Shown: in pieces, positions 1 through 64,000 of the stretch
Numbering within the stretch: position 1 is the stretch's first letter
How the letters are laid out: each line of letters begins with the position of its first letter
NCBI RefSeq assembly: GCF_009931435.1
Contig: NZ_CP043414.1
Strand: one strand, 5' to 3'
From: Escherichia coli
GTDB taxonomy: Bacteria; Pseudomonadota; Gammaproteobacteria; Enterobacterales; Enterobacteriaceae
DNA length: 64,000 nucleotides
Program-made: the position numbers and the translations under genes
The notes under the pieces: generated by a model
Database searches by the model: none
Seen by the model: the letters and a program-made list of their open reading frames with translations, nothing else
What the model was told of the DNA's origin: nothing

Positions 1-386
1 TACAGAAAACGGGAGGTGTCGCGCTGGCGGTGAAAGGGCTGATGGACATTGGCGGCGGTTACGGGCCACATATGATGCTGGGTTGTTTGTTTGTCTTGTC
101 GGCGGTTATTGGGCTATTTATCTCTAATACCGCAACGGCAGTGTTGATGGCTCCGATTGCGCTGGCTGCTGCCAAAACGATGGGTGTGTCGCCTTATCCA
201 TTTGCGATGGTCGTGGCGATGGCAGCATCCGCCGCCTTTATGACACCGGTTTCTTCACCTGTTAACACACTGGTTTTAGGCCCGGGAAATTACAGCTTCA
301 GTGACTTTGTGAAGTTGGGGGTACCGTTCACCATTATCGTGATGGCGGTTTGTGTGGTGATGATCCCGATGCTGTTTCCGTTTTGA
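1..386 (+). CDS. yfbS: YfbS-like membrane transporter, C-terminal part (5' end lies upstream of the window)
   Basis: Frame is open from the window edge to the stop at 384-386; translation is hydrophobic and TM-rich; convergent with yfbR as in K-12 synteny. Confidence 0.8.
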
Positions 387-444
387 CAAGAGCCTGATGT
401 CGCATCCGGCGCTTATTGCCTGATGCGACGCAGACTCCGGCTGC

Positions 445-1044
445 TTACAGCGGTGAATCCTGGCTAATCTCATCGAGCGAAAGATGGAAGCTGGGAACAA
501 AGACTTCCATGAAGTAGTCCATCTCCTGGCTGCGGCGCGCTTCAAGCGTCGCTTCCAGTCGCGTTTTTGCCAGCAAGAATTCATTATTTCCCGCCGCGAG
601 TTCTTCCAGACATTTCAGATATGCACACAGTGCATCTGCCTGTTTCACCAGAGATTTCTCTTCATCGCTGTATGCATGCTCGTCAATTAACGGCGCAAAA
701 ATATCCTGCAGCTCTTCCGGAACCATATCGACCAGTTTTTGCTGAGCGATTTTTTCAATAGCCTTGTATTCCTGAGCGATTTGCGAATTGAAGTATTTCA
801 CCGGGGTAGGGAGATCGCCGGTAAGCACTTCTGAGGCATCGTGGTACATCGCCAGTAAAGCGATACGTTCGGCGTTGACATTACCGCCAAATTTACGATT
901 TTTGATAGCTGCCAGCGCATGGGCGACCATCGCTACCTGCAAACTGTGTTCGGACACATTTTCCGTCCGCACGTTGCGCATTAGCGGCCAGCGGTTAATG
1001 AGTTTCAGGCGGGAGAGATGGGCAAAAAAATGGCTCTGTTTCAT
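445..1044 (-). CDS. yfbR: HD-domain 5'-deoxynucleotidase YfbR
   Basis: 199 aa ORF with ATG start; H...HD metal-binding motif ([13 protein letters not shown] ... YHDASEV); position upstream of alaA. Confidence 0.9.
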
Positions 1045-1127
1045 AGTGACCTTACGTATGATGACATCATCAGGTCATTGTGGCGGGATAACACTGCCGG
1101 ATGCAATCTCCGGCAGTGAAATTAAGA

Positions 1128-2345
1128 TTACAGCTGATGATAACCAGAAAGGAAACGCGCGAACTTACTCAAAGACAGCTCGATATCATCAACACGTGGT
1201 AGTGTGACAATGCGGAAGTGATCCGGCCACGGCCAGTTGAATGCTGTCCCTTGAACCAGCAGGACTTTTTCCTGCAACAGGAAATCCAGCACCATTTTCT
1301 GGTCGTCGTGAATGTTAAAGCGTTTAGCGTCGATTTTCGGGAACATATACAGCGCACCGCGCGGTTTCACGCAGGAAACGCCCGGAATGTCGTTGATCAA
1401 TTCCCACGCGCGGTTACGCTGCTCATAAAGACGCCCGCCGGGAGTAATAAATTCACTGATGCTCTGATAACCGCCTAGTGCTGTCTGAATGGCGTGTTGC
1501 GCAGGAACGTTAGCACACAGGCGCATTGAAGCCAGCATTTCCAGACCTTCGATGTAACCTTTGGCGTGTTTTTTCGGCCCGTTCAACACCATCCACCCCT
1601 GACGGAAGCCTGCAACGCGGTACGTTTTCGACAATCCGTTAAAGGTAATGGTCAGCAGATCAGGTGCCAGCGGCGCAATTGAGTGATGCTCAGCGTCGTC
1701 GTAGAGAATTTTGTCATAAATTTCATCGGCGAAGATAATGAGATTATGCTGACGTGCAATCTCCACTATCTCCATTAAAAGCTCTTTGGAATATACCGCG
1801 CCGGTTGGGTTATTTGGGTTGATAATAACGATCCCACGCGTACGAGGCGTAATTTTAGCGCGAATATCATCAAGGTCCGGGAACCAGTCAGAGGATTCAT
1901 CGCAAAGATAATGCACCGCTTTACCGCTGGAGAGCGAAACCGCTGCGGTCCATAGTGGGTAATCAGGTGCAGGAACCAACATTTCGTCCCCGCTGTTCAG
2001 CAATGCCTGCATTGCCTGAACGATAAGCTCCGATACACCATTGCCGATGTAAATATCTTCCACGGTAACATCACGCATGCCACGAGCCTGGTAGTGCTGC
2101 ATGATGGCTTTACGCGCGGAGTAAAGCCCTTTGGAATCGCAATACCCTTGAGCGGTAGGCAGGTTGCGAATCACGTCAACGAGGATTTCATCTGGCGCGT
2201 CAAAACCGAACGGGGCAGGGTTGCCGATGTTCAGTTTCAGTACCTTGTTACCTTCTTCTTCCAGGCGTTTTGCTTCTTTCAGCACCGGACCACGGATGTC
2301 GTAACAGACATTCTCTAATTTGCTGGATTTTTCAATGGGGGACAT
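1128..2345 (-). CDS. alaA: Glutamate-pyruvate aminotransferase AlaA (PLP-dependent class I aminotransferase)
   Basis: 405 aa ORF, fold-type I aminotransferase with SKTYRVAGFRQGW lysine region; synteny yfbR-alaA-lrhA. Confidence 0.9.
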   Translation of the reverse strand: MSPIEKSSKLENVCYDIRGPVLKEAKRLEEEGNKVLKLNIGNPAPFGFDAPDEILVDVIRNLPTAQGYCDSKGLYSARKAIMQHYQARGMRDVTVEDIYIGNGVSELIVQAMQALLNSGDEMLVPAPDYPLWTAAVSLSSGKAVHYLCDESSDWFPDLDDIRAKITPRTRGIVIINPNNPTGAVYSKELLMEIVEIARQHNLIIFADEIYDKILYDDAEHHSIAPLAPDLLTITFNGLSKTYRVAGFRQGWMVLNGPKKHAKGYIEGLEMLASMRLCANVPAQHAIQTALGGYQSISEFITPGGRLYEQRNRAWELINDIPGVSCVKPRGALYMFPKIDAKRFNIHDDQKMVLDFLLQEKVLLVQGTAFNWPWPDHFRIVTLPRVDDIELSLSKFARFLSGYHQL

Positions 2346-3261
2346 GAATCTTGACCTTTTTTGCTGTTATCGCCACTCCCTGCCGTGGAAGTCAGCTTAG
2401 AACAATGTACTCCCCCAGGACGGCGTTTTGAAGGTCTGCAGAATAAGATTTTGCCAGAGGGGAAGACTCGATTGTGCTGTTAATAACTTAATAATGGCAA
2501 AATAATGAGGTGTATATGCTTAGTAATTAATGTTATGTAGTGAATTGTTCTGATTCTTAATTGTGAGTGTGGTTTTTTTATCTGTAAGATAATTGTTTGA
2601 AAATGCCTCGTTTAAGAATTCACTAATGAATCGTGATGATGATATTTCCGCATTACGGAGAGTTTAACAGCGTGATGATTTCCGAGGTGTCGTAATGGGT
2701 GCAAGGTGTGAAACTATTGTTAAGCGGGATTAATGAATGAGGATGATGCTAATTAATTATTATTTAATATTCAAAAAGGTTTTGTTGTGCTTATTAATAA
2801 TAGAAGATTACTTTGCCTAACATAACATAACTTTGCATCAGATAATTCGCAATGACCCTTATAAATAAAAGGTTTTTGGGGTAAAATGCTCGCATAAATG
2901 ACGGATCCCTGCTCTTGATGCCGCCTCACCATTGCTGTTTGTACGTGTTCGCGTATGACCAGCGATGCTGCACGAGAGTGGAACAAGGACTCACATTTAC
3001 ATTTATACAAACACGCGCATGTCATAAATACAAAAGAGTGAGTAACTTAATAGATATGCGATTCCTGAAGATATATTCTGTGATCTACTTCAGGCATTAT
3101 AACGGAACAATGTGAGTCGCTTTTTTAGTGCAACTCATATGCATTTTTACTTTCGTCCGGGTTCCGGATGAAACTGCCAGGGAGGCACATTACAAATGGA
3201 ATTGCTTGTTTGTGTGTGCACAGCATTAACCAGCTCAGTACGAGCCGCCAGTAAGTGATAA

Positions 3262-4203
<942 letters not shown>

Positions 4204-4247
4204 TCGACGGACCATAGATAATTTCTAAGACAATAGTGTAAAAACGA

Positions 4248-4286
4248 GCCGCTGGGGGTGTTTTAAACCCCAGCGGCTTTTTTTTA
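4248..4286 (+). terminator. Rho-independent terminator downstream of lrhA
   Basis: GC-rich inverted repeat gccgctgggg / ccccagcggc followed by a run of 9 T. Confidence 0.7.
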
Positions 4287-4832
4287 GTAAAAAGCCTTCC
4301 TCGTATCGTGCAGAACGCACAAAACTGTTCATTTTTCAATCACCAGAGATTCACGTCCCGAACGCACAAATAATCGCCTGAAAAAAATCACCTGCTACAA
4401 TGATGTTAAAAAATACGTAAATTTGTTGCTGCGTTTTTGTTATGGAATGACAAAAGCGTGTCACAGATCAAGAAAATACTCTCTTTTGGGGGGAGGAATC
4501 GACACAAATTCCTGTCAAAATAGACCCGTATTTTTTCCATTGCTTCACAACGGACACGATTCAACAACATCTAATTATCCTGGAGTCGTCAAGGATCTGG
4601 GGTGAAAGGGCATTAAATGCTAATAGTGTTGATATTATGTAAACTAATGTGAAGAAACTTTTGTTAAAGTTGACAAAAGGTTATAGAAAGGAGTAAAAGA
4701 CCACATCAATTAGCTGTATAAAAGAGTTTCTACAGTGATTGTAAGGTTTTTTTTATTCCTCCCCATGAATCGATGTGGCGTCCATCTGCCGTGAAGAGCA
4801 GTGAATCTGGCGCTACTTTTGATGAGTAAGCA

Positions 4833-5276
4833 ATGAGTATGTCAACATCCACTGAAGTCATCGCTCATCACTGGGCATTCGCTATCTTTCTTATCGTTGC
4901 CATTGGCCTGTGTTGCCTGATGCTGGTAGGCGGTTGGTTTTTAGGCGGTCGCGCACGCGCGAGGTCGAAAAACGTTCCGTTTGAATCCGGTATCGACTCG
5001 GTCGGCTCCGCCCGCTTACGCCTGTCCGCCAAGTTTTATCTGGTGGCCATGTTCTTCGTTATCTTCGACGTTGAAGCGCTGTATCTGTTCGCATGGTCAA
5101 CCTCTATCCGCGAAAGCGGCTGGGTAGGCTTTGTGGAAGCTGCAATTTTTATTTTTGTGTTACTGGCTGGTCTGGTTTATCTGGTGCGTATTGGCGCGCT
5201 GGACTGGACGCCCGCGCGTTCACGCCGCGAGCGTATGAACCCGGAAACGAACAGTATCGCTAATCGTCAACGCTAA
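4833..5276 (+). CDS. nuoA: NADH:quinone oxidoreductase subunit A
   Basis: 147 aa membrane protein, first gene of a 13-gene cluster with complex I order. Confidence 0.93.
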
Positions 5277-5291
5277 CCGCGAGGCATTAAG

Positions 5292-5954
5292 ATGGATTAT
5301 ACGCTCACCCGCATAGATCCCAACGGTGAGAACGACCGTTACCCCCTGCAAAAGCAGGAGATCGTAACCGACCCTCTGGAGCAAGAAGTTAACAAAAACG
5401 TGTTTATGGGCAAGCTCAATGACATGGTTAACTGGGGTCGTAAAAACTCAATTTGGCCGTATAACTTCGGTCTTTCCTGCTGTTACGTTGAGATGGTGAC
5501 TTCGTTTACCGCGGTGCATGACGTGGCACGTTTTGGCGCAGAAGTATTGCGTGCTTCGCCGCGTCAGGCTGACCTGATGGTGGTTGCAGGAACCTGCTTT
5601 ACCAAAATGGCACCGGTTATTCAGCGTCTGTATGACCAGATGCTGGAACCAAAATGGGTTATCTCAATGGGGGCCTGTGCCAACTCTGGCGGTATGTACG
5701 ATATTTATTCCGTTGTGCAGGGCGTTGATAAATTCATCCCGGTTGATGTGTATATCCCGGGCTGCCCGCCACGTCCTGAAGCGTACATGCAGGCACTGAT
5801 GCTGTTGCAGGAATCTATCGGTAAAGAACGTCGTCCGCTCTCCTGGGTGGTTGGCGATCAGGGCGTTTATCGCGCCAATATGCAATCAGAGCGCGAACGC
5901 AAGCGCGGTGAACGCATTGCCGTTACCAACCTGCGTACACCTGACGAGATTTAA
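5292..5954 (+). CDS. nuoB: NADH:quinone oxidoreductase subunit B (N2 Fe-S cluster subunit)
   Basis: 220 aa; conserved CCxxE ... GxCxxxGG ... GCPP cysteine motifs. Confidence 0.93.
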
Positions 5955-6047
5955 TTTGCGCCTGTCGGCAAAGGGATTTTTCTTCGCTTATTCCTAAATC
6001 TATTTCGCGAAGCTTACTGCGCCGACAGTCACCACGGACCATTTGCA

Positions 6048-7850
6048 ATGGTGAACAATATGACCGACTTAACCGCGCAAGAACCCGCCTGGCAGACCCG
6101 CGATCATCTTGATGATCCGGTGATTGGCGAACTGCGCAACCGTTTTGGGCCGGATGCCTTTACTGTTCAGGCGACTCGCACCGGGGTTCCCGTTGTGTGG
6201 ATCAAGCGTGAACAATTACTGGAAGTGGGTGATTTCTTAAAGAAACTGCCGAAACCTTACGTCATGCTGTTTGACTTACACGGCATGGACGAACGTCTGC
6301 GCACACACCGCGAAGGGTTACCTGCCGCGGATTTTTCCGTTTTCTACCATCTGATTTCTATCGATCGTAACCGCGACATCATGCTGAAGGTGGCGCTGGC
6401 AGAAAACGACCTGCACGTACCGACCTTCACCAAGCTGTTCCCGAACGCTAACTGGTATGAGCGTGAAACCTGGGATCTGTTTGGCATTACTTTCGATGGT
6501 CACCCCAATTTGCGCCGCATCATGATGCCGCAAACCTGGAAAGGTCACCCGCTGCGTAAAGATTACCCGGCGCGCGCTACCGAATTCTCGCCGTTTGAGC
6601 TGACCAAAGCCAAACAGGATCTGGAGATGGAAGCCCTGACCTTCAAACCGGAAGAGTGGGGGATGAAGCGTGGCACCGAAAATGAAGACTTCATGTTCCT
6701 CAACCTCGGTCCGAACCACCCGTCGGCGCACGGTGCTTTCCGTATCGTTTTGCAACTCGATGGCGAAGAGATTGTCGACTGCGTACCAGACATCGGTTAC
6801 CACCATCGTGGTGCGGAGAAAATGGGCGAGCGCCAGTCATGGCACAGCTACATTCCGTATACCGACCGTATCGAATATCTCGGTGGCTGTGTTAACGAGA
6901 TGCCGTATGTACTGGCGGTAGAGAAACTGGCCGGGATCACCGTGCCGGATCGCGTTAACGTCATTCGCGTAATGCTTTCTGAGCTGTTCCGCATCAACAG
7001 CCACCTGCTGTATATCTCGACCTTTATTCAGGACGTCGGCGCGATGACGCCAGTGTTCTTCGCCTTTACCGATCGTCAGAAAATTTACGATCTGGTGGAA
7101 GCAATCACTGGTTTCCGTATGCACCCGGCGTGGTTCCGTATTGGCGGCGTAGCGCACGACCTGCCGCGCGGCTGGGATCGCCTGCTGCGTGAGTTCCTCG
7201 ACTGGATGCCGAAACGTCTGGCGTCTTATGAGAAAGCGGCGCTGCAAAACACCATTTTGAAAGGCCGTTCCCAGGGCGTAGCCGCCTACGGCGCGAAAGA
7301 GGCGCTGGAGTGGGGCACCACTGGTGCTGGTTTGCGTGCTACCGGGATCGACTTCGATGTGCGTAAGGCGCGCCCTTATTCTGGCTATGAAAACTTCGAC
7401 TTTGAAATCCCGGTTGGTGGTGGTGTTTCTGACTGCTACACCCGCGTAATGCTGAAAGTGGAAGAACTGCGTCAGAGTCTGCGCATTCTTGAGCAGTGCC
7501 TCAACAACATGCCGGAAGGCCCGTTCAAAGCGGATCACCCGCTGACCACGCCGCCGCCGAAAGAGCGCACGCTGCAACATATCGAAACCCTGATCACCCA
7601 CTTCCTGCAAGTGTCGTGGGGGCCGGTGATGCCTGCCAATGAATCTTTCCAGATGATTGAGGCGACCAAAGGGATCAACAGTTACTACCTGACCAGCGAC
7701 GGCAGCACTATGAGTTATCGCACCCGTATCCGTACGCCGAGTTATGCGCATTTGCAGCAAATTCCGGCGGCGATCCGCGGCAGCCTGGTGTCTGACCTGA
7801 TTGTTTATCTGGGCAGTATCGATTTTGTTATGTCAGATGTGGACCGCTAA
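6048..7850 (+). CDS. nuoC: NADH:quinone oxidoreductase fused subunit C/D
   Basis: 600 aa ORF, typical fused NuoCD of enterobacteria; stop overlaps the nuoE RBS region. Confidence 0.93.
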
Positions 7851-7852
7851 TT

Positions 7853-8353
7853 ATGCACGAGAATCAACAACCACAAACCGAGGCTTTTGAGCTGAGTGCG
7901 GCTGAGCGTGAAGCGATTGAGCACGAGATGCACCACTACGAAGACCCGCGTGCGGCGTCCATTGAAGCGCTGAAAATCGTTCAGAAACAGCGTGGATGGG
8001 TGCCAGACGGCGCGATCCACGCGATCGCTGACGTTCTGGGTATTCCCGCAAGTGATGTCGAAGGCGTGGCTACTTTCTACAGCCAGATCTTCCGCCAGCC
8101 GGTTGGTCGCCATGTGATCCGTTATTGCGACAGCGTGGTCTGTCACATTAACGGTTACCAGGGCATTCAGGCGGCACTGGAGAAAAAACTGAACATCAAA
8201 CCAGGGCAAACGACGTTTGACGGTCGCTTTACGCTGCTGCCAACTTGCTGCCTGGGGAACTGTGATAAAGGGCCAAACATGATGATCGATGAGGACACTC
8301 ACGCGCATCTGACCCCGGAAGCGATTCCTGAACTGCTGGAGCGGTATAAATGA
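7853..8353 (+). CDS. nuoE: NADH:quinone oxidoreductase subunit E (2Fe-2S)
   Basis: 166 aa, thioredoxin-like 2Fe-2S ferredoxin cysteines (CDSVVC ... [10 protein letters not shown]). Confidence 0.93.
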
Positions 8354-9687
8354 AAAACATTATCCGTACTCCCGAAACGCATCCGCTGACCTGGCGTCTG
8401 CGTGATGACAAACAGCCAGTGTGGCTGGACGAATATCGCAGCAAAAACGGTTACGAAGGAGCGCGTAAGGCGCTGACCGGACTGTCTCCGGACGAGATCG
8501 TCAATCAGGTTAAAGACGCTGGCCTGAAAGGGCGCGGCGGTGCGGGCTTTTCGACTGGTCTGAAGTGGAGCCTGATGCCGAAAGACGAATCCATGAACAT
8601 CCGTTACCTGCTGTGTAACGCCGATGAAATGGAGCCGGGCACCTATAAAGACCGCCTGCTGATGGAGCAACTGCCGCACCTGCTGGTGGAAGGTATGCTC
8701 ATTTCCGCATTTGCGCTGAAAGCTTATCGTGGCTACATCTTCCTGCGTGGCGAATATATTGAAGCGGCAGTGAATCTGCGCCGCGCCATTGCCGAAGCGA
8801 CCGAAGCGGGTCTGCTTGGCAAAAACATTATGGGAACAGGGTTCGATTTCGAACTGTTCGTCCATACCGGGGCAGGGCGCTACATCTGCGGGGAAGAAAC
8901 AGCGTTAATCAACTCCCTGGAAGGGCGTCGTGCTAACCCACGCTCGAAACCCCCCTTCCCGGCAACCTCCGGCGTATGGGGCAAACCGACCTGTGTCAAC
9001 AACGTCGAAACCCTGTGTAACGTTCCGGCGATCCTCGCTAACGGCGTGGAGTGGTATCAGAACATCTCGAAAAGTAAAGATGCTGGCACCAAGCTGATGG
9101 GCTTCTCCGGTCGGGTGAAAAATCCGGGCCTGTGGGAACTGCCGTTCGGCACTACCGCACGCGAGATCCTCGAAGATTACGCCGGTGGTATGCGTGACGG
9201 CCTGAAATTCAAAGCCTGGCAGCCAGGCGGTGCGGGCACTGACTTCCTGACCGAAGCGCACCTTGACCTGCCGATGGAATTCGAAAGTATCGGTAAAGCG
9301 GGCAGCCGTCTGGGTACGGCGCTGGCGATGGCGGTTGATCACGAGATCAACATGGTGTCGCTGGTACGAAACCTGGAAGAATTTTTCGCCCGTGAGTCCT
9401 GCGGCTGGTGTACGCCGTGCCGCGACGGTTTGCCGTGGAGCGTGAAAATTCTGCGCGCGCTGGAGCGTGGCGAAGGTCAGCCGGGCGATATCGAAACACT
9501 TGAGCAACTGTGTCGATTCTTGGGGCCGGGTAAAACTTTCTGTGCCCACGCACCTGGTGCAGTGGAGCCGTTACAGAGCGCCATCAAATATTTCCGCGAA
9601 GAATTTGAGGCGGGAATCAAACAGCCGTTCAGCAATACCCATTTGATTAATGGGATTCAGCCGAACCTGCTGAAAGAGCGCTGGTAA
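8350..9687 (+). CDS. nuoF: NADH:quinone oxidoreductase subunit F (NADH/FMN-binding, 4Fe-4S)
   Basis: 445 aa; GRGGAGF glycine-rich FMN/NADH motif; 4-nt overlap with nuoE. Confidence 0.93.
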
Positions 9688-9739
9688 CCGAATTTCGATT
9701 AACGCTCAGTCTCTGACTGAGAAAACTGGAAGCATGCTA

Positions 9740-12466
9740 ATGGCTACAATTCATGTAGACGGCAAAGAATACGAGGTCAACGGAGCGGACAACCTGCTGG
9801 AAGCTTGTCTGTCTCTGGGCCTTGATATTCCTTACTTTTGCTGGCATCCGGCGCTGGGAAGCGTCGGTGCTTGCCGCCAGTGTGCGGTGAAGCAATACCA
9901 AAACGCGGAAGACACGCGTGGTCGCCTGGTGATGTCCTGTATGACACCGGCTTCCGATGGCACCTTTATTTCCATTGACGACGAAGAAGCGAAACAGTTC
10001 CGTGAAAGCGTGGTCGAGTGGTTGATGACCAACCACCCGCACGATTGTCCGGTATGTGAAGAGGGCGGTAACTGCCATCTTCAGGATATGACCGTGATGA
10101 CCGGACACAGCTTCCGTCGCTACCGTTTCACCAAACGTACCCACCGCAATCAGGATCTGGGGCCGTTCATCTCTCACGAAATGAACCGTTGCATCGCCTG
10201 CTACCGCTGCGTGCGTTACTACAAAGATTACGCTGACGGTACAGATCTGGGCGTTTACGGTGCACATGACAACGTCTACTTCGGTCGCCCGGAAGACGGC
10301 ACCCTGGAAAGCGAATTCTCCGGTAACCTGGTCGAAATTTGCCCGACCGGCGTATTCACCGACAAAACGCACTCCGAGCGTTATAACCGTAAATGGGATA
10401 TGCAGTTTGCGCCGAGCATCTGCCAGCAATGTTCCATCGGCTGTAACATCAGCCCCGGCGAGCGTTATGGCGAACTGCGTCGTATCGAAAACCGTTACAA
10501 CGGTACGGTAAACCACTACTTCCTCTGCGACCGAGGTCGTTTCGGTTACGGCTACGTCAACCTGAAAGATCGTCCGCGTCAGCCAGTACAGCGTCGTGGC
10601 GATGATTTCATTACCCTCAACGCCGAGCAGGCAATGCAGGGCGCGGCAGATATTCTGCGTCAGTCGAAGAAAGTCATCGGCATCGGTTCTCCGCGTGCCA
10701 GCGTGGAAAGCAACTTTGCGCTGCGTGAGCTGGTGGGCGAAGAAAACTTCTATACCGGTATCGCTCACGGTGAGCAGGAACGTCTGCAACTGGCACTAAA
10801 AGTGCTGCGTGAAGGCGGCATTTATACTCCGGCTCTGCGCGAAATCGAATCTTATGATGCGGTACTGGTGCTGGGCGAAGACGTTACCCAGACCGGCGCG
10901 CGCGTTGCGCTGGCAGTGCGTCAGGCGGTGAAAGGTAAAGCACGCGAAATGGCGGCAGCACAGAAAGTGGCTGACTGGCAGATTGCGGCAATCCTCAACA
11001 TTGGCCAACGTGCGAAGCATCCGCTGTTTGTGACTAACGTTGATGACACCCGTCTGGATGATATCGCGGCGTGGACTTACCGCGCACCGGTTGAAGATCA
11101 GGCGCGTTTAGGTTTTGCCATTGCCCATGCTCTGGATAACTCCGCGCCAGCGGTTGACGGTATCGAGCCTGAACTGCAAAGCAAAATCGACGTCATCGTG
11201 CAGGCACTGGCAGGTGCGAAGAAACCGTTAATTATCTCCGGGACGAACGCTGGTAGCGCTGAAGTGATTCAGGCAGCGGCTAACGTGGCGAAAGCCCTGA
11301 AAGGTCGCGGCGCTGACGTCGGTATCACCATGATTGCCCGTTCCGTCAACAGCATGGGGCTGGGCATTATGGGCGGTGGATCGCTTGAAGAAGCGTTAAC
11401 CGAACTGGAAACCGGACGCGCCGACGCGGTGGTGGTGCTGGAAAACGATCTGCATCGTCACGCTTCCGCTACCCGCGTGAATGCTGCGCTGGCGAAAGCG
11501 CCGCTGGTGATGGTGGTTGACCATCAACGCACGGCGATCATGGAAAACGCCCATCTGGTGCTTTCTGCCGCCAGCTTTGCTGAAAGCGACGGTACGGTGA
11601 TCAACAATGAAGGCCGTGCCCAACGTTTCTTCCAGGTTTACGATCCGGCTTATTACGACAGCAAAACTGTGATGCTGGAAAGCTGGCGCTGGCTGCACTC
11701 GCTGCACAGCACCCTACTGAGCCGTGAAGTGGACTGGACGCAGCTCGACCATGTGATTGACGCTGTTGTGGCGAAAATCCCGGAACTGGCAGGTATCAAA
11801 GATGCTGCGCCGGATGCGACATTCCGTATTCGTGGTCAGAAACTGGCCCGTGAGCCGCACCGTTACAGTGGTCGTACCGCCATGCGCGCCAACATCAGCG
11901 TTCATGAGCCGCGTCAGCCGCAGGATATTGACACCATGTTCACCTTCTCGATGGAGGGTAACAACCAGCCGACCGCGCACCGTTCGCAAGTGCCGTTTGC
12001 CTGGGCGCCGGGCTGGAACTCCCCGCAGGCGTGGAACAAATTCCAGGACGAAGTGGGCGGCAAACTGCGCTTTGGCGATCCGGGCGTGCGTCTGTTTGAA
12101 ACCAGCGAAAACGGTCTGGATTACTTCACCAGCGTACCGGCACGCTTCCAGCCGCAGGAAGGGAAATGGCGTATCGCGCCGTACTACCACCTGTTTGGCA
12201 GCGATGAATTGTCACAGCGTGCCCCGGTCTTCCATAGCCGTATGCCGCAACCGTACATCAAACTCAACCCAGCGGATGCCGCGAAGTTGGGAGTGAACGC
12301 GGGTACACGCGTCTCCTTTAGTTACGATGGCAACACGGTCACGCTGCCGGTTGAAATCGCCGAAGGACTGACGGCAGGGCAGGTGGGCTTGCCGATGGGC
12401 ATGTCCGGTATTGCTCCGGTGCTGGCTGGCGCGCATCTTGAGGATCTCAAGGAGGCACAACAATGA
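9740..12466 (+). CDS. nuoG: NADH:quinone oxidoreductase subunit G (molybdopterin-like Fe-S subunit)
   Basis: about 908 aa; N-terminal 2Fe-2S and 4Fe-4S cysteine clusters; an ATG two codons upstream (9734) is an alternative start. Confidence 0.9.
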
Positions 12467-13440
12467 GTTGGATATCACCGGAACTGATTGAGATCCTGCT
12501 GACCATCCTCAAAGCGGTGGTGATCCTGCTGGTAGTTGTCACCTGCGGGGCATTCATGAGCTTTGGCGAACGTCGCCTGCTGGGTCTGTTCCAGAACCGT
12601 TACGGACCTAACCGTGTTGGCTGGGGCGGTTCGCTCCAGCTGGTCGCGGACATGATCAAAATGTTCTTTAAAGAAGACTGGATCCCGAAATTCTCGGATC
12701 GCGTCATCTTTACCCTGGCACCGATGATTGCCTTTACCTCGCTGCTGCTGGCCTTTGCGATTGTGCCAGTCAGTCCGGGTTGGGTAGTTGCCGACCTGAA
12801 CATCGGGATTTTGTTCTTCCTGATGATGGCAGGTCTGGCGGTTTACGCGGTGCTGTTTGCGGGCTGGTCAAGTAACAACAAATACTCGCTGCTGGGTGCG
12901 ATGCGTGCTTCTGCGCAGACCCTGAGCTACGAAGTGTTCCTCGGGCTTTCCCTGATGGGCGTGGTGGCGCAGGCCGGTTCATTCAACATGACCGACATCG
13001 TTAACAGCCAGGCGCACGTGTGGAACGTCATCCCGCAATTCTTTGGTTTTATTACCTTTGCCATCGCGGGCGTGGCGGTGTGTCACCGTCACCCGTTTGA
13101 CCAGCCGGAAGCCGAGCAGGAACTGGCGGATGGTTACCACATTGAATATTCCGGCATGAAGTTCGGTCTGTTCTTCGTGGGCGAATACATCGGGATTGTG
13201 ACCATCTCCGCATTGATGGTGACGCTGTTCTTCGGTGGCTGGCAAGGCCCGTTCTTACCGCCATTCATCTGGTTCGCGCTGAAAACCGCGTTCTTTATGA
13301 TGATGTTCATTTTGATTCGTGCGTCGTTACCGCGTCCGCGTTATGACCAGGTAATGTCCTTCGGCTGGAAAATCTGCCTGCCGCTGACGCTGATCAACTT
13401 GCTGGTAACGGCGGCTGTCATTCTCTGGCAGGCGCAATAA
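12463..13440 (+). CDS. nuoH: NADH:quinone oxidoreductase subunit H (membrane)
   Basis: 325 aa polytopic membrane protein; 4-nt overlap with the nuoG stop. Confidence 0.93.
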
Positions 13441-13454
13441 GGGGCACTAAGACC

Positions 13455-13997
13455 ATGACCTTAAAAGAATTGTTAGTAGGTTTCGGCACCCAGGTTCGTA
13501 GTATCTGGATGATCGGCCTGCACGCGTTCGCCAAACGCGAAACGCGAATGTACCCGGAAGAGCCGGTCTATCTGCCGCCCCGTTATCGTGGTCGCATCGT
13601 TCTGACCCGCGACCCGGATGGCGAAGAGCGTTGCGTAGCCTGTAACCTCTGCGCGGTCGCCTGCCCGGTCGGCTGTATCTCGCTGCAAAAAGCAGAAACC
13701 AAAGACGGTCGCTGGTATCCGGAATTTTTCCGCATCAACTTCTCACGCTGCATTTTCTGTGGTCTGTGCGAAGAAGCCTGTCCGACCACGGCGATTCAGT
13801 TAACCCCGGATTTCGAAATGGGGGAATACAAGCGCCAGGATCTGGTTTATGAGAAAGAGGATCTGCTGATCTCCGGTCCGGGCAAATACCCGGAATATAA
13901 CTTCTACCGGATGGCAGGTATGGCAATCGACGGCAAAGATAAGGGCGAAGCAGAGAACGAAGCCAAGCCTATCGACGTCAAGAGCCTGTTACCGTAA
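13455..13997 (+). CDS. nuoI: NADH:quinone oxidoreductase subunit I (2x 4Fe-4S ferredoxin)
   Basis: 180 aa; two CxxCxxCxxxCP motifs. Confidence 0.93.
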
Positions 13998-14008
13998 GGA
14001 GAGGGGCA

Positions 14009-14563
14009 ATGGAGTTCGCTTTTTATATCTGTGGCCTGATAGCCATACTTGCGACCTTGCGAGTGATCACCCATACCAATCCGGTACACGCATTGCTGTA
14101 CCTGATTATTTCGCTGCTGGCGATTTCCGGGGTGTTCTTCTCACTGGGCGCTTACTTCGCCGGTGCGCTGGAAATTATCGTCTACGCGGGTGCCATTATG
14201 GTGCTGTTCGTGTTCGTGGTGATGATGCTCAACCTGGGCGGTTCGGAAATCGAACAGGAACGCCAGTGGCTGAAACCGCAGGTGTGGATTGGTCCGGCAA
14301 TTTTGTCAGCCATCATGCTGGTGGTGATTGTTTACGCCATTCTCGGTGTTAACGATCAGGGTATCGACGGTACGCCAATCAGTGCTAAAGCAGTGGGTAT
14401 TACGCTGTTCGGGCCTTACGTACTGGCGGTGGAACTGGCTTCTATGCTGCTGCTGGCTGGTCTGGTTGTGGCCTTCCACGTCGGTCGTGAAGAGCGTGCG
14501 GGTGAAGTGCTGAGCAATCGTAAAGACGACAGCGCGAAAAGAAAAACGGAGGAGCACGCATGA
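14009..14563 (+). CDS. nuoJ: NADH:quinone oxidoreductase subunit J (membrane)
   Basis: 184 aa hydrophobic protein in conserved operon position. Confidence 0.92.
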
Positions 14564-14862
14564 TCCCCTTACAACATGGACTGATCCTCGCGGCAATCTT
14601 ATTCGTTCTTGGCTTAACCGGTCTGGTTATCCGTCGCAATCTGCTCTTTATGCTGATTGGTCTGGAAATCATGATTAACGCCTCTGCGCTGGCCTTTGTG
14701 GTCGCCGGAAGCTACTGGGGTCAGACCGACGGTCAGGTGATGTACATTCTCGCCATCAGCCTCGCGGCGGCGGAAGCGAGTATCGGCCTTGCGCTGCTGC
14801 TGCAACTTCACCGTCGTCGCCAGAACCTGAACATCGATTCAGTAAGTGAGATGCGCGGATGA
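14560..14862 (+). CDS. nuoK: NADH:quinone oxidoreductase subunit K (membrane)
   Basis: 100 aa hydrophobic protein; overlaps nuoJ stop and nuoL start. Confidence 0.92.
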
Positions 14863-16700
14863 ACATGCTTGCCTTAACCATTATTTTGCCATTGATTGGC
14901 TTCGTCTTGCTGGCGTTCTCCCGTGGGCGCTGGTCTGAAAATGTCTCGGCGATCGTGGGCGTAGGCTCTGTGGGCCTGGCGGCGCTGGTAACCGCCTTTA
15001 TCGGCGTTGACTTCTTCGCTAACGGCGAGCAGGCATACAGCCAGCCGCTGTGGACATGGATGTCGGTAGGCGACTTTAACATCGGTTTCAATCTGGTGCT
15101 GGACGGCCTGTCGCTGACCATGCTCTCGGTGGTCACCGGTGTCGGTTTCCTTATTCACATGTACGCCTCCTGGTATATGCGTGGTGAAGAGGGCTACTCT
15201 CGCTTCTTCGCCTACACCAACCTGTTCATCGCCAGCATGGTGGTTCTGGTTCTTGCCGACAACCTGCTGCTGATGTACCTCGGCTGGGAAGGCGTGGGCC
15301 TGTGCTCCTATCTGTTGATCGGTTTCTATTACACCGATCCGAAGAATGGCGCAGCGGCAATGAAAGCGTTTGTCGTGACCCGTGTGGGTGACGTGTTCCT
15401 CGCTTTCGCGCTGTTCATTCTCTACAACGAACTGGGCACCCTGAACTTCCGTGAAATGGTGGAACTGGCACCCGCGCACTTTGCTGACGGCAATAACATG
15501 CTGATGTGGGCGACGCTGATGCTGCTGGGCGGTGCGGTTGGTAAATCTGCGCAGCTACCGTTGCAGACATGGCTTGCCGACGCGATGGCTGGCCCGACAC
15601 CTGTCTCCGCGCTGATCCACGCCGCAACGATGGTAACCGCGGGTGTCTACCTGATCGCCCGTACCCACGGCCTGTTCCTGATGACACCAGAAGTTCTGCA
15701 TCTGGTGGGTATTGTCGGGGCAGTTACGCTGCTGCTGGCCGGTTTTGCCGCGCTGGTACAGACCGACATCAAACGTGTTCTCGCTTACTCCACCATGAGC
15801 CAGATTGGCTACATGTTCCTTGCGCTTGGCGTACAGGCATGGGATGCGGCGATTTTCCACTTGATGACCCACGCGTTCTTTAAAGCGCTGCTGTTCCTGG
15901 CATCCGGTTCCGTCATTCTGGCCTGCCATCACGAACAGAACATCTTCAAGATGGGCGGTCTGCGTAAATCTATTCCGCTGGTTTATCTCTGCTTCCTGGT
16001 GGGTGGTGCAGCACTGTCGGCACTGCCGCTGGTTACTGCGGGCTTCTTCAGTAAGGATGAGATCCTCGCTGGTGCGATGGCGAATGGTCATATCAATCTG
16101 ATGGTGGCAGGTCTGGTCGGTGCGTTTATGACCTCTCTCTACACCTTCCGTATGATTTTCATCGTCTTCCACGGGAAAGAACAAATTCACGCTCACGCCG
16201 TGAAAGGGATTACTCACAGCCTGCCGCTGATTGTGCTGCTGATCCTTTCCACCTTCGTTGGCGCACTGATTGTACCGCCGCTGCAGGGCGTGCTTCCGCA
16301 AACTACGGAACTGGCGCACGGCAGCATGTTGACCCTGGAAATTACCTCTGGCGTGGTCGCGGTGGTTGGTATTCTGCTGGCAGCCTGGCTGTGGCTGGGT
16401 AAACGTACTCTGGTGACCTCCATCGCCAACAGTGCGCCGGGCCGTCTGCTGGGTACCTGGTGGTACAACGCCTGGGGCTTTGACTGGCTGTACGACAAAG
16501 TGTTCGTCAAGCCGTTCCTGGGTATTGCCTGGTTGCTGAAACGCGATCCGCTGAACTCAATGATGAACATCCCGGCTGTCCTTTCCCGCTTTGCAGGTAA
16601 AGGTCTGCTGTTAAGCGAGAACGGTTATCTGCGCTGGTATGTGGCATCCATGAGCATCGGTGCGGTCGTGGTGCTGGCACTGTTGATGGTACTGCGTTGA
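14859..16700 (+). CDS. nuoL: NADH:quinone oxidoreductase subunit L (antiporter-like)
   Basis: 613 aa Mrp-antiporter-like membrane subunit. Confidence 0.93.
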
Positions 16701-16738
16701 GTTAAGGATTGTGGGCTTGCCCCTGGGCATATAAGAAC

Positions 16739-16776
16739 GTAGGTCGGATAAGCCGCCTTCGCGGCGCATCCGACAC
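16739..16776. repeat. REP (repetitive extragenic palindrome) element in the nuoL-nuoM spacer
   Basis: gtaggtcggataagccgccttcgcggcgcatccgacac matches the enterobacterial REP consensus (imperfect palindrome). Confidence 0.6.
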
Positions 16777-16865
16777 TACAACCACAATCCGAAGAGAATT
16801 TTCTGTCGTGAGAATTCGTTGAAAATCCGGTCCTGACGGGACTTTTACAAGGAATAAAGATCGCC

Positions 16866-18395
16866 ATGTTACTACCCTGGCTAATATTAATTCCCTTTAT
16901 CGGCGGCTTCCTGTGCTGGCAGACCGAACGCTTTGGCGTCAAGGTGCCGCGCTGGATCGCGCTGATCACCATGGGATTGACGCTGGCGCTGTCGCTGCAA
17001 CTGTGGTTGCAGGGCGGTTATTCACTGACGCAATCCGCCGGAATTCCGCAGTGGCAGTCTGAATTCGACATGCCGTGGATCCCGCGTTTTGGTATCTCTA
17101 TCCATCTCGCCATTGACGGGCTATCGCTGCTGATGGTCGTGCTGACCGGTCTGCTCGGTGTGCTGGCGGTACTCTGTTCGTGGAAAGAGATCGAAAAATA
17201 TCAGGGCTTCTTCCACCTCAACCTGATGTGGATCCTGGGCGGCGTTATCGGCGTGTTCCTTGCCATCGACATGTTCCTGTTCTTCTTCTTCTGGGAAATG
17301 ATGCTGGTGCCGATGTACTTCCTGATCGCACTGTGGGGGCATAAAGCCTCTGACGGTAAAACGCGTATCACGGCGGCAACCAAGTTCTTCATTTACACCC
17401 AGGCGAGTGGTCTGGTGATGCTGATCGCCATCCTGGCGCTGGTTTTTGTTCACTACAATGCGACTGGCGTCTGGACCTTCAACTATGAAGAGCTGCTGAA
17501 TACGCCAATGTCTAACGGCGTGGAATATTTGCTGATGCTGGGCTTCTTCATCGCATTTGCGGTGAAAATGCCGGTGGTTCCGCTGCATGGCTGGCTGCCG
17601 GATGCGCACTCCCAGGCTCCGACCGCCGGTTCCGTTGACCTCGCGGGGATCTTGCTGAAAACTGCCGCTTACGGTTTGCTGCGTTTCTCCCTGCCGCTGT
17701 TCCCGAACGCGTCGGCAGAGTTTGCACCAATCGCTATGTGGCTGGGTGTTATCGGCATCTTCTACGGTGCGTGGATGGCCTTCGCCCAGACCGATATCAA
17801 ACGTCTGATCGCCTACACCTCGGTTTCCCACATGGGCTTCGTGCTGATTGCTATCTACACCGGCAGCCAGTTAGCCTACCAGGGCGCGGTCATTCAGATG
17901 ATTGCTCACGGCTTGTCGGCGGCGGGTCTGTTTATTCTCTGCGGTCAGCTTTATGAGCGTATCCATACCCGCGATATGCGCATGATGGGCGGTCTGTGGA
18001 GCAAAATGAAATGGCTGCCAGCACTGTCACTGTTCTTTGCGGTGGCAACGCTTGGGATGCCGGGCACCGGTAACTTCGTCGGCGAATTTATGATTCTGTT
18101 CGGCAGCTTCCAGGTTGTCCCGGTGATTACCGTTATCTCTACCTTTGGGCTGGTCTTTGCATCTGTTTATTCGCTGGCGATGTTGCATCGCGCTTACTTC
18201 GGTAAAGCGAAAAGCCAGATTGCCAGCCAGGAACTGCCAGGGATGTCGCTGCGTGAGCTGTTTATGATCCTGTTGCTGGTGGTGCTGCTGGTACTGCTGG
18301 GCTTCTATCCGCAGCCGATTCTGGATACCTCGCACTCCGCGATTGGCAATATCCAGCAGTGGTTTGTTAATTCCGTTACTACTACAAGGCCGTAA
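16866..18395 (+). CDS. nuoM: NADH:quinone oxidoreductase subunit M (antiporter-like)
   Basis: 509 aa membrane protein. Confidence 0.93.
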   Translation: MLLPWLILIPFIGGFLCWQTERFGVKVPRWIALITMGLTLALSLQLWLQGGYSLTQSAGIPQWQSEFDMPWIPRFGISIHLAIDGLSLLMVVLTGLLGVLAVLCSWKEIEKYQGFFHLNLMWILGGVIGVFLAIDMFLFFFFWEMMLVPMYFLIALWGHKASDGKTRITAATKFFIYTQASGLVMLIAILALVFVHYNATGVWTFNYEELLNTPMSNGVEYLLMLGFFIAFAVKMPVVPLHGWLPDAHSQAPTAGSVDLAGILLKTAAYGLLRFSLPLFPNASAEFAPIAMWLGVIGIFYGAWMAFAQTDIKRLIAYTSVSHMGFVLIAIYTGSQLAYQGAVIQMIAHGLSAAGLFILCGQLYERIHTRDMRMMGGLWSKMKWLPALSLFFAVATLGMPGTGNFVGEFMILFGSFQVVPVITVISTFGLVFASVYSLAMLHRAYFGKAKSQIASQELPGMSLRELFMILLLVVLLVLLGFYPQPILDTSHSAIGNIQQWFVNSVTTTRP

Positions 18396-18401
18396 ATCGC
18401 C

Positions 18402-19859
18402 ATGACAATAACTCCACAAAACCTGATCGCACTGCTACCGTTGCTGATCGTCGGCTTGACGGTGGTGGTTGTGATGCTCTCCATTGCGTGGCGACGCAAT
18501 CATTTCCTCAACGCTACGATCTCGGTTATTGGGCTTAACGCGGCGCTGGTTTCGCTCTGGTTTGTCGGCCAGGCGGGCGCTATGGACGTTACGCCGCTGA
18601 TGCGCGTTGATGGTTTCGCCATGCTTTACACCGGGCTGGTATTGTTGGCGAGCCTCGCCACCTGTACTTTCGCCTACCCGTGGCTTGAAGGCTATAACGA
18701 CAACAAGGACGAGTTCTACCTGTTGGTGTTAATTGCCGCGCTGGGCGGGATCCTGCTGGCGAATGCCAACCATCTGGCGTCTCTGTTCCTCGGTATTGAA
18801 CTGATCTCTTTGCCGCTGTTTGGCCTGGTCGGTTACGCTTTCCGCCAGAAACGTTCGCTGGAAGCCAGTATCAAATACACTATCCTTTCTGCCGCAGCGT
18901 CTTCTTTCCTGCTGTTCGGTATGGCGCTGGTGTATGCGCAGTCTGGCGACCTGTCGTTTGTCGCGCTGGGTAAAAACCTCGGCGACGGTATGCTCAACGA
19001 GCCGCTGTTGCTGGCAGGTTTCGGCCTGATGATTGTTGGCCTTGGCTTCAAACTCTCTCTGGTGCCGTTCCACCTGTGGACGCCAGACGTATACCAGGGC
19101 GCGCCTGCGCCGGTTTCCACTTTCCTGGCGACGGCGAGCAAAATCGCTATCTTCGGCGTGGTGATGCGTCTGTTCCTTTACGCACCAGTGGGCGACAGCG
19201 AAGCGATTCGCGTGGTGCTGGCGATTATCGCCTTTGCCTCTATCATCTTCGGTAACCTGATGGCGCTGAGCCAGACCAATATCAAACGTCTGCTCGGTTA
19301 CTCATCTATCTCTCACCTCGGCTATCTGCTGGTGGCGCTGATTGCGCTGCAAACTGGCGAGATGTCGATGGAAGCGGTAGGGGTTTACCTGGCCGGTTAT
19401 CTGTTCAGCAGCCTCGGCGCGTTCGGCGTGGTCAGCCTGATGTCCAGCCCGTATCGTGGCCCGGATGCTGATTCCCTGTTCTCTTACCGCGGTCTGTTCT
19501 GGCATCGTCCGATCCTCGCGGCAGTGATGACGGTGATGATGCTGTCACTGGCGGGTATCCCAATGACGCTGGGCTTTATCGGTAAGTTCTATGTGCTGGC
19601 GGTCGGTGTCCAGGCACACTTGTGGTGGCTGGTGGGTGCGGTGGTTGTCGGTTCGGCAATCGGCCTCTACTACTACCTGCGCGTAGCGGTGAGCTTATAC
19701 CTGCACGCCCCGGAGCAACCGGGTCGCGACGCACCGTCAAACTGGCAGTACAGCGCGGGTGGTATCGTGGTGCTGATCTCTGCACTGTTGGTACTGGTGC
19801 TGGGTGTATGGCCGCAACCGCTGATTAGCATTGTGCGGTTAGCAATGCCGCTGATGTAA
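18402..19859 (+). CDS. nuoN: NADH:quinone oxidoreductase subunit N (antiporter-like)
   Basis: 485 aa membrane protein, last gene of the operon. Confidence 0.93.
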
Positions 19860-19882
19860 GCTGTCAGTTCGTAAGTCAGAAA

Positions 19883-19910
19883 GCCGCCGACAAGTTCGGC
19901 GGTTTTTTTT
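19883..19910 (+). terminator. Rho-independent terminator of the nuo operon
   Basis: Stem ccgccga / tcggcgg with a 5-nt loop followed by 8 T, 24 nt after the nuoN stop. Confidence 0.75.
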
Positions 19911-19926
19911 GGTGCCCTGACCCCCA

Positions 19927-20430
19927 TCACCCAACAATAACCGTCAGCGCATGATTCCCTTGCCGCAGCATACGTCGATACGCGCTAATCAGCTTTTCCA
20001 TATCGAGCATGATCGAAGCAAAGAGTTGCCCCTCTAACTCTTCTGAAAAGGTTACTCCCGGATAAATCTCCATTTCATTGAGTCGTTTAATGGAAAACTG
20101 TTTACGCAGCACATTTCGGTCAAGAGCTTCCAGTCGGTCGATTGTCGCGGCTAACTCCTGATTCCAGGTCAATCCCAGGAATCCATCTATGCCATCTTCG
20201 AGGCTGTGTTCACCAAGCACGGCACGACTCAGCGGATCATTCTTCGCGGGATCAAAAGCAGAGGTGCCTGTCAGCCCAAAGTGTAAAAAATCCCAGCGTT
20301 TATCAATATCCAGTCGGCGTAATCCTGAAAGCGTGTCATGTATATTATCCATCAAAGGTTTTTGAGTAGACTCAAGAAGTTGGTTAATCTTTTCTGAGTC
20401 AATTTCTGCAAAATAGCCAATCATTCCCAT
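19927..20430 (-). CDS. yfbM: DUF1877-family protein YfbM
   Basis: 167 aa ORF with ATG start; recognised as YfbM; convergent with nuoN. Confidence 0.85.
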   Translation of the reverse strand: MGMIGYFAEIDSEKINQLLESTQKPLMDNIHDTLSGLRRLDIDKRWDFLHFGLTGTSAFDPAKNDPLSRAVLGEHSLEDGIDGFLGLTWNQELAATIDRLEALDRNVLRKQFSIKRLNEMEIYPGVTFSEELEGQLFASIMLDMEKLISAYRRMLRQGNHALTVIVG

Positions 20431-20532
20431 TTTATTTTCCTCCGTTGAATTTCATGTTTCGCATCTTAAAACAGACGAGGGAAAATAAAATGTACATGTC
20501 GCTTTTTCTGGACCCGCCTCGAGAAATTTTTA

Positions 20533-21504
20533 TTATTTACTGTTGTATAACAAAGTTATAACCCCATCCACTACCTGAGCCATTTTCTGATAATTCAATC
20601 TGTCTGCGGTATCACCGGGCAAGTGGTATTGTTTATTACGATAAAAAGCGGTGTCGGTAATCATTACGGCGGGAATATCGTGTTGCCAATAATTAAGGTG
20701 ATCAGAGAAATCAATACCGGGAATAAACCCTGGGGCATTCATAGAATAAACAGATAAATCCTGAGATGACAACAATGCCGCTTTTAGCTGACGAACGGCG
20801 TTGATATCCTGCATTCTGCCGACCACGGCAATAAAGTCTCCCCGATCGGGATAAAGCCAGGACATTGCCGGGTAAGGGTAATCCTGACTACCAGGCGCAG
20901 AGTCGTAATAGCCAATCATCTCCAGCGCTATCATTAATCTAACTGGACGCTCAAGCGAAGCTGCATGTACCGCGCTCCCCATTTCATCGCTACGAAAGAA
21001 GGGCGGTTCTTCCGACGCATAGGCGACCAGCTGCACGCCAGTTTTCGGTGCTTGCTGCTGTAACAAACGTGCCAGTTCGAGTAATCCTGCCACGCCGCTG
21101 GCGTTATCATCCGCGCCCGGCGTATAGGTCAATTGATCGTTTTCATAACTGCTGACAGAATCATAGTGCGCACCAATAATAATCAGCGGTCCATCGGCAG
21201 GACCATAATCAGCAACAATGTTTTTGTAGGGACCTCCCGTAATGGGGACGTCCTGCGCGGTAACGCTGGCACCGCTACTGATAAAGACCTCTTTTATATA
21301 TTCTGCGGACCTTTTCAGATTATCAATATTGTCGGCACTACGGGGATGCACAGTTTGTGTAAGATAACGAACTGTTTTTTCTAATTGCTCAGGACTTGTG
21401 TGTCGGGGCGTTGGCGGTAATGCATTGACCCAGGGTTGGTAAAAAATAATCAGAGGGAGTGAAAACAGAATTAATATAATAAAAGCAAAGTTTATTTTTT
21501 TCAT
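20533..21504 (-). CDS. yfbL: M28-family aminopeptidase-like protein YfbL, signal peptide present
   Basis: 323 aa from the ATG at 21504 (the ORF-track start at 21510 is a TTG); N-terminal hydrophobic signal; metallopeptidase M28 hallmarks (HYDS ... DDNASG ... EE). Confidence 0.85.
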   Translation of the reverse strand: MKKINFAFIILILFSLPLIIFYQPWVNALPPTPRHTSPEQLEKTVRYLTQTVHPRSADNIDNLKRSAEYIKEVFISSGASVTAQDVPITGGPYKNIVADYGPADGPLIIIGAHYDSVSSYENDQLTYTPGADDNASGVAGLLELARLLQQQAPKTGVQLVAYASEEPPFFRSDEMGSAVHAASLERPVRLMIALEMIGYYDSAPGSQDYPYPAMSWLYPDRGDFIAVVGRMQDINAVRQLKAALLSSQDLSVYSMNAPGFIPGIDFSDHLNYWQHDIPAVMITDTAFYRNKQYHLPGDTADRLNYQKMAQVVDGVITLLYNSK

Positions 21505-21641
21505 ATGCAAATTATTAATGGGTTGCGTTATTGAATCATTATTTGTTATAGGTTTCGATATTGTATTTTATTAAGATTAGCAGGATTATACAAAGAGTAT
21601 ATTTTATGTCTGGTGCCTGAGTTTATTTAAAAGGATTTTAT

Positions 21642-23369
21642 ATGCGAAATAAAAATATAATCATGTTGCTTATGAGTAGTTTGATTTTGTCAGGATGTGG
21701 GCCGGAACCTGAGAATAAGGAAAGTCAGCAACAACAACCCAGTACTCCAACAGAGCAGCAAGTGCTTGCCGCGCAGCAAGCTGCAATAAAAGAGGCTGAG
21801 CAAAGCGCCGCCGCCGCGAAAGTCTTGGCCCAGCAAGAAGTGCAACAATATTCAGACAAACAGGCTTTACAGGGGCGATTGCAGGAAGCGCCAACATTTG
21901 CAAGAGCGGCTAAAGCAAAAGCTACACATGTCGCAAATCCAGGAACCGCTCGCTATCAGCAGTTCGATGATAATCCGGTTAAGCAGGTAGCGCAAAATCC
22001 GTTGGCGACGTTTAGTCTTGACGTTGACACTGGCAGTTATGCGAATGTACGGCGTTTCCTCAATCAAGGGCTGTTACCTCCGCCAGACGCTGTGCGGGTG
22101 GAGGAGATAGTCAATTATTTCCCGTCTGATTGGGATATCAAAGACAAACAATCTATTCCGGCCTCTAAGCCAATACCTTTCGCTATGCGCTACGAATTGG
22201 CACCTGCGCCATGGAATGAACAGCGAACATTGCTGAAAGTTGATATCCTGGCGAAAGATCGCAAAAGTGAAGAGTTACCAGCTTCTAATCTGGTCTTTCT
22301 TATCGACACTTCTGGTTCAATGATTTCTGATGAACGTTTGCCACTTATCCAGTCTTCGTTGAAATTATTGGTCAAAGAACTTCGTGAGCAGGATAACATT
22401 GCTATCGTGACCTACGCTGGCGACTCCCGTATTGCATTGCCTTCTATCTCCGGGAGTCATAAGGCGGAAATTAATGCCGCAATTGATTCGCTGGATGCCG
22501 AAGGCAGTACCAATGGCGGTGCCGGGCTGGAACTGGCTTATCAGCAGGCGGCGAAGGGGTTTATTAAGGGCGGTATCAATCGCATTTTATTGGCCACTGA
22601 CGGTGACTTTAACGTTGGTATTGACGATCCAAAATCGATTGAATCAATGGTCAAAAAACAGCGGGAGTCCGGTGTTACTCTGTCGACGTTTGGCGTGGGG
22701 GATGACAATTACAACGAGGCAATGATGGTGCGAATTGCCGATGTTGGCAACGGTAACTACAGCTACATTGATACCCTCTCTGAAGCGCAGAAAGTATTGA
22801 ACAGTGAAATGCGGCAGACGTTGATTACCGTAGCAAAAGATGTCAAAGCGCAAATTGAGTTTAACCCCGCGTGGGTAACGGAATACCGTCAGATTGGTTA
22901 TGAAAAGCGCCAACTTCGGGCGGAAGATTTTAATAACGACAACGTTGATGCGGGGGATATTGGCGCAGGCAAACATATAACGTTGTTATTTGAATTAACG
23001 CTGAACGGGCAAAAAGCATCAATTGATAAGTTACGCTATGCCCCGGATAACAAATCAGCGAAATCGGACAAAACGAAAGAACTGGCCTGGTTAAAAATTC
23101 GCTGGAAATACCCGCAGGGAAAAGAAAGTCAGTTAGTTGAATTCCCGCTGGGGCCAATAATAAACGCGCCCTCTGAAGATATGCGTTTTCGCGCAGCAGT
23201 AGCTGCATATGGGCAAAAGTTACGCGGTTCTGAATACCTGGACGAAATCTCATGGCAGCAGATAAAACAGTGGGCTCAGCAGGCAAAAGGGGAAGATCCA
23301 CAGGGTTACAGGGCGGAATTTATTCGCCTGGTTGAACTGGCGGATGGGGTGACTGGCATCAGTCCGTGA
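21642..23369 (+). CDS. yfbK: von Willebrand factor type A (vWA) domain lipoprotein YfbK
   Basis: 575 aa; lipobox LILSGC at the N-terminus; vWA MIDAS motif DTSGSM; AAGGA RBS upstream. Confidence 0.85.
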   Translation: MRNKNIIMLLMSSLILSGCGPEPENKESQQQQPSTPTEQQVLAAQQAAIKEAEQSAAAAKVLAQQEVQQYSDKQALQGRLQEAPTFARAAKAKATHVANPGTARYQQFDDNPVKQVAQNPLATFSLDVDTGSYANVRRFLNQGLLPPPDAVRVEEIVNYFPSDWDIKDKQSIPASKPIPFAMRYELAPAPWNEQRTLLKVDILAKDRKSEELPASNLVFLIDTSGSMISDERLPLIQSSLKLLVKELREQDNIAIVTYAGDSRIALPSISGSHKAEINAAIDSLDAEGSTNGGAGLELAYQQAAKGFIKGGINRILLATDGDFNVGIDDPKSIESMVKKQRESGVTLSTFGVGDDNYNEAMMVRIADVGNGNYSYIDTLSEAQKVLNSEMRQTLITVAKDVKAQIEFNPAWVTEYRQIGYEKRQLRAEDFNNDNVDAGDIGAGKHITLLFELTLNGQKASIDKLRYAPDNKSAKSDKTKELAWLKIRWKYPQGKESQLVEFPLGPIINAPSEDMRFRAAVAAYGQKLRGSEYLDEISWQQIKQWAQQAKGEDPQGYRAEFIRLVELADGVTGISP

Positions 23370-23395
23370 TGACTTTTTAGCAAACTATGTTCGAT

Positions 23396-23417
23396 CAGTC
23401 AGCATATTTGCTGACTG
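23396..23417. terminator. Hairpin between convergent yfbK and elaD (possible bidirectional terminator)
   Basis: Inverted repeat cagtcagca / tgctgactg with a 4-nt loop. Confidence 0.45.
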
Positions 23418-23439
23418 GTCGAATTGACTAACAATGATG

Positions 23440-24654
23440 TTAACTTACTCTTTTGCCTGATGCTCTATTTTGGGGTTGTGAGTGTTTTATTTCTAAGTCT
23501 CTATAATAATCATTGATATTTGCATCGCCATATTTATCTAAATAACAATTTCTGTTTACCTGTCGATGTTGAAAATCAATTTCGTACTGCTCTTCTGCTG
23601 AATATTTTTTAAATCTGTCAGCATAGTTTTTTAATAACGTATAGGGAGCGCTGTCAGAATTGCTTTCCCTTTGTTCAATTACTTCTTTGGCTGCCATGCA
23701 CACAAATGCACCGCAACTTTGGCTTAAGTATTGCTGAAGATCGGCATGTAAAAATGTTATCTCTTGTTCAGTTAAATGATCTGTTATATTCTTATTATTC
23801 GGCATTTCCCCCATGAATTTAGAATTGAAACTATTAATGACACGCTTAAGTGAATTTTCTTTATCATGGCCTAGTGCACGTAATGAGTTGAATATGACGC
23901 ATTTTATTTGTTGTGTGTTATTTTTTTCATTAACTATTTTTTGTAGCGAAACTAATATCCAGTGTCCGCCAGTATTTATGGGGAATAACTGGACTTCTTT
24001 CGGCCATGATGGATCGCTCTTAATATTATCATTGAGAGCGATTTCCAGGTAAGTGCTGTTGGAATCGGGGAGGTAGAGACCAGTAGGATAATTGACTTGA
24101 GTATTTTTTGCATTAGCGGCGATCTTCTGAAGATAGCAATCTATTTCATCCGTGGTTAATTGACGATTTTTATCCCAGAAGTTTGTACCATCGCTCAGTT
24201 CATTATTCTTATCATTTAAAAGTACCTTTGAAAGCGACTGTTTTTCTGATATGAGAGGAATGTCCTCACCGATAATTGTCATTAATTTCGAAGGGGAGAA
24301 TAGTTTTTTGAACAGGAGATTATCTGAATTATGTGATTTGAGGGGGTGTTTGGTTGCGGTATGTGCCAAATTATATAATTTTAAACAGGCATTTTTTATA
24401 AGCTTGATAATCGATAGGGTATCATTTGTTGGGTTTCTAACAATATGGTAAAGAATATCTTCAGCTTTTTTTCCAAATTCATCATAACCTAACGCAATAT
24501 TATGCAGTAACTCAATGCTTTCTTCATCTCCGGATAACGCTGTTTTTTTTAAAGACTGCAGTAATTCCTCGGTCACAGTAAATTTTTCTGCAAATGTCTG
24601 ACAGAGTTGGGTTTGAGATAATTGACAATAATTGCTGACAACTGTAACCATCAT
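23440..24654 (-). CDS. elaD: ElaD, CE-clan cysteine protease with deubiquitinase activity
   Basis: 404 aa ORF in a markedly AT-rich stretch; recognised as E. coli ElaD (..[16 protein letters not shown].. catalytic His region). Confidence 0.85.
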
Positions 24655-24840
24655 AGGCTCCTTTTAGTTGCAAAGATTGTGCTGAATGAAGATAAAAAGA
24701 GGCAACTTATTGCTCTGAATATAGTGCGTGCGGAGATGAATAAATATCAAAAATCGCTCAATATGCCCGTGTGGGTGGATATATGTGGCGCGGGTTGCGA
24801 TAACAGGGCAAGTTTCGCCCTGTTTTAGTAGGAAGCAGAG

Positions 24841-25758
24841 TTAAACGTTAAACACGGTGAAATCATGCGCCAGTTCAGTCGCCGGGAAAATTGACCTGCA
24901 TTCACGTAACAGGTGCTGACAACCTTTGTCATCATAGCGCGAGCTGACGTGGGTAATGATTAGCTTACCGACTCCAGCCTCACGGGCCAGTGTCGCAGCC
25001 TGGCGTGTAGAGCTATGACCGCGACTATTGGCTTTGGCTTCCATGGTTATATCCAGCGTCGCTTCGTGCACCATGACATCGACACCTTTAGCCAGGTCAA
25101 GTGCGGCATCGCAGGGGCCGGTATCGCCGAAAATAGCGAGCGCTTTACCTGGCACTGGAGCAGCTAAGTAATCTGCGCCGTTAATCTGCCTTCCATCTTC
25201 CAGCGTGATTGTTTTGCCCGCTTTTAATTCCTGAAACAGTGGGCCAGGCGGCACGCCAGCAGCTTTTAATGCCTGGGCATTTAATGCACCCGGTTTATCA
25301 TGTTCTTCAATACGATAGCCATAACATTCCAGTGGGTGTACCAGCGGATAAGCGGTTACTTTGCGCAGGCCATCATCGAAAATTTCGCCAGCGCCAATTT
25401 CGACAATTTCCAGCGGATAATCGGTCCATGAGCCGCTAATCCGCAGCGCAGTCTCCACAAATTCACGGAGACCTTGCGGACCATAAATCGTTAAGGGTTG
25501 GACAATACCAGACATAGAACGACTGCACAGCAAGCCGGGTAAACCAAAGAGATGATCGCCATGAAGATGGCTGATAAAAATCTTGTCCAGTTTTCCAGGG
25601 TTAAAGGCGGTATGCAGTAGCTGATGCTGGGTGCCTTCACCGCAGTCAAACAACCAAAGCCCGCTCTGGGTCGGATGTTGCAGGTTAAGCAATATTGCCG
25701 TGACATTGCGCGTACGGGTTGGCACACCGGCTGAAGTACCTAAAAAAATTAATTCCAT
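24841..25758 (-). CDS. rbn: RNase BN / RNase Z (metallo-beta-lactamase fold)
   Basis: 305 aa from [13 protein letters not shown]; HxHxDH motif (HLHGDHLFG); the ORF-track start lies 6 codons upstream. Confidence 0.88.
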
Positions 25759-25822
25759 GAGTTCATCACGTTTCAAAAAATATTCCGGCTAGTATAAGGC
25801 ATACATCTAAAAGGAGAGCATT

Positions 25823-26284
25823 ATGATTGAATGGCAAGATCTGCATCACTCTGAATTATCGGTTTCCCAGCTTTATGCCTTATTACAACTGCGTTGCGCG
25901 GTTTTTGTTGTTGAGCAGAATTGCCCTTATCAGGATATCGATGGTGATGATTTGACGGGGGATAATCGCCATATTCTCGGTTGGAAAAATGATGAACTGG
26001 TGGCGTATGCGAGGATTCTGAAAAGTGATGATGATCTTGAGCCGGTCGTTATAGGTCGGGTGATTGTCAGTGAAGCGTTGCGTGGCGAAAAAGTGGGGCA
26101 GCAGCTGATGAGTAAAACACTCGAAACATGTACGCGTCACTGGCCTGATAAACCTGTTTACCTCGGGGCGCAGGCGCATCTGCAAAACTTCTACCAAAGT
26201 TTTGGCTTTATCCCTGTGACGGAGGTCTATGAAGAAGATGGTATCCCACACATTGGGATGGCACGCGAGGTAATTCAGGCGTAA
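25823..26284 (+). CDS. elaA: GNAT-family acetyltransferase ElaA
   Basis: 153 aa; AAGGAG RBS; divergent from rbn. Confidence 0.88.
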   Translation: MIEWQDLHHSELSVSQLYALLQLRCAVFVVEQNCPYQDIDGDDLTGDNRHILGWKNDELVAYARILKSDDDLEPVVIGRVIVSEALRGEKVGQQLMSKTLETCTRHWPDKPVYLGAQAHLQNFYQSFGFIPVTEVYEEDGIPHIGMAREVIQA

Positions 26285-26338
26285 TCAATAACCATTGTCT
26301 ATAGTTAGTGACAGGTTTTACGCAAATGGAGAACGAGA

Positions 26339-26644
26339 ATGTCTAATCAGTTTGGTGATACACGTATCGATGACGACCTGACGCTGCTTAGTGAAACACT
26401 GGAAGAGGTGCTCCGCTCCTCTGGCGATCCCGCCGATCAGAAATATGTTGAGCTGAAAGCGCGTGCAGAAAAAGCGCTGGATGATGTGAAAAAACGGGTT
26501 AGCCAGGCTTCAGACAGTTATTACTATCGGGCGAAGCAGGCTGTTTATCGTGCTGATGACTACGTCCACGAAAAACCCTGGCAAGGAATTGGGGTGGGCG
26601 CGGCCGTTGGGCTGGTATTAGGACTGTTGCTGGCACGCCGTTAA
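26339..26644 (+). CDS. elaB: Ribosome/membrane-associated DUF883 protein ElaB
   Basis: 101 aa with C-terminal hydrophobic tail (GVGAAVGLVLGLLLARR). Confidence 0.88.
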   Translation: MSNQFGDTRIDDDLTLLSETLEEVLRSSGDPADQKYVELKARAEKALDDVKKRVSQASDSYYYRAKQAVYRADDYVHEKPWQGIGVGAAVGLVLGLLLARR

Positions 26645-26657
26645 AACCTCCCTACAC

Positions 26658-26688
26658 CGGGGTACTGCATTTTTTTTGTAGTACCCCG
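26658..26688 (+). terminator. Hairpin downstream of elaB with a T-run in the loop
   Basis: cggggtact ... agtaccccg inverted repeat; overlaps a candidate menF -10 (tataat at 26689-26694). Confidence 0.4.
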
Positions 26689-26722
26689 TATAATGTGAGG
26701 CTTTTAACAGGGAGAGGTCCGC

Positions 26723-28021
26723 GTGCAATCACTCACTACGGCGCTGGAAAATCTACTGCGCCTTTTGTCGCAAGAGATTCCAGCGACACCCGGCATTCGG
26801 GTTATTGATACTCCTTTCCCTCTCAAAGATGCTTTTGATGCCTTGAGCTGGCTGGCCAGTCAGCAAACGTATCCGCAATTCTACTGGCAACAACGTAATG
26901 GTGATGAAGAAGCTGCCGTCCTGGGCGCGATTACCCATTTTACCTCGTTGGACCAGGCGCAACGTTTTCTTCACCAGCACCCGGAACATGCCGACTTACG
27001 CATCTGGGGGCTGAATGCGTTTGACCCGTCGCAGGGCAATTTACTTTTACCCCGCCTGGAATGGCGACGCTGTGGCGGTAAAGCCACGCTGCGGCTGACG
27101 CTATTCAGCGAAAGCTCCCTTCAGCACGATGCGATAAAGGCAAAAGAATTTATCGCCACACTGGTGAGTATCAAGTCCCTGCCAGGGTTACATTTAACCA
27201 CCACGCGAGAACAACACTGGCCGGACAAAACGGGCTGGACGCGATTAATCGAACTGGCAACGCAAACTATCGCCGAAGGTGAACTCGACAAAGTCGTTCT
27301 TGCACGGGCGACCGATCTGCATTTTGCAAGCCCGGTTAACGCAGCGGCGATGATGGCAGCCAGCCGTCGGCTCAATCTGAACTGCTATCATTTCTTTATG
27401 GCCTTTGATGGCGAGACCGCGTTTCTGGGTTCGTCTCCTGAGCGGCTATGGCGGCGGCGTGCCAAAGCGCTGCGTACTGAAGCGCTGGCGGGAACGGTAG
27501 CAAATCATCCTGATGATAAGCAGGCGCAGCAGTTGGGCGAGTGGCTGATGGCGGATGATAAAAACCAGCGCGAGAACATGCTGGTGGTGGAAGATATTTG
27601 CCAACGATTGCAGGCCGATACCCAGACGCTGGATGTTTTACCGCCGCAGGTACTGCGTCTGCGTAAAGTGCAGCATCTGCGCCGCTGTATCTGGACTTCA
27701 CTCAACAAAGCGGATGATGTGATCTGTTTACATCAGTTGCAGCCAACGGCCGCGGTTGCGGGCTTACCGCGTGACCTGGCGCGGCAGTTTATCGCCCGTC
27801 ACGAACCGTTCACCCGTGAATGGTATGCCGGTTCCGCGGGCTATCTTTCGTTACAACAAAGCGAATTCTGCGTTTCCCTGCGCTCAGCAAAAATTAGCGG
27901 CAATGTCGTGCGGTTATATGCTGGCGCGGGCATTGTCCGTGGCTCCGACCCCGAGCAAGAGTGGCAGGAAATCGACAACAAAGCGGCAGGGCTGCGTACT
28001 TTATTACAAATGGAAGAGTAA
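26723..28021 (+). CDS. menF: Isochorismate synthase MenF
   Basis: 431 aa; GTG start; chorismate-binding fold; first gene of the menaquinone cluster. Confidence 0.88.
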
Positions 28022-28106
28022 TGAGTCGCATCATTACCGATTCATATCAATAATCTATTTTTGTAGCTCCTTATACTTAGCCGCAATATTGATACCGGAC
28101 AAACTC

Positions 28107-29777
28107 ATGTCAGTAAGCGCATTTAACCGACGCTGGGCGGCGGTCATTCTGGAAGCATTAACGCGTCACGGCGTCAGACACATCTGTATCGCCCCTGGCT
28201 CGCGTTCTACACCGTTAACGTTAGCGGCAGCGGAGAATTCCGCATTCATTCACCACACCCATTTTGATGAGCGTGGACTGGGGCATCTGGCGCTGGGGCT
28301 GGCGAAAGTCAGCAAGCAGCCGGTGGCGGTGATAGTGACCTCCGGCACGGCGGTAGCAAATCTCTATCCGGCACTAATAGAAGCTGGGTTAACCGGAGAA
28401 AAACTGATCCTGTTAACCGCCGATCGCCCGCCGGAGCTCATTGACTGCGGCGCGAATCAGGCGATTCGTCAGCCGGGAATGTTCGCCTCTCATCCTACGC
28501 ATAGCATTTCACTGCCGCGCCCGACGCAGGATATTTCTGCCCGTTGGCTGGTCTCTACTATCGACCACGCCCTTGGTACGCTTCATGCTGGAGGAGTTCA
28601 TATCAACTGCCCGTTTGCTGAACCGCTATATGGCGAGATGGACGACACCGGGCTTAGTTGGCAACAGCGTCTTGGCGACTGGTGGCAGGACGATAAACCG
28701 TGGCTGCGTGAAGCGCCTCGTCTGGAAAGTGAAAAACAGCGTGACTGGTTCTTCTGGCGACAAAAGCGCGGCGTGGTAGTTGCTGGTCGCATGAGTGCGG
28801 AAGAGGGCAAAAAAGTTGCTCTGTGGGCGCAAACTCTTGGCTGGCCGCTGATTGGCGACGTCCTGTCGCAAACCGGACAGCCGCTGCCGTGTGCCGATCT
28901 CTGGTTAGGCAATGCCAAAGCGACAAGCGAACTGCAACAGGCGCAGATTGTGGTGCAACTGGGCAGCAGCCTGACGGGCAAACGGCTCCTGCAATGGCAG
29001 GCAAGCTGTGAACCAGAAGAGTACTGGATTGTTGATGACATTGAAGGGCGACTTGATCCGGCACACCATCGCGGACGCCGCTTAATTGCCAATATTGCCG
29101 ACTGGCTGGAGCTGCATCCGGCAGAAAAACGCCAGCCCTGGTGCGTTGAAATCCCGCGCCTGGCGGAACAGGCAATGCAGGCGGTTATTGCCCGTCGCGA
29201 TGCGTTTGGCGAAGCGCAACTGGCGCATCGCATCAGCGACTATTTGCCGGAACAGGGGCAACTGTTTGTTGGCAACAGCCTGGTGGTACGTCTGATTGAT
29301 GCGCTTTCGCAACTTCCGGCGGGTTACCCGGTGTATAGCAACCGTGGGGCCAGCGGTATTGACGGGCTGCTATCTACTGCCGCAGGCGTTCAGCGGGCCA
29401 GTGGCAAACCGACGCTGGCGATTGTGGGCGATCTCTCAGCACTTTACGATCTCAACGCGCTGGCGCTATTGCGCCAGGTTTCCGCGCCGCTGGTATTAAT
29501 TGTGGTGAACAACAACGGCGGGCAAATTTTCTCGCTGCTGCCGACACCGAAAAGCGAGCGTGAGCGTTTCTATCTGATGCCGCAAAACGTCCATTTTGAG
29601 CACGCCGCCGCGATGTTCGAGCTGAAATATCATCGTCCGCAAAACTGGCAGGAACTTGAAACGGCACTTGCCGACGCCTGGCGCACGCCGACCACCACGG
29701 TAATTGAAATGGTGGTTAATGACACCGATGGTGCGCAAACCCTCCAGCAACTGCTGGCGCAGGTAAGCCATTTATGA
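28107..29777 (+). CDS. menD: SEPHCHC synthase MenD (ThDP-dependent)
   Basis: 556 aa from [13 protein letters not shown]; the longer ORF in the track (from 27756) would overlap menF in another frame. Confidence 0.88.
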
Positions 29778-30532
29778 TCCTGCACGCGCAGGCAAAACAC
29801 GGCAAACCAGGTTTACCCTGGCTGGTGTTTTTGCACGGTTTTTCCGGCGATTGCCAGGAATGGCAAGAAGTGGGCGAGGCGTTTGCCGACTACTCGCGGT
29901 TGTATGTTGATCTCCCTGGTCACGGTGGTTCGGCAGCAATTAGCGTCGATGGATTTGATGATGTCACCGGCTTACTGCGTAAAACTCTGGTTAGTTACAA
30001 CATCCTTAACTTCTGGCTGGTGGGGTACTCGCTCGGCGGACGGGTGGCGATGATGGCGGCTTGCCAGGGGATGGCGGGGCTTTGTGGCGTGATTGTCGAA
30101 GGTGGGCATCCCGGGCTGCAAAGTGCTGAACAACGCACGGAACGTCTGCTTTCCGATCGCCAATGGGCGCAGCGTTTTCGCACAGAACCATTAACGGCGG
30201 TATTTGCCGACTGGTATCAACAGCCTGTCTTTGCCTCGCTCAATGACGATCAACGCCGGGAGCTGGTGGCGCTGCGTAGCCACAATAACGGTGTAACGCT
30301 TGCTACTATGCTGGAGGCCACTTCTCTCGCCGTCCAGCCTGATTTACGTGCTAACCTTAGCGCCCGCACATTTGCGTTTTATTATTTATGTGGTGAACGT
30401 GACAGCAAATTCCGCGCTCTGGCGGCGGAACTGGCTGCCGACTGCCATGTCATTCCTCGCGCCGGACATAACGCGCACCGGGAAAATCCCGCTGGCGTAA
30501 TCGCAAGTCTGGCGCAGATCTTGCGTTTCTGA
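29774..30532 (+). CDS. menH: SHCHC synthase MenH (alpha/beta hydrolase)
   Basis: 252 aa; GYSLGG nucleophile elbow; ATGA overlap with menD. Confidence 0.88.
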
Positions 30533-30546
30533 CTAAAGGACACAAT

Positions 30547-31404
30547 ATGATTTATCCTGATGAAGCAATGCTTTACGCACCGGTTGAATGGCACGACTGC
30601 TCCGAAGGTTTCGAGGACATTCGTTATGAAAAATCCACCGACGGTATCGCAAAAATCACCATTAATCGTCCGCAGGTGCGCAATGCCTTCCGTCCACTGA
30701 CGGTCAAAGAGATGATCCAGGCACTGGCAGATGCGCGTTATGACGACAACATCGGCGTGATCATTCTGACTGGTGCAGGCGATAAAGCGTTCTGCTCTGG
30801 TGGCGACCAGAAAGTGCGTGGCGATTACGGCGGCTATAAAGATGATTCCGGCGTACATCATCTGAATGTGCTGGACTTCCAGCGTCAGATCCGTACCTGT
30901 CCGAAACCGGTTGTCGCGATGGTAGCGGGTTACTCCATCGGCGGCGGTCACGTTCTGCACATGATGTGCGACCTGACCATCGCGGCGGAAAACGCCATCT
31001 TCGGTCAGACTGGCCCGAAAGTCGGTTCCTTCGATGGCGGCTGGGGCGCTTCCTATATGGCGCGCATTGTTGGGCAGAAAAAAGCGCGTGAAATCTGGTT
31101 CCTGTGCCGTCAGTACGACGCGAAACAAGCGCTGGATATGGGCCTTGTGAACACCGTGGTGCCGCTGGCAGATCTGGAAAAAGAAACCGTGCGTTGGTGC
31201 CGCGAAATGCTGCAAAACAGCCCGATGGCGCTGCGTTGCCTGAAAGCTGCGCTGAACGCTGACTGTGACGGTCAGGCGGGTCTGCAGGAACTGGCGGGCA
31301 ACGCCACCATGCTGTTCTACATGACGGAAGAAGGTCAGGAAGGTCGCAACGCCTTCAACCAGAAACGTCAGCCTGACTTCAGCAAATTTAAACGGAATCC
31401 GTAA
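30547..31404 (+). CDS. menB: 1,4-dihydroxy-2-naphthoyl-CoA synthase MenB (crotonase fold)
   Basis: 285 aa, enoyl-CoA hydratase/isomerase family. Confidence 0.9.
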
Positions 31405-32366
31405 TGCGTAGCGCGCAGGTATACCGCTGGCAGATCCCCATGGACGCGGGGGTGGTTCTGCGCGACAGGCGGTTAAAAACCCGCGACGGGCTATACGTTT
31501 GCCTGCGCGAGGGCGAGCGCGAAGGGTGGGGAGAGATCTCCCCACTGCCGGGCTTCAGTCAGGAAACCTGGGAAGAGGCGCAAAGTGCGCTGCTTGCCTG
31601 GGTAAATAACTGGCTGGCAGGCGATTGCGAATTACCGCAAATGCCTTCCGTCGCCTTTGGCGTAAGCTGTGCATTGGCTGAGCTGGCAGACACGTTACCA
31701 CAGGCGGCAAATTTCCGTGCTGCACCGTTGTGTAATGGTGATCCTGACGATCTGATCCTCAAACTTGCCGATATGCCAGGCGAGAAAGTGGCGAAGGTCA
31801 AAGTGGGATTGTACGAAGCGGTGCGCGACGGCATGGTGGTGAATCTGTTGCTGGAGGCCATTCCGGATCTGCATTTGCGTCTTGACGCGAATCGCGCCTG
31901 GACACCGCTGAAAGGCCAGCAGTTTGCCAAATACGTTAACCCGGATTATCGCCACCGCATCGCGTTTCTCGAAGAACCGTGCAAAACCCGCGAGGATTCC
32001 CGCGCCTTTGCCCGTGAAACGGGTATTGCCATTGCCTGGGATGAAAGCCTGCGTGAGCCGGATTTTGCCTTTGTGGCGGAAGAAGGCGTGCGAGCGGTGG
32101 TGATCAAACCCACGCTCACGGGCAGCCTGGAGAAAGTGCGCGAGCAGGTGCAGGCGGCGCACGTGCTGGGGCTGACGGCGGTGATCAGTTCATCTATTGA
32201 GTCGAGCTTAGGCTTAACGCAACTGGCGCGGATTGCCGCCTGGTTAACGCCAGACACTATCCCGGGGCTGGACACGCTGGATCTGATGCAGGCGCAGCAG
32301 GTTCGTCGCTGGCCGGGTAGCACGCTGCCTTTTGTCGACGTTGATGCACTGGAGCGGTTGTTATGA
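31404..32366 (+). CDS. menC: o-succinylbenzoate synthase MenC (enolase superfamily)
   Basis: 320 aa; start overlaps the menB stop by 1 nt. Confidence 0.9.
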
Positions 32367-33718
32367 TCTTCTCTGACTGGCCGTGGCGTCACTGGCGGCA
32401 AGTGCGGGGAGAAGCCATCGCCTTACGTCTCAATGATGAGCAACTCAACTGGCGCGAGCTTTGTGTTCACGTCGATGAATTAGCCTTAGGCTTTGCGGCG
32501 CAGGGCGTGGTTGAGGGCAGCGGCGTGATGTTGCGGGCGTGGAATACGCCGCAAACGCTGCTCTCCTGGCTGGCGCTACTGCAATGCGGGGCGCGGGTGT
32601 TGCCCGTGAACCCTCAGCTGCCGCAACCGTTGCTTGAAGAATTGCTGCCCAATCTAACGCTGCAATTTGCGCTGGTGCCGGAAGGGGAAAACACATTTTC
32701 GGCGTTAACGTCGCTGCACATTCAGCTGGTTGAAGGCGTACATGCTGCGGCGTGGCAGCCAACTCGTCTGTGCTCAATGACGTTGACCTCGGGTTCTACC
32801 GGGTTGCCGAAAGCCGCTGTCCATACTTATCAGGCCCATCTTGCCAGCGCCGAAGGGGTGTTATCGCTGATTCCGTTTGGCGATCACGATGACTGGTTGC
32901 TCTCTTTGCCGCTGTTTCACGTCTCCGGTCAGGGAATTATGTGGCGCTGGTTATACGCTGGTGCGCGGATGACGGTACGTGATAAACAGCCGTTGGATCA
33001 CATGCTGGCAGGCTGTACTCACGCATCGCTGGTGCCGACGCAGCTCTGGCGTTTGCTGGTTAACCGCAGTTCCGTTTCCCTGAAAGCAGTGTTGCTTGGC
33101 GGCGCGGCGATCCCGGTCGAGTTGACGGAACAGGCGCGCGAGCAGGGTATTCGTTGCTTTTGTGGCTATGGTCTGACCGAGTTTGCTTCCACGGTGTGTG
33201 CGAAAGAAGCCGACGGTCTGGCGGACGTCGGTTCGCCGCTGCCCGGTCGGGAAGTGAAAATCGTTAACGATGAAGTGTGGCTGCGGGCTGCCAGCATGGC
33301 AGAAGGTTACTGGCGTAACGGACAACTGGTGCCGCTGCTCAATGACGAAGGCTGGTACGCTACGCGCGATCGCGGCGAGATGCATAACGGTAAACTGACC
33401 ATTGTCGGGCGCTTAGATAATCTGTTCTTCAGTGGTGGCGAGGGTATTCAGCCGGAAGAGGTGGAGCGTGTAATTGCTGCACATCCTGCGGTTTTGCAGG
33501 TGTTTATCGTCCCCGTTGCGGACAAGGAGTTTGGTCATCGACCGGTAGCGGTGGTGGAGTATGACCATCAAAGCGTTGATCTCAGCGAATGGGTGAAAGA
33601 TAAGCTGGCCCGTTTTCAACAACCGGTGCGCTGGCTGACGCTTCCACCTGAACTGAAAAACGGTGGTATTAAAATTTCACGTCAGGCGCTAAAAGAGTGG
33701 GTGCAACGCCAGCAATAA
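32363..33718 (+). CDS. menE: o-succinylbenzoate-CoA ligase MenE (adenylate-forming)
   Basis: 451 aa; AMP-binding motif TSGSTGLPK. Confidence 0.9.
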
Positions 33719-33827
33719 TTAACCATCCGTTGCACTTCTCATTTCTGCCATTCCATTGCCGTTGATAAAGAGTTTATCTGTTAATCTGTAAATTGATGTG
33801 AAAACTCTTAGCAAACAGGATAATGCA

Positions 33828-34094
33828 ATGGAATGGCTGGTCAAAAAATCGTGCTGCGATAAACAAGATAACAGACATGTACTTATGCTCTGCGATGCTG
33901 GCGGCGCGATAAAAATGATCGCCGAAGTGAAGAGTGACTTCGCCGTGAAAGTGGGCGATTTACTCTCCCCTTTGCAGAATGCGCTTTACTGCATTAATCG
34001 TGAAAAGCTACATACGGTGAAAGTTCTCTCGGCATGCAGCTACAGCCCCGATGAGTGGGAACGGCAGTGTCAATCGGCTGAGAAAACTCAGTAA
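33828..34094 (+). CDS. pmrD: Signal transduction connector protein PmrD
   Basis: 88 aa from MEWLVKKS with AGGA RBS; the track ORF begins 10 codons upstream at a GTG. Confidence 0.8.
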
Positions 34095-34474
34095 CGTTGT
34101 TTTGTCGTGGGCAGGAAAATCAGCATCAACCCGCTCATAATACAGGCTACTCCCAGTAGTGCTTTCAGCGAAAAAGTCCCTTCCCAGCCGGGAAGTACCA
34201 TTGAAGCAATCCATACCAGCACATAACTCATACTGAGCAAGGCATAGGCTTTGCTTAGTGCAAGTTTATGTAGTGTTTTATACCAACAAAAAACGGAAAG
34301 CAGATAACCCAGCAGCCCGAGTAACAGTATCCGGGCATCCAGGCCAAAAGCTAACAGCGCCGCGATAAAATCCCATAAGTGCGTCATCGGCGGTAGATGA
34401 CTCGCCGCATAACCCAGGCTTAATTGCGCAGCTGAGGCAATAATGACGCTGAATAATCCCCACATCAGGCCCAT
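34088..34474 (-). CDS. arnF: Undecaprenyl-phosphate-aminoarabinose flippase subunit ArnF
   Basis: 128 aa small multi-TM protein from MGLMWGLFS; start overlaps the arnE stop. Confidence 0.85.
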
Positions 34475-34809
34475 TACACCGTACTCCCGAGGATCACAAT
34501 GCCGCCAATAATGAACGCCACCCCACACCAGTGACGCAGTGATACCGGCTCGTGCCACAGTTTTACTGCAGCCAGCGTCACCCAGACAAAATTCAGACTT
34601 AACATCGGGTAGGCAATGCCTACCGGTACGTTCTGCAAGACCAGCAGCCAGAGCACCATGGCAAGGCCAAGACAAGCCAGCGCCAGTCCCAGCCACAGCA
34701 CGATATGTCTGCGCCGTTTGTTTATCGCCACAAAGCAGGTTGCTTGTTTCTGACACAACTGCCCGGCAACGCTAAGCAAGCTGGCAAAGACTAATGTTAG
34801 CCAGATCAT
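34474..34809 (-). CDS. arnE: Undecaprenyl-phosphate-aminoarabinose flippase subunit ArnE
   Basis: 111 aa SMR/EamA-like small membrane protein. Confidence 0.88.
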
Positions 34810-36458
34810 TTGGGCCGATACTGAATCAGCACCAGACGCTCCTGACGATCGATGGCATCTGCGGGCGGAATGGCGAGACTGTTGATATCTTCATCGCGGT
34901 CAACCGAAAGCACGAGTGTAATAACCCCCTCCTGACGATGTTGATTAAGCCAGTTTGCGAACTCATCACCGCTGACAAATCTCCCTTTCGCATCCGGATA
35001 ATTTAGGCCGTATTTCAATTCCCCTGTCTGGCGATACATGATGATGTCATCACGTCTCAGGCTCCATGCCAGACCAGCAGCAACGCCGACGCTATCGGTA
35101 AGAATATAGCGGCTTGGCTGCAGTGATTCTTGTGTCGTCTCGACAAAAAATTGCGGATGTTTTCCTTCCATGACTCTGTCAGGAATTGAAAATCCTACCA
35201 GCAACGCCAGCCCAAGCGGGCAAAGTGCGGCAAAAGGCCAGTTTTTTTCGACGTTTGTTAAGGTATACCAGCCGAAAAATGCCCATAGCGAAAAAATCGA
35301 CCATGCACAGAAGACTTTATAGCTCTCGAAGGTTTGCCACACCGGCGTGCTCATAGGTCCCCAGGGGGAGACCACAAACGTAGCAATAATGCCAGTGACG
35401 CCAAAAGCGATGTTAATCCAGCCATTAATCCGCAACGCCAGAGGATTATTTTTTGCTGCCAGCAAAGCGTAATGCGCCATCAGCATTGCCAGAGGTGCAA
35501 AGCAGGAAAGAATATAGGTGGGCAATTTGCCTTTGGCAACGGAGAAAAACAGCAGCGGCATTACCGCCCAGCTCAATAAATAGACGGTTGCGGAATGCTT
35601 GCGGTTTTTCCAGCCTGTGTACAGTGCTCCGGGGAGTAATCCCAGCCACGGCAGGCTACCGGCAATGATGACCGGCAAGTAGTACCAGAACGGAGCTCTA
35701 TGCTGGGCATCATCCAGTGCAAAGCGTTGAATATGCTCAACCCAGAAAAAATAGTGCCAGAAGTCAGGCTCCCGCTGCGCTATCGCCAGTCCCCAGGGGA
35801 GAACCGTCAGTACGCAACTGATAACCGCCAGCCAGCCGTAAATAAAGAGATCTTTCCAGCGTTTTTGCGTTGCAACCCATGGCAGCACGCTTAATACCGG
35901 CACGGCAAGGGCGAGAAAACCTTTGGTCATCACCCCCATGCCGCAGGTGATTCCCAGCAGTAAAAATCCCGCGCTTTTGCCTTTCCACGTCTGTGCCTGC
36001 ATTGCCAGCCAGAAGCTGCACATTCCCGCCACCAGCCAGAATGCAATAAACGGATCGAGCACGGCATAAGTGCCAATGGCATAGACAATAAACAGTGAGA
36101 GATAAATCACTGCGGCGAGTAGAGCCAGACGTTTATCGCGCCATAAGCGCAGGGTAAACCAGGTCACCAGCGCGGCAGTTAACAGGGTCGCAAAGATAAC
36201 GCCTGCCCGCACACCAAAGTTATTTGCGCCAAATAGCCATTGCCCAATACTGTTAATCCAGTATCCGGCAATGGGTTTTTCGAAATAACGTAGCCCTAAC
36301 ATATGGGGCACAATCCAGTCGCCGGATGCCAGCATTTCCCGACTGATTTCCGCATAACGCGTTTCATCTGGTTGCCAGAGCAGACGCGTGCTGATCGGTA
36401 ACAGGTAATAGCAGGCAATAAACGCGAAGAGGCCGATAAGGTAACGTACCGATTTCAT
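34806..36458 (-). CDS. arnT: Lipid A 4-amino-4-deoxy-L-arabinose transferase ArnT
   Basis: 550 aa polytopic glycosyltransferase family 83 protein. Confidence 0.9.
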
Positions 36459-37348
36459 CAGCGACTACCCGCAATTTGTTGGCAACCCAGCCAGCCTTCA
36501 CGTCCGGCAATATTTCCGCGAACAACTTGTCCGAGCGGCAACGTCCCTGATAACAGTTCGCTTAAAGGGCAAAATGTCACGCCTTCCTGGGCTGCGCGTT
36601 TCAGGAGATCCACAAAATTATGCTGATAAGCGCAGCCTTCAACTTCTGCATGAATGGTATAAACCGGCGTGCCTTTATCTCGCAGGATGCGGTTGAGTAA
36701 CCAACCGTTAAAATCTTCAGCTTTCACATCCCGACCAATCACTTCATCCCAGGTGGGTAAGGTCACCGGAATTTGCGCCGTGCCGGGTTTTCCTGTTTCG
36801 AGCAATGGACGAAACGGCATAGCCCCACGACAATCGCTGTTGTAGCGCAAATGGAACGCTTCTTTTGCTTCGATCACCTGCTGGTCGGCACGCCAGCCAG
36901 CGGCTGCGGAGCAGGTTACCGGTTGGCCGATAATTTCTTCCAGGGTGCGAAGGCCGCGTGCGATATCGTCGACCATTGTTTGCCGATCCCAGTTACTGCT
37001 ATGGGCTTGCCAGGCATGGTGATCCCAGGCGTGCAGGCCGACTTCGTGATGTTTAGCCGCTTCACGAATGATATCGGCATTGGCATGACCAATCTCTTTA
37101 CCTGGCCAGGCCGTACCTGCCAGTAAAATATCCCAGCCATAAAGCGATGCCGCGTTTGAGCGCAGCATCTTCCACAAAAACTGTGGCTTCACCAGTCGCC
37201 AGAGATGGCGGCCCATATTGTCCGGGCCGACGCTGAAAAAAATGCTGGCCTGAATATTATGCTTACTCAAGATTTCCAGCAGACGCGGCACGCCTTCACG
37301 GGTGCCACGAAAGGTATCGACATCAATGCGTAAGCCTACTTTTGTCAT
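36458..37348 (-). CDS. arnD: Undecaprenyl-phosphate 4-deoxy-4-formamido-L-arabinose deformylase ArnD
   Basis: 296 aa polysaccharide-deacetylase-like protein. Confidence 0.9.
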
Positions 37349-39326
37349 GATGGTTTATCCGTAAGCTCGACGGTGCGCAAGAAGAAATCCAGCGTTTCGT
37401 CGATGGTTTCCTGCATATCAATTTTGGGTTCCCAGTCCAGGCAGCGGCGGGCATTACGGATGCTTGGTTTACGATGCTCTACGTCCTGATATCCCTTGCC
37501 GTAGTAGCTGCTACTTTCGACAACGCGAAAGCCCGCAAACGGTGGGAAGTGATGGCGCAGCGGATGTTTTTCGAAGCTCGCCAGCAGCATCTCGCCCAGT
37601 TCCTCAATGCTCGCTTCGTTATCAGGATTGCCAATGTTGATAATTTCGCCGTCGCAGCGATTGCCTGCATTTTCGATAATGCGATACAACGCTTCAATGC
37701 CATCCCGGATATCAGTAAAGCAGCGTTTTTGTTTTCCGCCATCAATCAGCTTAATCGGTGAACCTTCCACCAGGTTGAGAATGAGTTGCGTAATAGCGCG
37801 GGAGCTGCCAATTCGCGCTGCATTAAGGTTATCCAGTCGTGGCCCCATCCAGTTAAACGGGCGGAAGAGGGTAAACTGTAAACCCTCTTTTTCGCCATAG
37901 GCCCAGATCACTCGATCAAGTAATTGTTTAGACACCGAATAGATCCAGCGTGGTTTATTCACCGGGCCGACGATTAAATTAGAATGGTCTTCATCGAAGT
38001 ATTTATCGCTACACATCCCATAAACTTCTGAAGTCGACGGGAAGATGATTCGCTTACGGTACTTCACGCAGTAGCGGATAATGCGCAGATTCTCTTCAAA
38101 ATCGAGTTCAAATACGCGCAGCGGGTTGCGGGTATATTCAATCGGCGTGGCTATCGCCACCAAAGGCAAGACGACATCACATTTTTTGACGTGATACTCA
38201 ATCCATTCGGAATGAATACTGATATCGCCTTCGACAAAGTGAAAATGCGGATGATTCAGAAAACGGCTTATCGCATCGCTGCCGATATCCAGACCGTAGA
38301 CTTCATAGTGATCTTCGCGCAGCAGGCGTTCTGTCAGATGGTTGCCAATAAAGCCATTCACCCCGAGGATGAGTACCCGTGTACGGCGTCGGGCGGCGCA
38401 GGCAGGCTGGCTATTCAAGCGTGAACCTTGCACCAGCCCCAGTGTCTGCGCCAATTGCGAGCCTTGCATAGTAATGCCGTCGCCCGCCTGTCCGGTGACG
38501 ATTTCCAGCGCGCCATCGCCACAGGCAATCAGCAACGGCGCAACAGAAATCACGCTTCCCGGCTGCGCTGCGGATGTATGAGGATGTACGCGTGACGACC
38601 AGACGGTAAATTTTTGATTACCAACATAGCTGAAGGCTCCCGGCCACGGATCGGCGACGGCACGCACCATGTTATGCAATACTGCTGCCGGTTTATGCCA
38701 CTCGAGGAAGCTGTCTTCTGGCGTTCTGCGACCAAAACAGGTGGCTTCGTTTTCGCGCTGGACGATTTCCAGAATATTACCGTCTTTAATGGCGGGTAAT
38801 GTCTGCTCCAGTAGCTGGCGCGCGGCATGGCATAACTTGTGATGAAGCGTAATGGCGATATCGTCTGGCGCAATGGCAATGCGCAATTGGGCCACAATGG
38901 CCCCAGCATCGGCACGTTTCACCATTCGGTGCAATGTCACGCCAGTTTCCGTTTCACCGTTCACCAGCACCCAGTTCAGCGGCGCGCGACCACGATATTT
39001 TGGTAACAGCGAACCATGCAGATTAAATGCGCCTGCAGGGGCGAGCTGCAAAATCTCGTCGTGAATAAGATGGCGATAATAAAACGAGAAAATCACCTCC
39101 GGCGACATTTGGGCAATGCGCTCCACCCATAGTGGATGATTAACGTTATCCGGCGCGTAAACCGGAATGCCTCTTTCCGCTGCAAGTCGGGCAACCGAAC
39201 CATAAAAGGCTTTTTCACCGGGATTATCAGTATGAGTAAAAATAGCGCTAATTTCGTAACCGGCAGCCAGCAGGGCTTCAATACCGAGGCATCCCATATC
39301 GTGGTAGGCAAAAACGACGGTTTTCA

Positions 39327-39327
<1 letters not shown>
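37345..39327 (-). CDS. arnA: Bifunctional UDP-glucuronate decarboxylase / UDP-Ara4N formyltransferase ArnA
   Basis: 660 aa; N-terminal formyltransferase and C-terminal NAD-dependent epimerase/dehydratase ([10 protein letters not shown] Rossmann motif). Confidence 0.92.
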
Positions 39328-40298
<971 letters not shown>

Positions 40299-41456
40299 TT
40301 ATTGTCCTGCGAGTTGCTGAAGGGCTGTGATGACGCGGTCGGCATCGGCGGTGGTCATATCCGGGAACAGCGGCAACGAACAGATGCGTTCGCTATTCCA
40401 TTCGGTATTCGGTAACGACAGCTCGGGAAAACGCTCGCGATAATATTTTTGTGTGTGAGCGGCGCGGAAATGTAACCCGGTACCAATGCCTCTTTCTTTT
40501 AACGCTTCCATCAACGCATCGCGACTGATACCACAACGTTGTTCATCGACACGAATAATAAACAGATGCCAGGCGTGAACGTGCGGCCAGGCGGGAAGGC
40601 TTAATGGCTCAAAGGGGAGAGCTGCCAGAGCTTGCTGATATTGCAGAGCAATTTCGCACCGACGGGTGTTGAGGTGCTCTAATTTGGCTAACTGGGTCAG
40701 GGCAATCGCGGCGTTAATATCGGTCAGATTATACTTATAGCCCGGCGTTAAGACTTCAGCTTGCGGTGCACGGCCCCAGGTTTGTCTGTCATATGCATCG
40801 ACACCCAGACCGTGAAATTTCAGCATCCGTAGCTGGCGGGCAAGGTTTTCATTATCAGTAACAATCAGGCCACCTTCCGCACAGGTAATATTTTTGATGG
40901 CGTGAAACGAAAAAATAGCGGTACCTTTTGCGCCAATATGTCGGCCTTTGTAATACGTACCGACGGCATGGGCAGCATCTTCGATAACTGCGATGCCGTA
41001 ACGTTCGCCAATGGCGCGAATGGCGTCAATATCTGCTGGCGCACCGGCATAATGCACCGGAATGATGGCTTTAGTGCGTGGCGTAATGGCTGCTTCGATC
41101 GTTTCAGGCGTGACCATCAGCGTATCGCGGTCGACATCCACCATTACCGGCGTTGCACCCAACAAGGAGATCATATTGAGGGTTGAAACCCAGGTCAGGG
41201 AAGGCGTAATCACTTCATCGCCCTTGCCAATTTCCAACGCCATTAGCGTGATATGCATTCCGGCGGTGGCTGAACTGACCGCGATGGCATGCTGATTTCC
41301 CGTCAACTGGCAAAAGGCTTGTTCAATCGCCTGATTCTTCGGACCGGTTGTGATCCAACCGGATTCGAGAACCTCTTTAACTGCTGCGAGTTCCTCCACG
41401 CCCATTGCTGGTCGCGAAAAAGGCAAAAATTCTGACATTGCTTTTCCTTCCGCCAT
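40299..41456 (-). CDS. arnB: UDP-4-amino-4-deoxy-L-arabinose aminotransferase ArnB (PLP-dependent)
   Basis: DegT/ArnB aminotransferase; start ambiguous between ATG 41456 ([10 protein letters not shown]), ATG 41438 (MSEF, preceded by GGAAGGA) and GTG 41471. Confidence 0.88.
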
Positions 41457-41536
41457 TGAATACCTGTCCACTTATATTTGCTATAAAGAGTGTTGTGTAT
41501 ATTTTGCCATTTGGAGCGAAATTCTAAGGATAGAAT

Positions 41537-41553
41537 ATTAACTTAACCTTAAG
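41537..41553 (-). promoter_or_regulatory. Candidate PmrA (BasR) box in the arnB/ais divergent region
   Basis: On the arn strand reads cttaag-gttaa-gttaat, a direct hexamer repeat with 5-nt spacer resembling YTTAAK-N5-YTTAAK; about 85-100 nt upstream of the arnB start. Confidence 0.4.
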
Positions 41554-41745
41554 AAATTAATATTAGACGTAAATATTGAAATTTTTATATTTTTTCTTAT
41601 TTAGGCTTTGCATTTGGCAAAATTTTGAGGCATTTTGCCGGCATCGTAGGATTTTTAATATTACACCAACTGCTAATTATCGCCAGAAATGTCGCTCAAT
41701 TTCACGGTAATTGTCTGGTTGCGCTTGTCTATAGGTGGAGTTTAC

Positions 41746-42348
41746 GTGTTAGCTTTTTGCCGCTCTTCGTTGAAGTCAAAAAAATATTTCATCATTTTAC
41801 TGGCGCTCGCTGCAATTGCCGGACTGGGTACTCATGCCGCCTGGAGTAGCAATGGTTTGCCACGTATCGACAATAAAACACTGGCCAGACTGGCACAGCA
41901 GCACCCGGTTGTCGTTTTGTTTCGCCATGCTGAACGTTGCGATCGTTCAACCAATCAATGCTTGTCAGATAAAACAGGTATTACGGTCAAAGGTACCCAG
42001 GATGCCCGTGAACTGGGCAACGCTTTTAGCGCTGACATCCCTGATTTCGATCTTTATTCCAGTAATACCGTCCGGACCATTCAGTCGGCGACCTGGTTTT
42101 CAGCGGGGAAAAAGCTGACGGTAGATAAACGACTTCTTCAATGCGGTAATGAGATTTATAGTGCAATTAAGGACTTACAAAGCAAAGCACCTGATAAAAA
42201 TATCGTTATTTTTACCCATAATCATTGCCTGACATATATTGCTAAAGATAAGCGTGATGCGACATTTAAACCTGATTATCTGGATGGTTTAGTCATGCAT
42301 GTAGAAAAAGGCAAAGTTTATCTGGATGGGGAATTCGTTAACCACTAA
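41746..42348 (+). CDS. ais: Lipopolysaccharide core heptose(II)-phosphate phosphatase Ais (histidine phosphatase fold)
   Basis: 200 aa from a GTG ([15 protein letters not shown]); signal peptide; RHAER histidine-phosphatase motif; divergent from arnB. Confidence 0.85.
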
Positions 42349-42386
42349 ATTTTCAATCTGACAGCCAGTAATGGCTGCCATCACTG

Positions 42387-42812
42387 TTACAGAAGACCTT
42401 TCAAACGTAACGTTTTTCGGGTGGCGACATTCAAATCATAATGCACCAGATCTTCAGGTTTTACCCACGCGTAGTCCTGAAACTCTTCGTTTATTTTCAC
42501 TTCTCGGTTGGCAGAAACGCAGTCAAAAATCAGGTAAATCATATAAATCTCTTCCTTGCGGCCATCTGCATACGTCTTGGTGCGAATATCATCGCTGAAG
42601 GTCCACGGCGTGATTTCTGTCAAAAGCAGCTGTTCTCCCAGTTCTTCGCGAATTTCGCGGCGTAGTGCCTCTTCAATTCGTTCACCAGGCTCCACGCCGC
42701 CACCCGAAAGCGCCCATTGACCGGGGAAAACGCCGCGATCGTCGGCCATTTTACACAGCAAATAAGCACCATCATTTTCAATCAAAGGGCATACAATAGT
42801 CCGTTGTCGCAC
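42387..42812 (-). CDS. nudI: Nudix nucleoside triphosphatase NudI
   Basis: 141 aa from GTG preceded by AGGAG; Nudix box [24 protein letters not shown]. Confidence 0.88.
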
Positions 42813-43090
42813 AGGAGTATTCCTTATAAATAAAAAGAAACCATGAGAATACGGCAACTTAGAAATATGTGAAAGTGACAGTAATCTCTTTTGCGATGAT
42901 AACTGTACTTATTATTATTTTTGTGTGTATCGGTAAAGTGTGTTTATTTTTTCGGCGTTTAATTATTTAAGAAGTATTTAGTTACAATAAGTGACTAGAT
43001 CCCTTTTTTCGCTCATTGAATCCTCTGTGCCAGGCAGTACAATCCCGCAGCTTTGGGAATTTTGATTTATTGCTTGTGGGAGAGGGGAAA

Positions 43091-43633
43091 ATGAAAAAAA
43101 TTGCGCTAGCAGGTCTGGCCGGAATGCTGTTGGTTTCTGCATCGGTCAATGCAATGAGTATCAGCGGTCAGGCGGGTAAAGAATACACCAATATTGGTGT
43201 CGGTTTTGGTACGGAATCGACGGGCCTGGCGTTAAGCGGTAACTGGACACATAACGACGACGACGGTGACGTCGCGGGTGTGGGGCTGGGGTTGAATCTG
43301 CCTCTTGGTCCGTTAATGGCGACCGTTGGCGGTAAAGGTATTTATACCAATCCGAATGATGGTGATGAAGGCTATGCCGCTGCTGTTGGTGGTGGTTTGC
43401 AGTGGAAAATTGGCAACAGCTTCCGTTTGTTTGGCGAGTATTACTACTCTCCAGATTCGCTCTCCAGCGGTATTCAAAGTTATGAGGAAGCGAATGCGGG
43501 TGCGCGTTACACCATTATGCGTCCAGTCAGTATTGAGGCAGGTTATCGCTATCTGAATCTGTCGGGTAAAGATGGTAACCGCGACAACGCCGTGGCTGAC
43601 GGTCCATATGTTGGGGTTAACGCCAGTTTCTGA
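43091..43633 (+). CDS. yfaZ: Outer-membrane protein YfaZ
   Basis: 180 aa from MKKIALAGLAGMLLVSASVNA (signal peptide); Gly/aromatic-rich beta-barrel-like sequence ending in F. Confidence 0.85.
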   Translation: MKKIALAGLAGMLLVSASVNAMSISGQAGKEYTNIGVGFGTESTGLALSGNWTHNDDDGDVAGVGLGLNLPLGPLMATVGGKGIYTNPNDGDEGYAAAVGGGLQWKIGNSFRLFGEYYYSPDSLSSGIQSYEEANAGARYTIMRPVSIEAGYRYLNLSGKDGNRDNAVADGPYVGVNASF

Positions 43634-43732
43634 TGCCTTCCGGCGCGGCATTCTGTCGCGCCATTCAGTTTCTTACTACGCCTTATCTCCCTTTGCGTTA
43701 TAGTGATTCGATAACAAAAGCAGGAGATAACC

Positions 43733-44935
43733 ATGTTAACAGTGGAAATGTTATCCACCGGGGATGAAGTGTTACACGGGCAAATCGTTGACACTAACGC
43801 TGCCTGGCTGGCCGATTTTTTCTTTCATCAGGGGTTGCCATTATCTCGCCGTAATACGGTGGGGGATAACCTCGATGACTTAGTGACCATTCTTCGTGAA
43901 CGTAGTCAGCACGCCGATGTGCTGATTGTGAACGGCGGGCTGGGGCCGACCAGTGATGATTTAAGCACACTCGCCGCTGCGACTGCAAAAGGAGAAGGCC
44001 TGGTGCTGCATGAGGCCTGGCTCAAAGAGATGGAACGCTATTTCCGCGAACGTGGACGGGTGATGGCACCGAGCAACCGTAAACAAGCGGAGCTGCCAGC
44101 CAGTGCAGAATTTATCAATAACCCGGTAGGCACCGCTTGTGGTTTTGCCGTGCAGCTTAATCGTTGTCTGATGTTCTTTACCCCCGGCGTACCGTCGGAA
44201 TTTAAGGTGATGGTCGAGCACGAAATCCTGCCGCGCCTGCGCGAACGTTTTTCTTTACCGCAGCCGCCGATTTGTCTGCGTTTGACTACCTTCGGTCGTT
44301 CGGAAAGCGATCTGGCGCAAAGCCTGGACTCCCTGCAACTGCCGCCGGGCGTAACAATGGGCTATCGCTCTTCTATGCCGATAATTGAACTTAAGCTGAC
44401 CGGACCGGCAAGCGAGCAACAGGCGATGGAAAAACTGTGGCTGGACGTTAAACGTGTTGCCGGACAGAGTGTGATTTTCGAAGGTACTGAAGGACTGCCC
44501 GCGCAGATCAGCCGCGAATTGCAAAGCCGTCAGTTCAGCCTGACATTGAGTGAGCAATTCACCGGTGGTTTAATGGCTTTGCAACTTTCTCGCGCAGGTG
44601 CTCCATTGCTGGCGTGTGAAGTAGTTCCTTCACAGGAAGAAACCCTGGCGCAAACTGCGCACTGGATTACAGAACGGCGTGCCAACCATTTTGCCGGGCT
44701 GGCACTGGCTGTTTCGGGTTTCGAGAACGAACATCTCAACTTTGCGCTAGCCACGCCAGACGGCACTTTCGCTTTGCGTGTGCGTTTTAGCACTACGCGC
44801 TACAGTCTGGCTATTCGCCAGGAAGTCTGCGCAATGATGGCACTGAATATGCTGCGCCGTTGGTTAAACGGTCAGGACATCGCCAGTGAGCATGGCTGGA
44901 TTGAGGTTGTTGAGTCCATGACTTTATCTGTCTGA
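43733..44935 (+). CDS. yfaY: CinA-like protein YfaY (MoCF-binding domain)
   Basis: 400 aa; AGGAG RBS; N-terminal molybdopterin-binding-like fold typical of CinA. Confidence 0.85.
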   Translation: MLTVEMLSTGDEVLHGQIVDTNAAWLADFFFHQGLPLSRRNTVGDNLDDLVTILRERSQHADVLIVNGGLGPTSDDLSTLAAATAKGEGLVLHEAWLKEMERYFRERGRVMAPSNRKQAELPASAEFINNPVGTACGFAVQLNRCLMFFTPGVPSEFKVMVEHEILPRLRERFSLPQPPICLRLTTFGRSESDLAQSLDSLQLPPGVTMGYRSSMPIIELKLTGPASEQQAMEKLWLDVKRVAGQSVIFEGTEGLPAQISRELQSRQFSLTLSEQFTGGLMALQLSRAGAPLLACEVVPSQEETLAQTAHWITERRANHFAGLALAVSGFENEHLNFALATPDGTFALRVRFSTTRYSLAIRQEVCAMMALNMLRRWLNGQDIASEHGWIEVVESMTLSV

Positions 44936-45154
44936 TTCCGCCACTCCGTGCCGGTTTACTGCACCGGCACATTCCCCCTCCGGCAAAATTTGTCCAACCT
45001 GTTGTACTCAATAAGAAAAAATCCGTGCGCTGATTCACAAATTTGTGCGTAATTTCTCCAGTCCGCTGGACGAGGTGCGGGATTTGATGCGCTTCACAAT
45101 TTTACTCCCCCTGAGCAACGAGACTGATTCCAGTATCTAAGACTGGAGTCCAGT

Positions 45155-45937
45155 ATGTTGGAATCAAGCAAAGTTCCCGCCCTGACACGGGCTATTGATA
45201 TTCTCAATTTGATTGCCCGCATTGGCCCCTGTAGTGCTGCGACGATCATTGACACATTGGGGATCCCTAAAAGCACGGCCTATTTGCTGCTTAATGAACT
45301 CAGGCGTCAGCGTTTTCTTAGCCTTGATCACCAGGAAAATTTTTGTTTGTGGACCAAGCTGGTGGAGCTTTCCGGTCATGCGTTAAGCAAGATGGATCTC
45401 CGGGAACTGGCTCGACCGCGTTTGACGCAACTGATGGATACCACCGGGCTGTTATGTCACCTGGGGATTATTGATAACGGCAGCGCTTATTACATTTTGA
45501 AAGTGGAGTCATCAGCCACTATCAGCGTGCGTTCCCATGAAGGAAAAAGCCTTTCGCTTTATCGCTCCGGAATAGGTAAATGCCTGCTAGCCTGGCAACC
45601 TGCATCTGTACAGCAAAGTATTATCGAAGGGCTGGTCTGGGAGCAGGTGACACCCACAACGATTACTCATCCACAGCAACTTCACGAAGAACTGGCGCGT
45701 ATTCGCCGTCAGGGCTGGAGCTATGACAATGGCGAAGATTACGCCGATGTCCGTTGTGTTGCTGCGCCGGTGTTTAACGCCAATAACGAGCTTACCGCTG
45801 CGATCTCGGTGGTCGGTACCCGCTTACAAATCAATGAAGAATACCGTGATTATCTGGCGGGCAAGGCCATTGCCTGCGCCAGGGATATTTCACGTCTGTT
45901 GGGATGGAAAAGTCCCTTTGACTTACAGGCCTCATAA
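45155..45937 (+). CDS. rhmR: IclR-family transcriptional regulator RhmR
   Basis: 260 aa; N-terminal HTH, C-terminal IclR effector domain; precedes the rhamnonate genes. Confidence 0.85.
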
Positions 45938-45951
45938 CAATGGAGAACAGC

Positions 45952-47157
45952 ATGACCCTACCAAAAATCAAACAGGTTCGCGCCTGGTTTACTGGCGGTG
46001 CGACAGCAGAAAAAGGCGCTGGCGGCGGTGATTATCACGACCAGGGGGCGAATCACTGGATTGACGATCATATTGCCACCCCGATGAGTAAATACCGCGA
46101 TTACGAGCAGTCACGCCAGTCATTTGGCATTAACGTTCTTGGCACGTTGATTATTGAAGTCGAAGCAGAAAACGGCCAGACCGGATTCGCCGTTTCGACA
46201 GCCGGTGAAATGGGCTGTTTTATTGTCGAAAAACACCTTAACCGTTTCATTGAGGGTAAATGTGTCAGTGATATCAAACTGATCCACGATCAAATGCTCA
46301 ATGCCACCCTGTATTACTCCGGCTCTGGTGGCCTGGTGATGAATACGATTTCCTGTGTCGATCTGGCTCTGTGGGATCTGTTCGGCAAAGTGGTCGGGCT
46401 TCCGGTTTATAAACTTTTAGGCGGCGCAGTTCGTGATGAGATTCAGTTCTACGCCACAGGTGCGCGTCCGGATCTGGCAAAAGAGATGGGCTTTATCGGT
46501 GGCAAAATGCCGACGCACTGGGGGCCACATGATGGCGATGCGGGGATCCGCAAAGATGCCGCTATGGTCGCGGATATGCGTGAAAAATGCGGTGAGGATT
46601 TCTGGTTAATGCTCGACTGCTGGATGAGTCAGGACGTGAACTATGCCACCAAACTGGCCCACGCTTGCGCGCCCTATAACCTGAAATGGATCGAAGAGTG
46701 CCTGCCGCCACAGCAGTATGAAGGTTATCGTGAACTGAAACGCAACGCGCCAGTCGGAATGATGGTCACCAGCGGTGAGCATCACGGCACACTGCAATCT
46801 TTCCGTACGCTTTCAGAAACCGGTATCGACATTATGCAGCCGGATGTTGGCTGGTGCGGTGGCTTAACCACGCTGGTGGAAATTGCCGCAATCGCCAAAT
46901 CCAGAGGGCAACTGGTGGTGCCGCACGGTTCGTCTGTTTACTCTCACCATGCGGTGATCACCTTCACCAATACGCCATTCAGCGAATTCCTGATGACCAG
47001 CCCGGATTGTTCAACGATGCGTCCGCAATTTGATCCGATTCTGCTTAATGAGCCAGTGCCAGTGAATGGTCGTATTCATAAATCAGTGCTTGATAAACCC
47101 GGTTTCGGCGTCGAGCTCAATCGTGACTGCAATTTGAAACGCCCCTACAGCCACTAA
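45952..47157 (+). CDS. rhmD: L-rhamnonate dehydratase RhmD (enolase superfamily)
   Basis: 401 aa from [13 protein letters not shown] with GGAGA RBS; an in-frame ATG at 45940 is an alternative start. Confidence 0.88.
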
Positions 47158-47213
47158 TCATTCCGGGCGTTGCTGTGACAACGGTAACGCCCACATATTT
47201 TAAGGAGCTTTTT

Positions 47214-48503
47214 ATGAGCACCGCTTTGCTTGACGCCGTGGTGAAGAAAAACCGTGCGCGTTTAATTCCGTTTATGTTGGCGCTGTATGTGCTGGCGTTT
47301 CTCGACCGTTCGAATATCGGTTTTGCCAAACAGACCTACCAGATTGATACCGGGCTGAGTAATGAAGCTTATGCGCTGGGAGCAGGCATTTTTTTTGTGG
47401 TATATGCGTTTCTGGGTGTTCCGGCGAATCTTTTGATGCGCAAACTGGGGGCAAGAACCTGGATTGGTACGACAACACTGCTGTGGGGATTTCTTTCGGC
47501 AGCCATGGCATGGGCCGATACTGAAGCGAAATTTCTGATCGTTCGCACTCTGCTTGGTGCTGCGGAGGCCGGGTTCTTCCCTGGTATGATTTATCTCACC
47601 TCGCAATGGTTTCCGCAGCGTAATCGCGCCAGCATTATGGGGCTGTTCTATATGGGCGCACCGTTGGCGTTAACACTGGGATCACCGCTTTCCGGCGCGC
47701 TGCTGGAGATGCATGGATTTATGGGGCATCCCGGCTGGTTCTGGATGTTTGTGATTGAAGGATTGCTGGCAGTCGGCGCTGGTGTATTCACATTCTTTTG
47801 GCTTGATGACACGCCAGAGCAGGCTCGTTTTCTGAGTAAAGAAGAAAAAACGTTGCTTATCAACCAACTGGCAAGTGAAGAACAACAGAAAGTGACTTCT
47901 CGACTGAGCGATGCGCTGCGTAATGGGCGAGTCTGGCAACTGGCGATTATCTACCTGACCATTCAGGTGGCGGTTTACGGATTAATTTTCTTCCTGCCGA
48001 CGCAGGTTGCTGCATTGTTGGGGACAAAAGTGGGCTTTACGGCGTCGGTGGTCACCGCCATTCCGTGGGTCGCGGCCTTGTTTGGGACCTGGCTTATTCC
48101 GCGCTATTCCGATAAAACCGGCGAACGGCGTAATGTCGCGGCGCTGACATTACTGGCGGCGGGCATTGGTATTGGTCTCTCCGGGCTGCTTTCTCCAGTA
48201 CTGGCGATCGTAGCGCTGTGTGTTGCAGCCATCGGGTTTATTGCCGTGCAGCCGGTGTTCTGGACGATGCCGACACAACTGCTTTCCGGTACGGCGCTGG
48301 CGGCGGGGATTGGTTTTGTAAACCTGTTTGGTGCAGTGGGCGGGTTTATTGCCCCGATCCTGCGCGTGAAAGCAGAAACGTTGTTTGCCAGCGATGCGGC
48401 TGGATTACTGACGCTGGCAGCGGTGGCGGTCATCGGTTCGCTGATTATTTTCACTCTGCGTGTAAATCGCACTGTTGCGCAGACCGACGTGGCACATCAT
48501 TAA
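47214..48503 (+). CDS. rhmT: MFS transporter RhmT (putative L-rhamnonate transporter)
   Basis: 429 aa from [10 protein letters not shown] with AAGGAG RBS; multi-TM major facilitator protein. Confidence 0.88.
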
Positions 48504-48519
48504 TAGGTTAAGGAACACC

Positions 48520-49323
48520 ATGAACGCATTATTAACCAATCCCTTTAAAGAACGTTTACGCAAGGGCGAAGTGCAAATTGGTCTGTGGTTAAGCTCGACT
48601 ACTTCTTATATGGCAGAAATTGCCGCCACCTCCGGTTATGACTGGTTGCTGATTGACGGGGAGCACGCGCCAAACACCATTCAGGATCTTTATCACCAGC
48701 TACAGGCGGTAGCGCCCTATGCCAGCCAACCCGTGATCCGTCCGGTGGAAGCCAGTAAGTCGCTGATTAAACAAGTCCTGGATATTGGCGCGCAAACTCT
48801 ACTGATCCCGATGGTCGATACTGCCGATCAGGCACGTCAGGTGGTGTCTGCCACGCGCTATCCTCCCTACGGTGAGCGTGGTGTCGGGGCCAGTGTGGCA
48901 CGGGCTGCGCGCTGGGGACGCATTGAGAATTACATGGCGCAAGTCAACGATTCGCTTTGTCTGTTGGTGCAGGTGGAAAGTAAAACAGCACTGGATAACC
49001 TGGACGAAATCCTCGACGTCGAAGGGATTGACGGCGTGTTTATTGGACCTGCGGATCTTTCTGCCTCGTTGGGCTACCCGGATAACGCCGGGCACCCGGA
49101 AGTGCAGCGAATTATTGAAACCAGTATTCGGCGGATCCGTGCTGCGGGTAAAGCGGCTGGTTTTCTGGCTGTGGCTCCTGATATGGCGCAGCAATGCCTG
49201 GCATGGGGAGCGAACTTTGTCGCTGTTGGCGTTGACACGATGCTCTACAGCGATGCCCTGGATCAACGACTGGCGATGTTTAAATCAGGCAAAAATGAGC
49301 CACGCATAAAAGGTAGTTATTGA
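48520..49323 (+). CDS. rhmA: 2-keto-3-deoxy-L-rhamnonate aldolase RhmA (HpcH/HpaI aldolase family)
   Basis: 267 aa from [13 protein letters not shown]; class II aldolase fold. Confidence 0.88.
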
Positions 49324-49329
49324 TATCAA

Positions 49330-49358
49330 AGGCCCACGGGGAATTGCATGTGGGCCTG
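49330..49358 (+). terminator. Hairpin between convergent rhmA and rpnB
   Basis: aggcccac ... gtgggcct stem followed by a T-rich tract. Confidence 0.45.
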
Positions 49359-49364
49359 TGTTTA

Positions 49365-50267
49365 TTAGTGGTTATTGGCTGCAAGATCGGCTTCGCTTAG
49401 CTGGATGGCTGCGAGCACCTGGTCACGATCAATGCCCTGTTCCAGCATGCGCAAGGCAATTTTAATGGCTTGTTCATGCATGCCTTCCTGCCAGCCAATT
49501 TGATGCCCTTCCTGCCGTAGCCGTTCAGCAATAGTCATCAATCTCTCCTTTTGTAGTGGTGAACGTTCGGCAATCTCCTCAATAAAACGGGTGAAACGGG
49601 AGGTATCGCCGCATTGCAGCAGATAATTAAACAGCGTTTGTAGCTGGCTGTCATTAGTGAAGCCTCTAACCAAAAGCGTGGTGATCCTGTCGACCATACC
49701 GATTAAATCGCGGTCGCGAATATGCTTTTGAATCAGTTCCAGCAGAGCTATACGCCGATGTTGCATGATCTCATCGTCAGGCACGATGGTGATATCCACC
49801 AACGGAAAAGCTTCGGTGTACAACTGCCGGGCAAGTTGCGGATCATCAAACTCATCCAGCCAGTTAAGTGAGTATGGGTAGGGCGAGGTTTCGCCGTGAT
49901 AAAACAGCAACGGCACCACCAGAGGGACTCTGTCATAGCCTTTGTCCAGGTGACGCTGCATGGCGGCGGTGGCATAGCGCATTAGCCGAAAAGCCATATT
50001 CTTTTCTGCGGAACTTTGATGTTCAATCACGCAGTAGATATAGCCGTCACCATCGCTGGTTTCCACCGACCACAAAACATCCGAGTAGTAAGCGCGTAAA
50101 CTTTTTTCAATAAAGCTGGTGGGTTCCAGGCGTAAGGTTTGCAGGTTGCAAAGTTTACGCAGTGGCTCCGGTAGATGTATTTCGAGAAAATCCCGCGCGG
50201 TTTCGGGCGAGAACATAAAGGTTTTAAACACCGCATCATGCGGGGAGGAGGTTGTTGATTCGGTCAT
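49365..50267 (-). CDS. rpnB: Rpn-family recombination-promoting nuclease (YhgA-like, transposase_31 / PD-(D/E)XK)
   Basis: 300 aa; recognised as YfaD/RpnB ([33 protein letters not shown]...). Confidence 0.8.
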
Positions 50268-50412
50268 GGTTGTCCGTCACCTGATATTTATGATGACGCG
50301 ACATTACGGGGATCTCGAAACAATGACATCTGCCAGTTTCTGCCTTTGCGAGACGTTTTCAGAAGAATTTTCAAAGCGATGCAACGCATACATTGAGCGA
50401 GGAATCGCGCCC

Positions 50413-50447
50413 GCAAAAATGCCCGATAAGCAATGCGCTTACCGGGC
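50413..50447 (-). terminator. Rho-independent terminator downstream of glpC
   Basis: On the minus strand gcccggtaagc ... gcttatcgggc stem (one mismatch) followed by ATTTTT. Confidence 0.6.
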
Positions 50448-50460
50448 ATCACAAGGAAGA

Positions 50461-54525
<4,065 letters not shown>

Positions 54526-54672
54526 TGTTATCCCTCTGAAGTTCGTTTTTTTACCATTTAGCCATAGTAAAAACATGAATTGTTTGATTTCGCGCATATT
54601 CGCTCATAATTCGAAAGTGAAACGTGATTTCATGCGTCATTTTGAACATTCTGTAAATCTTATTTAATAATG

Positions 54673-54688
54673 TGTGCGGCAATTCACA
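54673..54688. promoter_or_regulatory. CRP binding site in the glpA/glpT divergent control region
   Basis: tgtgc-ggcaat-tcaca matches the CRP consensus TGTGA-N6-TCACA in both half-sites. Confidence 0.6.
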
Positions 54689-54798
54689 TTTAATTTCTGA
54701 ATGTTTTCTTAACATCGCGGCAACTCAAGAAACGGCAGGTTCTCCCACTGAATCAGGCTGTTAATCATAAATAAGACCACGGGCCACGGAGGCTTTCA

Positions 54799-56157
54799 AT
54801 GTTGAGTATTTTTAAACCGGCGCCACACAAAGCGCGCTTACCTGCCGCGGAGATCGATCCGACTTATCGTCGATTGCGCTGGCAAATTTTCCTGGGGATA
54901 TTCTTTGGCTATGCTGCTTACTATTTGGTTCGTAAGAACTTTGCGCTCGCTATGCCTTACCTGGTGGAGCAGGGATTCTCACGCGGTGATTTAGGTTTCG
55001 CGCTTTCTGGGATCTCGATCGCCTATGGATTTTCGAAATTCATCATGGGTTCGGTGTCGGATCGCTCGAATCCGCGCGTTTTCCTCCCCGCAGGTTTGAT
55101 TCTGGCGGCGGCAGTGATGCTGTTTATGGGCTTTGTGCCATGGGCGACATCGAGCATTGCGGTAATGTTTGTACTGTTGTTCCTCTGCGGCTGGTTCCAG
55201 GGGATGGGGTGGCCGCCGTGTGGTCGTACTATGGTGCACTGGTGGTCGCAGAAAGAACGTGGCGGCATTGTGTCGGTGTGGAACTGTGCGCACAACGTCG
55301 GTGGTGGTATTCCGCCGCTGCTGTTCCTGCTGGGGATGGCCTGGTTCAATGACTGGCACGCGGCCCTCTATATGCCCGCTTTCTGCGCCATTCTGGTGGC
55401 ACTATTCGCCTTTGCGATGATGCGCGATACCCCACAATCCTGTGGCTTGCCGCCGATCGAAGAGTACAAAAACGATTATCCGGACGACTATAACGAAAAA
55501 GCGGAACAGGAGCTGACCGCAAAGCAAATTTTCATGCAGTACGTGCTGCCGAACAAACTGCTGTGGTACATCGCCATCGCCAACGTGTTCGTTTATCTGC
55601 TGCGTTACGGCATCCTCGACTGGTCACCGACCTACCTGAAAGAAGTTAAGCATTTCGCGCTGGATAAATCCTCCTGGGCCTACTTCCTTTATGAATATGC
55701 GGGCATTCCGGGCACCCTGTTATGCGGCTGGATGTCGGATAAAGTCTTCCGCGGTAACCGTGGGGCAACCGGCGTCTTCTTTATGACACTGGTGACCATC
55801 GCAACTATCGTTTACTGGATGAACCCGGCGGGCAATCCCAACGTCGATATGATTTGTATGATTGTCATCGGCTTCTTGATCTACGGTCCTGTGATGTTGA
55901 TCGGTCTGCATGCGCTGGAACTGGCACCGAAAAAAGCGGCAGGTACGGCAGCGGGCTTTACCGGTCTGTTTGGTTACCTGGGCGGTTCGGTGGCGGCGAG
56001 CGCGATTGTTGGTTACACCGTGGACTTCTTCGGCTGGGATGGCGGTTTTATGGTAATGATTGGCGGCAGCATCCTGGCGGTTATCCTGTTGATAGTTGTG
56101 ATGATTGGCGAAAAACGTCGCCATCAGGAATTACTGCAAAAACGCAATGGAGGCTAA
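54799..56157 (+). CDS. glpT: Glycerol-3-phosphate:phosphate antiporter GlpT (MFS)
   Basis: 452 aa; GGAGG RBS; 12-TM organophosphate:Pi antiporter. Confidence 0.92.
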
Positions 56158-56161
56158 TGGC

Positions 56162-57238
56162 ATGAAATTGACGCTGAAAAACCTTAGCATGGCGATCATG
56201 ATGAGTGGAATGATCATGGGAAGCAGTGCAATGGCGGCGGATAGCAACGAAAAAATAGTCATCGCCCATCGCGGTGCCAGTGGATATTTACCGGAGCATA
56301 CGCTGCCAGCAAAAGCGATGGCGTATGCGCAGGGGGCAGATTATCTGGAACAGGATTTGGTGATGACCAAAGACGACCATCTGGTTGTTCTGCATGACCA
56401 TTATCTCGATCGTGTTACTGATGTCGCCGATCGTTTCCCGGACAGGGCGCGTAAAGATGGCCGTTACTACGCGATAGATTTTACGCTGGATGAAATTAAG
56501 TCGCTGAAATTTACCGAAGGTTTCGATATTGAAAACGGTAAAAAAGTGCAGACTTATCCGGGGCGTTTCCCGATGGGTAAGTCTGACTTCCGGGTGCACA
56601 CCTTTGAAGAAGAGATTGAATTTGTTCAGGGGTTAAATCACTCTACCGGGAAAAATATCGGTATCTATCCAGAAATTAAAGCGCCGTGGTTCCATCATCA
56701 GGAAGGGAAGGATATTGCGGCAAAAACGCTGGAAGTGCTGAAGAAATATGGTTACACCGGCAAGGACGACAAAGTTTATTTGCAATGTTTTGATGTTGAT
56801 GAACTGAAGCGCATTAAAAATGAGCTGGAACCCAAAATGGGCATGGACCTCAATCTGGTACAGTTGATTGCCTATACCGACTGGAATGAAACGCAGCAGA
56901 AACAGCCGGACGGAAGCTGGGTTAATTACAGCTATGACTGGATGTTCAAGCCGGGCGCTATGAAACAGGTAGCGGAATATGCTGATGGCATTGGTCCGGA
57001 TTACCATATGGTGATTGAGGAGACATCGCAGCCGGGTAATATCAAGCTTACCGGAATGGTAAAAGATGCACAGCAGAATAAGCTGGTGGTGCATCCTTAT
57101 ACCGTGCGGGTCGACAAGCTGCCGGAATATGCCACCGATGTGAATCAGTTGTATGATGCTCTGTATAACAAAGCGGGTGTAAATGGGCTGTTTACTGATT
57201 TCCCTGATAAGGCAGTAAAATTCCTTAATAAAGAGTAA
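56162..57238 (+). CDS. glpQ: Periplasmic glycerophosphodiester phosphodiesterase GlpQ
   Basis: 358 aa from MKLTLKNLSMAIMMSGMIMGSSAMA (signal peptide); HRGASGYLPEHT catalytic motif. Confidence 0.92.
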   Translation: MKLTLKNLSMAIMMSGMIMGSSAMAADSNEKIVIAHRGASGYLPEHTLPAKAMAYAQGADYLEQDLVMTKDDHLVVLHDHYLDRVTDVADRFPDRARKDGRYYAIDFTLDEIKSLKFTEGFDIENGKKVQTYPGRFPMGKSDFRVHTFEEEIEFVQGLNHSTGKNIGIYPEIKAPWFHHQEGKDIAAKTLEVLKKYGYTGKDDKVYLQCFDVDELKRIKNELEPKMGMDLNLVQLIAYTDWNETQQKQPDGSWVNYSYDWMFKPGAMKQVAEYADGIGPDYHMVIEETSQPGNIKLTGMVKDAQQNKLVVHPYTVRVDKLPEYATDVNQLYDALYNKAGVNGLFTDFPDKAVKFLNKE

Positions 57239-57245
57239 TGCTACT

Positions 57246-57274
57246 GCAGGATGGCGTTTATGCGCCATCCTCTG
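57246..57274 (+). terminator. Hairpin just downstream of glpQ
   Basis: ggatggcg / cgccatcc stem with a 6-nt loop, 8 nt after the glpQ stop; no strong T-run. Confidence 0.45.
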
Positions 57275-57457
57275 CTAAAGCGAAATAATGCTACTACCGG
57301 TTATTCTTTTCATTAACGGGTGCATCCTGTAAAAAGATGCCAACATAATTTTCGTAAAACTCATTCGTTAAAAAAGCTAACACTGTGCATTGTTATTCTT
57401 TAAACAGTATGAATAGGTCTCAATAATAAATTGTAATGCAGTTTATACTGTAAAGTA

Positions 57458-58528
57458 TTATTCGAATTTCGGAAAGGTAAAGAAAATATTAATGTATCTT
57501 ATTAATTTATCATATTGTTCTTGGGTGAATGCTGTTTGCACACCTTCAGGGCAATATTTACCAGTAATAACCAGTTGCCCATTGCTGTGTTGTACCATTA
57601 AACCTTCTTTTTCCTTTGGATCTACAAAATTAGAATTATCAAATGTGAAGATATTTTTTTCCTGTTTTGAGTAAGTAAAGAAATCTCGTGTATAGCTGAA
57701 ACTATCATTTATTAATGGTGCTAACTTTTTGTCGGCGATATCGATAAGCTCACCACTTAATTTATTGATGTATTTAATTTGCTTCAATTTTTTCTGCGCT
57801 TGCACAATTTGCTTGTAGGTGTTTTCAATTTTTTTAGAAGAATTCTTAAATACATCATAGCGTTCCTCGGAGGATGTGTATTTGTACCATTCTGTATTTT
57901 TCTCAGAATGTTGTAGCAGGTCTGTATATTTTTTTTGATCGCTGTAAAGTTGACTTTTAATACTTTCCTCACTGCTGATCTTATAATGTTTATCAGAGTT
58001 GTTTGTTTTTGAAATGTCCTTTTCTGTCAGTGTCTGGTCCGTGTTGTGGGTATTTTCTTTTGCAACATGCTCATTGATGATGTTAATTGCAGTTTCATAT
58101 TCATTTAAATTTATTGTTCTTTGTGAAAGAAACCCTTCTTTGCTTTCGATACTCAAAACACCTTCGTTGTTTTCACCTCTGGTAAAGGTAAGGATATAGG
58201 GTTCATAATCTTCTGCAAATTCATTTTTATACGTTATGACATGCTCGACAAAATGTCTTATTGGTACGAAACCATAACTGTGAACGTCAATTTTTTTGGT
58301 CTTGACACTATCAATTTCATCTGAGGCTTTCGTGAAAAAAGCCAATAAATTAGCTATGTTGTCTGCTGAGGTTGATAACCCGAATCTACTTTGAGATATT
58401 TTTAGAAACTCATTGCAAAAAATCTCAAGTTTCGCGGTTTGTTGTGATTCTTTGTAAATTTCTGCTGTTTGCAATTTATTATTTTGTAAAATATTACAGC
58501 GAGATAAGTGAATAGATGTATTTGGCAT
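57458..58528 (-). CDS. Orphan hypothetical protein of about 356 aa, no family recognised; AT-rich, foreign-looking
   Basis: Long uninterrupted ORF in a very AT-rich block; ATG at 58528 preceded by AAGGA at good spacing (the track start at 58564 is a TTG); Lys/Glu/Ser/Asn-rich, no TM segment, no motif I can place. Confidence 0.6.
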   Translation of the reverse strand: MPNTSIHLSRCNILQNNKLQTAEIYKESQQTAKLEIFCNEFLKISQSRFGLSTSADNIANLLAFFTKASDEIDSVKTKKIDVHSYGFVPIRHFVEHVITYKNEFAEDYEPYILTFTRGENNEGVLSIESKEGFLSQRTINLNEYETAINIINEHVAKENTHNTDQTLTEKDISKTNNSDKHYKISSEESIKSQLYSDQKKYTDLLQHSEKNTEWYKYTSSEERYDVFKNSSKKIENTYKQIVQAQKKLKQIKYINKLSGELIDIADKKLAPLINDSFSYTRDFFTYSKQEKNIFTFDNSNFVDPKEKEGLMVQHSNGQLVITGKYCPEGVQTAFTQEQYDKLIRYINIFFTFPKFE

Positions 58529-58993
58529 AAATGATTCCTTGTAGTGTGAGTTAACAAGATACAATTTAATCTTTGCAGAATATATTCACTATCAAATTTA
58601 GCTCATTTTATTACGAAGACCTTTACGCATGTTAGAAAGTATCATTATTGTTAATAAATACGGTAATAAGTAACAAACAGATATTGATAACTTCCCTGAC
58701 AAGTTATTAGGTATCCCACTTGAAGATTGAGAATGGCTCCAGAGTAGACTGTGTACTGTTCGCCGGAGTGTCATTACTCTCAACAATCGGTTTTGACAGT
58801 GAGTCGGGCGCTTCATACCGGTTTCTACCTGGAGTCATTGTCACTTCCCTAATCTGGATAAATATTTATCGCTAATTCACAAAGTGGACCAAAATCAGGT
58901 GAAAACGAATTATTACGCATGGTAAAGACTACAGGCCAACTAAGTGTGGCGAATCAGACAATCTTACATTTGTCATCAATCTCATGTCTCACA

Positions 58994-59212
58994 TCAAATT
59001 TTTCCACTCACCACGAGTTGTTCCGTACACGTTTGTAGTAAAAACAGTGGACTGCCTTCTACCGGCTTTTCTTTAGCCAACAACGAAATCTGTCGATAGA
59101 AGGTTGGTTCGTGAGGAACGGAACACAATTCACCTGCAATGGTTTTCAGCGTTAACTCTGGTAATAAGGCGATGCCTAATCCCTGTCGAATAAAATTCAT
59201 CGCTGTATCCAT
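58994..59212 (-). pseudogene. yfaH: C-terminal fragment of a LysR-type regulator (yfaH-like remnant)
   Basis: 72 aa ORF resembling only the C-terminal effector-domain end of LysR proteins (GLGIALLPELTLK...); no HTH-encoding region upstream. Confidence 0.5.
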
Positions 59213-59415
59213 CTGATTAAATTCACATTTTATTTGCTGGGCGCACTATTAGTGGTAGTGGCTGGTGGAGTCTATGCGCTGCAAATGAAGGGTAAAAGCG
59301 GTGTCGCGCTAGTAGTGGCAAAAGAAATTCATTAATACGACACGTTTCATTAAGATTTTTCGCAGGTAACCACCTATAGTCATTGTCGTTAATAAAAAAT
59401 GACAGGCGATAGGGT

Positions 59416-60066
59416 ATGGCAGTTTCAGCAAAGCACGATGAATTTAATCACTGGTGGGCAACAGAGGGCGACTGGGTTGAAGAGCCTAACTATCGCCGTA
59501 ATGGTATGAGCGGGGTGCAATGCGTCGAGCGCAACGGCAAAAAGCTGTATGTGAAGCGCATGACGCATCATCTGTTTCATTCCGTACGTTATCCGTTCGG
59601 TCGACCGACGATTGTCCGTGAGGTTGCGGTAATTAAAGAGCTGGAACGGGCTGGTGTCATTGTGCCGAAAATCGTTTTTGGTGAAGCGGTGAAAATTGAG
59701 GGTGAATGGCGCGCGTTGCTGGTGACGGAAGATATGGCGGGGTTCATAAGTATTGCTGACTGGTATGCCCAGCATGCAGTAACACCTTATTCTGACGATG
59801 TTCGGCAAGCCATGTTGAAAGCTGTGGCGATGGCGTTTAAGAAAATGCATAGCGTTAATCGTCAGCATGGCTGTTGTTACGTTCGCCACATCTATGTGAA
59901 AACAGAAGGTATGGTAGAAGCTGGTTTTCTTGATCTGGAGAAAAGTCGTCGCCGCTTACGTCGGCATAAAGCGATTAATCATGATTTCCGCCAGCTGGAA
60001 AAATATCTGGAGCCGATCCCTAAAGCGGACTGGGAGCAGGTTAAAGCGTATTACTACGCCATGTAA
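59416..60066 (+). CDS. inaA: Acid-inducible Kdo/WaaP-family kinase-like protein InaA
   Basis: 216 aa ORF with ATG start; recognised as InaA. Confidence 0.88.
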   Translation: MAVSAKHDEFNHWWATEGDWVEEPNYRRNGMSGVQCVERNGKKLYVKRMTHHLFHSVRYPFGRPTIVREVAVIKELERAGVIVPKIVFGEAVKIEGEWRALLVTEDMAGFISIADWYAQHAVTPYSDDVRQAMLKAVAMAFKKMHSVNRQHGCCYVRHIYVKTEGMVEAGFLDLEKSRRRLRRHKAINHDFRQLEKYLEPIPKADWEQVKAYYYAM

Positions 60067-60070
60067 TCAC

Positions 60071-60108
60071 GTAGGCCAGATAAGACGCGTAAGCGTCGCA
60101 TCTGGCAC
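60071..60108. repeat. REP element between convergent inaA and yfaE
   Basis: gtaggccagataagacgcgtaagcgtcgcatctggcac, a REP-consensus-like imperfect palindrome. Confidence 0.6.
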
Positions 60109-60118
60109 AAGTACCCGA

Positions 60119-60373
60119 TCACAACTCGATTTCAATATCGCCTTTTGCCCGGCAACAACAGGGCAAAATTTCCCCCGGCTGAATAAAGGCTAACGGTTCG
60201 GCAATCCAGTCCACCTGGCCTGCAACAAGGCGTGTGCGACAGGAACCGCAGTAACCTTCGCGGCACTGGTACTCAACCGCCACATTGTGGGATTCCAGCG
60301 CCGCCAGAAGGGAAGGGTGTTCATCCTGGCACAGCAGTTGTGTGCCAGTGATGCGCAGGGTAACGCGAGCCAT
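60119..60373 (-). CDS. yfaE: 2Fe-2S ferredoxin YfaE (NrdB diferric-tyrosyl cofactor maintenance)
   Basis: 84 aa; plant-type ferredoxin cysteines (CREGYCGSC ... C); start abuts the nrdB stop. Confidence 0.9.
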   Translation of the reverse strand: MARVTLRITGTQLLCQDEHPSLLAALESHNVAVEYQCREGYCGSCRTRLVAGQVDWIAEPLAFIQPGEILPCCCRAKGDIEIEL

Positions 60374-61503
60374 CAGAGCTGGAAGTTACTTAAATCGTCG
60401 GTGTCCACTTCCGAGTCAATCTGCCCGACCAGATAAGAACTCACTTCCACTTCCTGCGGAGCAACCTGTACGTTATCAGACACCAGCCAGGTGTTGATCC
60501 ACGGGATCGGGTTGGAGCGTGTCTGGAACGGCAGATCCAAACCGACCGCCTGCATACGGATATTGGTGATGTATTCAACGTACTGGCAGAGAATGTCTTT
60601 ATTCAGACCAATCATCGAACCGTCACGGAACAGATAATCCGCCCAGTCTTTCTCTTGCTGTGCCGCCTGGACAAACAGGTCATAGCACTCCTGCTTACAC
60701 TCTTCGGCAATTTCTGCCATTTCCGGATCATCCGCACCGCTGCGCAGCAGATTCAGCATATGCTGCGTACCGGTCAGGTGCAGGGCTTCATCGCGGGCAA
60801 TCAGGCGAATAATCTTGGCGTTACCTTCCATCAGTTCGCGTTCTGCAAAGGCAAAGGAACAAGCAAAGCTGACGTAGAAGCGAATGGCTTCCAGTGCGTT
60901 AACGCTCATCAGGCAGAGATACAGTTTTTTCTTCAGCTCACGTAGGCTAACGGTCACGGTTTTACCGTTGACGGTGTGGGTGCCTTCGCCCAGCAGGTGC
61001 CAGTAGCTGGTCATTTCGATCAGTTCATCGTAATAGCTGGAGATCCCTTCCGCACGTTTCTGGATCTGCTCGTTGGTGACGATATCGTCAAACACAACAG
61101 ACGGATCGTTAACGATATTACGAATGATATGAGTATAGGAACGGGAATGAATTGTTTCTGAGAATGCCCAGGTTTCTACCCAGGTTTCCAGTTCCGGGAT
61201 CGAGATCAGCGGCAGCAGTGCCACGTTCGGGCTGCGACCCTGAATGGAGTCCAGCAACGTCTGATATTTCAGGTTGCTGATAAATATGTGTTTTTCGTGT
61301 TCAGGCAGTGCCTGGTAATCGATACGGTCACGAGAAACGTCAACTTCTTCCGGACGCCAGAAGAAAGAGAGCTGCTTTTCGATCAGCTTTTCGAAGATGT
61401 CATATTTTTGCTGATCGTAGCGAGCCACGTTGACCGGCTGACCAAAGAACATCGGTTCTTTGAGCTGATCATTTTTCGTCTGAGAAAAGGTGGTATATGC
61501 CAT
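60373..61503 (-). CDS. nrdB: Class Ia ribonucleotide reductase beta subunit NrdB
   Basis: 376 aa from [17 protein letters not shown]; the track ORF extends 48 codons upstream into the REP region. Confidence 0.93.
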
Positions 61504-61528
61504 GAATGTGTCCTGTTGGGAGTTTAAT

Positions 61529-61640
61529 GCCGGATAAGGCATTTTACGCCGCATCCTGTGCCTGATGCGACGCTGGCGCGTCTTATCAGGCCTACAAATT
61601 CGAGCCGTAGGCCGGATAAGGCATTTACGCCGCATCCGGC
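61529..61640. repeat. BIME: cluster of three REP elements in the nrdA-nrdB spacer
   Basis: Three REP-consensus copies in alternating orientation (gccggataaggcattttacgccgcatcc; gcctgatgcgacgctggcgcgtcttatcaggcctac; gtaggccggataaggcatttacgccgcatccggc). Confidence 0.7.
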
Positions 61641-61649
61641 ATCTCAATA

Positions 61650-63935
61650 TCAGATTTTACATGCGCCGCTTTCGCAGCCATCGTCCTGGATTGACGGCAC
61701 CAGATCGTCTTGTGCGTCTTCAGCACCGTCACGGGTGTTCTGATAATACAGCGTTTTGACCCCGAATTTGTAGGCGGTGAGCAGGTCTTTCAGCAACTGC
61801 TGCATCGGCACTTTTCCTGACGGGAAGCGTGATGGATCGTAGTTGGTGTTAGCAGAGATCGACTGATCGATAAATTTCTGCATGATACCCACCAGTTGCA
61901 GGTAGCCATCGTTACCCGGCATTTCCCACAGCAGCTCATAGGCGTCGTGCAGATGCTCGTAGTCCGGCACCACCTGGCGCAGAATACCGTCTTTCGACGC
62001 TTTGATGCTGACGTAACCACGCGGCGGTTCAATACCGTTAGTAGCGTTAGAGATCTGCGAAGAAGTCTCTGACGGCATCAGAGCAGAAAGCGTGGAGTTA
62101 CGCAGGCCGTGCGTTTTGATTGACTCACGCAGTGCTTCCCAGTCGTAATGCAGCGGCTCATTAGCGATGGCATCCAGATCTTTCTTATAGGTATCGATCG
62201 GCAGGATCCCTTTCGCGTAAGTGGTTTCGTTAAACCACGGGCACGCGCCTTGCTCTTTCGCCAGCTCATTAGAGGCTTTCAGCAGGTAATACTGAATAGC
62301 TTCGAAGGTTTTATGCGTCAGGTTGTTGGCGCTGCCGTCGGAGTAGCGTTTACCGTGCTTCGCCAGGTAGTAAGCGAAGTTGATCACACCAATACCCAGC
62401 GTACGACGACCCATCGCTCCACGTTTGGCGGCCGGGATCGGGTAATCCTGATAATCCAGCAGCGCGTCGAGTGCGCGTACTGCCAGAATCGCCAGCTCTT
62501 CCAGTTCATCCAGGCTATTAATTGCGCCCAGGTTGAAAGCAGACAGCGTACACAGCGCGATTTCACCGTTCTCGTCGTTGACATCATTCAGCGGTTTGGT
62601 CGGCAGGGCGATTTCCAGGCACAGGTTAGACTGGCGCACTGGCGCGATGGCCGGATCAAACGGGCTATGGGTATTGCAGTGGTCAACGTTCTGAATATAG
62701 ATACGACCGGTAGACGCACGTTCCTGCATCATCAGCGAGAACAGCTCAACGGCTTTCACACGCTGCTTGCGGATGCTGTCGTCTTTCTCATATTTGGTGT
62801 ACAGGCGTTCAAACTCTTCCTGATCGGCGAAGAACGCGTCGTACAGCCCCGGTACGTCGGACGGGCTGAACAGGGTGATATCTTCACCTTTCAGCAGACG
62901 GGTATACATCAGTTTGTTGATTTGTACCCCGTAGTCCATATGACGCACGCGGTTGCCTTCAACCCCACGGTTGTTTTTCAACACCAGCAGGCTTTCCACT
63001 TCCAGATGCCACATAGGGTAGAACAGTGTTGCCGCACCGCCGCGCACACCGCCCTGAGAGCAGGATTTCACTGCCGTCTGGAAATGTTTGTAGAACGGAA
63101 TACAACCGGTGTGGAATGCTTCGCCACCGCGAATCGGGCTACCCAGCGCACGAATACGCCCGGCGTTAATGCCGATCCCGGCACGCTGGGAAACGTATTT
63201 AACAATCGCGCTGGAGGTGGCGTTGATGGAATCCAGGCTGTCGCCGCACTCGATCAGTACGCAGGAGCTGAACTGACGAGTCGGGGTACGCACGCCGGAC
63301 ATGATTGGCGTCGGCAGCGAAATTTTAAATGTGGAAACCGCGTCGTAAAAACGCTTCACGTATTGCAGGCGCGTTTCACGCGGGTAGTTCGAGAACAGGC
63401 ACGCAGCAACCAGAATATAGAGGAACTGGGCGCTCTCATAGATTTCGCCGGTCACGCGGTTCTGTACCAGATATTTGCCTTCCAGCTGCTTAACGGCAGC
63501 ATAAGAGAAGGTCATATCACGGTCGTGATCGATAAACGTGTCCATCTGCTTGAACTCTTCTTCCGTGTAGTCTTCCAGCAGATGATTATCGTATTTGCCC
63601 ATCTCGACCATTTTCACCACGTGGTCGTACAGCGCAGGCGGCTCAAACTGGCCATAGGCTTTTTTACGCAGGTGGAAAATTGCCAGGCGCGCGGCGAGAT
63701 ACTGATAATCCGGCGCATCACGGGAGATCAGGTCTGCGGCAGCCTTGATAATGGTTTCGTGGATGTCAGAGGTCTTGATACCGTCATAAAACTGAATGTG
63801 GGAGCGCAGCTCGACCTGGGAAATCGAAACGTTATGCAGTCCTTCTGCCGCCCAATCCAGAACGCGATGGATTTTGTCGAGATTGATGCGCTCTGTGCTA
63901 CCGTCGCGCTTTGTCACCAGCAGATTCTGATTCAT
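61650..63935 (-). CDS. nrdA: Class Ia ribonucleotide reductase alpha subunit NrdA
   Basis: 761 aa from [26 protein letters not shown] (ATP-cone), C-terminal redox-active cysteine pair. Confidence 0.93.
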
Positions 63936-64000
63936 GTATGTCGTACCTGTTTTTGGAATTCTTTCCGCAATAGTTTCATGCAGACTACCTGTAGTGAGGG

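Follow-up and report, generated by a model that had tools for sequence, protein, structure and literature searches.

The closest described relatives of the polymyxin-resistance gene studied here are arnB (pmrH) of Salmonella Typhimurium, with the structures 1MDO, 1MDX, 1MDZ and 4OCA, and arnB of Escherichia coli K-12 (b2253), which encode the same enzyme with the same PLP-lysine motif, FSFHAIKN, and likewise precede arnC and arnA in their operon. The Salmonella gene also has the same MAEGK-x-M arrangement at its 5' end, with two in-frame ATGs. Dual-start genes as such are familiar, and the classic cases are infB (IF2 alpha/beta) and clpB, in which the two forms of the protein differ by whole domains. 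The two ATGs of arnB, by comparison, lie six codons apart, and the unconserved extension between them shows no function that can be recognised; arnB is thus unlike infB and clpB, as its two forms differ by six unconserved residues only. Closer to the present case are the E. coli genes for which tetracycline-inhibited ribosome profiling (TetRP) described two in-frame starts on one mRNA, arnB itself among them (Nakahigashi et al, 2016; PMC4909307). Here, we argue from sequence signals, conservation across enterobacteria, annotation history and the published profiling call that the last of three in-frame candidates, ATG 41438, is the main start of arnB and yields a product of 379 aa, a reading to which we assign a probability of roughly 0.7.

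The window, a 64,000-nucleotide stretch of DNA, is part of the E. coli chromosome and carries arnB on the minus strand as a maximal open reading frame of 390 aa (40299..41471). The open reading frames of arnC (39327..40295) and arnA (37345..39327) follow downstream on the same strand, and ais lies upstream on the plus strand, so that arnB is the first gene of arnBCA... and divergent from ais. Judged by its sequence matches, the protein is ArnB/PmrH and a plain member of the ArnB family: it matches the NCBIfam equivalog NF008658.2 at 736.7 bits (cut-off 631), Pfam PF01041 (DegT_DnrJ_EryC1) with E = 8.6e-138 and the Salmonella ArnB structure 1MDO (1mdo_A) with E = 1.6e-216. The lysine of its HAIKNITC motif is presumably the PLP lysine of the ArnB family; the 4oca chain reads HAIANITC at this place and otherwise matches 1mdo. 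Relative to known ArnB there are strain-level substitutions only, and the -10 hexamer is TAGAAT here and TAAAAT in K-12. Over 521 nt of the promoter and start region, E. coli R32_14_1F is 100% identical, the K-12-derived strain EV36 is 98.1% identical, and 5,406 other complete E. coli genomes stand at 97-99% identity.

That arnB has three alternative starts in one frame was already claimed by the sequence-only reading, and the minus-strand sequence bears this out. GTG 41471 (41471..41469) would give a 390-aa form, ATG 41456 (41456..41454) a 385-aa form and ATG 41438 (41438..41436) the 379-aa form, for which the coding sequence runs over 40299..41438 (379 aa plus stop, 1140 nt); the GTG is 15 and 33 nt from the two ATGs, and all three therefore share a frame. 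A TAA stop in this frame (41474..41472, minus strand) directly precedes the GTG and bounds the maximal open reading frame, which makes any longer form of arnB impossible. Such a crowd of start codons is common and not statistically unusual: among the 42 open reading frames of at least 250 aa in the 64-kb window, five have at least three ATG, GTG or TTG codons within their first 12 codons, and 23 have at least two.

How do the three codons compare as sites of initiation? The motif GGAAGGA proposed as the Shine-Dalgarno sequence of the third start is present at 41451..41445 (minus strand), followed by 6 nt (AAAGCA) and then ATG 41438. Its duplex with the anti-Shine-Dalgarno sequence has an energy of -5.7 kcal/mol, and it shows what Shine-Dalgarno-led initiation calls for, namely complementarity to 16S rRNA over at least 4-5 nt, a spacing of 5-9 nt and conservation. 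The further claim that only this start has a strong Shine-Dalgarno sequence stands as far as the conserved GGAAGGA is concerned, but ATG 41456 is not wholly bare, as a weak Shine-Dalgarno-like AGGT (41465..41462, minus strand) lies 5 nt before it, with a duplex estimate of -5.2 kcal/mol that is reached only with an internal loop. We combined the anti-Shine-Dalgarno duplex energy, a spacing penalty, a start-codon term and the local unfolding cost in a simplified initiation model, which returned 0.06 for GTG 41471, 1.4 for ATG 41456 and 2.0 for ATG 41438 (relative units). The model sets GTG 41471 apart and gives no useful discrimination between the two ATGs, ATG 41438 being ahead by only about 1.5-fold in what is a crude thermodynamic estimate.

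A mechanism that fits these features would run as follows. arnB, which heads the PmrA-activated arn operon, would be read from an mRNA that begins at 41512; GGAAGGA (41451..41445) would recruit most ribosomes and direct initiation to ATG 41438, and the resulting 379-aa enzyme would have the N-terminus of the whole family. ATG 41456, 18 nt upstream and with its weak AGGT, would probably capture some of the initiating ribosomes in E. coli, and GTG 41471 would not function as a start. The extension that ATG 41456 adds, MAEGKA (ATG 41456 plus five codons; 41456..41439, minus strand), also contains the GGAAGGA of ATG 41438, is predicted to be disordered and looks dispensable; it is from these traits and from its variability that we infer its neutrality. 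AlphaFold2 places residues 1-19 of the 390-aa open reading frame at pLDDT <50, which is consistent with an unstructured six-residue extension and, since these 19 residues include conserved ones, is weakly informative on it.

We compared one genome each of 80 other enterobacterial species, with flanks, anchored on the invariant LPFSRP motif, and found the equivalent of ATG 41438 in all 80. The comparison of N-termini across enterobacteria that had been suggested as a check thus came out clearly, the Met of ATG 41438 being invariant. In 49 of the 80 species this ATG is the sole in-frame ATG, GTG or TTG after the nearest upstream stop, and in a further 15 its sole alternative is an adjacent ATG (MM); a stop lies no more than six codons upstream in 42 of 80, often as the TAA of a TAAGGA Shine-Dalgarno sequence. 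Before this ATG the median anti-Shine-Dalgarno energy across the 80 species is -5.6 kcal/mol, compared with -0.9 kcal/mol in control windows of the same loci, and energies of at most -5.0 kcal/mol are seen in 76% of the species and 8% of the control windows. The curated ArnB profile agrees: NF008658.2 has a length of 379 and takes the Met of ATG 41438 as its first position, with profile positions 1-378 matching residues 12-389 of the 390-aa frame. In the distant DegT family members 6blg, 2fn6, 4zwv and 3ju7, whose N-terminal numbering looks native, residue 1 aligns with this Met or lies a few positions C-terminal of it. As far as sequence comparison can tell, ATG 41438 is best supported as the ancestral, conserved start and as the best choice of N-terminus.

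The same comparison bears on the alternative that arnB translation in E. coli begins mainly or solely at ATG 41456, which would make ArnB a protein of 385 aa and reduce GGAAGGA to codons 2-4. An in-frame ATG at the 41456 position is present in six of the 80 species (E. whittamii, E. albertii, S. enterica diarizonae and three Citrobacter) and missing in the other 74. In six further Citrobacter genomes, including C. werkmanii and C. youngae, the ATGGCT is kept, but frame-shifted by an insertion of 1 nt (ATG GCT TGA), and two other Citrobacter have ACG or GAG in place of the ATG. ATG 41456 and MAEG are conserved in three Escherichia species and Salmonella, with variation at the third position of the Ala codon (GCG, GCC or GCT). 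ATG 41456 and the flanking TTCAATGGC are common to Escherichia and Salmonella, and as the remaining leader is not alignable between them, this retention hints at some selection on the AUG or its surroundings. This conservation and the AGGT at 5 nt spacing favor a role for the upstream ATG; against its being the main start, the extension evolves much faster than the remaining protein, and both the family profile and the distant homologues begin at the downstream Met. The Salmonella crystal constructs, which have 385 aa and begin MAEGKMMSDF, have been counted on the side of the upstream ATG, but they reflect a cloner's choice of start and not a native N-terminus.

As an observation in its own right, the out-of-frame motif of the six Citrobacter genomes forms a two-codon mini-ORF, ATG GCT TGA, about 20 nt before the arnB ATG and overlapping GAAGGA. 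Should the interval between the two ATGs tune ArnB translation in E. coli, a long shot taken up below, this mini-ORF could have a related role as a start-stop or in coupling.

The annotation record has moved between the same two codons. The 2006 annotation of K-12 used the upstream ATG, equivalent to 41456, and the 2014 EcoGene-based re-annotation placed it 18 nt further downstream, at 2365928, the equivalent of 41438 (PMC4909307 Table S3). The curated MG1655 record NC_000913.3 now again uses the equivalent of ATG 41456, at 2365910 (2365910..2367067, NP_416756.6), so that the K-12 start has gone from the second candidate to the third and back. PGAP, like the 2014 re-annotation, chose ATG 41438, as it did in 7/7 non-K-12 E. 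coli records inspected. The K-12 protein occurs in public protein sets at all three lengths: the 385-aa form is as widespread as the 379-aa form, with at least 1000 contigs for either, and 6 contigs have the 390-aa form. The ambiguity of the arnB start is thus an ordinary one, already on record both in databases and in the papers that re-annotated K-12.

Published initiation profiling speaks to both ATGs. On manual inspection of the TetRP data, arnB was called "4. multiple", that is, with signal at the 2006 and at the 2014 start (PMC4909307 Table S3), a call to be read with the caveat that poly-A tailing blurs positions beside A-runs, one of which lies 15 nt downstream of ATG 41456. By this manual call, ribosome profiling, named by the sequence-only reading as a check on its choice, would have signal at the equivalent of ATG 41438 and also at that of ATG 41456. 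In the automatic TetRP pipeline arnB came out as "no change", with the 2006 start retained, a point in favor of the upstream ATG, and the cells were BW25113 from glucose-limited MOPS chemostats (PMC4909307). A search of the text of N-terminomics and TIS (translation initiation site) supplements turned up neither N-terminal peptides nor intact masses for ArnB, and no arnB, pmrH or pbgP entry was present in the searchable supplement text of PMC13245402 (TRAINSPOTTER), PMC11005335 and PMC5576327.

Taken on both sides, these observations leave ATG 41456 unlikely as the chief or sole start of E. coli arnB. From conservation, the initiation signals and the profiling call we infer instead that the relative use of the ATGs favors 41438; the in-frame AUG at 41456, which is clade-specific, is probably also the site of some initiation in E. 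coli. The earlier claim that the 379-aa product is the translated one is upheld for the main start (80/80 species, position 1 of the profile, PGAP), but not for exclusivity, given the start in NC_000913.3, the TetRP call "multiple" and the estimate of about 1.5-fold.

GTG 41471 has a claim of its own as the first start-type codon of the maximal open reading frame. It would give an ArnB of 390 aa, a form that occurs in a few GenBank records, and it is kept in E. whittamii and in all inspected E. coli genomes. At the same position, however, E. albertii has GGG and Salmonella GAA. The codon is without a Shine-Dalgarno sequence (no pairing to the anti-Shine-Dalgarno sequence, duplex +1.3 kcal/mol), GUG is a weaker start codon, and in the predicted fold of the leader the GTG is base-paired (P(unpaired) 0.02-0.09). 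None of the K-12 annotations (2006, 2014 or current) and none of the PGAP records inspected use it, and its use as a start is very unlikely.

Does the choice of start codon bear on the regulation of the operon? The primary transcription start site (TSS) of arnB has been placed at MG1655 2365854 by dRNA-seq analysis (PMC12987492, Table 1), and by ungapped alignment this maps to position 41512 on the minus strand; in the same way GTG 41471, ATG 41456 and ATG 41438 correspond to MG1655 2365895, 2365910 and 2365928. With the TSS at 41512, all three candidate starts lie inside the mRNA, with 5' UTRs of 41, 56 and 74 nt, respectively. A -10 hexamer, TAGAAT (41526..41521, minus strand), would take its expected place before this TSS. 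Further upstream, CTTAAGGTTAAGTTAAT at 41553..41537 (minus strand) is a candidate PmrA (BasR) box, a pattern match with one mismatch, in which the hexamers CTTAAG and GTTAAT are set 5 nt apart (GTTAA) and span -41..-25 from the TSS, overlapping its -35 position. The PmrA box has been described as two XTTAAY hexamers 5 nt apart that take the place of the -35 element at pbgP, ugd and pmrCAB (PMC10570014), and PmrA binding and PmrA-dependent transcription are known for pbgP/arnB (PMC2565834; PMC10570014). The predicted box resembles these promoters in having XTTAAY-type hexamers 5 nt apart over the -35 position and no recognisable sigma-70 -35 element; its second half-site, GTTAAT, has one mismatch to YTTAAK. 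A sigma-70 consensus scan did not find the arnB promoter, a miss that is expected for an activator-dependent promoter. The sequence-only reading had held that start choice matters for defining the 5' UTR that contains the PmrA box, and here it has to be corrected: the predicted box is promoter DNA outside the 5' UTR and, lying upstream of the transcript, is unaffected by which start codon is used.

Position 41524 within the -10 hexamer varies between strains, the hexamer being TAGAAT in the window and in R32_14_1F and TAAAAT in K-12, O157:H7, Nissle and the other inspected strains. On the far side of the intergenic region, the start of ais is ambiguous as well: its longest open reading frame, from ATG 41689 (41689-42348, plus strand), has 219 aa, and PGAP and the K-12 record give 200 aa (603 nt). 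The TSS published for ais (MG1655 2365723) falls at position 41643, 131 bp from the divergent arnB TSS.

The leader itself appears plain. It had no Rfam match at E <=1, and it folds no more stably than shuffled sequence does (z = +0.37); two structures that we had considered, a 7-bp pairing of the 5' end of the leader with codons 4-6 and a small hairpin with the Shine-Dalgarno sequence in its loop, were dropped on these grounds. The leader also holds a 9-codon upstream open reading frame (41481-41510, minus strand; ATG GCA AAA TAT ACA CAA CAC TCT TTA TAG) that opens 2 nt past the TSS at 41512, in frame with arnB. It is without a Shine-Dalgarno sequence, and E. whittamii and E. albertii share its ATG, while its length varies.

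Within E. coli, 60 nt around the arnB starts are identical in 4,413 complete genomes, and the variation there is concentrated between the two ATGs. The majority haplotype of this interval (41453-41439, minus strand) is GCGGAAGGAAAAGCA, found in about 4,413-4,429 complete E. coli genomes (~82%), and a second, present in Nissle 1917, is ACGGATGGAAAAA[A/C]A, found in about 979-986 (~18%). The Nissle-type haplotype reads ATG ACG GAT GGA AAA A[A/C]A ATG; it retains all three starts and breaks the contiguous GAAGGA core. Between the haplotypes 3-4 of the 15 nt differ, which changes three of the five codons, all non-synonymously. In the next 537 nt (178 codons) there are 10-11 differences, with 7-8 synonymous and three non-synonymous codon changes, and the upstream leader differs at 0-1 of 56 nt. 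The interval is thus a local hot spot of divergence (Fisher tests, p = 3e-4 and 5e-3, both post hoc), and with all its codon changes non-synonymous it is unlike a constrained coding segment. We had considered that the Nissle-type Shine-Dalgarno sequence is weaker on energy grounds; this was rejected, as it too reaches -5.7 kcal/mol once an internal mismatch is allowed, and only the contiguous core is shorter.

What might such a hot spot mean? The broken core of the Nissle-type haplotype might shift initiation between ATG 41438 and ATG 41456, or alter the output of ArnB. That the 15 nt between the ATGs are a lineage-specific tuning point for ArnB translation is a long shot; if it were true, inducible polymyxin resistance might differ between E. 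coli lineages through ArnB output. A related proposal is that both ATGs are used to a comparable extent, with two proteoforms, or a ratio between them, that has a distinct regulatory or functional meaning. The TetRP signal at both ATGs and their similar predicted initiation strengths point that way, and the divergence hot spot could reflect tuning of the ribosome-binding site. The extension, however, has only six residues, is predicted to be disordered, varies within the species and is absent from most genera, and no functional motif is apparent in it. We regard this proposal as decidedly doubtful and favor ATG 41438 as the main start, accompanied by minor initiation at ATG 41456.

One genome shows a rearrangement exactly at this site. 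In E. coli ETEC1738 (NZ_CP122768.1; locus L088, 1539-2885) an IS4-family element of 1329 bp (annotation: ISVsa5 transposase) interrupts the arnB start, with a 9-bp target duplication, AGCAATGTC, that contains ATG 41438 and is equivalent to positions ~41434-41442. The insertion cuts the body of arnB off from the PmrA promoter, the Shine-Dalgarno sequence, ATG 41456 and GTG 41471, and PGAP nonetheless calls a 379-aa arnB from the duplicated ATG.

In conclusion, the practical value of settling on ATG 41438 lies in annotation and construct design. The same protein is public in three lengths (379, 385 and 390 aa), and the K-12 reference and PGAP disagree on its start. For translational fusions, scarless deletions and expression constructs, ATG 41438 would be the conserved N-terminus to use, and the region just upstream of it should be treated as its ribosome-binding site. 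For the biology of ArnB itself the choice of start carries little weight, as the two plausible forms of the protein differ in six N-terminal residues, unconserved and with disorder predicted for them.

Follow-up and report, generated by a model that had tools for sequence, protein, structure and literature searches.

A probable PmrA/BasR operator between arnB and ais of Escherichia coli, and its possible role at both divergent promoters

The spacer between the divergently transcribed arnB and ais genes of Escherichia coli contains a 17-bp direct repeat, CTTAAG-GTTAA-GTTAAT, at positions 41537 to 41553 on the minus strand of the 64,000-nucleotide stretch of DNA that we analyzed (here called the window). 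Its sequence, the chance expectation, its conservation and the literature together make it highly likely (probability of about 0.9) that in this repeat we have the known operator through which the response regulator PmrA (BasR) acts on the arnBCADTEF promoter. The site itself had already been found, since a 2023 study of an EPEC strain labels the exact 17-mer in the E. coli arn promoter as a PmrA consensus site (PMC10729948). We describe below what can be read directly from the DNA, namely, the sequence of the box, its position relative to published transcription starts and its conservation, and then consider whether the same box might also serve ais.

The original prediction had placed the repeat in an AT-rich spacer of about 270 bp, at 41472 to 41745, between divergent arnB and ais. 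Both gene identities are right, as NCBIfam equivalog scores and RefSeq annotation agree: ArnB scored 736.8 bits against NF008658 (cut-off, 631) and Ais scored 392 bits against NF011945 (cut-off, 142). The region from 41300 to 41900 was matched in 5,418 of 5,426 complete E. coli genomes, with a best identity of 99.5%, and an Rfam scan of the same interval gave no match. In the RefSeq annotation of the 99.5%-identical E. coli locus, arnB starts at window position 41438 and ais has a GTG start codon at 41746. The arnB gene (also called pmrH, pbgP or yfbE, and likewise annotated in MG1655), the first gene of the arnBCADTEF operon, thus occupies 40299 to 41438 on the minus strand, and ais (pmrG), encoding the phosphatase for heptose(II)-phosphate in the core of lipopolysaccharide, occupies 41746 to 42348 on the plus strand. 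Since these are the annotated starts, the spacer runs from 41439 to 41745 and is 307 bp long. The predicted AT richness therefore stands (GC content of 0.33 over the 307 bp and of 0.24 to 0.29 over 41475 to 41699), but the boundary on the arnB side, and with it the length, does not; the boundary at 41472 was set by an upstream in-frame GTG of a mechanically called open reading frame.

The repeat is present just as it had been described. The plus strand at 41537 to 41553 reads attaacttaaccttaag, and on the arnB strand half-site 1 (CTTAAG) lies at 41553 to 41548 and half-site 2 (GTTAAT) lies at 41542 to 41537. The two half-sites form a direct repeat with a 5-bp spacer, GTTAA, and an 11-bp periodicity, which are the defining features of a PmrA box. 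The suggested likeness to PmrA/BasR sites proved to be close: the box fits exactly the form CTTAAG-N5-NTTAAT, by which the verified Salmonella PmrA boxes have been summarized (PMC3973317), and it deviates from the consensus YTTAAK-N5-YTTAAK at one position (G for Y). The strict Salmonella form occurs once in the 64-kb window, versus 0.01 matches expected, and arose in 2 of 2,000 dinucleotide shuffles of the 307-bp spacer. We rejected the loose consensus, YTTAAK-N5-YTTAAK with one mismatch, as a source of evidence; it gave 6 matches in the window versus 3.2 expected and also appeared in 347 (17%) of the 2,000 spacer shuffles, which is not above chance. Other matches to this loose consensus lie at window positions 2752, 23723, 42966 and 47199, again in a number not above chance, and the one at 42966 to 42982 falls in the nudI-yfaZ spacer. 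The motif match alone is only moderately persuasive, and it is the comparative evidence that carries the case.

To place the box in a wider context, we collected 80 ArnB loci from species-representative Enterobacterales genomes, 78 of which were usable for counting boxes. A box was counted if it had no more than one mismatch and lay on the arnB strand within 300 nt upstream of arnB. By this rule, 57 of the 78 species carried one, versus 4.6 ± 1.8 expected from dinucleotide shuffles (maximum, 9). We then aligned eight spacers, those of the window and of the seven loci in which ais is divergent from arnB. The box is the most conserved 17-mer of this alignment, with a mean column identity of 0.96 versus 0.71 (standard deviation, 0.12) over all windows of that length. 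Comparison with experimentally bound PmrA sites thus bears out the original prediction, in that the box is orthologous to them and conserved above the DNA that flanks it. Conservation within E. coli was set aside as uninformative, because a control 30-mer from a poorly conserved part of the spacer was nearly as frequent (5,370 of 5,426 genomes) as a 30-mer spanning the box (5,397 of 5,426).

Several features of the aligned and related loci deserve mention on their own account. Ranking second in conservation among the 17-mers of the spacer alignment (0.93) is an island, TCAATGGCGGAAGGAAA, at 41443 to 41459 on the minus strand, which comprises the arnB ribosome-binding region (AAGGA) and a conserved upstream in-frame ATG. 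The arnB start codon is itself disputed, the protein having 379 amino acids in PGAP (start at 41438) versus 385, beginning MAEGKAM, in MG1655 (in-frame ATG at 41456); with the MG1655 start, the spacer would measure 289 bp instead. All eight aligned sequences keep this upstream in-frame ATG as well as the block ATGGC.GAAGGAAA, and this block could be either coding sequence or a ribosome-binding site. Loci of the Citrobacter freundii group (L005 to L008, L010, L013 and L016) have CTTAAG-GATAA-ATTAAC at the orthologous site, half-site 2 being mismatched at two positions. Since both the TTAA core and CTTAAG are palindromes, a reading on the opposite strand gives the higher score there, and the orientation of these boxes is encoded by the flanking bases only. 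Finally, in Citrobacter amalonaticus S646 the PmrA box is separated from arnB by an insert of about 210 bp in the arnB 5′ untranslated region (L004:2275-2490). The inserted DNA belongs to a dispersed repeat of intergenic regions, of which E. coli genomes carry a median of 5 copies at 80 to 90% identity in unannotated DNA; the insert puts the box 310 bp from the arnB ATG and leaves the box and the −10 element intact.

We located the box relative to the arnB promoter by using published transcription start sites. A differential RNA sequencing table for MG1655 puts the primary start of arnB at 2365854(+) and that of ais at 2365723(−); both, together with ugd, are among the ten most strongly induced (PMC12987492, Table 1). 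Since the MG1655 spacer aligns to the window without gaps (window coordinate = 2407366 − R, where R is the MG1655 position), these starts map to 41512 on the minus strand and to 41643 on the plus strand. The box lies at −41 to −25 of the arnB transcription start, centered at −33, and the distance that had been called plausible is therefore right. A −10 hexamer, TAGAAT (41521 to 41526, minus strand; −14 to −9 of the mapped start), begins 10 bp downstream of the box, and we found no −35-like hexamer at the arnB promoter. A TAnnnT hexamer is found 10 to 11 bp after the box in the sequences that we inspected, comprising all Escherichia, Salmonella diarizonae and Citrobacter R56. Unlike the spacing between the box and the ais −10 element (see below), that between the box and the arnB ATG differs among the sequences, at 98, 107, 108 or 310 bp. 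The position of the box agrees with the footprint of PmrA in Klebsiella pneumoniae, which begins at −22 (PMC2565834). The arnB −10 element is polymorphic at window position 41524, reading TAGAAT here and in strain H9Ecoli and TAAAAT in MG1655 and in the oligonucleotide used for the EPEC strain (PMC10729948); both forms match TATAAT at five of six positions.

This arrangement suggests how the site would work at arnB. Phosphorylated BasR would bind CTTAAG and GTTAAT as a head-to-tail dimer, with the half-sites 11 bp apart center to center. The box would then stand in for the arnB −35 element at −41 to −25, ending 10 bp before the −10 hexamer, and BasR bound there would recruit RNA polymerase to arnB in the manner of a PhoB-type activator. 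In PhoB-type promoters the activator site replaces the −35 element, and the 11-bp direct-repeat pho box ends about 10 bp upstream of the −10 element. The arnB box shares this layout with pho-box promoters but has a different regulator and a different half-site sequence, so the analogy is one of mechanism only. We infer BasR binding and activation at the arnB box from knowledge of the family and from the literature.

The closest known system is the pbgP (pmrH)-pmrG box of Salmonella enterica, where Wosten and Groisman reportedly obtained a PmrA footprint in the intergenic region in 1999 (cited through PMC1525208 and PMC3973317). That box occupies the orthologous position, and the Salmonella diarizonae sequence CTTAATGTTAATTTAAT aligns column for column with CTTAAGGTTAAGTTAAT of the window, from which it differs at three bases in the 17-mer. 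Both boxes are 98 bp from the arnB ATG, and the Salmonella locus has the same divergent ais/pmrG neighbor and the same conserved ais −10 block as the window.

Box 1 of K. pneumoniae pbgP (TCTTAATATTATCCTAAGC) resembles the site in the window in being a direct repeat of two hexamers, with 5 bp between them, that lies upstream of arnB/pbgP, but half-site 2 is CCTAAG there and GTTAAT in the window. That box is footprinted by Salmonella PmrA, and K. pneumoniae PmrA binds both of its half-sites head to tail (PMC3973317 and PMC2565834). The sequence CTTAATATTATCCTAAG, which we found in four Klebsiella/Raoultella loci (L052, L058, L062 and L064), is exactly the K. pneumoniae sequence reported to be PmrA bound and footprinted; ais was not found next to arnB in any of these four. 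In the Klebsiella promoter there are also a PhoP box and a second start site, and the E. coli/Salmonella lineage is without the PhoP box (PMC2565834).

Within E. coli, the eptA-basRS P1 and pmrR promoters, which lie outside the window, belong to the same regulator and regulon and have been described as PmrA box dependent (PMC8129183). At that locus each of the opposed transcription units has its own box, whereas arnB and ais have one box between two divergent promoters.

Expression of both genes has been tied to PmrA (BasR). In E. coli, pbgP (arnB), pmrC and pmrG (ais) have been used as PmrA-activated reporter genes (PMC3140997), and yfbE (pmrH) and ais (pmrG) are among the confirmed members of the PmrAB regulon (PMC1525208). 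BasR is listed as controlling the arn operon, which goes down along with basS-basR in serum (PMC4145685), and ais covaries with arnB, eptA, ugd, pmrR and basR in transcriptomes (PMC4145685 among the sources). A literature search found nothing on a pmrG or ais promoter.

The ais promoter can be placed from its mapped start at 41643 (transferred from MG1655 2365723(−), PMC12987492), which gives a 5′ untranslated region of 103 nt. The −10 hexamer, CATTTT (41631 to 41636, plus strand), is at −12 to −7 of this start within an invariant block, GGCATTTT, and the −35 hexamer, TTGCAT (41608 to 41613, plus strand), lies 17 bp upstream of the −10. In the spacer alignment, these two elements fall on the islands that rank third and fourth in conservation (0.91 and 0.82, respectively). 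Between the box and the ais −35 hexamer, at 41554 to 41607, the alignment shows a stretch rich in A/T tracts and poorly conserved in sequence. A consensus promoter scan matched at 41564 to 41591 on the plus strand and at 41705 to 41676 on the minus strand; neither match agrees with the published starts, and we discarded both. The scan missed the real arnB and ais promoters alike, as is expected of activator-dependent promoters.

One local difference between species touches the ais promoter. In the columns at window positions 41622 to 41630, beside the ais −10, two non-coli Escherichia species, Citrobacter R56 and Salmonella have TTTAAGGCATTTT or CTTTAAGGCATTTT, with a PmrA-like half-site, TTTAAG, whereas E. 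coli has TTTGAGGCATTTT. Lying at about −20 of ais, this half-site could play a part in regulation in those species.

The original prediction had also suggested that one site could serve both genes. From the sequence comparison we rate it at about even odds that the same box is the sole BasR site for the divergent ais promoter too, acting from 98 bp upstream. To look for a second site, we built a position weight matrix (PWM) from 29 distinct orthologous boxes and scanned the eight spacers with it. No second PmrA box was found in any of them, the next best score being at most 9 versus 13 to 19 for the box. Counted from the ais −10 block (AAAATGCC on the arnB strand), the box lies at a distance of exactly 83 bp in six of the eight spacers and of exactly 73 bp in two, those of Salmonella diarizonae and one Citrobacter amalonaticus; the Salmonella box is thus 10 bp closer to the ais/pmrG −10 than is the box of the window. 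Of the 10 loci that a pattern scan of metagenomes gave, 4 were unrelated and matched by chance. The six relatives had distances of 83 bp (three loci), 84 bp (one locus) and 73 bp (two loci). The 84-bp case is an Escherichia-like contig (L083:1149-1243) with one extra base in an A-run, and because of it the exact spacing cannot be called absolutely fixed. Overall, the distance is held at 83, 84 or 73 bp while the intervening sequence diverges. The 10-bp step from 83 to 73 bp fits a constraint on helical phase, as far as very few independent insertion or deletion events allow this to be judged.

If the box does serve both genes, its geometry would differ greatly between them. Its center lies at −33 of the arnB start but at −98 of the ais start (−88 in Salmonella). 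The first position is typical, and the second is unusually distal for activation by a single response-regulator dimer. We tentatively suggest, as a reading that we put at somewhat less than even, that one BasR dimer works in two modes, activating arnB from the −35 position and ais from about 98 bp upstream in a manner dependent on helical phase. BasR at the box would in that case act on ais across an A/T-tract spacer that keeps its length of 83 bp, or one full helical turn less in Salmonella, as its sequence drifts.

It is also quite possible, at odds of roughly one in three, that the box serves arnB only and that ais is induced by BasR indirectly, or via a weak site that we did not recognize, or because silencing of the AT-rich spacer is relieved. 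A box centered 98 bp upstream of the ais start is outside the usual range of a single dimer. Read on the ais strand, moreover, the box has two to three mismatches in the Escherichia coli, E. albertii and Salmonella spacers, and its PWM score is lower on that strand throughout the eight spacers. The phylogenetic distribution points the same way. The seven loci with ais as the divergent neighbor of arnB are the E. coli reference (L001), two other Escherichia species, three Citrobacter and one Salmonella; beside the reference locus, only 6 of the 80 species-representative loci (L002 to L081) have ais adjoining arnB, and in most Enterobacterales the box stands upstream of arnB with no ais next to it. 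It looks as if the divergent pairing is specific to certain lineages and was added beside an arnB operator that is older. Against an arnB-only role stand the coregulation of ais with arnB, the lack of any other box-like site in the eight spacers, and the spacing between the box and the ais −10, which is held despite divergence of the sequence.

A different account, proposed for an atypical EPEC strain, has PmrA mainly repressing or occluding the promoter at the box and QseB acting as the activator; we think this improbable for the window. It draws on the upregulation of arnB and eptA in a pmrA qseC double mutant, on a predicted sigma-70 element within the box, and on a mobility shift of a box-containing 60-mer by QseB-P, the sole electrophoretic mobility shift assay that we found on an oligonucleotide with this box, which used QseB-P and not PmrA (PMC10729948). 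That assay suggests that QseB, a paralogue, can use the same DNA as the PmrA box. Occlusion by PmrA is nevertheless hard to square with the PmrA-dependent activation of pbgP, pmrC and pmrG in E. coli that is the premise of PMC3140997, or with the listing of the arn operon under BasR control and its fall with basS-basR in serum (PMC4145685). The orthologous K. pneumoniae box is also footprinted by Salmonella PmrA, and induction of the promoter there depends on PmrA; a box placed 10 bp upstream of a −10 element with no −35 element is the layout of an activator site.

The least probable account, a functionless chance match in TTAA-rich, AT-rich DNA, can appeal to the loose one-mismatch consensus, which occurs in 17% of spacer shuffles and is not enriched in the window, but the strict form is rare (once in the window and in 2 of 2,000 shuffles), and pure chance is excluded by the conservation of the box across species, where it is the best-conserved element of the spacer and stands upstream of arnB in 57 of 78 species versus 4.6 expected.

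Operator function of the box for PmrA (BasR) at arnB thus remains the reading that we favor. As the box had already been described, it is an ordinary, known control site, and its confirmation adds nothing new. Because the arn operon and ais act in the modification of lipopolysaccharide and are the basis of chromosomal resistance to polymyxin and colistin, the arnB-ais promoter region is medically relevant.

Follow-up and report, generated by a model that had tools for sequence, protein, structure and literature searches.

The rpnE gene between the rhm and glp operons of Escherichia coli: a probable gene-within-gene nuclease/antitoxin of the Rpn family

The open reading frame that separates the rhm and glp operons in the analyzed stretch of the Escherichia coli chromosome (64,000 nucleotides of contig NZ_CP043414.1, assembly GCF_009931435.1; hereafter the window) is an orthologue of rpnE (yfaD) and most likely represents a gene-within-gene nuclease/antitoxin of the toxin-antitoxin or defense type rather than a transposon gene. 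The orthology, the domain content, the catalytic residues, the conserved internal start, the variation in repeats and units, the fixed location and the purifying selection are direct observations on the window and its relatives and carry this conclusion. Previous publications already cover the gene itself, the Rpn family, the nested antitoxin gene and the occurrence of ypaA in some strains but not in others. The practical yield of the present analysis consists of corrections, namely, that the gene is rpnE and not rpnB, that the transposase label is misleading, and that the recombination phenotype has not been seen for RpnE; the substitutions that are private to the K-12 allele provide one modest lead.

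Identity and location of the gene

A single long open reading frame at 49365..50267 on the minus strand starts with ATG and encodes RpnE_L, a protein of 300 amino acids followed by a stop codon. Residues 8-209 match the Pfam family PF04754 (Transposase_31/YhgA-like) with an E-value of 5.5e-88 and a score of 294 bits (cutoff 21), which is far beyond chance. The protein scores 702 bits against the NCBIfam equivalog NF007418 (cutoff 583) and 174 bits against TIGR01784, [quoted passage not shown] (cutoff 52); the score against the NCBIfam RpnA model, 429 bits, is below the cutoff of that model. At the protein level, the window gene product is 95% identical to RpnE of K-12, and 61%, 66% and 50% identical to RpnA, RpnB and RpnC, respectively.

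On one side of the gene, rhmA (yfaU) is encoded on the plus strand and ends at 49323, including the stop codon, with the 3' end of rpnE at 49365; therefore, the two genes are convergent and separated by a spacer of 41 bp (49324..49364), just as a preliminary description of this DNA had proposed. On the other side lies glpC, also on the minus strand; it ends at 50461, leaving 193 bp of intergenic DNA upstream of the rpnE start. The syntenic order in E. coli is yfaX-rhmD-yfaV-yfaU / rpnE / glpC-glpB-glpA, in agreement with the RefSeq annotation, and both the coordinates and the placement between the rhm and glp operons in the preliminary description stand. The coordinates of the features discussed below are given in Table 1.

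The name under which the gene had been described, “rpnB (yfaD)”, does not stand. At other E. coli loci, RefSeq names the syntenic gene rpnE, and YfaD is equated with RpnE in the literature (PMC5350276). The equivalog score, the highest identity among the paralogues and the position between glpC and rhmA all identify the RpnE orthologue. Orthology to RpnB was considered and rejected: rpnB is yfcI, which in a K-12-type genome is flanked by yfcH and hisP and, in K-12, is located about 65 kb from rpnE. Both the locus and the identity (95% to RpnE vs 66% to RpnB) thus establish rpnE as the correct name and show “rpnB (yfaD)” to be wrong.

Table 1. Features of the rpnE locus in the window
Feature	Coordinates	Strand	Basis
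Hairpin GGCCCAC-N12-GTGGGCC in the 41-bp spacer	49331..49356	.	folding
rpnE_S, 57 aa, from the M244 ATG (49536..49538) to the shared stop; predicted antitoxin/oligomerization domain	49365..49538	-	
WQEG, present once (residues 259-262), at the hypervariable site of four-residue repeats	49482..49493	-	orthologue comparison
Internal Shine-Dalgarno AAGGAGAG, within codons K240-E241-R242	49543..49550	-	direct reading
Transposase_31/YhgA-like domain, residues 8-209	49641..50246	-	Pfam envelope
Codon 155, consensus P in the window	49803..49805	-	
PDDEI motif, residues 163-167 of the protein		-	invariant in K-12 paralogues (PMC5350276)
Predicted PD-(D/E)XK core, about residues 21-124	49896..50207	-	AlphaFold models
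Codon 107, consensus L in the window	49947..49949	-	
Active-site codons D63 (50079..50081), E82 (50022..50024) and Q84 (50016..50018)	50016..50081	-	identity to RpnA
Upstream region with putative rpnE_L promoter and weak ribosome-binding site	50268..50414	-	direct reading

Nuclease domain and active site

The PF04754 match and the intact catalytic residues bear out the earlier assignment of this gene to the Rpn/YhgA-like nucleases of the PD-(D/E)XK type. Six functional residues, D11, D63, E82, Q84, R94 and D165, are the same as in RpnA and do not vary among 13 rpnE orthologues or in RpnA to RpnC of K-12; across 37 family members, each of these shows either no variation or a conservation of at least 90%. 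In RpnA, changes at these six positions alter the activity, and the substitutions D11A, D63A, E82A and Q84K eliminate all phenotypes (PMC5350276). The inspection of the catalytic D/E/K residues that had been recommended along with that assignment thus finds all six in place, and a catalytic pseudogene is thereby excluded. In the AlphaFold models, the predicted core follows the order alpha-beta-beta-beta-alpha-beta (H21-31, E40-48, E61-70, E73-84, H91-108, E116-124), with D63 located on strand 2 and E82 and Q84 on strand 3. Magnesium-dependent DNA endonuclease activity has been demonstrated for RpnA only (PMC5350276).

The N-terminal domain of rpnE is under purifying selection, with pairwise dN/dS (omega) values between 0.03 and 0.11; in the comparison with Citrobacter, the dN of rpnE is 2.5-10 times that of the neighboring genes. 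It appears very improbable that rpnE is a decaying pseudogene or remnant, a reading that draws on the inactivity of the K-12 allele in assays, with its two private substitutions at conserved positions, and on the disrupted copies in E. whittamii and C. youngae, both addressed below.

Internal start and the predicted small protein

The internal Shine-Dalgarno sequence AAGGAGAG is followed, after 4 nt, by the in-frame ATG of codon 244 (49538..49536). The methionine at this position and the adjacent T245 are invariant in the 37 family members, and an SD-like motif precedes the M244 codon in 35 of the 37. Where Lys-Glu is encoded at the position of this motif, which is the case in 21 members, the lysine codon is invariably AAG (21/21), and the hexamer AAGGAG is present in 19. 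The first 11 residues of RpnA_S in the crystal structure (PDB 7TH0) are identical to residues 244-254 of the rpnE protein.

Zhong et al. (2023) described rpn genes as genes-within-genes, in which the internal start yields RpnS, the C-terminal domain, that binds and inhibits the toxic RpnL (PMC10400941). According to the same study, the blocking of RpnL by RpnS was demonstrated for RpnA, RpnB and RpnC only, and a toxin is neutralized only by S proteins with the matching repeat number; the K240R/E241D/M244L changes in RpnA abolish RpnA_S; the RpnE_S protein of K-12 was detected via tagging and ribosome profiling, and the YpaA protein was detected as well; RpnS is more abundant than RpnL, and RpnE_L belongs to the small number of RpnL proteins that can be detected in the absence of stress (PMC10400941). 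As far as can be read from the nucleotide sequence, the window fits this published architecture fully. The ribosome-binding site of the main start of rpnE_L (GACGGACAACC before the ATG) is much weaker than the internal Shine-Dalgarno sequence, which is consistent with the reported excess of RpnS over RpnL.

A Pfam scan with the 57-aa S protein alone yields only sub-threshold HTH-like matches, to RepB_primase_C (22.8 bits, cutoff 26.1) and HTH_7, and no match to DUF4351.

Repeat units and duplication of the S unit

The region encoding the S protein is the variable part of the gene. The four-residue repeats in the shared helix, the first of the S region, differ in number between strains and are a feature of the family (PMC10400941), and rpnE orthologues contain from 1 to 6 units of the WQEG, KLEG, LQEG and KVEG types, with protein lengths of 300-320 aa; the window rpnE, with one WQEG, has the minimum count. 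In most relatives, the S proteins are 49, 53, 57, 61, 65, 69, 73, 77 or 85 aa long, i.e., the lengths mostly differ in steps of four residues.

On a larger scale, the S unit is tandemly duplicated (195 bp) in K-12-type strains, so that rpnE ends with ...FEREIVLATTQLTDADIPNCH and a second SD-ATG unit (ypaA) follows directly; this ypaA has been described as an additional copy in K-12 (rpnE_Ss) that stands on its own downstream of rpnE (PMC10400941). In RefSeq, the K-12-type ypaA unit appears as an incomplete “hypothetical protein” pseudogene, yet it is an expressed small protein (PMC10400941). The window contains one S unit with a ypaA-type tail, to which the N-terminal domain is joined directly, and lacks a free-standing second antitoxin gene. 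The K-12-type junction between the units is found in 3132 of the 5426 complete E. coli genomes; therefore, about 42% of the genomes are single-unit like the window. The outgroups (E. albertii, other Escherichia species, Citrobacter and S. diarizonae) are single-unit as well, with a similar tail. Strain 2013C-4282, the closest relative of the window in the glp region, has two units, the second of which matches the sole unit of the window. Judging from these comparisons, the single-unit form in the window could be either ancestral or the product of a secondary fusion.

A related observation comes from “E. coli” SCPM-O-B-8794, which has a single-unit rpn with six repeats and a tail that is a mosaic of the tails of unit 1 and unit 2 of K-12. 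This mosaic tail suggests that S units collapsed by way of a crossover located within the tail.

Genomic distribution and stability of the locus

DNA of the rpnE N-terminal domain is present in 5420 of the 5426 complete E. coli genomes, at 5432 places with a median of one per genome, all of them on chromosomes and none on a plasmid. The junction of rhmA, the spacer and the rpn tail is found in 5408 of the 5426, and within the E. coli locus, the variation is limited to the 3' end of rpnE. Outside E. coli, an rpn orthologue adjoins glpC in E. albertii, E. whittamii, two other Escherichia species, several Citrobacter (67-69% identity) and Salmonella diarizonae, and the full order glpC-rpn-rhmA-rhmT-rhmD is retained in E. 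albertii, C. sedlakii and C. braakii. Thus, rpnE is a long-resident, vertically inherited, non-mobile core chromosomal gene. The comparison of gene content across strains that the preliminary description had suggested gives a divided answer. Within E. coli the locus is stable, but other species frequently lack part or all of the rhm operon on the side that borders the rpn 3' end (seven of the loci compared); nothing connects these losses to Rpn activity.

Several individual loci are worth recording. In E. coli 06-00048 (locus L008, 3667..8618), the interval from yfaY to glpC contains a four-gene chaperone-usher fimbrial operon in place of yfaX-rhmD-yfaV-yfaU-rpnE. In Escherichia sp. E1V33 and E. 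whittamii, rhmA is reduced to codons 220-267, and in Escherichia sp. MOD1-EC7003, just an rhmD fragment is left beside the rpn 3' end; rpn is retained in all three. The rpn gene beside glpC is disrupted in E. whittamii, where a stop codon following residue 184 interrupts the frame, and in Citrobacter youngae ATCC 29220, where it has a frameshift; therefore, the gene is dispensable in some lineages.

The window also shows a change in its relationship to other strains at this locus. Identity to K-12-like and B2-like E. coli is 97-99% across the rhm operon and rpnE (45000..49900) vs 91-96% across the rpnE-glpC intergenic region and glpCBA (about 50000..54000), and the rhm genes have a dS of 0.07-0.10 relative to K-12, compared with 0.23 for glpC. 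This shift near position 50000 therefore marks a boundary of a recombination mosaic close to the 5' end of rpnE.

These observations bear on the proposal, made in the preliminary description, that the gene promotes RecA-independent recombination and contributes to the plasticity of its neighborhood. Under this explanation, rpnE would encode a transposase-like nuclease that has been domesticated and that makes the rhm-glp region variable among strains. Overexpressed RpnA to RpnD indeed raise RecA-independent recombination 2.9- to 49-fold (PMC5350276), and the truncated or lost rhm operons beside the rpn 3' end in several lineages, the one E. coli strain with a fimbrial operon in place of the rhm operon and rpnE, and the shift in divergence from K-12 near position 50000 can all be cited in its favor. 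However, RpnE specifically is the K-12 paralogue that has no effect in the assays of recombination, viability (toxicity) and SOS response, and rpn deletions do not account for basal RecA-independent recombination (PMC5350276). Furthermore, with the above counts, the E. coli locus is among the most stable, exceptions being rare, and such mosaic patterns of divergence are commonplace in E. coli and do not require a nuclease at the site. The truncated rhm side and the mosaic boundary are compatible with ordinary recombination, nothing links either of them to Rpn activity, and an rpnE-driven plasticity of this region appears unlikely.

Flanking signals and tests of mobility

The hairpin in the 41-bp spacer has a folding energy of -22.7 kcal/mol on the plus strand (z -3.9) and -15.8 kcal/mol on the minus strand (z -3.3) and is likely to function as a bidirectional terminator for rhmA and rpnE. 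Upstream of rpnE, the region assigned to the putative promoter of rpnE_L is bounded by the predicted terminator hairpin and T run of glpC at about 50415..50450, as detected by folding. A scan of 49200-50600 with consensus promoter and terminator models calls nothing, i.e., no sigma-70 site, no internal promoter and no spacer terminator, and an Rfam scan of the rpnE locus at E<=1 yields no matches. In the whole window, the sole Rfam match above the gathering score is the nuoG cis-regulatory motif (RF01748, 9690..9732, plus strand, 50.3 bits); no tRNA genes are found within the window.

The gene product carries the name “ISNCY family transposase” both in RefSeq, at four of the loci compared, and in NF007418. 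This name is misleading. The idea that rpnE is an active insertion-sequence transposase draws on database labels only, the Pfam name Transposase_31 and the NF007418 product name, and is effectively refuted by several lines of evidence. An inverted-repeat search in 3.2 kb around rpnE, in accord with the earlier statement that terminal inverted repeats are absent, reveals no pair that brackets the gene with one arm in each intergenic flank; the ten inverted pairs reported (12-20 nt, 79-92% complementary) are all located inside the coding sequences of rhmA, glpC or rpnE. The intergenic flanks, of just 41 and 193 bp, are taken up by predicted terminator hairpins. The single conserved chromosomal site, with a median of one copy per genome and none on plasmids, is at odds with an insertion sequence, and so is the GC content of rpnE, which, at about 0.50, is close to that of the neighbors (0.52-0.57). 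Finally, the catalytic domain is that of a nuclease, and transposition is not on record for any member of the family (PMC5350276). Recent transfer, judged by base composition, was considered separately and rejected, the GC content not being distinctive. “Domesticated mobile-element gene”, as applied to rpnE, is a historical and conjectural label.

The K-12 allele

Within the N-terminal domain, the RpnE proteins of K-12 and the window differ only by S20T, L107Q and P155L. Across 37 Rpn relatives, L107 is invariant and P155 is at least 90% conserved. L107Q is present in 355 and P155L in 356 of the 5426 complete E. coli genomes, and among the matches listed, all are laboratory strains of the K-12 type; the consensus proline at position 155, as in the window, is found in 5030 E. 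coli genomes.

The only RpnE that has been assayed is that of K-12, for which overexpression causes neither toxicity nor SOS induction nor stimulation of recombination (PMC5350276). It is conceivable, if on balance doubtful, that the reported inactivity is an artefact specific to the K-12 lineage, caused by L107Q and P155L, and that the natural allele would be an active toxin; an alternative cause is that RpnE_S and YpaA of the K-12 host neutralize the overexpressed protein. No discussion of a K-12-lineage-specific inactivity of RpnE was found in those rpn studies that were consulted. Because the sole RpnE assayed carries two private changes, natural alleles are the right material in which to test RpnE activity. 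Should the natural allele be active, rpnE would represent a core, vertically inherited Rpn toxin-antitoxin pair that has been kept at one locus since before the split of Escherichia and Citrobacter, and the specificity of which has been repeatedly reset through duplication and collapse of the S unit.

Proposed function

The observations described above are best compatible with the following scheme, in which the expression of RpnE_S, the binding between the L and S proteins, the toxicity of the nuclease and the antiphage role are extrapolated from experiments on K-12 and on paralogues. RpnE_L (300 aa) would combine an N-terminal metal-dependent DNA endonuclease of the PD-(D/E)XK type, with D63 and the E82-x-Q84 motif intact, with a C-terminal part that is predicted to form a small helical oligomerization domain. 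From the strong internal Shine-Dalgarno sequence and the ATG of codon 244, a separate and probably more abundant RpnE_S, comprising the last 57 residues, would be produced. By analogy to RpnA, RpnB and RpnC, RpnE_S would bind the C-terminal domain of the matching RpnE_L and hold the nuclease inactive, and the pairing interface would diversify by gain and loss of the four-residue repeats and by duplication or collapse of the S unit. The most likely role of such a pair would be abortive or antiphage defense, triggered when the balance between S and L is upset.

Phage protection in this family has been demonstrated only for the plasmid-borne paralogue RpnP2, against T-even phages (PMC10400941), and some features of rpnE run counter to a defense role: the gene lies between metabolic operons and not in a defense island, its near-universal presence in E. 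coli is unusual for a defense gene, and the PADLOC defense-system models yield no meaningful match to rpnE. These features can be read as signs of a conserved housekeeping or regulatory core factor, a DNA-binding protein or a weak nuclease, in which the toxin-antitoxin-like architecture would serve autoregulation instead of defense. The near-universal occurrence at one E. coli locus, the synteny that extends back to Citrobacter and Salmonella, the strong purifying selection and the metabolic neighbors are all in line with this explanation, as is the detection of RpnE_L in unstressed cells, and Zhong et al. allow for housekeeping roles of the family (PMC10400941). Nevertheless, a housekeeping function seems improbable given that no rpnE phenotype is known, that the C-terminal interface diversifies fast, as is typical of conflict systems, and that the pseudogenized copies in E. 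whittamii and C. youngae imply dispensability. A nuclease/antitoxin pair of the toxin-antitoxin or defense type is the preferred interpretation.

Comparison with known Rpn systems

The closest known counterpart is RpnE of K-12 (YfaD, b2244) together with YpaA/RpnE_Ss. The two systems share the glpC-rpnE-rhmA locus, 95% protein identity, the catalytic residues, the internal Shine-Dalgarno sequence and ATG at M244, and the single WQEG in the in-gene S region. They differ in that the S unit is duplicated (195 bp) in K-12, which adds ypaA, and single in the window, where it ends in the ypaA-type tail. Furthermore, K-12 carries L107Q and P155L, whereas the window conforms to the family consensus at both positions.

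RpnA (YhgA), the biochemically characterized representative of the family, which shows 61% identity, is like the window protein in D11, D63, E82, Q84, R94 and D165, in the PDDEI motif and in the codon of the internal start. Its small product, RpnA_S (PDB 7TH0), begins with the same 11 residues as the window RpnE_S but is 49 aa long compared to 57, the 8 extra residues of the window protein being located at the repeat site. RpnA is encoded at a different locus (feoC-bioH) and is a toxic, active nuclease (PMC5350276), whereas for the window RpnE, the toxicity of the nuclease is predicted by homology. RpnB (YfcI) belongs to the same family and has the same architecture but differs from the window protein in its locus (yfcH-hisP) and in showing only 66% identity. 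Finally, the plasmid system RpnP2_LS has the same L/S gene-within-gene design (PMC10400941); it is plasmid-borne and protects against T-even phages, whereas the window rpnE is a core chromosomal gene for which an antiphage role is suggested by this resemblance.

Follow-up and report, generated by a model that had tools for sequence, protein, structure and literature searches.

A cAMP-CRP site identical to a RegulonDB site of K-12 in the divergent glpTQ/glpACB control region of an Escherichia coli genome

Apart from its K-12 counterpart, the closest described relatives of the control region studied here fall into two groups, namely the class II CRP-dependent promoters galP1, mglB and gapA, in all of which the activator site is annotated at -41.5 (RegulonDB), and the divergent operon pairs malEFG-malK, nagE-nagBACD and melR-melAB, which have multiple CRP sites and are grouped in PMC3105977. 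The glp region resembles both. As at class II promoters, the glpT site is placed by published numbering at about -41.5, over the -35 region, the -10 element is weak with no recognisable -35, and expression is abolished without CRP or cAMP; unlike at galP1, mglB and gapA, the glp dimer would at once occupy the distal (-90.5) position of a second, divergent promoter, and the region is also under GlpR, FNR, Fis and IHF. Like the three divergent pairs it has several CRP sites, but its layout differs from theirs in being nearly symmetrical, with proximal and distal sites swapped between the two promoters at a spacing of 50 bp.

The K-12 version of this region is among the most heavily annotated E. 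coli control regions, with 21 transcription-factor sites for five factors at glpTQ (RegulonDB 8.5), and Fis and IHF are also annotated as regulators of the glpTQ/glpABC region. The RegulonDB rows reproduced in PMC3105977 (Table S4) place three CRP activator sites in the spacer, one of them at glpTQ -41.5 and glpABC -90.5 (ECK120012736), and genomic SELEX-chip of K-12 recovered the CRP box TGTGCGGCAATTCACA in the glpTQ<>glpABC spacer, with the remark that the role of each CRP site there ‘has not yet been established’ (PMC3105977). In enterohaemorrhagic E. coli (EHEC), a DNase I footprint of cAMP-CRP on the glpT promoter covered 25 bp including AATGTGTGCGGCAATTCACATT, spanning -30 to -52 of glpT, and neither a crp nor a cyaA mutant showed detectable activity of the glpT promoter (Kurabayashi et al. 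2017, PMC5352689). PhyloScan ranked glpA/glpT second to third genome-wide for cross-species CRP sites, with species treated as independent.

In the window (the whole stretch of E. coli DNA that was analysed, 64,000 nt), glpA and glpT can be read from the sequence as divergent genes, with 54526-54798 between their start codons as a 273-bp spacer; glpA begins with the ATG that is read in reverse complement at 54523-54525, and glpT with the ATG at 54799-54801. The coordinates that the initial annotation had given for divergent glpACB and glpTQ around a spacer of this length proved exact, and NCBIfam models confirmed the two operons, as follows.

50461-51651, minus strand: glpC (NCBIfam equivalog model GlpC, 764 bits)
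51648-52907, minus strand: glpB (NCBIfam equivalog model GlpB, 898 bits)
52897-54525, minus strand: glpA, anaerobic glycerol-3-phosphate dehydrogenase subunit A, 542 aa (NCBIfam NF008313, 1105.3 bits; start aligns with K-12 b2241)
54788-54792, plus strand: Shine-Dalgarno GGAGG of glpT, within the invariant block CACGGAGGC (read from the sequence)
54799-56157, plus strand: glpT, glycerol-3-phosphate transporter, 452 aa (NCBIfam NF008433, 976.7 bits; RefSeq annotation of a 100%-identical strain concurs)
56162-57238, plus strand: glpQ (NCBIfam equivalog model GlpQ, 708 bits)

We rejected a longer glpA reading frame (52897-54597, 566 aa), which would have its ATG ahead of the putative glpA transcription start, whereas the 542-aa form matches both the equivalog model and K-12 b2241 over its full length, beginning at residue 1. 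The spacer has a G+C content of 37%, and Rfam yielded no RNA family in 54300-55000 (best E-value 0.076, far under the gathering score). When a 473-bp query across the spacer was compared with 5426 complete E. coli genomes, 5419 gave matches, with 100% identity to E. coli 2020CK-00188 and 95-99% to most of the others. Relative to K-12 MG1655, 5 of the 273 positions differ (the run 54546-54552 is longer by one T, and 54651, 54697, 54745 and 54795 are substituted), and none of these falls in the three CRP 22-mers. All three RegulonDB sites are identical here, as are the flanking genes and their orientation, and nothing functional separates this region from the K-12 one. The T run lies in the glpA leader and has seven T here as opposed to six in K-12 MG1655 and the other aligned Escherichia; since it is downstream of the putative glpA transcription start, this length polymorphism leaves the spacing between CRP sites and promoters unaltered.

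The control elements of the spacer that are discussed below are the following; CRP site 1 is one of three annotated CRP sites and adjoins or may overlap FNR and GlpR elements.

54670-54691, centre 54680.5, unstranded: CRP site 1, 22-mer ATGTGTGCGGCAATTCACATTT (matrix score, published records, conservation)
54620-54641, centre 54630.5, unstranded: CRP site 2 (weak), AAACGTGATTTCATGCGTCATT (RegulonDB glpTQ -91.5 / glpABC -40.5; 7.01 bits)
54580-54601, unstranded: CRP site 3 / FNR-like motif, TTGTTTGATTTCGCGCATATTC (RegulonDB glpTQ -131.5 / glpABC -0.5; 9.44 bits)
54710-54715, plus strand: putative glpT -10 hexamer TAACAT (conservation and published numbering)
54590, minus strand: putative glpA transcription start (back-calculated from RegulonDB -90.5, -40.5 and -0.5)

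To score these sites we used a symmetric 22-bp CRP weight matrix trained on 184 RegulonDB sites from PMC3105977 Table S4, from which the glpTQ and glpABC rows had been excluded to avoid circularity, and which yields the textbook consensus AAATGTGATCTAGATCACATTT. The initial annotation had pointed to tgtgcggcaattcaca at 54673-54688 as a match to both CRP half-sites, and both its placement and its letters are exact: TGTGC-GGCAAT-TCACA agrees with TGTGA-N6-TCACA at 9 of the 10 core positions. The enclosing 22-mer, 54670-54691, scores 15.21 bits, which is above threshold in the CRP matrix scan that had been proposed as a check, ranks first among the roughly 64,000 positions of the window and equals the 88th percentile of the 184 training sites, so that its description as the clearest regulatory site of the window holds as far as CRP matrix scores are concerned. 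The matrix itself is validated by the agreement of its top matches with experiment, as three (54670, 45080 and 3076) of its four highest-scoring positions coincide with published SELEX-chip CRP boxes.

Taken by themselves, the sequence statistics for CRP site 1 are not overwhelming, and the simplest rival explanation is that a functionless stretch of AT-rich intergenic DNA happens to resemble the CRP consensus. In its favor, the core pattern shows no enrichment, the bare TGTGAN6TCACA with at most one mismatch occurring four times in the window against 2.0 expected (an unexceptional and uninformative count, for which reason the weight matrix was used in its place), and an equal or better 22-mer turns up somewhere in 11% of random 64-kb sequences (first-order Markov nulls). 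Once location is counted, however, the match exceeds chance, with only about 0.005 matches of at least 15.21 bits expected per 273-bp spacer of this AT-rich composition, and the matter is settled by conservation, which is specific to the half-sites across genera and includes a fixed spacing to a conserved -10 element (see below), together with the published binding data. The 22-mer at 54670-54691 is identical to the RegulonDB site, to the sequence footprinted in EHEC and to the SELEX-chip box. The comparison with published footprints that the initial annotation had suggested thus finds cAMP-CRP protection at this very sequence and not elsewhere, and its view that the site is expected biology of the glp regulon is borne out by the RegulonDB entry. 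The footprint on the identical sequence has already refuted chance resemblance as far as sequence and literature can do so, and we give that explanation practically no credence.

We consider it very probable that 54670-54691 is the main site at which cAMP-CRP binds the divergent glpTQ/glpACB control region. CRP site 1 is the K-12 RegulonDB site itself and not just a relative of it, which means that it was already known; in a control region as heavily annotated as this one, it carries little weight as a discovery. 

FNR is a paralogue of CRP, the two bind related palindromes, and both glpT and glpA are FNR-activated, so that site 1 might instead be bound chiefly by FNR and mediate the anaerobic induction of both genes. 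This is highly improbable. Site 1 has TGTG/CACA half-sites spaced by N6 and not the TTGAT-N4-ATCAA arrangement, and no match to the latter palindrome of at least 7/10 overlaps 54670-54691, which places the site outside this definition of an FNR site. Furthermore, the published FNR(D154A) footprint protects 70 bp that begin 32 bp upstream of the CRP footprint, without covering it, and include TTGAT-TTCG-CGCAT (PMC5352689). In window coordinates this footprint corresponds to about 54567-54636; CRP site 2 is within it, and a consensus scan of the sequence upstream of the glpT start gave a single FNR-like motif, this same TTGAT-TTCG-CGCAT at 54584-54597.

Neither promoter could be recognized from consensus. 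A sigma-70 scan of the spacer gave no -35/-10 pair for glpT or glpA, as is expected for activator-dependent promoters, and the -10 assignment of glpT consequently depends on conservation and on published numbering. From the RegulonDB position of -41.5 and the footprint limits of -30 to -52 in PMC5352689, the glpT start was back-calculated to about 54720-54722, the two sources differing by about 2 nt, and the conserved TAACAT, which lies at a gap-free distance from CRP site 1, is consistent with both numberings. By the RegulonDB positions, glpT would start at 54722 and glpA at 54590, a distance of 132 bp. The one sigma-70 match in the spacer was TTGAAC-18-AATAAT on the plus strand (54642-54671), whose transcription start would fall inside CRP site 1; we judged it a chance match in AT-rich DNA and discarded it as a promoter, although it could alternatively be a promoter that is occluded by CRP.

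With glucose absent and cAMP high, a CRP dimer would occupy the half-sites TGTGC and TCACA, and, being centred near -41.5 of glpT, over the -35 region, it would act as a class II activator. Since glpT has a weak -10 hexamer (TAACAT) and lacks a usable -35, CRP would be indispensable for its transcription. The same dimer, at about -90.5 of glpA, may serve as the distal partner of the weaker -40.5 site (54620-54641), and the proximal site of each promoter would be the distal site of the other, 50 bp apart. We infer the class II contact and the contribution at glpA from position and from the established CRP promoter classes; for the role of site 1 at glpA (-90.5), the sole source is database annotation.

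That last point leaves room for site 1 to activate glpT only and to contribute little to glpA at -90.5, with the cAMP dependence of glpA coming from the proximal sites or arising indirectly. The footprint and the crp/cyaA reporter data do concern glpT alone (PMC5352689), but RegulonDB annotates the site as a glpABC activator at -90.5, a pair at -40.5 and -90.5 is a known synergistic tandem-CRP geometry, and the weakness of the proximal glpA site (7.0 bits) makes help from a strong distal one plausible. On balance we regard a glpT-only role as unlikely, though it deserves some weight, and prefer the shared use of site 1 by both promoters.

Both operons are repressed by GlpR, which acts by way of several operators and looping, and the repression is lifted by glycerol-3-phosphate. 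Besides cAMP-CRP, induction at this locus would also need glycerol-3-phosphate to free the GlpR repressor from operator-like TTCG repeats over 54579-54650, possibly including the CRP site itself, and FNR binding further upstream (about 54567-54636) would raise expression under anaerobic conditions. CRP-dependent glpT expression sets fosfomycin uptake, and mutations in CRP site 1, cyaA, crp or ptsI lead to lower fosfomycin susceptibility.

A pattern scan of species-representative genomes with the GlpT motif FFGYAAYY gave 120 loci, and we aligned the spacers of 22 Enterobacteriaceae with a divergent glpA (Escherichia, Citrobacter, Enterobacter, Lelliottia, Pluralibacter, Kosakonia, Shimwellia and others). 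Across these 22 spacers the half-sites of CRP site 1 show identities of 0.91 and 0.88, compared with 0.63 for the N6 centre, 0.54 for the stretch from site 1 to the -10 and 0.47 for the glpT leader. The -10 hexamer is kept as TAACAT, TACCAT or TACAAT (identity 0.85) and is gap-free from site 1 in 21 of the 22, while the orthologous 22-mers reach at least 9 bits in 18. The left half of CRP site 2 (CGTGA), its only good half-site, has an identity of 0.82, and of the blocks tied to annotated binding sites, site 3 is conserved best (0.90). The block 54781-54794 around the glpT Shine-Dalgarno reaches 0.88, with CACGGAGGC invariant throughout. Of 5419 E. coli genomes, 3516 carry the 45-mer 54652-54696 unchanged, and the variants inspected differ in the stretch 54651-54665 and, inside the site, in the N6 only (GGCAAT to GGTAAT or GTTAAT), leaving the half-sites intact. 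Among the 22 spacers and the E. coli variants alike, then, the half-sites are conserved, in keeping with purifying selection, and the centre is free to vary, as in a CRP site. Judged from these alignments, conserved half-sites around a variable centre at a fixed distance from the -10 are the signature that a protein-contacted palindrome at a set promoter position would leave.

Over a wider range of taxa, CRP sites scoring 12 bits or more occurred within 450 bp upstream of glpT at 53 of 70 Enterobacterales loci, 17 of 19 in Pasteurellaceae (median 20 bits), 4 of 5 in Succinivibrionaceae and none of 20 in other taxa; shuffled upstream regions attained 12 bits in 2-17% of trials. In four Kosakonia-like loci (L008, L036, L117 and L119) the orthologue of site 1 is degenerate, at -12 to 9.5 bits. 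In three of them (L008, L117 and L119) the best CRP match, at about 11.7 bits, is AAGTTAGAnnTTTGTCATATTT or a close variant of it, situated about 25-30 bp upstream of that orthologue; in L036 the best match is the orthologue of site 3. This apparently reflects binding-site turnover within a conserved gene arrangement in the Kosakonia-like clade, and the loss of site 1 there means that it is not universally required in this architecture. 

The scan also returned GlpT proteins far closer to that of E. coli (78-87% identical) than phylogeny predicts, in Nocardia acididurans (L118) and in Bartonella apihabitans and Bartonella metagenome-assembled genomes (L050, L062 and L101), one of which (L050) also has a divergent glpA (78%). 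None of the four has a strong upstream CRP site, and their GlpT sequences suggest horizontal transfer or contamination.

One feature of CRP site 1 invites a second reading, which would complement CRP binding and not replace it. The same 20 bp may be a composite element, both a CRP site and a GlpR operator in register with a tandem operator array over the glpA promoter, such that GlpR and CRP compete directly at glpT and the non-consensus C (TGTGCG, not TGTGAN) is retained as part of a GlpR half-site, TGTTCG. For the operator we used as consensus the 20-bp palindrome WATGTTCGWTAWCGAACATW, which is attributed to papers from the Larson laboratory. Positions 54671-54690 match it at 13 of 20, centred exactly on the CRP centre at 54680.5, and another 13/20 match is centred 40 bp away at 54640.5. 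The C of TGTGC is kept in 18 of the 22 spacers even though the CRP consensus has A, and the 21 sites for five factors annotated at glpTQ would also fit overlapping use. Against this, TGTGC is present in several real CRP sites of the training set, and the GlpR scan discriminates poorly, with 306 window positions at 12/20 or above and AT-rich DNA scoring 10-11 everywhere. We therefore rejected the scan as a definition of operators, finding it too permissive, and we regard the composite element as a tentative possibility that is nevertheless rather doubtful. The best match to the operator consensus in this high-background scan was 54579-54598 (15/20), and TCG repeats with a roughly 10-bp periodicity occur at 54590, 54600 and 54611.

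A further conserved element lies in the glpA leader. The 12-bp block CATTTAGCCATA at 54555-54566, about +24 to +35 relative to the putative glpA transcription start, has an identity of 0.92 across the 22 spacers, above that of the CRP site, and no annotated site was matched to it; from conservation, it could be a regulatory element. Read on the glpA strand, from 54565 to 54551, the block gives the 4-codon mini-ORF ATGGCTAAATGGTAA, whose ATG is replaced by GTG in most other genera; it has no Shine-Dalgarno, and we set it aside as an unlikely cause of the conservation. Both the GlpR overlap and this leader block may already be covered by Larson 1992 and Yang 1997, which are said to be the primary GlpR footprint papers.

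Elsewhere in the window, the yfaY-yfaX (rhmR) spacer contains two CRP-like sites 59 bp apart, at 45021-45042 (12.5 bits) and 45080-45101 (14.4 bits), both just upstream of the yfaX ATG at 45108, which makes tandem CRP sites probable for the L-rhamnonate operon. In reverse complement, 45080-45101 is the SELEX-chip box TGTGAAGCGCATCAAA assigned to yfaXWVU (PMC3105977 Table S3). The matrix match TTCTGTGATCTACTTCAGGCAT at 3076-3097 (11.9 bits) corresponds to the SELEX-chip box TGTGATCTACTTCAGG of the nuoA-lrhA spacer. Between glpQ and inaA, the stretch 57240-59400 holds pseudogene remnants according to the identical RefSeq strain, namely a hypothetical gene with a frameshift (57458-58528) and a fragment of the LysR family, and a CRP-like match of 10.75 bits is found at 59209-59230, upstream of inaA (59416-60066).

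Follow-up and report, generated by a model that had tools for sequence, protein, structure and literature searches.

The 10-bp direct repeat TAATGCTACT, found downstream of glpQ in the 64-kb stretch of DNA analysed here (referred to as the window), spans a genuine boundary, i.e. the left junction of a 1714-bp AT-rich accessory block (islet; 57272-58985), and its two copies, which lie to the left and right of this boundary, are, on balance, probably unrelated sequences with a coincidental match. The repeat is ordinary and in itself matters little. The useful outcome of the analysis is a precise map of the junction, in which the islet directly abuts the 3′ foot of the stem-loop that follows glpQ. 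The 10-bp repeat should not serve as evidence for the mode of arrival of the islet.

Organization of the locus and position of the repeat

The window contains, in the following order, glpA (minus strand), glpT and glpQ (plus strand), the block with a single ORF (minus strand), a remnant of a LysR-family gene (minus strand), a remnant of a gene encoding an MFS transporter, inaA (plus strand), and yfaE and nrdB (minus strand). The locus is the glpQ-yfaH-inaA region of K-12 with the block as an additional segment. The glpQ gene (56162-57238, plus strand), encoding glycerophosphodiester phosphodiesterase, was located from the list of ORFs and is annotated under this name in matching E. coli records; the exact GlpQ protein of the window occurs on contigs sharing the same gene order. 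The right-hand neighbour of the block is the LysR remnant (58994-59212, minus strand), a yfaH-like pseudogene of a gene convergent with glpQ, which was assigned from the ORF list and from the annotation of K-12-like genomes and R32_14_1F. The MFS remnant lies between this pseudogene and inaA. In strains e1-39 and 110 both genes are full-length.

Five configurations of the locus were distinguished: (i) full-length LysR and MFS genes (strain e1-39), (ii) remnants of both genes (K-12-like genomes), (iii) neither gene (the B2 strain UPEC 26-1 and the divergent E69), (iv) the block together with full-length LysR and MFS genes (strains 110 and LH85-a) and (v) the block together with the remnants (the window and R32_14_1F). 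Over the flanking genes, the window and K-12 share approximately 94.7% identity. GCA_009899265.1 is identical to the window in this region, and TW10509, which we take to belong to cryptic clade I of Escherichia, is identical to it across 162 nt around the glpQ stop codon.

A search of the window returned exactly two occurrences of TAATGCTACT, both on the plus strand (57236-57245 and 57286-57295). This confirmed the sequence-only reading, which had placed the repeat at these positions, overlapping the end of glpQ and bracketing a hairpin. Copy 1 comprises the TAA stop codon of glpQ (57236-57238) and the 7-nt spacer ahead of the hairpin (hairpin 1); it is a polymorphic stretch of core DNA, which occurs in block-bearing and block-less genomes alike. 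Copy 2 is confined to block-bearing genomes; it is located within the block, 14 nt from its left end and immediately 5′ of a weak stem-loop (hairpin 2).

Limits of the block

The locus was compared in a set of 5426 complete E. coli genomes. The block alone was detected in 1052 of them, always as a single copy with identical ends and exclusively in the chromosome. A 2.1-kb probe was covered over at least 80% of its length in 1045 genomes; elsewhere the match stops at window position 57271. The same limit was obtained with a 96-nt probe for the junction (57225-57320), which was fully covered in 1051 genomes and covered over 57225-57271 only, i.e. over copy 1 and hairpin 1, in at least 3193 genomes.

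Block-less genomes align with the window up to 57271 and then again from 58982-58986, and these breaks in homology define the limits of the block. In strain 13081, which provides a near-isogenic empty site, GCGCCATCCT is directly followed by GTCTCACATCAAATTTTTCC; in the window, the same two sequences are separated by the block, which begins with CTGCTAAAGCGAAATAATGCTACT and ends with CATCAATCTCAT. The ambiguity of this junction amounts to 1 nt (T). The block, whose G+C content is about 0.30-0.34 (approximately 31%, versus approximately 0.5 for the flanks), has the 3′ foot of hairpin 1 on its left and the end of the LysR (yfaH-like) gene on its right. Its right end, where CATCAATCTCAT is followed by GTCTCAC, carries no copy of TAATGCTACT. 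No target-site duplication was found at the ends of the block, and a repeat scan revealed no terminal inverted repeats joining them.

The sequence-only reading had proposed that the repeat may mark the left junction of the AT-rich DNA. The junction indeed falls within the interval spanned by the two copies, at 57271/57272, between hairpin 1 and copy 2: copy 1 ends 26 nt to the left of it and copy 2 begins 14 nt to the right. It had also been anticipated that genomes without the orphan gene carried by the block would lack one copy of the repeat together with the intervening sequence, and that finding both copies in such genomes would speak against a scar. Genomes without the block do not carry both copies; they lack copy 2 and retain copy 1 with hairpin 1. 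However, the part of the intervening 40 nt that they lack is limited to 57272-57285. The idea of an insertion or duplication scar around the hairpin finds no support, as the hairpin is ancestral and the missing segment is 57272-58985, i.e. copy 2 and the 1.7 kb extending to the right.

Insertion of the block as a transposon or an IS was rejected: the copies do not abut the block ends (57245 is the last position of copy 1, and copy 2 is internal to the block), inverted repeats are lacking at the termini, and the product of the sole ORF matches nothing in Pfam, NCBIfam or PADLOC. An integrase-mediated island was also rejected, since both exact copies are located at the left end and no integrase is encoded.

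The stem-loop downstream of glpQ

Hairpin 1 (57246-57275) has a predicted stem formed by 57248-57256 and 57263-57271 (AGGATGGCG and CGCCATCCT, respectively). The stem is extendable with a T.G pair, which leaves a TTAT loop, and the outer GC/GC may pair over a 2-nt bulge. The folding energy of a 71-nt segment containing this structure is -23.1 kcal/mol (z = -3.4). Hairpin 1 is a conserved stem-loop of the glpQ 3′ end, located at a constant distance from the stop codon in the five configurations of the locus. It is present in every empty-site genome, as well as in B2 and E69, divergent haplotypes that carry neither the block nor the LysR gene. All pairs (10/10) are retained in six haplotypes, and two of them show compensatory double changes (A-U to C-G and G-C to A-U) between the K-12-type and the B2/E69-type sequences. 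In block-less genomes, the convergent LysR gene extends with its 3′ end into hairpin 1. In strain e1-39, the LysR stop codon falls within the loop, and therefore, by position, the hairpin serves two convergent genes.

The structure had originally been described as the terminator of glpQ. A strong and conserved stem-loop is present, but a canonical U-tract is not (neither strand has five or more T residues in the 8 nt beyond the stem), and a terminator scan of 57000-59500 returned 0 sites.

The possibility that hairpin 1 is a dispersed REP or MITE-like repeat was considered and rejected, as it occupies one place per genome and has no Rfam match. In 4244 genomes, the 96-nt probe, which includes the hairpin, matched at 1 place per genome in the median and at no more than 2, and no Rfam family was matched at E ≤ 1 over 56900-59500. 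Genome contigs were also scanned with the degenerate hairpin pattern GGATGGCNNTNATGNGCNATCC. Nearly all of the 69 loci obtained are unrelated chance matches; the one useful locus is that of E. coli E69 (L030), a divergent haplotype without the block or LysR. Hairpin 1 is ancestral core DNA rather than an inserted element, because it is found in all configurations, in a single place per genome, with every pair kept and compensatory changes in the stem.

Equal-length direct repeats enclosing a stem-loop could also suggest a target-site duplication, in which the 40 nt between the copies (the hairpin plus 14 nt) inserted into TAATGCTACT and duplicated it. We give this reading practically no credence. 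The hairpin follows the glpQ stop codon at an unchanged position in every haplotype, including E69 and those devoid of copy 2, it is single-copy in each genome with no counterpart in Rfam, and 14 of the 40 nt are part of the 1.7-kb block. Moreover, no genome was found with the arrangement glpQ-TAATGCTACT-ACCGG and no hairpin. A slipped deletion product, i.e. loss of the hairpin together with one copy of the repeat, was not seen either: 1051 of the 1052 block-bearing genomes keep the full junction.

Comparison of the repeat with chance expectation

The identity between copy 1 and copy 2 extends over exactly 10 nt (13/15 when the next 5 nt are added), and the 10 nt flanking the copies agree at only 3/10 and 4/10 positions. 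Similarity across a whole unit of approximately 50 bp, indicative of a tandem duplication, was not found; the best local alignment over the junction is the 10-mer alone. For this particular 10-mer, the per-word expectation in the window is 0.02, which is the wrong test, because the word was picked after being seen. Exact direct repeats of at least 10 bp are common in the window: 11 with a spacing of up to 50 bp (approximately 2.4 in shuffled sequences) and 20 with a spacing of up to 100 bp (approximately 5 in shuffled sequences). With at most one mismatch, TAATGCTACT has 5 sites in the window versus 3 expected, which indicates that the motif is not enriched. Within the block, the nearest copy with one mismatch is at 58638 and in the opposite orientation, and the other weak matches to the 10-mer region, whether direct or inverted, are at chance level only.

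The 122 bp to the left of the block junction were also aligned with the 129 bp to its right, with 2000 shuffles as the control. The observed score, that of the bare 10-mer, was equalled in 88 of the 2000 shuffles (4.4%), and flanks of these lengths share a 10-mer at 3.3% of all window positions. The repeat, as a repeat, is only marginally beyond chance and unremarkable. Its nearness to the true junction is mildly unusual: tight flanks of 40 nt (left) and 30 nt (right) share a 10-mer at 0.28% of window positions. At this rate a coincidence is not trivial, yet the closeness was selected post hoc.

The same proximity, with one copy on each side of the junction, at most 36 nt (copy 1) and 24 nt (copy 2) away (again, 0.28% of window positions), is consistent with a templated patch. 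In such an event, the illegitimate joining of the AT-rich DNA at the foot of the hairpin would have been accompanied by copying of a short stretch from the region of the glpQ stop codon, which lies 50 nt upstream, and the copy would have slipped by 3 nt; the hairpin could have promoted template switching or filler synthesis. We consider this origin unlikely, though it is the main rival of a coincidence, and rate slightly lower still what it implies, namely that 57272-57295 is not foreign and that the repeat was left as a genuine scar by a template-switch insertion associated with the hairpin. It finds support in a gapped alignment of the form TAAAG[A/C]G(+AAA)TAATGCTACT. Gap-friendly scoring lengthens the match to TAAAG, a 3-nt gap and AGTAATGCTACTGCAGG, paired with TAAAGCGAAATAATGCTACTACCGG. 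With the 3-nt gap, the similarity (TAAAG-G...TAATGCTACT) is 16/17 in the window, and 17/17 when the copy-2 region of L087/L092 is aligned with the K-12 allele of copy 1. In addition, copy 1 reads TAATGCTACT in the empty-site haplotypes L003 and L007, so the template probably existed at that time.

Several observations argue against a patch of this kind: (i) 11% of shuffles do equally well in the gapped alignment, (ii) copy 2 is displaced from the junction by 14 nt, of which TAAAG-G alone aligns, (iii) no donor sequence was found that would mark the start of the foreign DNA and (iv) templated filler is, to our knowledge, not commonly documented for illegitimate recombination in enterobacteria. 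If a patch were nevertheless the true origin, the repeat would record the entry of an integrase-less orphan-gene islet into the Escherichia chromosome, and would provide a small mechanistic clue to the joining of islets devoid of mobility genes beside convergent-gene hairpins in enterobacteria.

Allelic variation of the two copies

The alleles of both copies were compared in 22 block-bearing sequences (7 clade-I-like and 15 E. coli-type). Copy 1 reads TAATGCTACT in the 7 clade-I-like sequences, including the window, TAATGCTGCTACT in 5 (O157-type) and TAATGCTATT in 10. Copy 2 reads TAATGCTACT in 20/22 and TAATGTTACT in 2/22. In block-less genomes, copy 1 is represented by TAATGCTACT, TAATGTTACT (K-12), TAAATTAACT (B2) or TAAATTCAGT (E69). 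The exact 10/10 match is limited to the clade-I-like haplotype (7 of the 22 sequences). In the 15 E. coli-type sequences it is missing throughout: the copies match at 9/10 or 8/10 positions, or copy 1 contains a 3-nt insertion. Each copy drifts independently of the other.

These data also bear on a possible function of the repeat. Both copies directly adjoin a stem-loop and copy 2 is unaltered in 20 of the 22 block-bearing sequences, which could point to TAATGCTACT (AGTAGCATTA when read on the minus strand) as a signal for binding or processing at the 3′ end of the glpQ transcript, the orphan transcript or both. However, copy 1 varies freely (five alleles were found, one of them with the 3-nt insertion), the motif is neither enriched in the window nor assigned to an Rfam family, the stem-loop next to copy 2 is weak and variable, and the orphan gene is near-neutral and often broken. 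A functional motif is accordingly very improbable.

The stem-loop adjoining copy 2, hairpin 2 (57296-57321), has the predicted structure ACCGGTTA-N10-TAACGGGT. It contains one mismatch in the window and is perfect in O157-type E. coli, its sequence varies by haplotype, and it folds no better than shuffled sequences (z = -0.9 and -0.4). Its position recalls the layout of copy 1, as AAAGCGAAA precedes copy 2, the first letters of copy 2 are TAA, and the stem-loop follows at once. The left end of the block might thus be a relic of its donor context, consisting of the stop codon of a donor gene convergent with the orphan gene, followed by the spacer and terminator (hairpin 2) of that gene; this donor gene may have been glpQ-like, with copy 2 homologous to copy 1. 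The recurrence of ACTACCGG, which follows copy 2, in the B2 allele of the glpQ spacer would fit such an origin. We nevertheless regard it as improbable: just 14 nt of the block lie upstream of copy 2, too short a stretch for any comparison of coding sequence, no additional similarity was detected between the block and the B2 intergenic segment, and the fold of hairpin 2 does not exceed that of shuffles. The hybrid allele TAATGCTACTACCGGATGG occurs in no complete E. coli genome, the best full-length match being 90.7%.

The B2 intergenic DNA was also considered as a derivative of the block or a homologue of its left end, and was rejected in both roles, as the hairpin alone aligns.

A coincidental match is favoured because the copies lack the geometry of a scar, their similarity is not extended, the base rate of such repeats is high, the copies drift independently and the motif is not enriched. 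Copy 1 is the glpQ stop codon and the 7-nt spacer before the ancestral stem-loop, copy 2 is part of the first 24 nt of the islet, and their resemblance would need no cause. The islet itself would have entered next to the 3′ foot of the stem-loop, within the short interval that remains before the convergent LysR gene ends, and neither target duplication nor terminal repeats accompany it.

The orphan gene and the origin of the block

The block contains an orphan gene (57458-58528, minus strand), identified from the ORF list and encoding a predicted protein of 356 aa from the ATG at 58528 (an upstream TTG is also present at 58564). Searches of Pfam, PADLOC and NCBIfam gave no match for this protein, and the only PHROG match was at E = 0.05. 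A word search of 5.8 billion proteins revealed homologues in Escherichia alone, with at least 86% identity. An exhaustive search of 1.84 billion representatives yielded only fragments with at least 70% identity, and no more distant relative. The AlphaFold2 model of the protein is unreliable (mean pLDDT of 46).

The orphan gene is evolving almost neutrally. Its dN/dS ratio between the window and the E. coli copies is 0.5-0.8 (0.02-0.09 for glpT, glpQ and inaA), and in many genomes it is annotated as frameshifted or split by IS1. The dS of the block between the window and E. coli (0.07-0.09) is approximately a third of that of glpT, glpQ and inaA (0.20-0.29).

A collection of phages contained no match to the block, and the only match in a plasmid collection was a mislabelled, chromosome-sized record of 4.9 Mb. 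Since no donor of the block was found in the protein libraries, plasmids or phages, the arrival of copy 2 with the foreign DNA is no more than probable. Literature searches combining yfaH with glpQ, or glpQ with inaA and the orphan gene, retrieved no paper.

The block shows the features of a strain-specific chromosomal islet with an orphan gene, i.e. presence or absence at a fixed site, deviant G+C content and homologues restricted to Escherichia. Based on its low G+C content, its low dS and its absence from the divergent E69 lineage, we infer that the block was inserted, and that it probably spread between lineages via homologous recombination in the flanking DNA. The opposite polarity, in which the block is an ancestral segment that was repeatedly lost, is less likely.

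Comparison with known systems

The junction region resembles several known systems in part. As with the target-site duplications of ISs and transposons, a short direct repeat of fitting length (those of the IS4 family are 9-12 bp) is located near the edge of acquired DNA, and the empty site lacks one copy. The difference is that the DNA between the copies is mostly ancestral, while the block has no right-end copy, inverted repeats or transposase. The core repeats of attL/attR also form direct repeats at the border of foreign DNA; they should, however, flank the whole island, with an integrase present, whereas in this case the island is not flanked as a whole and an integrase is absent.

Direct repeats around a palindrome in principle favour deletion of the hairpin and one copy. 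The 10-bp copies around a stable stem-loop resemble the substrates of such slipped-strand deletion, but the deletion product was not seen among the approximately 1050 block-bearing genomes.

The closest parallel is offered by the "O-islands" and "K-islands", the strain-specific islets separating E. coli O157:H7 from K-12. We know of no description of a 10-bp repeat as a feature of these islands. In other respects the likeness is complete in essentials: the block is a small AT-rich segment with an orphan gene and no mobility genes, located at the same site between conserved genes, and it is present in approximately 19% of E. coli genomes, including O157:H7, and absent from K-12. It differs from them in nothing essential, and is one such islet.

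Structural variation of the glpQ-inaA interval

Five structural configurations of the glpQ-inaA interval (window 57246-59415) were distinguished across loci L001, L003, L004, L005 and L030, the last of these from the divergent strain E69. They differ in the presence of the AT-rich block (57272-58985) and in the state of two genes, a convergent LysR-family (yfaH-like) gene and an MFS-transporter gene: (i) both genes intact, without the block, (ii) both reduced to remnants by a single internal deletion, without the block, (iii) both genes absent, (iv) the block accompanied by intact LysR and MFS genes and (v) the block accompanied by LysR/MFS remnants. The identical deletion joint of the LysR/MFS genes was found both with and without the block; recombination has thus brought the two polymorphisms into different combinations.

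Several E. coli lineages also carry independent IS insertions in the glpQ/block region, including IS1 within the block's orphan gene (L091 and L095) and IS3 in glpQ (L007). In GDSC2227PM, an IS1 element has the left 387 bp of the block on one side and a truncated MFS gene on the other; this locus therefore lacks the LysR gene as well as most of the block.

Divergence of the block and its orphan gene

Between the lineage of the window and E. coli, dS of the block is 0.07-0.09, about one third of the value for glpT, glpQ and inaA (0.20-0.29). This lower synonymous divergence suggests that the block passed between the lineages after their split, although its substitution rate may also be reduced by its AT-rich composition.

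The orphan gene (57458-58528, minus strand) has a dN/dS ratio of 0.5-0.8, compared with 0.02-0.09 for the neighbouring genes, and evolves almost neutrally. Annotations of many E. coli genomes give it as frameshifted or interrupted by IS1. No homologues outside Escherichia were found among 1.84 billion representative proteins, and the AlphaFold2 model of the predicted protein is poor (pLDDT 46).

The 3′ part of glpQ and the direct repeats

Within glpQ, a 100-bp stretch (57039-57138) shares only 80-81% identity with every sampled E. coli copy, whereas the adjoining 100-bp stretches share 92-100%, with the exception of one comparison (86%). The residues that it encodes (PEYATDV) are similar to those of the divergent E69 lineage, which makes the stretch look like a small recombination import.

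All 10 base pairs of the glpQ 3′ stem-loop (57248-57271) are kept in six aligned haplotypes, and two fully compensatory pair changes distinguish the K-12-type from the B2/E69-type alleles. The convergent LysR gene of strain e1-39 has its stop codon inside the loop; in other alleles the LysR frame is shifted at a T4/T5 run just downstream of the stem-loop.

The stem-loop is flanked by a 10-bp direct repeat, with copy 1 at the glpQ stop (57236-57245) and copy 2 inside the block (57286-57295). In one E. coli haplotype (L087 and L092), the sequence of the copy-2 region, equivalent to 57276-57295, is TAAAGAGAAATAATGTTACT. The derived changes in it both agree with the copy-1 region of the K-12 allele, TAAAGAGTAATGTTACT, although this haplotype itself has TAATGCTATT at copy 1. 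Coincidence or a short conversion tract may account for the agreement.

Another exact 10-bp direct repeat, GTTATTCTTT, occurs in the left, non-coding part of the block (57300-57309 and 57392-57401, 92 bp apart), which indicates that such repeats are common in its AT-rich DNA. Elsewhere, 16- and 14-bp direct repeats (GCCGGATAAGGCATTT and TTTACGCCGCATCC; spacing 81-82 bp) are present at 61529-61640, at the upstream end of nrdB, whose ORF call extends to 61647. In sequence, these repeats resemble REP-type extragenic palindromes. The E. coli comparison loci align there with breaks and shifted coordinates.

What the first reader, a model, noticed from the sequence alone, without database searches (positions are those of the whole stretch)
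57275..58993. AT-rich foreign-looking block with a single orphan gene between glpQ and the yfaH/inaA region
Everything else in the window follows E. coli K-12 gene order, but between the glpQ terminator and the yfaH fragment there is about 1.7 kb of very low-GC DNA with one long ORF (57458-58528, minus strand) that I cannot assign to any family. From memory, K-12 has only a short glpQ-yfaH-inaA spacer with no gene here. The composition suggests horizontal acquisition, and a compact single-gene insert in a variable spot is the typical architecture of anti-phage defence or toxin cargo.
Basis: partly seen in the sequence, partly recalled or inferred. Interest (0 to 1): 0.8.

Follow-up and report, generated by a model that had tools for sequence, protein, structure and literature searches.

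The report
AT-rich orphan-gene islet beside glpQ
A 1.7-kb AT-rich piece of foreign DNA, carrying one Escherichia-only gene of unknown function (ECs_3123 in O157:H7 Sakai), sits between glpQ and the yfaH remnant; it is a real insertion and probably a real gene, but nothing ties it to phage defence.

Summary
Window 57272-58985 (1714 bp, GC 0.33 against 0.51 for the window) is absent from K-12 MG1655. There, and in E. albertii, the convergent glpQ and LysR/yfaH genes are about 41 bp apart; Salmonella and Citrobacter also have short spacers. So the block is an insertion in the E. coli lineage, not a K-12 deletion.

It carries one 356-aa ORF (57458-58528, minus strand), annotated as hypothetical protein ECs_3123 in O157:H7 Sakai. 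The gene is in 1052 of 5426 complete E. coli genomes, and at this locus in every locus I inspected.

It has no relatives outside Escherichia among about 15 billion proteins. It matches nothing in Pfam, NCBIfam, PADLOC or PDB sequences, and AlphaFold fails on it (pLDDT about 41).

All 10 distinct alleles are intact, with no uncompensated frameshift. Amino-acid constraint is weak (dN/dS about 0.6), and IS1 disrupts the gene in roughly a fifth of carriers.

Best reading: a horizontally acquired, dispensable orphan gene that is probably silenced by H-NS. The foreign-insert interpretation is supported; the defence or toxin interpretation has no positive evidence. Interest is modest.

The parts
57272..58985 (.). 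Inserted AT-rich block (1714 bp, GC 0.332), placed between the glpQ terminator hairpin and the stop codon of the LysR/yfaH gene.
   Evidence: BLAST of the window against the K-12-like locus L002 breaks at 57271/58982. Reading the junctions against L002 and E. albertii L009 gives empty site CCATCCTG|TCTCAC and filled site CCATCCT[CTGCT...CTCAT]GTCTCAC. Composition. No terminal inverted repeats or target-site duplication.
57458..58528 (-). [not shown]
   Evidence: ORF and translation. Annotation in other genomes. Intact in all 12 copies examined, 10 of them distinct. No homologues outside Escherichia. Protein properties.
58535..58540 (-). Shine-Dalgarno sequence AAGGAA, 6 nt upstream of the ATG at 58528. 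It favours the 356-aa start over the TTG at 58564 (368 aa).
   Evidence: Read directly from the sequence. Invariant in all 12 alleles.
58241..58258 (-). Codons R91-H-F-V-E-H96, the only Rx4-6H motif in the protein. It is invariant and lies at the start of a predicted helix. This is a lead only (a HEPN-like motif).
   Evidence: Regex scan. Invariance. Secondary structure taken from low-confidence AF2 models.
57893..58048 (-). Central segment, aa 161-212. Its substitution density is 4-5 times higher than the rest at both synonymous and non-synonymous sites. It is probably a linker, with old divergent haplotypes.
   Evidence: Protein alignment. Per-region substitution counts.
57902..57936 (-). 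Stretch where the O157/D8/A16 allele carries a -1 and a +1 indel 34 nt apart, a compensated frameshift (NIQTCYYILR in place of KYTDLLLHSE). The window has the majority, in-frame version.
58707..58838 (-). Candidate 43-aa upstream small ORF (MTPGRNRYEAPDSLSKPIVESNDTPANSTQSTLEPFSIFKWDT) with a GGGAAG/GGGAGAAG Shine-Dalgarno sequence. It is open in all 12 alleles. Evidence that it is a gene is weak.
   Evidence: Called as a gene in L017. No NCBIfam hit.
57296..57321 (-). Candidate terminator hairpin downstream of the orphan gene (ACCGGTTA...TAACCGGT). It is perfect in most alleles and has one mismatch in the window.
   Evidence: Sequence and allele alignment. The terminator scanner did not flag it, so this is inference only.
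57249..57270 (+). glpQ terminator hairpin (GGATGGCG-TTTAT-GCGCCATCC). It forms the left edge of the insertion site and is conserved in the empty sites of K-12-type strains and E. albertii.
58994..59241 (-). yfaH, the 3' remnant of the LysR regulator gene (z3495 / ECs_3122). It flanks the insert on the right. The window shares the K-12-type deletion of about 1.87 kb that removed the 5' part of the LysR gene and most of the MFS gene (junction at 59229-59241).
   Evidence: NCBIfam NF007272 (YfaH) matches LysR residues 226-292. PMC10819331 describes z3494/z3495.

Best explanation
The block is a small piece of horizontally acquired DNA. It entered the E. coli lineage after the split from E. albertii, by illegitimate (non-site-specific) insertion into the roughly 41-bp spacer between the convergent genes glpQ and the LysR regulator gene z3495/yfaH. 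Homologous recombination through the conserved flanks has since passed it between lineages and removed it from others.

Its one long ORF is a genuine protein-coding gene. It encodes a cytoplasmic, hydrophilic 356-aa protein that is largely helical (this secondary structure comes from low-confidence AF2 models). Selection keeps the reading frame open, but amino-acid constraint is weak. The gene is dispensable: about 81% of complete genomes lack it and IS1 often disrupts it.

With 33% GC and a high density of H-NS-motif-like sites, it is most likely bound and silenced by H-NS under ordinary conditions. Any function would then be conditional and accessory.

What is shown: the insertion, the distribution, the orphan status, and the selection on the frame. 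What is inferred: H-NS silencing, cytoplasmic location, and an accessory role. The biochemical activity is unknown.
For: Insertion:
- E. albertii, Salmonella and Citrobacter have nrdAB-yfaE-MFS-LysR-glpQ with 42-115 bp between the LysR and glpQ stops.
- The empty junction of K-12-type strains aligns base for base with that of E. albertii. MG1655 has a 41-bp spacer.

Foreign composition: GC 0.332 against 0.512 for the window, and GC3 0.31 against 0.50-0.65 in neighbouring genes.

Distribution:
- Present in 1052 of 5426 complete E. coli genomes, always chromosomal, with a median of one copy per genome.
- All four combinations of orphan present/absent with LysR-MFS intact/deleted exist, which requires recombination.
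- Divergence at four-fold degenerate sites between the window and other strains is 0.00-0.07 in the orphan, against 0.09-0.22 in glpT, glpQ and nrdB and 0.02-0.17 in inaA. The orphan figure is lower in nearly every comparison (for L001, 0.000 against 0.021 in inaA), so the insert is younger than the lineage splits.

Orphan status:
- Only Escherichia proteins at 70% identity or more were found in an exhaustive HMMER scan of 1.84 billion representatives and in a word-index search of 5.8 billion clusters.
- The only hit among 100,044 species-representative genomes is an E. coli-like contig in a MAG.

Real gene:
- All 10 distinct alleles are 1071 nt and open.
- Substitutions placed at random would be expected to create 4.0 stop codons in the set chosen by DNA similarity alone (P of none = 0.014). 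For all alleles the figures are 6.9 expected stops and P = 6.6e-4.
- The ORF's 1071 nt hold no uncompensated indel and one compensated -1/+1 pair. The 643 nt of non-coding insert hold 4-7 indels.
- dN/dS is 0.44-0.69. The Shine-Dalgarno sequence is conserved.

Dispensable: IS1 insertions or deletions in L021, L022 and L018, and 8 of 40 evenly sampled carriers are IS1-disrupted.

H-NS: 9 of the window's 68 matches to TCGATAAATT (up to 2 mismatches) fall in the 2.7% of the window occupied by the insert. That H-NS silences AT-rich foreign DNA in E. coli and Salmonella is established knowledge (see, for example, the abstracts of PMC2646131 and PMC4764244).
Against: - Variable-site density in the ORF (0.074) equals that of the non-coding parts of the insert (0.070-0.086), and codon positions 1/2/3 vary 51/34/42 times. 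Constraint on the protein sequence is therefore slight.
- The statistical support for frame maintenance is moderate (P about 0.01 in the unbiased set), not overwhelming.
- AlphaFold2 gives no confident fold (pLDDT 41.8 and 40.9).
- No donor and no insertion mechanism were identified.
Confidence: 0.6

Rival explanations
1. It is single-gene anti-phage defence or toxin cargo. One version would be an abortive-infection RNase that uses the invariant R91-x4-H96 motif as a HEPN-like active site.
For: - A compact, AT-rich accessory insert with patchy strain distribution.
- Fast protein evolution and a hypervariable central segment.
- One invariant Rx4H motif at the start of a predicted helix that follows three predicted helices.
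Against: - No PADLOC family at E<=1, and no HEPN or Abi family in Pfam at E<=10.
- No match in phages, plasmids or IMG/VR.
- No neighbouring defence or mobility genes, and the site shows only empty or filled states with no alternative cargo.
- dN/dS is below 1 everywhere. The 'hypervariable' segment is raised at synonymous sites as well, which points to divergent haplotypes rather than positive selection.
- A single Rx4-6H motif in a 356-aa protein with 8 Arg residues and 2.5% His is expected by chance about one time in five (my estimate).
- The gene is frequently inactivated by IS1.
Confidence: 0.12
2. It is a non-functional relic: an ORF that came in with the foreign DNA, is neutral in E. 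coli, and simply has not yet decayed.
For: - Substitution density equals that of the adjacent non-coding DNA, and dN/dS is 0.5-0.8.
- The gene is absent from 81% of genomes and IS1-disrupted in about 20% of carriers. Truncated protein clusters exist (P0016, P0019).
- AF2 finds no fold.
- Low four-fold-site divergence suggests the insert is young, leaving little time for decay.
Against: - All 10 distinct alleles are open, although 4-7 stop-creating substitutions would be expected (P = 0.014 to 6.6e-4).
- Indels are common in the non-coding part of the insert but absent from the ORF, apart from one compensated pair.
- Pooled non-synonymous to synonymous events are 98:36, against a neutral expectation of about 108:26. 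That is one-sided P of about 0.01 (my calculation).
- The ribosome-binding site is conserved.
Confidence: 0.22
3. [not shown]
For: - It lies 465 bp downstream of z3495 on the same strand.
- The N-terminal 22 residues are rich in Ser/Thr/Asn/Gln and contain no acidic residue.
- It is present in O157:H7.
Against: - The LysR-MFS pair predates the insert: it sits in the same place, without the orphan, in E. albertii, Salmonella and Citrobacter.
- The orphan persists where the LysR gene is deleted (the window, L001, L014, L015, L017), and the intact LysR gene exists without the orphan (L020).
- The OI-97 study attributes its phenotypes to z3495 and never mentions z3496.
- The N-terminal composition has very low specificity.
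Confidence: 0.04
4. The gene is ancestral to E. coli and K-12 lost it by deletion, so the block is not an insert.
For: - K-12 does carry a deletion at this locus that removed the 5' part of the LysR gene and most of the MFS gene.
- The orphan occurs in a divergent lineage (the window) as well as in mainstream E. coli.
Against: - The K-12 empty junction matches the E. albertii junction and has the same spacer length, 41 against 42 bp. A secondary deletion would have had to be base-perfect.
- Outgroup genera also lack the block.
- The orphan is 3-5 times less diverged at neutral sites than its flanks.
- Species representatives of other Escherichia gave no hit.
Confidence: 0.02

Closest known systems
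AT-rich, fast-evolving 'ORFan' genes of E. coli (the class described by Daubin and Ochman, Genome Research 2004; cited from my own knowledge)
   Same: Restricted to one species or genus, much lower GC than the host, a high non-synonymous to synonymous ratio, patchy strain distribution, no detectable donor, and no assigned function.
   Different: At 356 aa it is long for an ORFan. It sits alone in a clean 1.7-kb insertion between two convergent core genes rather than in a prophage or a larger island, and selection for an open frame is measurable.
Small strain-specific segments of O157:H7 relative to K-12 ('O islands' of EDL933). The nearest example is OI-97 (z3494 MFS plus z3495 LysR; PMC10819331).
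   Same: It is a segment present in O157:H7 (ECs_3123 in Sakai) and absent from K-12, directly adjacent to OI-97. Only the yfaH remnant shared with K-12 separates the two.
H-NS-silenced horizontally acquired loci in E. coli and Salmonella (xenogeneic silencing; for example the bgl operon, PMC2646131)
   Same: About 33% GC in a 51% GC genome, enrichment of H-NS-motif-like sites, dispensability, and repeated inactivation in natural isolates.
   Different: H-NS binding and silencing have not been shown for this locus. I found no ChIP or expression data.
Single-gene abortive-infection or HEPN-type defence proteins
   Same: One gene with no partner, accessory distribution, and a single invariant Rx4H motif.
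   Different: No HMM similarity to any defence or HEPN family, no hotspot or mobile-element context, and no fold evidence.

Membership tests
Known or candidate anti-phage defence systems (PADLOC-DB v2.0.0) | The protein matches an HMM of a defence-system component. | tested here: not met
   0 families at E<=1.
Defence-island or integration-hotspot cargo | The same chromosomal site carries different cargo in different strains, and/or is flanked by defence or mobility genes (integrase, tRNA, direct repeats). | tested here: not met
   About 20 loci were inspected. Each is either empty or holds this same block, plus IS1 events. No terminal repeats. Only a sample of the 5426 genomes was read.
HEPN-domain RNases | An Rx4-6H catalytic motif. 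| tested here: met
   R91-HFVE-H96 is present once and is invariant. The chance expectation is roughly 0.2.
HEPN-domain RNases | Profile similarity to a HEPN family, or a four-helix HEPN fold. | tested here: not met
   No HEPN or Abi Pfam family at E<=10, no PADLOC hit and no PDB sequence hit. The fold could not be assessed because the AF2 models have pLDDT of about 41.
Type II toxin-antitoxin pair | Two small adjacent co-oriented genes, usually overlapping or less than 30 nt apart, at least one from a known toxin or antitoxin family. | tested here: not met
   The only partner candidate is a 43-aa ORF 178 nt upstream with no family hit. The 356-aa protein has no family hit either.
Horizontally acquired genomic islet (xenogeneic DNA) | Atypical base composition and codon usage relative to the host. 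| tested here: met
   GC 0.332 against 0.512; GC3 0.31 against 0.50-0.65; local CAI 0.51 against 0.65-0.79.
Horizontally acquired genomic islet (xenogeneic DNA) | Absent from the orthologous site in sister species, and patchy within the species. | tested here: met
   Empty site in E. albertii, Salmonella and Citrobacter. Present in 1052 of 5426 E. coli genomes.
Horizontally acquired genomic islet (xenogeneic DNA) | An identifiable donor or mobility signature. | tested here: not met
   No match in phages, plasmids, IMG/VR, GTDB species representatives or 15 billion proteins outside Escherichia. No target-site duplication or inverted repeats.
Taxonomically restricted (orphan) protein-coding gene | No homologue outside the genus in an exhaustive search. 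| tested here: met
Taxonomically restricted (orphan) protein-coding gene | Evidence that the ORF is maintained as coding. | tested here: met
   No stops where 4-7 were expected (P = 0.014 to 6.6e-4), no uncompensated indels, one compensated frameshift, and dN/dS of about 0.6. The strength of this evidence is moderate.
H-NS-silenced locus | H-NS occupancy, and de-repression in an hns mutant. | not testable with these tools
   Only indirect evidence: AT-richness and a five-fold enrichment of motif-like sites. No data turned up in the papers searched.
Type III secretion effector | Secretion or translocation that depends on a type III secretion system. | not testable with these tools
   There is only a non-specific N-terminal composition. 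The gene also persists where the neighbouring LEE regulator gene (the LysR regulator z3495) is deleted, as in the window and L014.

The most novel reading that the evidence does not exclude
The 356-aa protein founds a new, Escherichia-only protein family with a conflict-related activity, either phage defence or a toxin. It might act through the invariant RHFVEH motif as a HEPN-like RNase. On this reading it was acquired recently from an unsampled AT-rich donor and is spreading between E. coli lineages by recombination.
Probability: 0.12. Interest if true: 0.65.

Novelty: new member of a known kind. Interest (0 to 1): 0.3.

Why it matters
The gene sits in about a fifth of complete E. coli genomes, including O157:H7, next to a regulator reported to control LEE virulence genes. 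Yet it has no relative among about 15 billion proteins and no literature. It is a clean, datable example of how E. coli picks up an orphan gene: the empty site, filled site, outgroups and recombinant forms are all available. The same data show how such a gene is weakly maintained, shuffled between lineages and knocked out by IS1.

There is also a practical point. RefSeq's 'frameshifted' pseudogene flags on many alleles are artefacts of the reference allele chosen, because that allele carries a compensated double frameshift. If the protein proved to have a defence or toxin activity it would define a new family. On present evidence that is unlikely, and the finding is an ordinary, if well-resolved, ORFan islet.

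Tried and rejected
- **Family searches of the ORF.** Pfam, NCBIfam, PADLOC and PHROGs gave nothing usable. The best results were PHROG 18177 (unknown function, E = 0.05) and BLOC1S3 (E = 0.51), both treated as noise.
- **PDB sequence searches,** with the single sequence and with a profile. Only T4 gp53 (E = 0.46) and 6lbs (E = 0.27) appeared, and I rejected both as chance matches.
- **AlphaFold2.** The full-length protein with an 8-sequence alignment gave pLDDT 41.8. The N-terminal 165 residues with 10 alleles gave pLDDT 40.9. I ran no fold searches, because models of this quality give meaningless matches.
- **Internal-repeat idea.** The two beta-meander-plus-helix modules (about residues 112-160 and 311-351) show no significant similarity to each other (BLASTP E = 7.6).
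- **Mobile-element signatures.** No terminal inverted repeats or target-site duplication, no tRNA context, and no Rfam match.
- **Promoter and terminator scan.** Fewer promoter-like sites than in shuffled sequence, and no terminator flagged.
- **Donor search.** DNA and protein searches of phages, plasmids, IMG/VR and GTDB species representatives found nothing. The exceptions were a 4.9-Mb chromosome mislabelled as a plasmid and an E. coli-like contig in a 'Collinsella' MAG.
- **72-aa upstream ORF (58598-58816).** Rejected as a gene because it has stops in L001 and L016.
- **PGAP 'frameshifted' flags.** Checked and rejected as evidence of decay.
Full report
**1. The observation**

GC is 0.30-0.35 in every 300-nt window across 57250-58749. 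Most flanking windows are at about 0.45-0.58.

- The block as delimited below has GC 0.332, against 0.512 for the whole window. Its core (57501-58500, GC 0.326) is the lowest-GC 1-kb bin of the window.
- The ORF at 57458-58528 on the minus strand is 356 codons plus a stop. It starts at an ATG preceded by AAGGAA with a 6-nt spacer.
- The other five frames of the same stretch hold 15-39 stops. An open frame of this length in such AT-rich DNA is far beyond chance.
- GC3 is 0.31, against 0.50-0.65 for glpT, glpQ, inaA, nrdA and nrdB. A CAI computed against those neighbours is 0.51, against 0.65-0.79 for the neighbours themselves.

**2. Boundaries, and insertion versus deletion**

A K-12-like genome (L002) matches the window up to 57271 and again from 58982. 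Reading the junctions gives:

- empty site: CCATCCTG|TCTCACATC
- filled site: CCATCCT[CTGCTAAAG...AATCTCAT]GTCTCACATC

The block is therefore 57272-58985, 1714 bp. It lies between the glpQ terminator hairpin and a point 9 bp beyond the stop codon of the LysR/yfaH gene.

MG1655 has yfaH and glpQ 41 bp apart. I used orthologues of the full-length LysR protein as an anchor to examine outgroups:

- E. albertii, Salmonella enterica and Citrobacter all have nrdA-nrdB-yfaE-MFS-LysR-glpQ-glpT.
- The spacers between the convergent LysR and glpQ stops are only 42, 115 and 60 bp.
- The E. albertii junction aligns with the K-12 empty site.

The empty state is therefore ancestral, and the AT-rich block is a gain in the E. 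coli lineage. It has no target-site duplication, no terminal inverted repeats and no mobility gene. Rfam finds nothing.

**3. Distribution and locus forms**

The ORF is present in 1052 of 5426 complete E. coli genomes. It is always chromosomal, with a median of one copy per genome, and it lies at this locus in every locus I inspected. Six locus forms occur:

- **(A)** glpQ-orphan-LysR-MFS-inaA: O157:H7 FRIK2533 and Sakai, D8, A16.
- **(B)** glpQ-orphan-yfaH remnant-inaA: the window, R32_14_1F, L014, L015, L017.
- **(C)** glpQ-yfaH remnant-inaA: K-12 type.
- **(D)** glpQ-inaA.
- **(E)** glpQ-LysR-MFS-inaA without the orphan.
- **(F)** IS1-associated disruptions and deletions.

The window and K-12 share the same roughly 1.87-kb deletion that made yfaH, yet they differ in the orphan. 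All four combinations of the two polymorphisms exist, so homologous recombination has shuffled them.

Differences at four-fold degenerate sites between the window and other strains are 0.00-0.07 in the orphan. They are 0.09-0.22 in glpT, glpQ and nrdB, and 0.02-0.17 in inaA. The orphan figure is lower in nearly every comparison; the one close case is L001, at 0.000 against 0.021 in inaA. Mutational AT bias can explain only a small part of that gap (my estimate). The insert alleles therefore coalesce more recently than the lineages that carry them.

The window itself is about 94% identical to most E. coli. It comes from a divergent lineage labelled E. coli, and I did not identify it further.

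**4. What the gene is**

No paper in the searchable library mentions the gene.

The protein has no family:

- PADLOC and NCBIfam give nothing. Pfam and PHROGs give only noise, and PDB sequence searches give only noise.
- A word-index search of 5.8 billion clusters, and an exhaustive HMMER scan of 1.84 billion representatives standing for about 15 billion proteins, return only Escherichia sequences at 70% identity or more.
- A scan of 100,044 species-representative genomes returns one E. coli-like 3.5-kb contig in a 'Collinsella' MAG.
- Phages, plasmids and IMG/VR give nothing. The one 'plasmid' hit is a 4.9-Mb mislabelled chromosome.

AlphaFold2 fails on the full-length protein (pLDDT 41.8) and on the N-terminal 165 residues (pLDDT 40.9), so I attempted no fold comparison.

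The protein is hydrophilic (GRAVY -0.73), has pI 6.2, and is rich in K, E, I, S, N and T. On reading the sequence I see no signal peptide or membrane segment. The low-confidence models suggest:

- N-terminal helices,
- a beta-meander plus helix at about residues 112-160,
- a variable linker,
- long helices at about residues 180-290,
- a second beta-meander plus helix at about residues 311-351.

**5. Is it a real gene?**

I compared 12 copies, 10 of them distinct.

- **Length and frame.** All copies are exactly 1071 nt and open.
- **PGAP flags.** The 'frameshifted' flags on L001, L005 and L006 are artefacts. The RefSeq reference allele (O157/D8 type) has a -1 and a +1 indel 34 nt apart that recode ten residues.
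- **Stop codons.** Placing the observed substitutions at random, keeping their base-change spectrum, predicts 4.0 new stops for the alleles chosen by DNA similarity alone (P of none = 0.014). For all alleles it predicts 6.9 (P = 6.6e-4). The latter set is biased towards intact proteins.
- **Indels.** There are 4-7 in the 643 nt of non-coding insert. The ORF's 1071 nt hold none, apart from the compensated pair.
- **Constraint on residues.** dN/dS is 0.5-0.8 pairwise and 0.44-0.69 by region, against 0.02-0.06 for glpQ and inaA.
- **Central segment.** Residues 161-212 are 4-5 times more variable at synonymous and non-synonymous sites alike. That points to divergent haplotypes rather than positive selection.
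- **Overall rate.** The ORF varies as fast as the adjacent non-coding DNA (0.074 against 0.070-0.086).

The frame is maintained, but the residues are only weakly constrained.

The gene is dispensable. IS1 interrupts it in 8 of 40 evenly sampled carriers (example L021). Other IS1 events delete part or all of it.

**6. How it probably works**

Shown:

- it is a foreign insertion;
- it is an orphan;
- its frame is maintained;
- its amino-acid constraint is weak;
- it is often lost or disrupted;
- it has moved between lineages by recombination.

Inferred:

- With 33% GC and a five-fold enrichment of H-NS-motif-like sites, it is most likely silenced by H-NS, as AT-rich acquired DNA generally is in E. 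coli.
- The protein would be cytoplasmic.
- Any role would be conditional and accessory.

Its biochemical activity is unknown.

The only lead is an invariant R91-HFVE-H96 at the start of a predicted helix, which fits the HEPN Rx4-6H motif. Such a motif is expected by chance about one time in five, and no profile supports it.

**7.

The foreign-insert part is right. The 'defence or toxin cargo' part has no positive evidence:

- no defence HMM;
- no phage or mobile-element link;
- no alternative cargo at the site;
- no sign of diversifying selection.

**8. Comparison with what is known, and verdict**

The block fits the class of AT-rich, fast-evolving E. coli ORFans and the small O157-versus-K-12 strain-specific segments. 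It differs from its neighbour OI-97, which is ancestral DNA that K-12 deleted.

I file it as a new (uncharacterised) member of a known kind. A specialist would not be surprised by it. Its value is as a very cleanly resolved orphan-gene gain in a medically important species.

- Interest: 0.3.
- Most novel reading not excluded: a founder of a new conflict-related protein family. Probability about 0.12; interest if true about 0.65.

Noticed in passing
L001 3559-4629; L005 and L006 5001-6071; window 57902-57936: RefSeq/PGAP marks the orphan gene as 'frameshifted' in several genomes, although those ORFs are intact. The reference allele (O157/D8 type) itself carries a compensated -1/+1 pair, so the majority alleles look frameshifted against it.
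   Followed up: yes
window 59229-59241 (junction); L003 5344-7210: The window carries the same roughly 1.87-kb deletion as K-12, which removed the 5' part of the LysR gene (z3495) and most of the MFS gene (z3494) and left yfaH and a 105-nt MFS fragment. That region (OI-97 in EDL933) is ancestral enterobacterial DNA lost by K-12, not a gain by O157.
   Followed up: yes
L009 4442-4659; L010 4647-4649; L012 4589-4593; window 59416-60066: inaA is absent between yfaE and the MFS gene in E. albertii, Salmonella and Citrobacter. inaA may therefore be a second lineage-specific insertion at this locus in E. coli.
   Followed up: no
window 56162-57238 (glpQ) and 54799-56157 (glpT): glpQ is unusually diverse among E. 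coli (dS 0.07-0.25 between strains, 0.25-0.30 to the window). The window lineage differs from mainstream E. coli by about 0.15-0.20 at four-fold sites of glpT and nrdB, so it comes from a divergent lineage labelled E. coli.
   Followed up: partly
L021 2501-4348; L022 4001-5472; L018 6287-6984: IS1 has hit this AT-rich locus repeatedly and independently: once inside the orphan ORF, once leaving only its last 201 nt and deleting into the MFS gene, and once with a large deletion from nudI to inaA.
   Followed up: partly
window 58707-58838 (-): A 43-aa ORF with a good Shine-Dalgarno sequence lies 178 nt upstream of the orphan gene. It is open in all 12 alleles and a gene caller called it in L017. 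It matches no family and is too short to test.
   Followed up: partly
L008 (JAIJJM010000334.1, 3474 bp): A contig carrying this E. coli-specific gene at 89% identity is binned in a 'Collinsella sp.' MAG. This is almost certainly binning contamination.
   Followed up: no
P0023 (408 aa, ENA metagenome): A predicted protein fuses a nucleotidyltransferase (PF01467/PF05636) to residues 13-135 of the orphan. It is probably a chimeric assembly rather than a real fusion.
   Followed up: no
window 23501-24500 (within 20000-24000): This is the window's second low-GC spot (GC 0.345), in the yfbL-elaD-yfbM region. Only 2523 of 5426 genomes cover 80% or more of 20000-24000, so it is another variable segment.
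   Followed up: no
L004 3701-4777: glpQ of O157:H7 strain FRIK2533 is annotated as a pseudogene with an internal stop.
   Followed up: no
window 57236-57245 and 57287-57296: The 10-mer TAATGCTACT at the glpQ stop codon recurs just inside the left end of the insert. It could be chance in AT-rich DNA, or a trace of how the block was joined.
   Followed up: no

Follow-up and report, generated by a model that had tools for sequence, protein, structure and literature searches.

What is the non-coding stretch that separates an orphan gene from a fragment of yfaH in this E. coli chromosome, and where does the GC-richer patch inside it come from? A preliminary description of the window, i.e. the whole 64-kb stretch of DNA that was analysed, had offered a promoter region, a structured RNA or the remnant of a gene. 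We find that the region is real but ordinary, and the gene remnant is the one of these options with direct support. The features needed to follow the argument are these:

57272-58979 (approximate limits), no strand: AT-rich accessory islet of ~1.7 kb, bounded by the glpQ terminator hairpin and the yfaH/Z3495 (LysR) stop codon
57458-58528, minus strand: orphan gene Z3496/ECs3123, hypothetical protein of 356 aa (ORF and RefSeq annotation)
58529-58721, minus strand: AT-rich leader (28.5% GC) directly upstream of the orphan ATG, with the Shine-Dalgarno sequence AAGGAA at 58540-58535
58598-58816, minus strand: 72-aa ORF, the longest of the region, no support as a gene
58707-58838, minus strand: 43-aa ORF (MTPGRNRYEAPDS...) inside the palindrome, called by some gene finders
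58722-58848, no strand: imperfect palindrome (the GC patch), 127 bp, two arms of ~60 nt, outer stem 58722-58751 pairing with 58821-58848, ctccag/ctggag as core
58837-58956, plus strand: by homology, relic of an inaA-type gene (lipopolysaccharide kinase InaA), last ~27 codons (HFPNLDKYLSLIHKVDQNQVKTNYYAW*), TAA at 58923-58925, decayed REP-like 3' flank
58994-59212, minus strand: C-terminal fragment of yfaH (LysR regulator, Z3495 in O157), the right-hand boundary of the region

The limits of the region had to be moved. The preliminary description let it begin at 58565 and counted 430 bp. In RefSeq the orphan starts not at the TTG at 58564 but at ATG 58528, and AAGGAA lies six bases ahead of this ATG. 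This leaves an untranslated gap of 465 bp, 58529-58993. The gene order is glpT, glpQ (plus strand), the orphan ORF (minus), the yfaH fragment (minus), inaA, yfaE and nrdB. The region is therefore not only upstream of the orphan, it also immediately follows the stop codon of the yfaH/LysR gene, which is on the minus strand like the orphan. As glpQ is Z3497/ECs3124, the orphan is Z3496/ECs3123. In O157 the LysR gene Z3495 is intact at 292 aa and is found at the same place together with the MFS transporter gene Z3494. These two genes are O-island 97 of O157:H7, and the region lies between O-island 97 and glpQ. It corresponds to 3,077,685-3,078,147 in Sakai (NC_002695.2), with the palindrome at about 3,077,829-3,077,954, and to 3,165,869-3,166,331 in EDL933. 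A published study (PMC10819331) describes Z3495 as a functional virulence regulator of O157.

The region is the right-hand third of the islet, which has a GC content of 0.32, compared with 0.512 for the 64-kb window. Besides the orphan gene, the islet holds the AT-rich leader, the palindrome, the inaA-type relic and the 43-aa and 72-aa ORFs, while the yfaH fragment is outside it. A clean empty site is present in K-12, E. whittamii and Escherichia sp. E1V33, where the islet is absent and the glpQ terminator (...gcgccatcct) runs straight into gtctca... around the LysR stop codon. This junction sets the limits of the islet at about 57272-58979. Kluyvera and Pseudocitrobacter also lack the islet, and there glpA and glpB come after the orthologous LysR gene. 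A small accessory islet beside O-island 97 in EHEC thus now has exact limits.

Among 5426 complete E. coli genomes, the 429-bp stretch first described is found in 1050, always as a single copy, only in the chromosome and with 90-99% identity. The orphan coding sequence is found in 1052, so the two travel together. Homologues of the orphan protein were found in E. coli only. It has no Pfam domain and no PADLOC match, and the search against PHROGs gave one match at E = 0.05. The AlphaFold2 model of the protein has a mean pLDDT of 43.7, too poor for a fold search. No mention of Z3496 or ECs3123 was found in the paper texts searched. The islet is in decay: many strains carry an orphan that is annotated as frameshifted or interrupted by IS1, and in strain XJ5.2 an IS1 sits in the palindrome as well.

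The leader, 58529-58721, is presumed to be the promoter and 5'-UTR region of the orphan, as the orphan promoter would have to be located there. A sigma-70 consensus scan of the orphan's (minus) strand gave no match, and the promoter region of the preliminary description is kept here only in this presumed form. As a side observation, 465 bp separate the virulence regulator gene Z3495 from the orphan, which follows it on the same strand, and no terminator was found between them. Co-transcription of the two genes is for this reason possible and worth a glance.

The GC patch is as the preliminary description had it. The GC content is 0.496 at 58730-58850, a value like that of the core genome, against 0.285 in the left flank (58565-58729) and 0.364 in the right flank (58851-58993), and no other 121-bp window of the islet is as GC-rich as the one that starts at 58729. 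The motifs said to bracket the patch are also there, CTCCAG at 58737-58742 and CTGGAG at 58829-58834. An inverted pair of 6-mers is trivial alone. Here, it forms the core of a 15-nt inverted repeat (58728-58742 and 58829-58843, 87% complementary), and this repeat is part of an imperfect palindrome that covers the patch. When the reverse complement of 58715-58785 is aligned with 58786-58860 the score is 35, while the shuffled sequences have a mean of 15.6 and a maximum of 31 (0 of 1000 shuffles reach the observed score). The alignment extends weakly to 58705-58783 and 58793-58864, i.e. with gaps and for ~16 nt into the inaA-type relic.

Folded as RNA, 58720-58860 is predicted to form one long hairpin, with -50.8 kcal/mol and z = -3.97 on the plus strand and -42.0 kcal/mol and z = -3.50 on the minus strand. 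None of 200 shuffles reaches the observed energy on either strand, i.e. the comparison with shuffled controls that had been proposed as a check is significant for both. The patch folded as DNA has z = -2.92. When the whole 64 kb is scanned in 141-nt windows as a background, the best window that overlaps the patch obtains a GC-corrected z of -2.6 and ranks about 30th, counted from the most negative, among 5110 window-strands. The folding of the patch is unusual but not unique in the window.

Several known origins were considered for the patch and dropped. For an origin from glpQ, a blastx match of 58744-58833 to GlpQ residues 105-134 obtains 21.9 bits, hardly more than the 21.6 of the best shuffle. 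The tail of E. whittamii glpQ shares an identical 14-mer, with E = 0.33, and an nhmmer profile of the glpQ tail and its terminator finds nothing in the islet. An attC site of an integron, a retron msr/msd and a type I or III toxin-antitoxin system were dropped as well, judged against the architectures of these systems. Core-site motifs are missing from the ends of the arms, and neither a reverse-transcriptase motif nor tandem repeats are present. There is also no hydrophobic toxin paired with an antitoxin known to Rfam, and PADLOC gave no match.

The sequence that adjoins the right edge of the palindrome, and slightly overlaps the GC patch, gives a clearer answer. The resemblance of 58843-58944 to the 3' end of inaA was first seen in a translated comparison with related loci. 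In frame, the relic reads HFPNLDKYLSLIHKVDQNQVKTNYYAW, with the peptide tail …QLDKYISPIHKVGQNQVKTNYYAW, and residues 190-216 of InaA read DFRQLEKYLEPIPKADWEQVKAYYYAM. The TAA at 58923-58925 aligns with the inaA stop codon, and the homology carries on into the REP-like flank, to 58956-58961. A DNA profile of six inaA genes searched with nhmmer matches 58837-58956 of the window allele with E = 3.4e-11 and the C1 and M11957 alleles with E = 2e-13, at model positions 563-699 of 728. The alleles other than that of the window are thus closer to inaA, which makes them the more ancestral forms. With blastx the relic obtains 29.3 bits, and the maximum of 300 dinucleotide shuffles is 21.2 (0 of 300 reach it). 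In a scan of 18,950 NCBIfam models the sole match is the InaA equivalog NF007383, positions 190-215 of 216, with E = 0.039. This is far below the curated cutoff, which a fragment of 27 codons would not be expected to reach. Finally, blastn finds 68-71% ungapped identity over 76-102 nt. These four independent lines (nhmmer, blastx with shuffles, the NCBIfam scan and blastn) agree. At the level of sequence homology they demonstrate that 58837-58956 comes from a second inaA-type gene, of which the decayed 3' end, the stop codon and the REP-like flank are left.

The window contains its own inaA, 0.5 kb away and in the same orientation as the relic. A Smith-Waterman comparison of the two obtains a score of 64 (shuffle mean 23.5, sd 3.3), and with a lower gap penalty the score is 73 and the alignment reaches 58961. 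With each of the inaA tails tested the relic has an identity of 63-67%, lower than the 80-98% among real inaA tails, so it is either old or fast-decaying. It may stem from an ancient duplicate or from a foreign copy. It keeps only ~13% of the gene and is a fragment, not an intact coding sequence of full length. When a chimeric 47-aa peptide was searched against the protein database, all matches were E. coli InaA fragments, and Pfam gave no match to the translations of the three plus-strand frames. No inaA homology was found to the left of ~58837. It stops at ~58837-58843, inside the outer end of the right arm of the palindrome. The body of the palindrome was also tried as inaA-derived sequence, and neither free nor colinear alignments are better than those of shuffles or decoy segments. 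The remnant of the preliminary description is thus present at 58837-58956, abutting the patch, and is not shown for the body of the patch itself.

We therefore favour, with a probability of roughly 0.6, a reading of the region as pseudogene and rearrangement debris with no dedicated function, plus the presumed promoter region of the orphan. From the orphan ATG outward the region would be a fossil mosaic of an AT-rich leader, a palindrome and a decayed inaA-type 3' end. The position of the palindrome at the truncated 5' edge of the relic suggests that it may be the scar of the rearrangement that destroyed the gene. It could be an inverted duplication that formed by fold-back where the inaA-type gene was broken off, as hinted by the weak extension of the alignment into the relic. 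It could also be what remains of a palindromic insertion, as hinted by the flanking repeats TCCCA(A)CT and ACTTCCCT and opposed by the finding of no other copy. Under either origin the higher GC of the patch would reflect its source, not selection for an RNA or a protein, and any effect of the hairpin on minus-strand transcripts (read-through from yfaH/Z3495 or the orphan leader) would be incidental.

The insertion can be stated more specifically, as a MITE-like non-autonomous element of ~126 bp with terminal inverted repeats of ~25 bp, inserted in an inaA-type pseudogene. The arms do resemble terminal inverted repeats (58722-58746 and 58826-58847), and the inaA homology ends at the right arm. 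In O157-type alleles there are imperfect direct repeats, TCCCACTT on the left and TCCCAACT on the right, as well as ACTTCCCT at 58690 and 58843. However, these flanking repeats are short, imperfect and offset, and a continuation of inaA to the left of the putative insertion was not found. The copy number is also against a mobile element. Even at blastn sensitivity the palindrome has one copy per genome, always at this locus, in ~1050 genomes, with no second copy in the 5426 E. coli genomes and none in the phage collection. The plasmid collection gave a single match, in an E. coli record of 4.9 Mb, evidently a chromosome. The viral contigs hold no relatives, the scan giving one unrelated perfect palindrome. 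Among the metagenome matches listed (at least 120 loci), the similarity went further than the search pattern only at the E. coli locus itself. We consider a MITE-like remnant unlikely.

The 72-aa minus-strand ORF (58598-58816) exists as described, and the doubt that the preliminary description cast on it was justified: it is shortened to 38 aa in TW10509. None of the three small ORFs searched, the 43-aa and 72-aa ORFs among them, matches a family in Pfam, PADLOC or PHROGs. The 43-aa ORF (minus strand, 58838-58707) has more in its favour as a real small-protein gene. It is intact in 12 of 12 alleles, with a GGAG 8 nt upstream of the ATG in most of them, gene finders call it on contigs of metagenomes and assemblies, and RefSeq annotates it in one O157 record as WP_001301743.1. 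On the other side, PGAP omits it in almost all genomes, the allele differences are four non-synonymous and two synonymous, and an IS1 breaks the ORF in XJ5.2. It is also not among the 465 translated intergenic ORFs found by ribosome profiling in Sakai, which covered LB and BHI only (PMC5597208, S2 table). In that table the neighbouring translated ORFs are at 3,066,056 and 3,133,048, with none listed between. The 43-aa ORF is probably not a gene, a coding function for it being highly improbable, and we flag WP_001301743.1 as a likely false gene.

The debris reading also has to be weighed against a function of the hairpin as RNA. A scan of 57000-60000 with cmscan and Rfam 15 (E <= 10) gave only a spurious snoRNA match, E = 6.9, outside the patch, so the covariance search that had been proposed matched no family. 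No terminator-like sites were found on either strand of 57200-59500, and no T run follows the hairpin on either strand. Four promoter-like sites were found, against eight expected from shuffles. An independent small regulatory RNA, encoded in the patch on either strand, would agree with the significantly stable fold of both strands and with a promoter-like site on the plus strand at 58838-58866. Against it are the missing Rfam family, terminator and covariation (see below) and the promoter-like sites, which are fewer than the shuffled expectation. In addition, no ncRNA is annotated under the region among the genomes listed, where the sole annotated feature is the 43-aa hypothetical protein of one record, and no mention of the region was found in the EHEC sRNA literature and supplements searched. 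Such an RNA is very unlikely.

The diversity of the alleles bears on a second RNA reading. Among 8 alleles (~4 haplotypes) pi is 0.017-0.018 in the palindrome and leader (0.018 in 58529-58721), 0.030 in the orphan coding sequence, 0.052 in the relic and 0.057 in the left non-coding part. The palindrome and leader are thus the least variable part of the islet, but pi varies from 0.010 to 0.068 between 100-bp windows of the islet. The low diversity could mean constraint, weak evidence given this spread and the ~4 haplotypes. More diverged alleles were sought, including in cryptic clade I, and all are at least 94.6% identical (TW10509 97.6%). Across the alleles, whose diversity of at most 5% is too small for these counts to be conclusive, 42 of the 45 predicted pairs are invariant, none has a compensatory change, one has a one-sided change that keeps the pair and two are broken. 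The structured RNA proposed earlier keeps its better-than-shuffled fold, and has no Rfam match, covariation or terminator.

In this second RNA reading the hairpin is a cis-acting element of minus-strand transcripts, either as a structured leader that controls how well the orphan mRNA is translated or how stable it is, or as an element in the 3' UTR of the yfaH/Z3495 mRNA (a stabiliser, a processing site or an insulator). The stop codon of yfaH/Z3495 is 145 nt upstream of the hairpin, and since no terminator was found between the LysR stop codon and the orphan, read-through transcripts of this virulence regulator would include it, with the stable minus-strand fold given above. The outer stem is kept in 8 of 8 alleles and the diversity there is low. 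However, two of the three substitutions at paired positions break pairs, and the hairpin is unchanged where yfaH is only a fragment or the orphan is frameshifted, so that its conservation tracks neither gene. The hairpin is ~190 nt from the ribosome-binding site of the orphan and does not sequester it. In XJ5.2 an IS1 interrupts the left arm at 58729-58737, with a 9-bp duplication, and in strain 2-101 an IS1 and a deletion remove most of the region. A cis-acting role is doubtful. A stronger form, that the hairpin is a selected RNA element travelling with the islet, either as a 3'-UTR-derived or processed RNA of yfaH/Z3495 or as a leader gating Z3496/ECs3123, would explain why the palindrome and leader vary least in a decaying islet, and is quite unlikely.

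The debris reading mainly closes the lead, as the patch would be explained by its origin in gene and rearrangement debris and not by a hidden RNA or protein gene. Several known systems resemble parts of the region. The palindrome would fit long structured 5' leaders and 3'-UTR hairpins of horizontally acquired genes in its stable hairpin and in its position, between the stop codon of a regulator and the next start on the same strand. It differs from these in having neither covariation nor a link to the ribosome-binding site. REP/BIME, ERIC/IRU (~127 bp), RSA, box C and MITE families share with it the size, the imperfect-palindrome form, the intergenic site and the long hairpin. REP, ERIC, RSA, box C and MITE families are multi-copy by definition, while the palindrome is single in each genome, restricted to this locus and without relatives in the other collections. 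Quasi-palindromes and inverted duplications made at DNA breakpoints by fold-back priming or template switching are similar in that the long imperfect palindrome lies right at the edge where the gene relic is cut off. In such a duplication one arm should be original sequence, and the inner right arm is not shown to be derived from inaA.

The closest comparison is that of the relic with inaA itself (NF007383; Pfam PF06293, Kdo/WaaP family). The two share the last ~27 codons, the position of the stop codon, the REP-like flank and the orientation. The relic differs in the small part of the gene that it retains, in its identity of 63-67%, compared with 80-84% for inaA between genera, and in its location in an AT-rich islet and not at the inaA locus. 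The tail of an inaA-type gene in the islet is a clue to a chromosomal origin, not to a phage or a plasmid. The relic is best compared with a pseudogene fragment, like the neighbouring fragment of yfaH.

At the left end of the islet, the AT-rich accessory segment between the glpQ terminator and the yfaH stop codon, the glpQ stop-codon region is present as a direct repeat (TAATGCTACTGCAGG and TAATGCTACTACCGG, 57236-57250 and 57286-57300, spacing 50 bp). The second copy is followed by a small hairpin of its own and then by CATCCTGT, which is similar to the empty-site junction. Judged from this repeat, the islet could originate from a glpQ-adjacent locus, but the repeat is anecdotal because a glpQ-tail nhmmer profile gave no significant match. 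On either side of the palindrome, a GC-normal patch of 127 bp, we also found ACTTCCCT (58690-58703 and 58843-58850), the copies lying 153 bp apart in a shared reading frame. The left copy lengthens to a 14-mer, ACTTCCCTGACAAG, which E. whittamii and E1V33 share without mismatch at the 3' end of glpQ (E = 0.33). The frame after it reads DNFPDKLLGIPLED before a stop codon whose offset equals that of the stop after the GlpQ tail TDFPDKAVKFLNKE. This likeness to the glpQ tail may be due to chance.

The palindrome adjoins the inaA relic, a decayed inaA-type 3' end, and a promoter-like site is found at their junction, directed to the yfaH 3' end and antisense to yfaH:

58838-58866, + strand, promoter-like site: TTGTCA, 17-nt spacer, AATATT (consensus match only)

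Promoter-like sites are fewer in the region than the shuffled expectation. In O157-type alleles (L002 3150-3360, equivalent to 58720-58925 in the window), a 2-bp deletion joins a + strand ORF, starting with TTG at 58720, in frame to the relic. The resulting ORF of 67 aa, with the InaA-like tail SPIHKVGQNQVKTNYYAW at its end, is probably meaningless, and gene finders may call ORFs of this kind.

When the 64-kb window was scanned, the following windows had a GC-corrected folding energy more negative than that of the palindrome patch:

~31476-31666, + strand, lower GC-corrected energy than the patch
~61501-61691, - strand, lower GC-corrected energy than the patch
~9751-9891, + strand, lower GC-corrected energy than the patch
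~23301-23516, + strand, lower GC-corrected energy than the patch
~16651-16841, + strand, lower GC-corrected energy than the patch
~36151-36341, - strand, lower GC-corrected energy than the patch

The E. coli-restricted orphan protein Z3496/ECs3123 (356 aa), encoded at 57458-58528, has no family match, and its AlphaFold2 model has a mean pLDDT of 43.7. Its alleles are 87-91% identical in protein and mostly 90-95% in DNA, while the upstream region of the gene is less variable among them. The gene is frequently annotated as frameshifted or IS1-interrupted, and IS1A is found inside the CDS in several ST-related genomes. Strain XJ5.2 (L004 2233-3000) carries an IS1 within the left arm of the palindrome, where it has duplicated 9 bp of its target (window 58729-58737). 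In strain 2-101 (L003 2288-2985) the orphan and the intergenic region have been largely lost to an IS1 and an adjacent deletion. The islet seems to be a target for IS1.

The locus is also present in a 3.5-kb contig labelled 'MAG: Collinsella sp.' (JAIJJM010000334.1), with 99% identity for the LysR gene and ~95% for the islet. Almost certainly, the contig is E. coli DNA that has contaminated the Collinsella bin.

In O157:H7 and many other strains the yfaH LysR gene and the MFS transporter gene are both whole; this intact pair is O-island 97, whose LysR gene Z3495 is reported to be a virulence regulator (PMC10819331). In the window strain, the K-12-type internal deletion (58994-59415, compare L002 3428-5648) has left a yfaH fragment of 72 C-terminal aa fused to a C-terminal part of the transporter gene. 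Strains with this deletion include both carriers of the islet (the window strain, cq9 and TW10509 of cryptic clade I) and K-12, which lacks the islet; this distribution implies recombination or independent loss.
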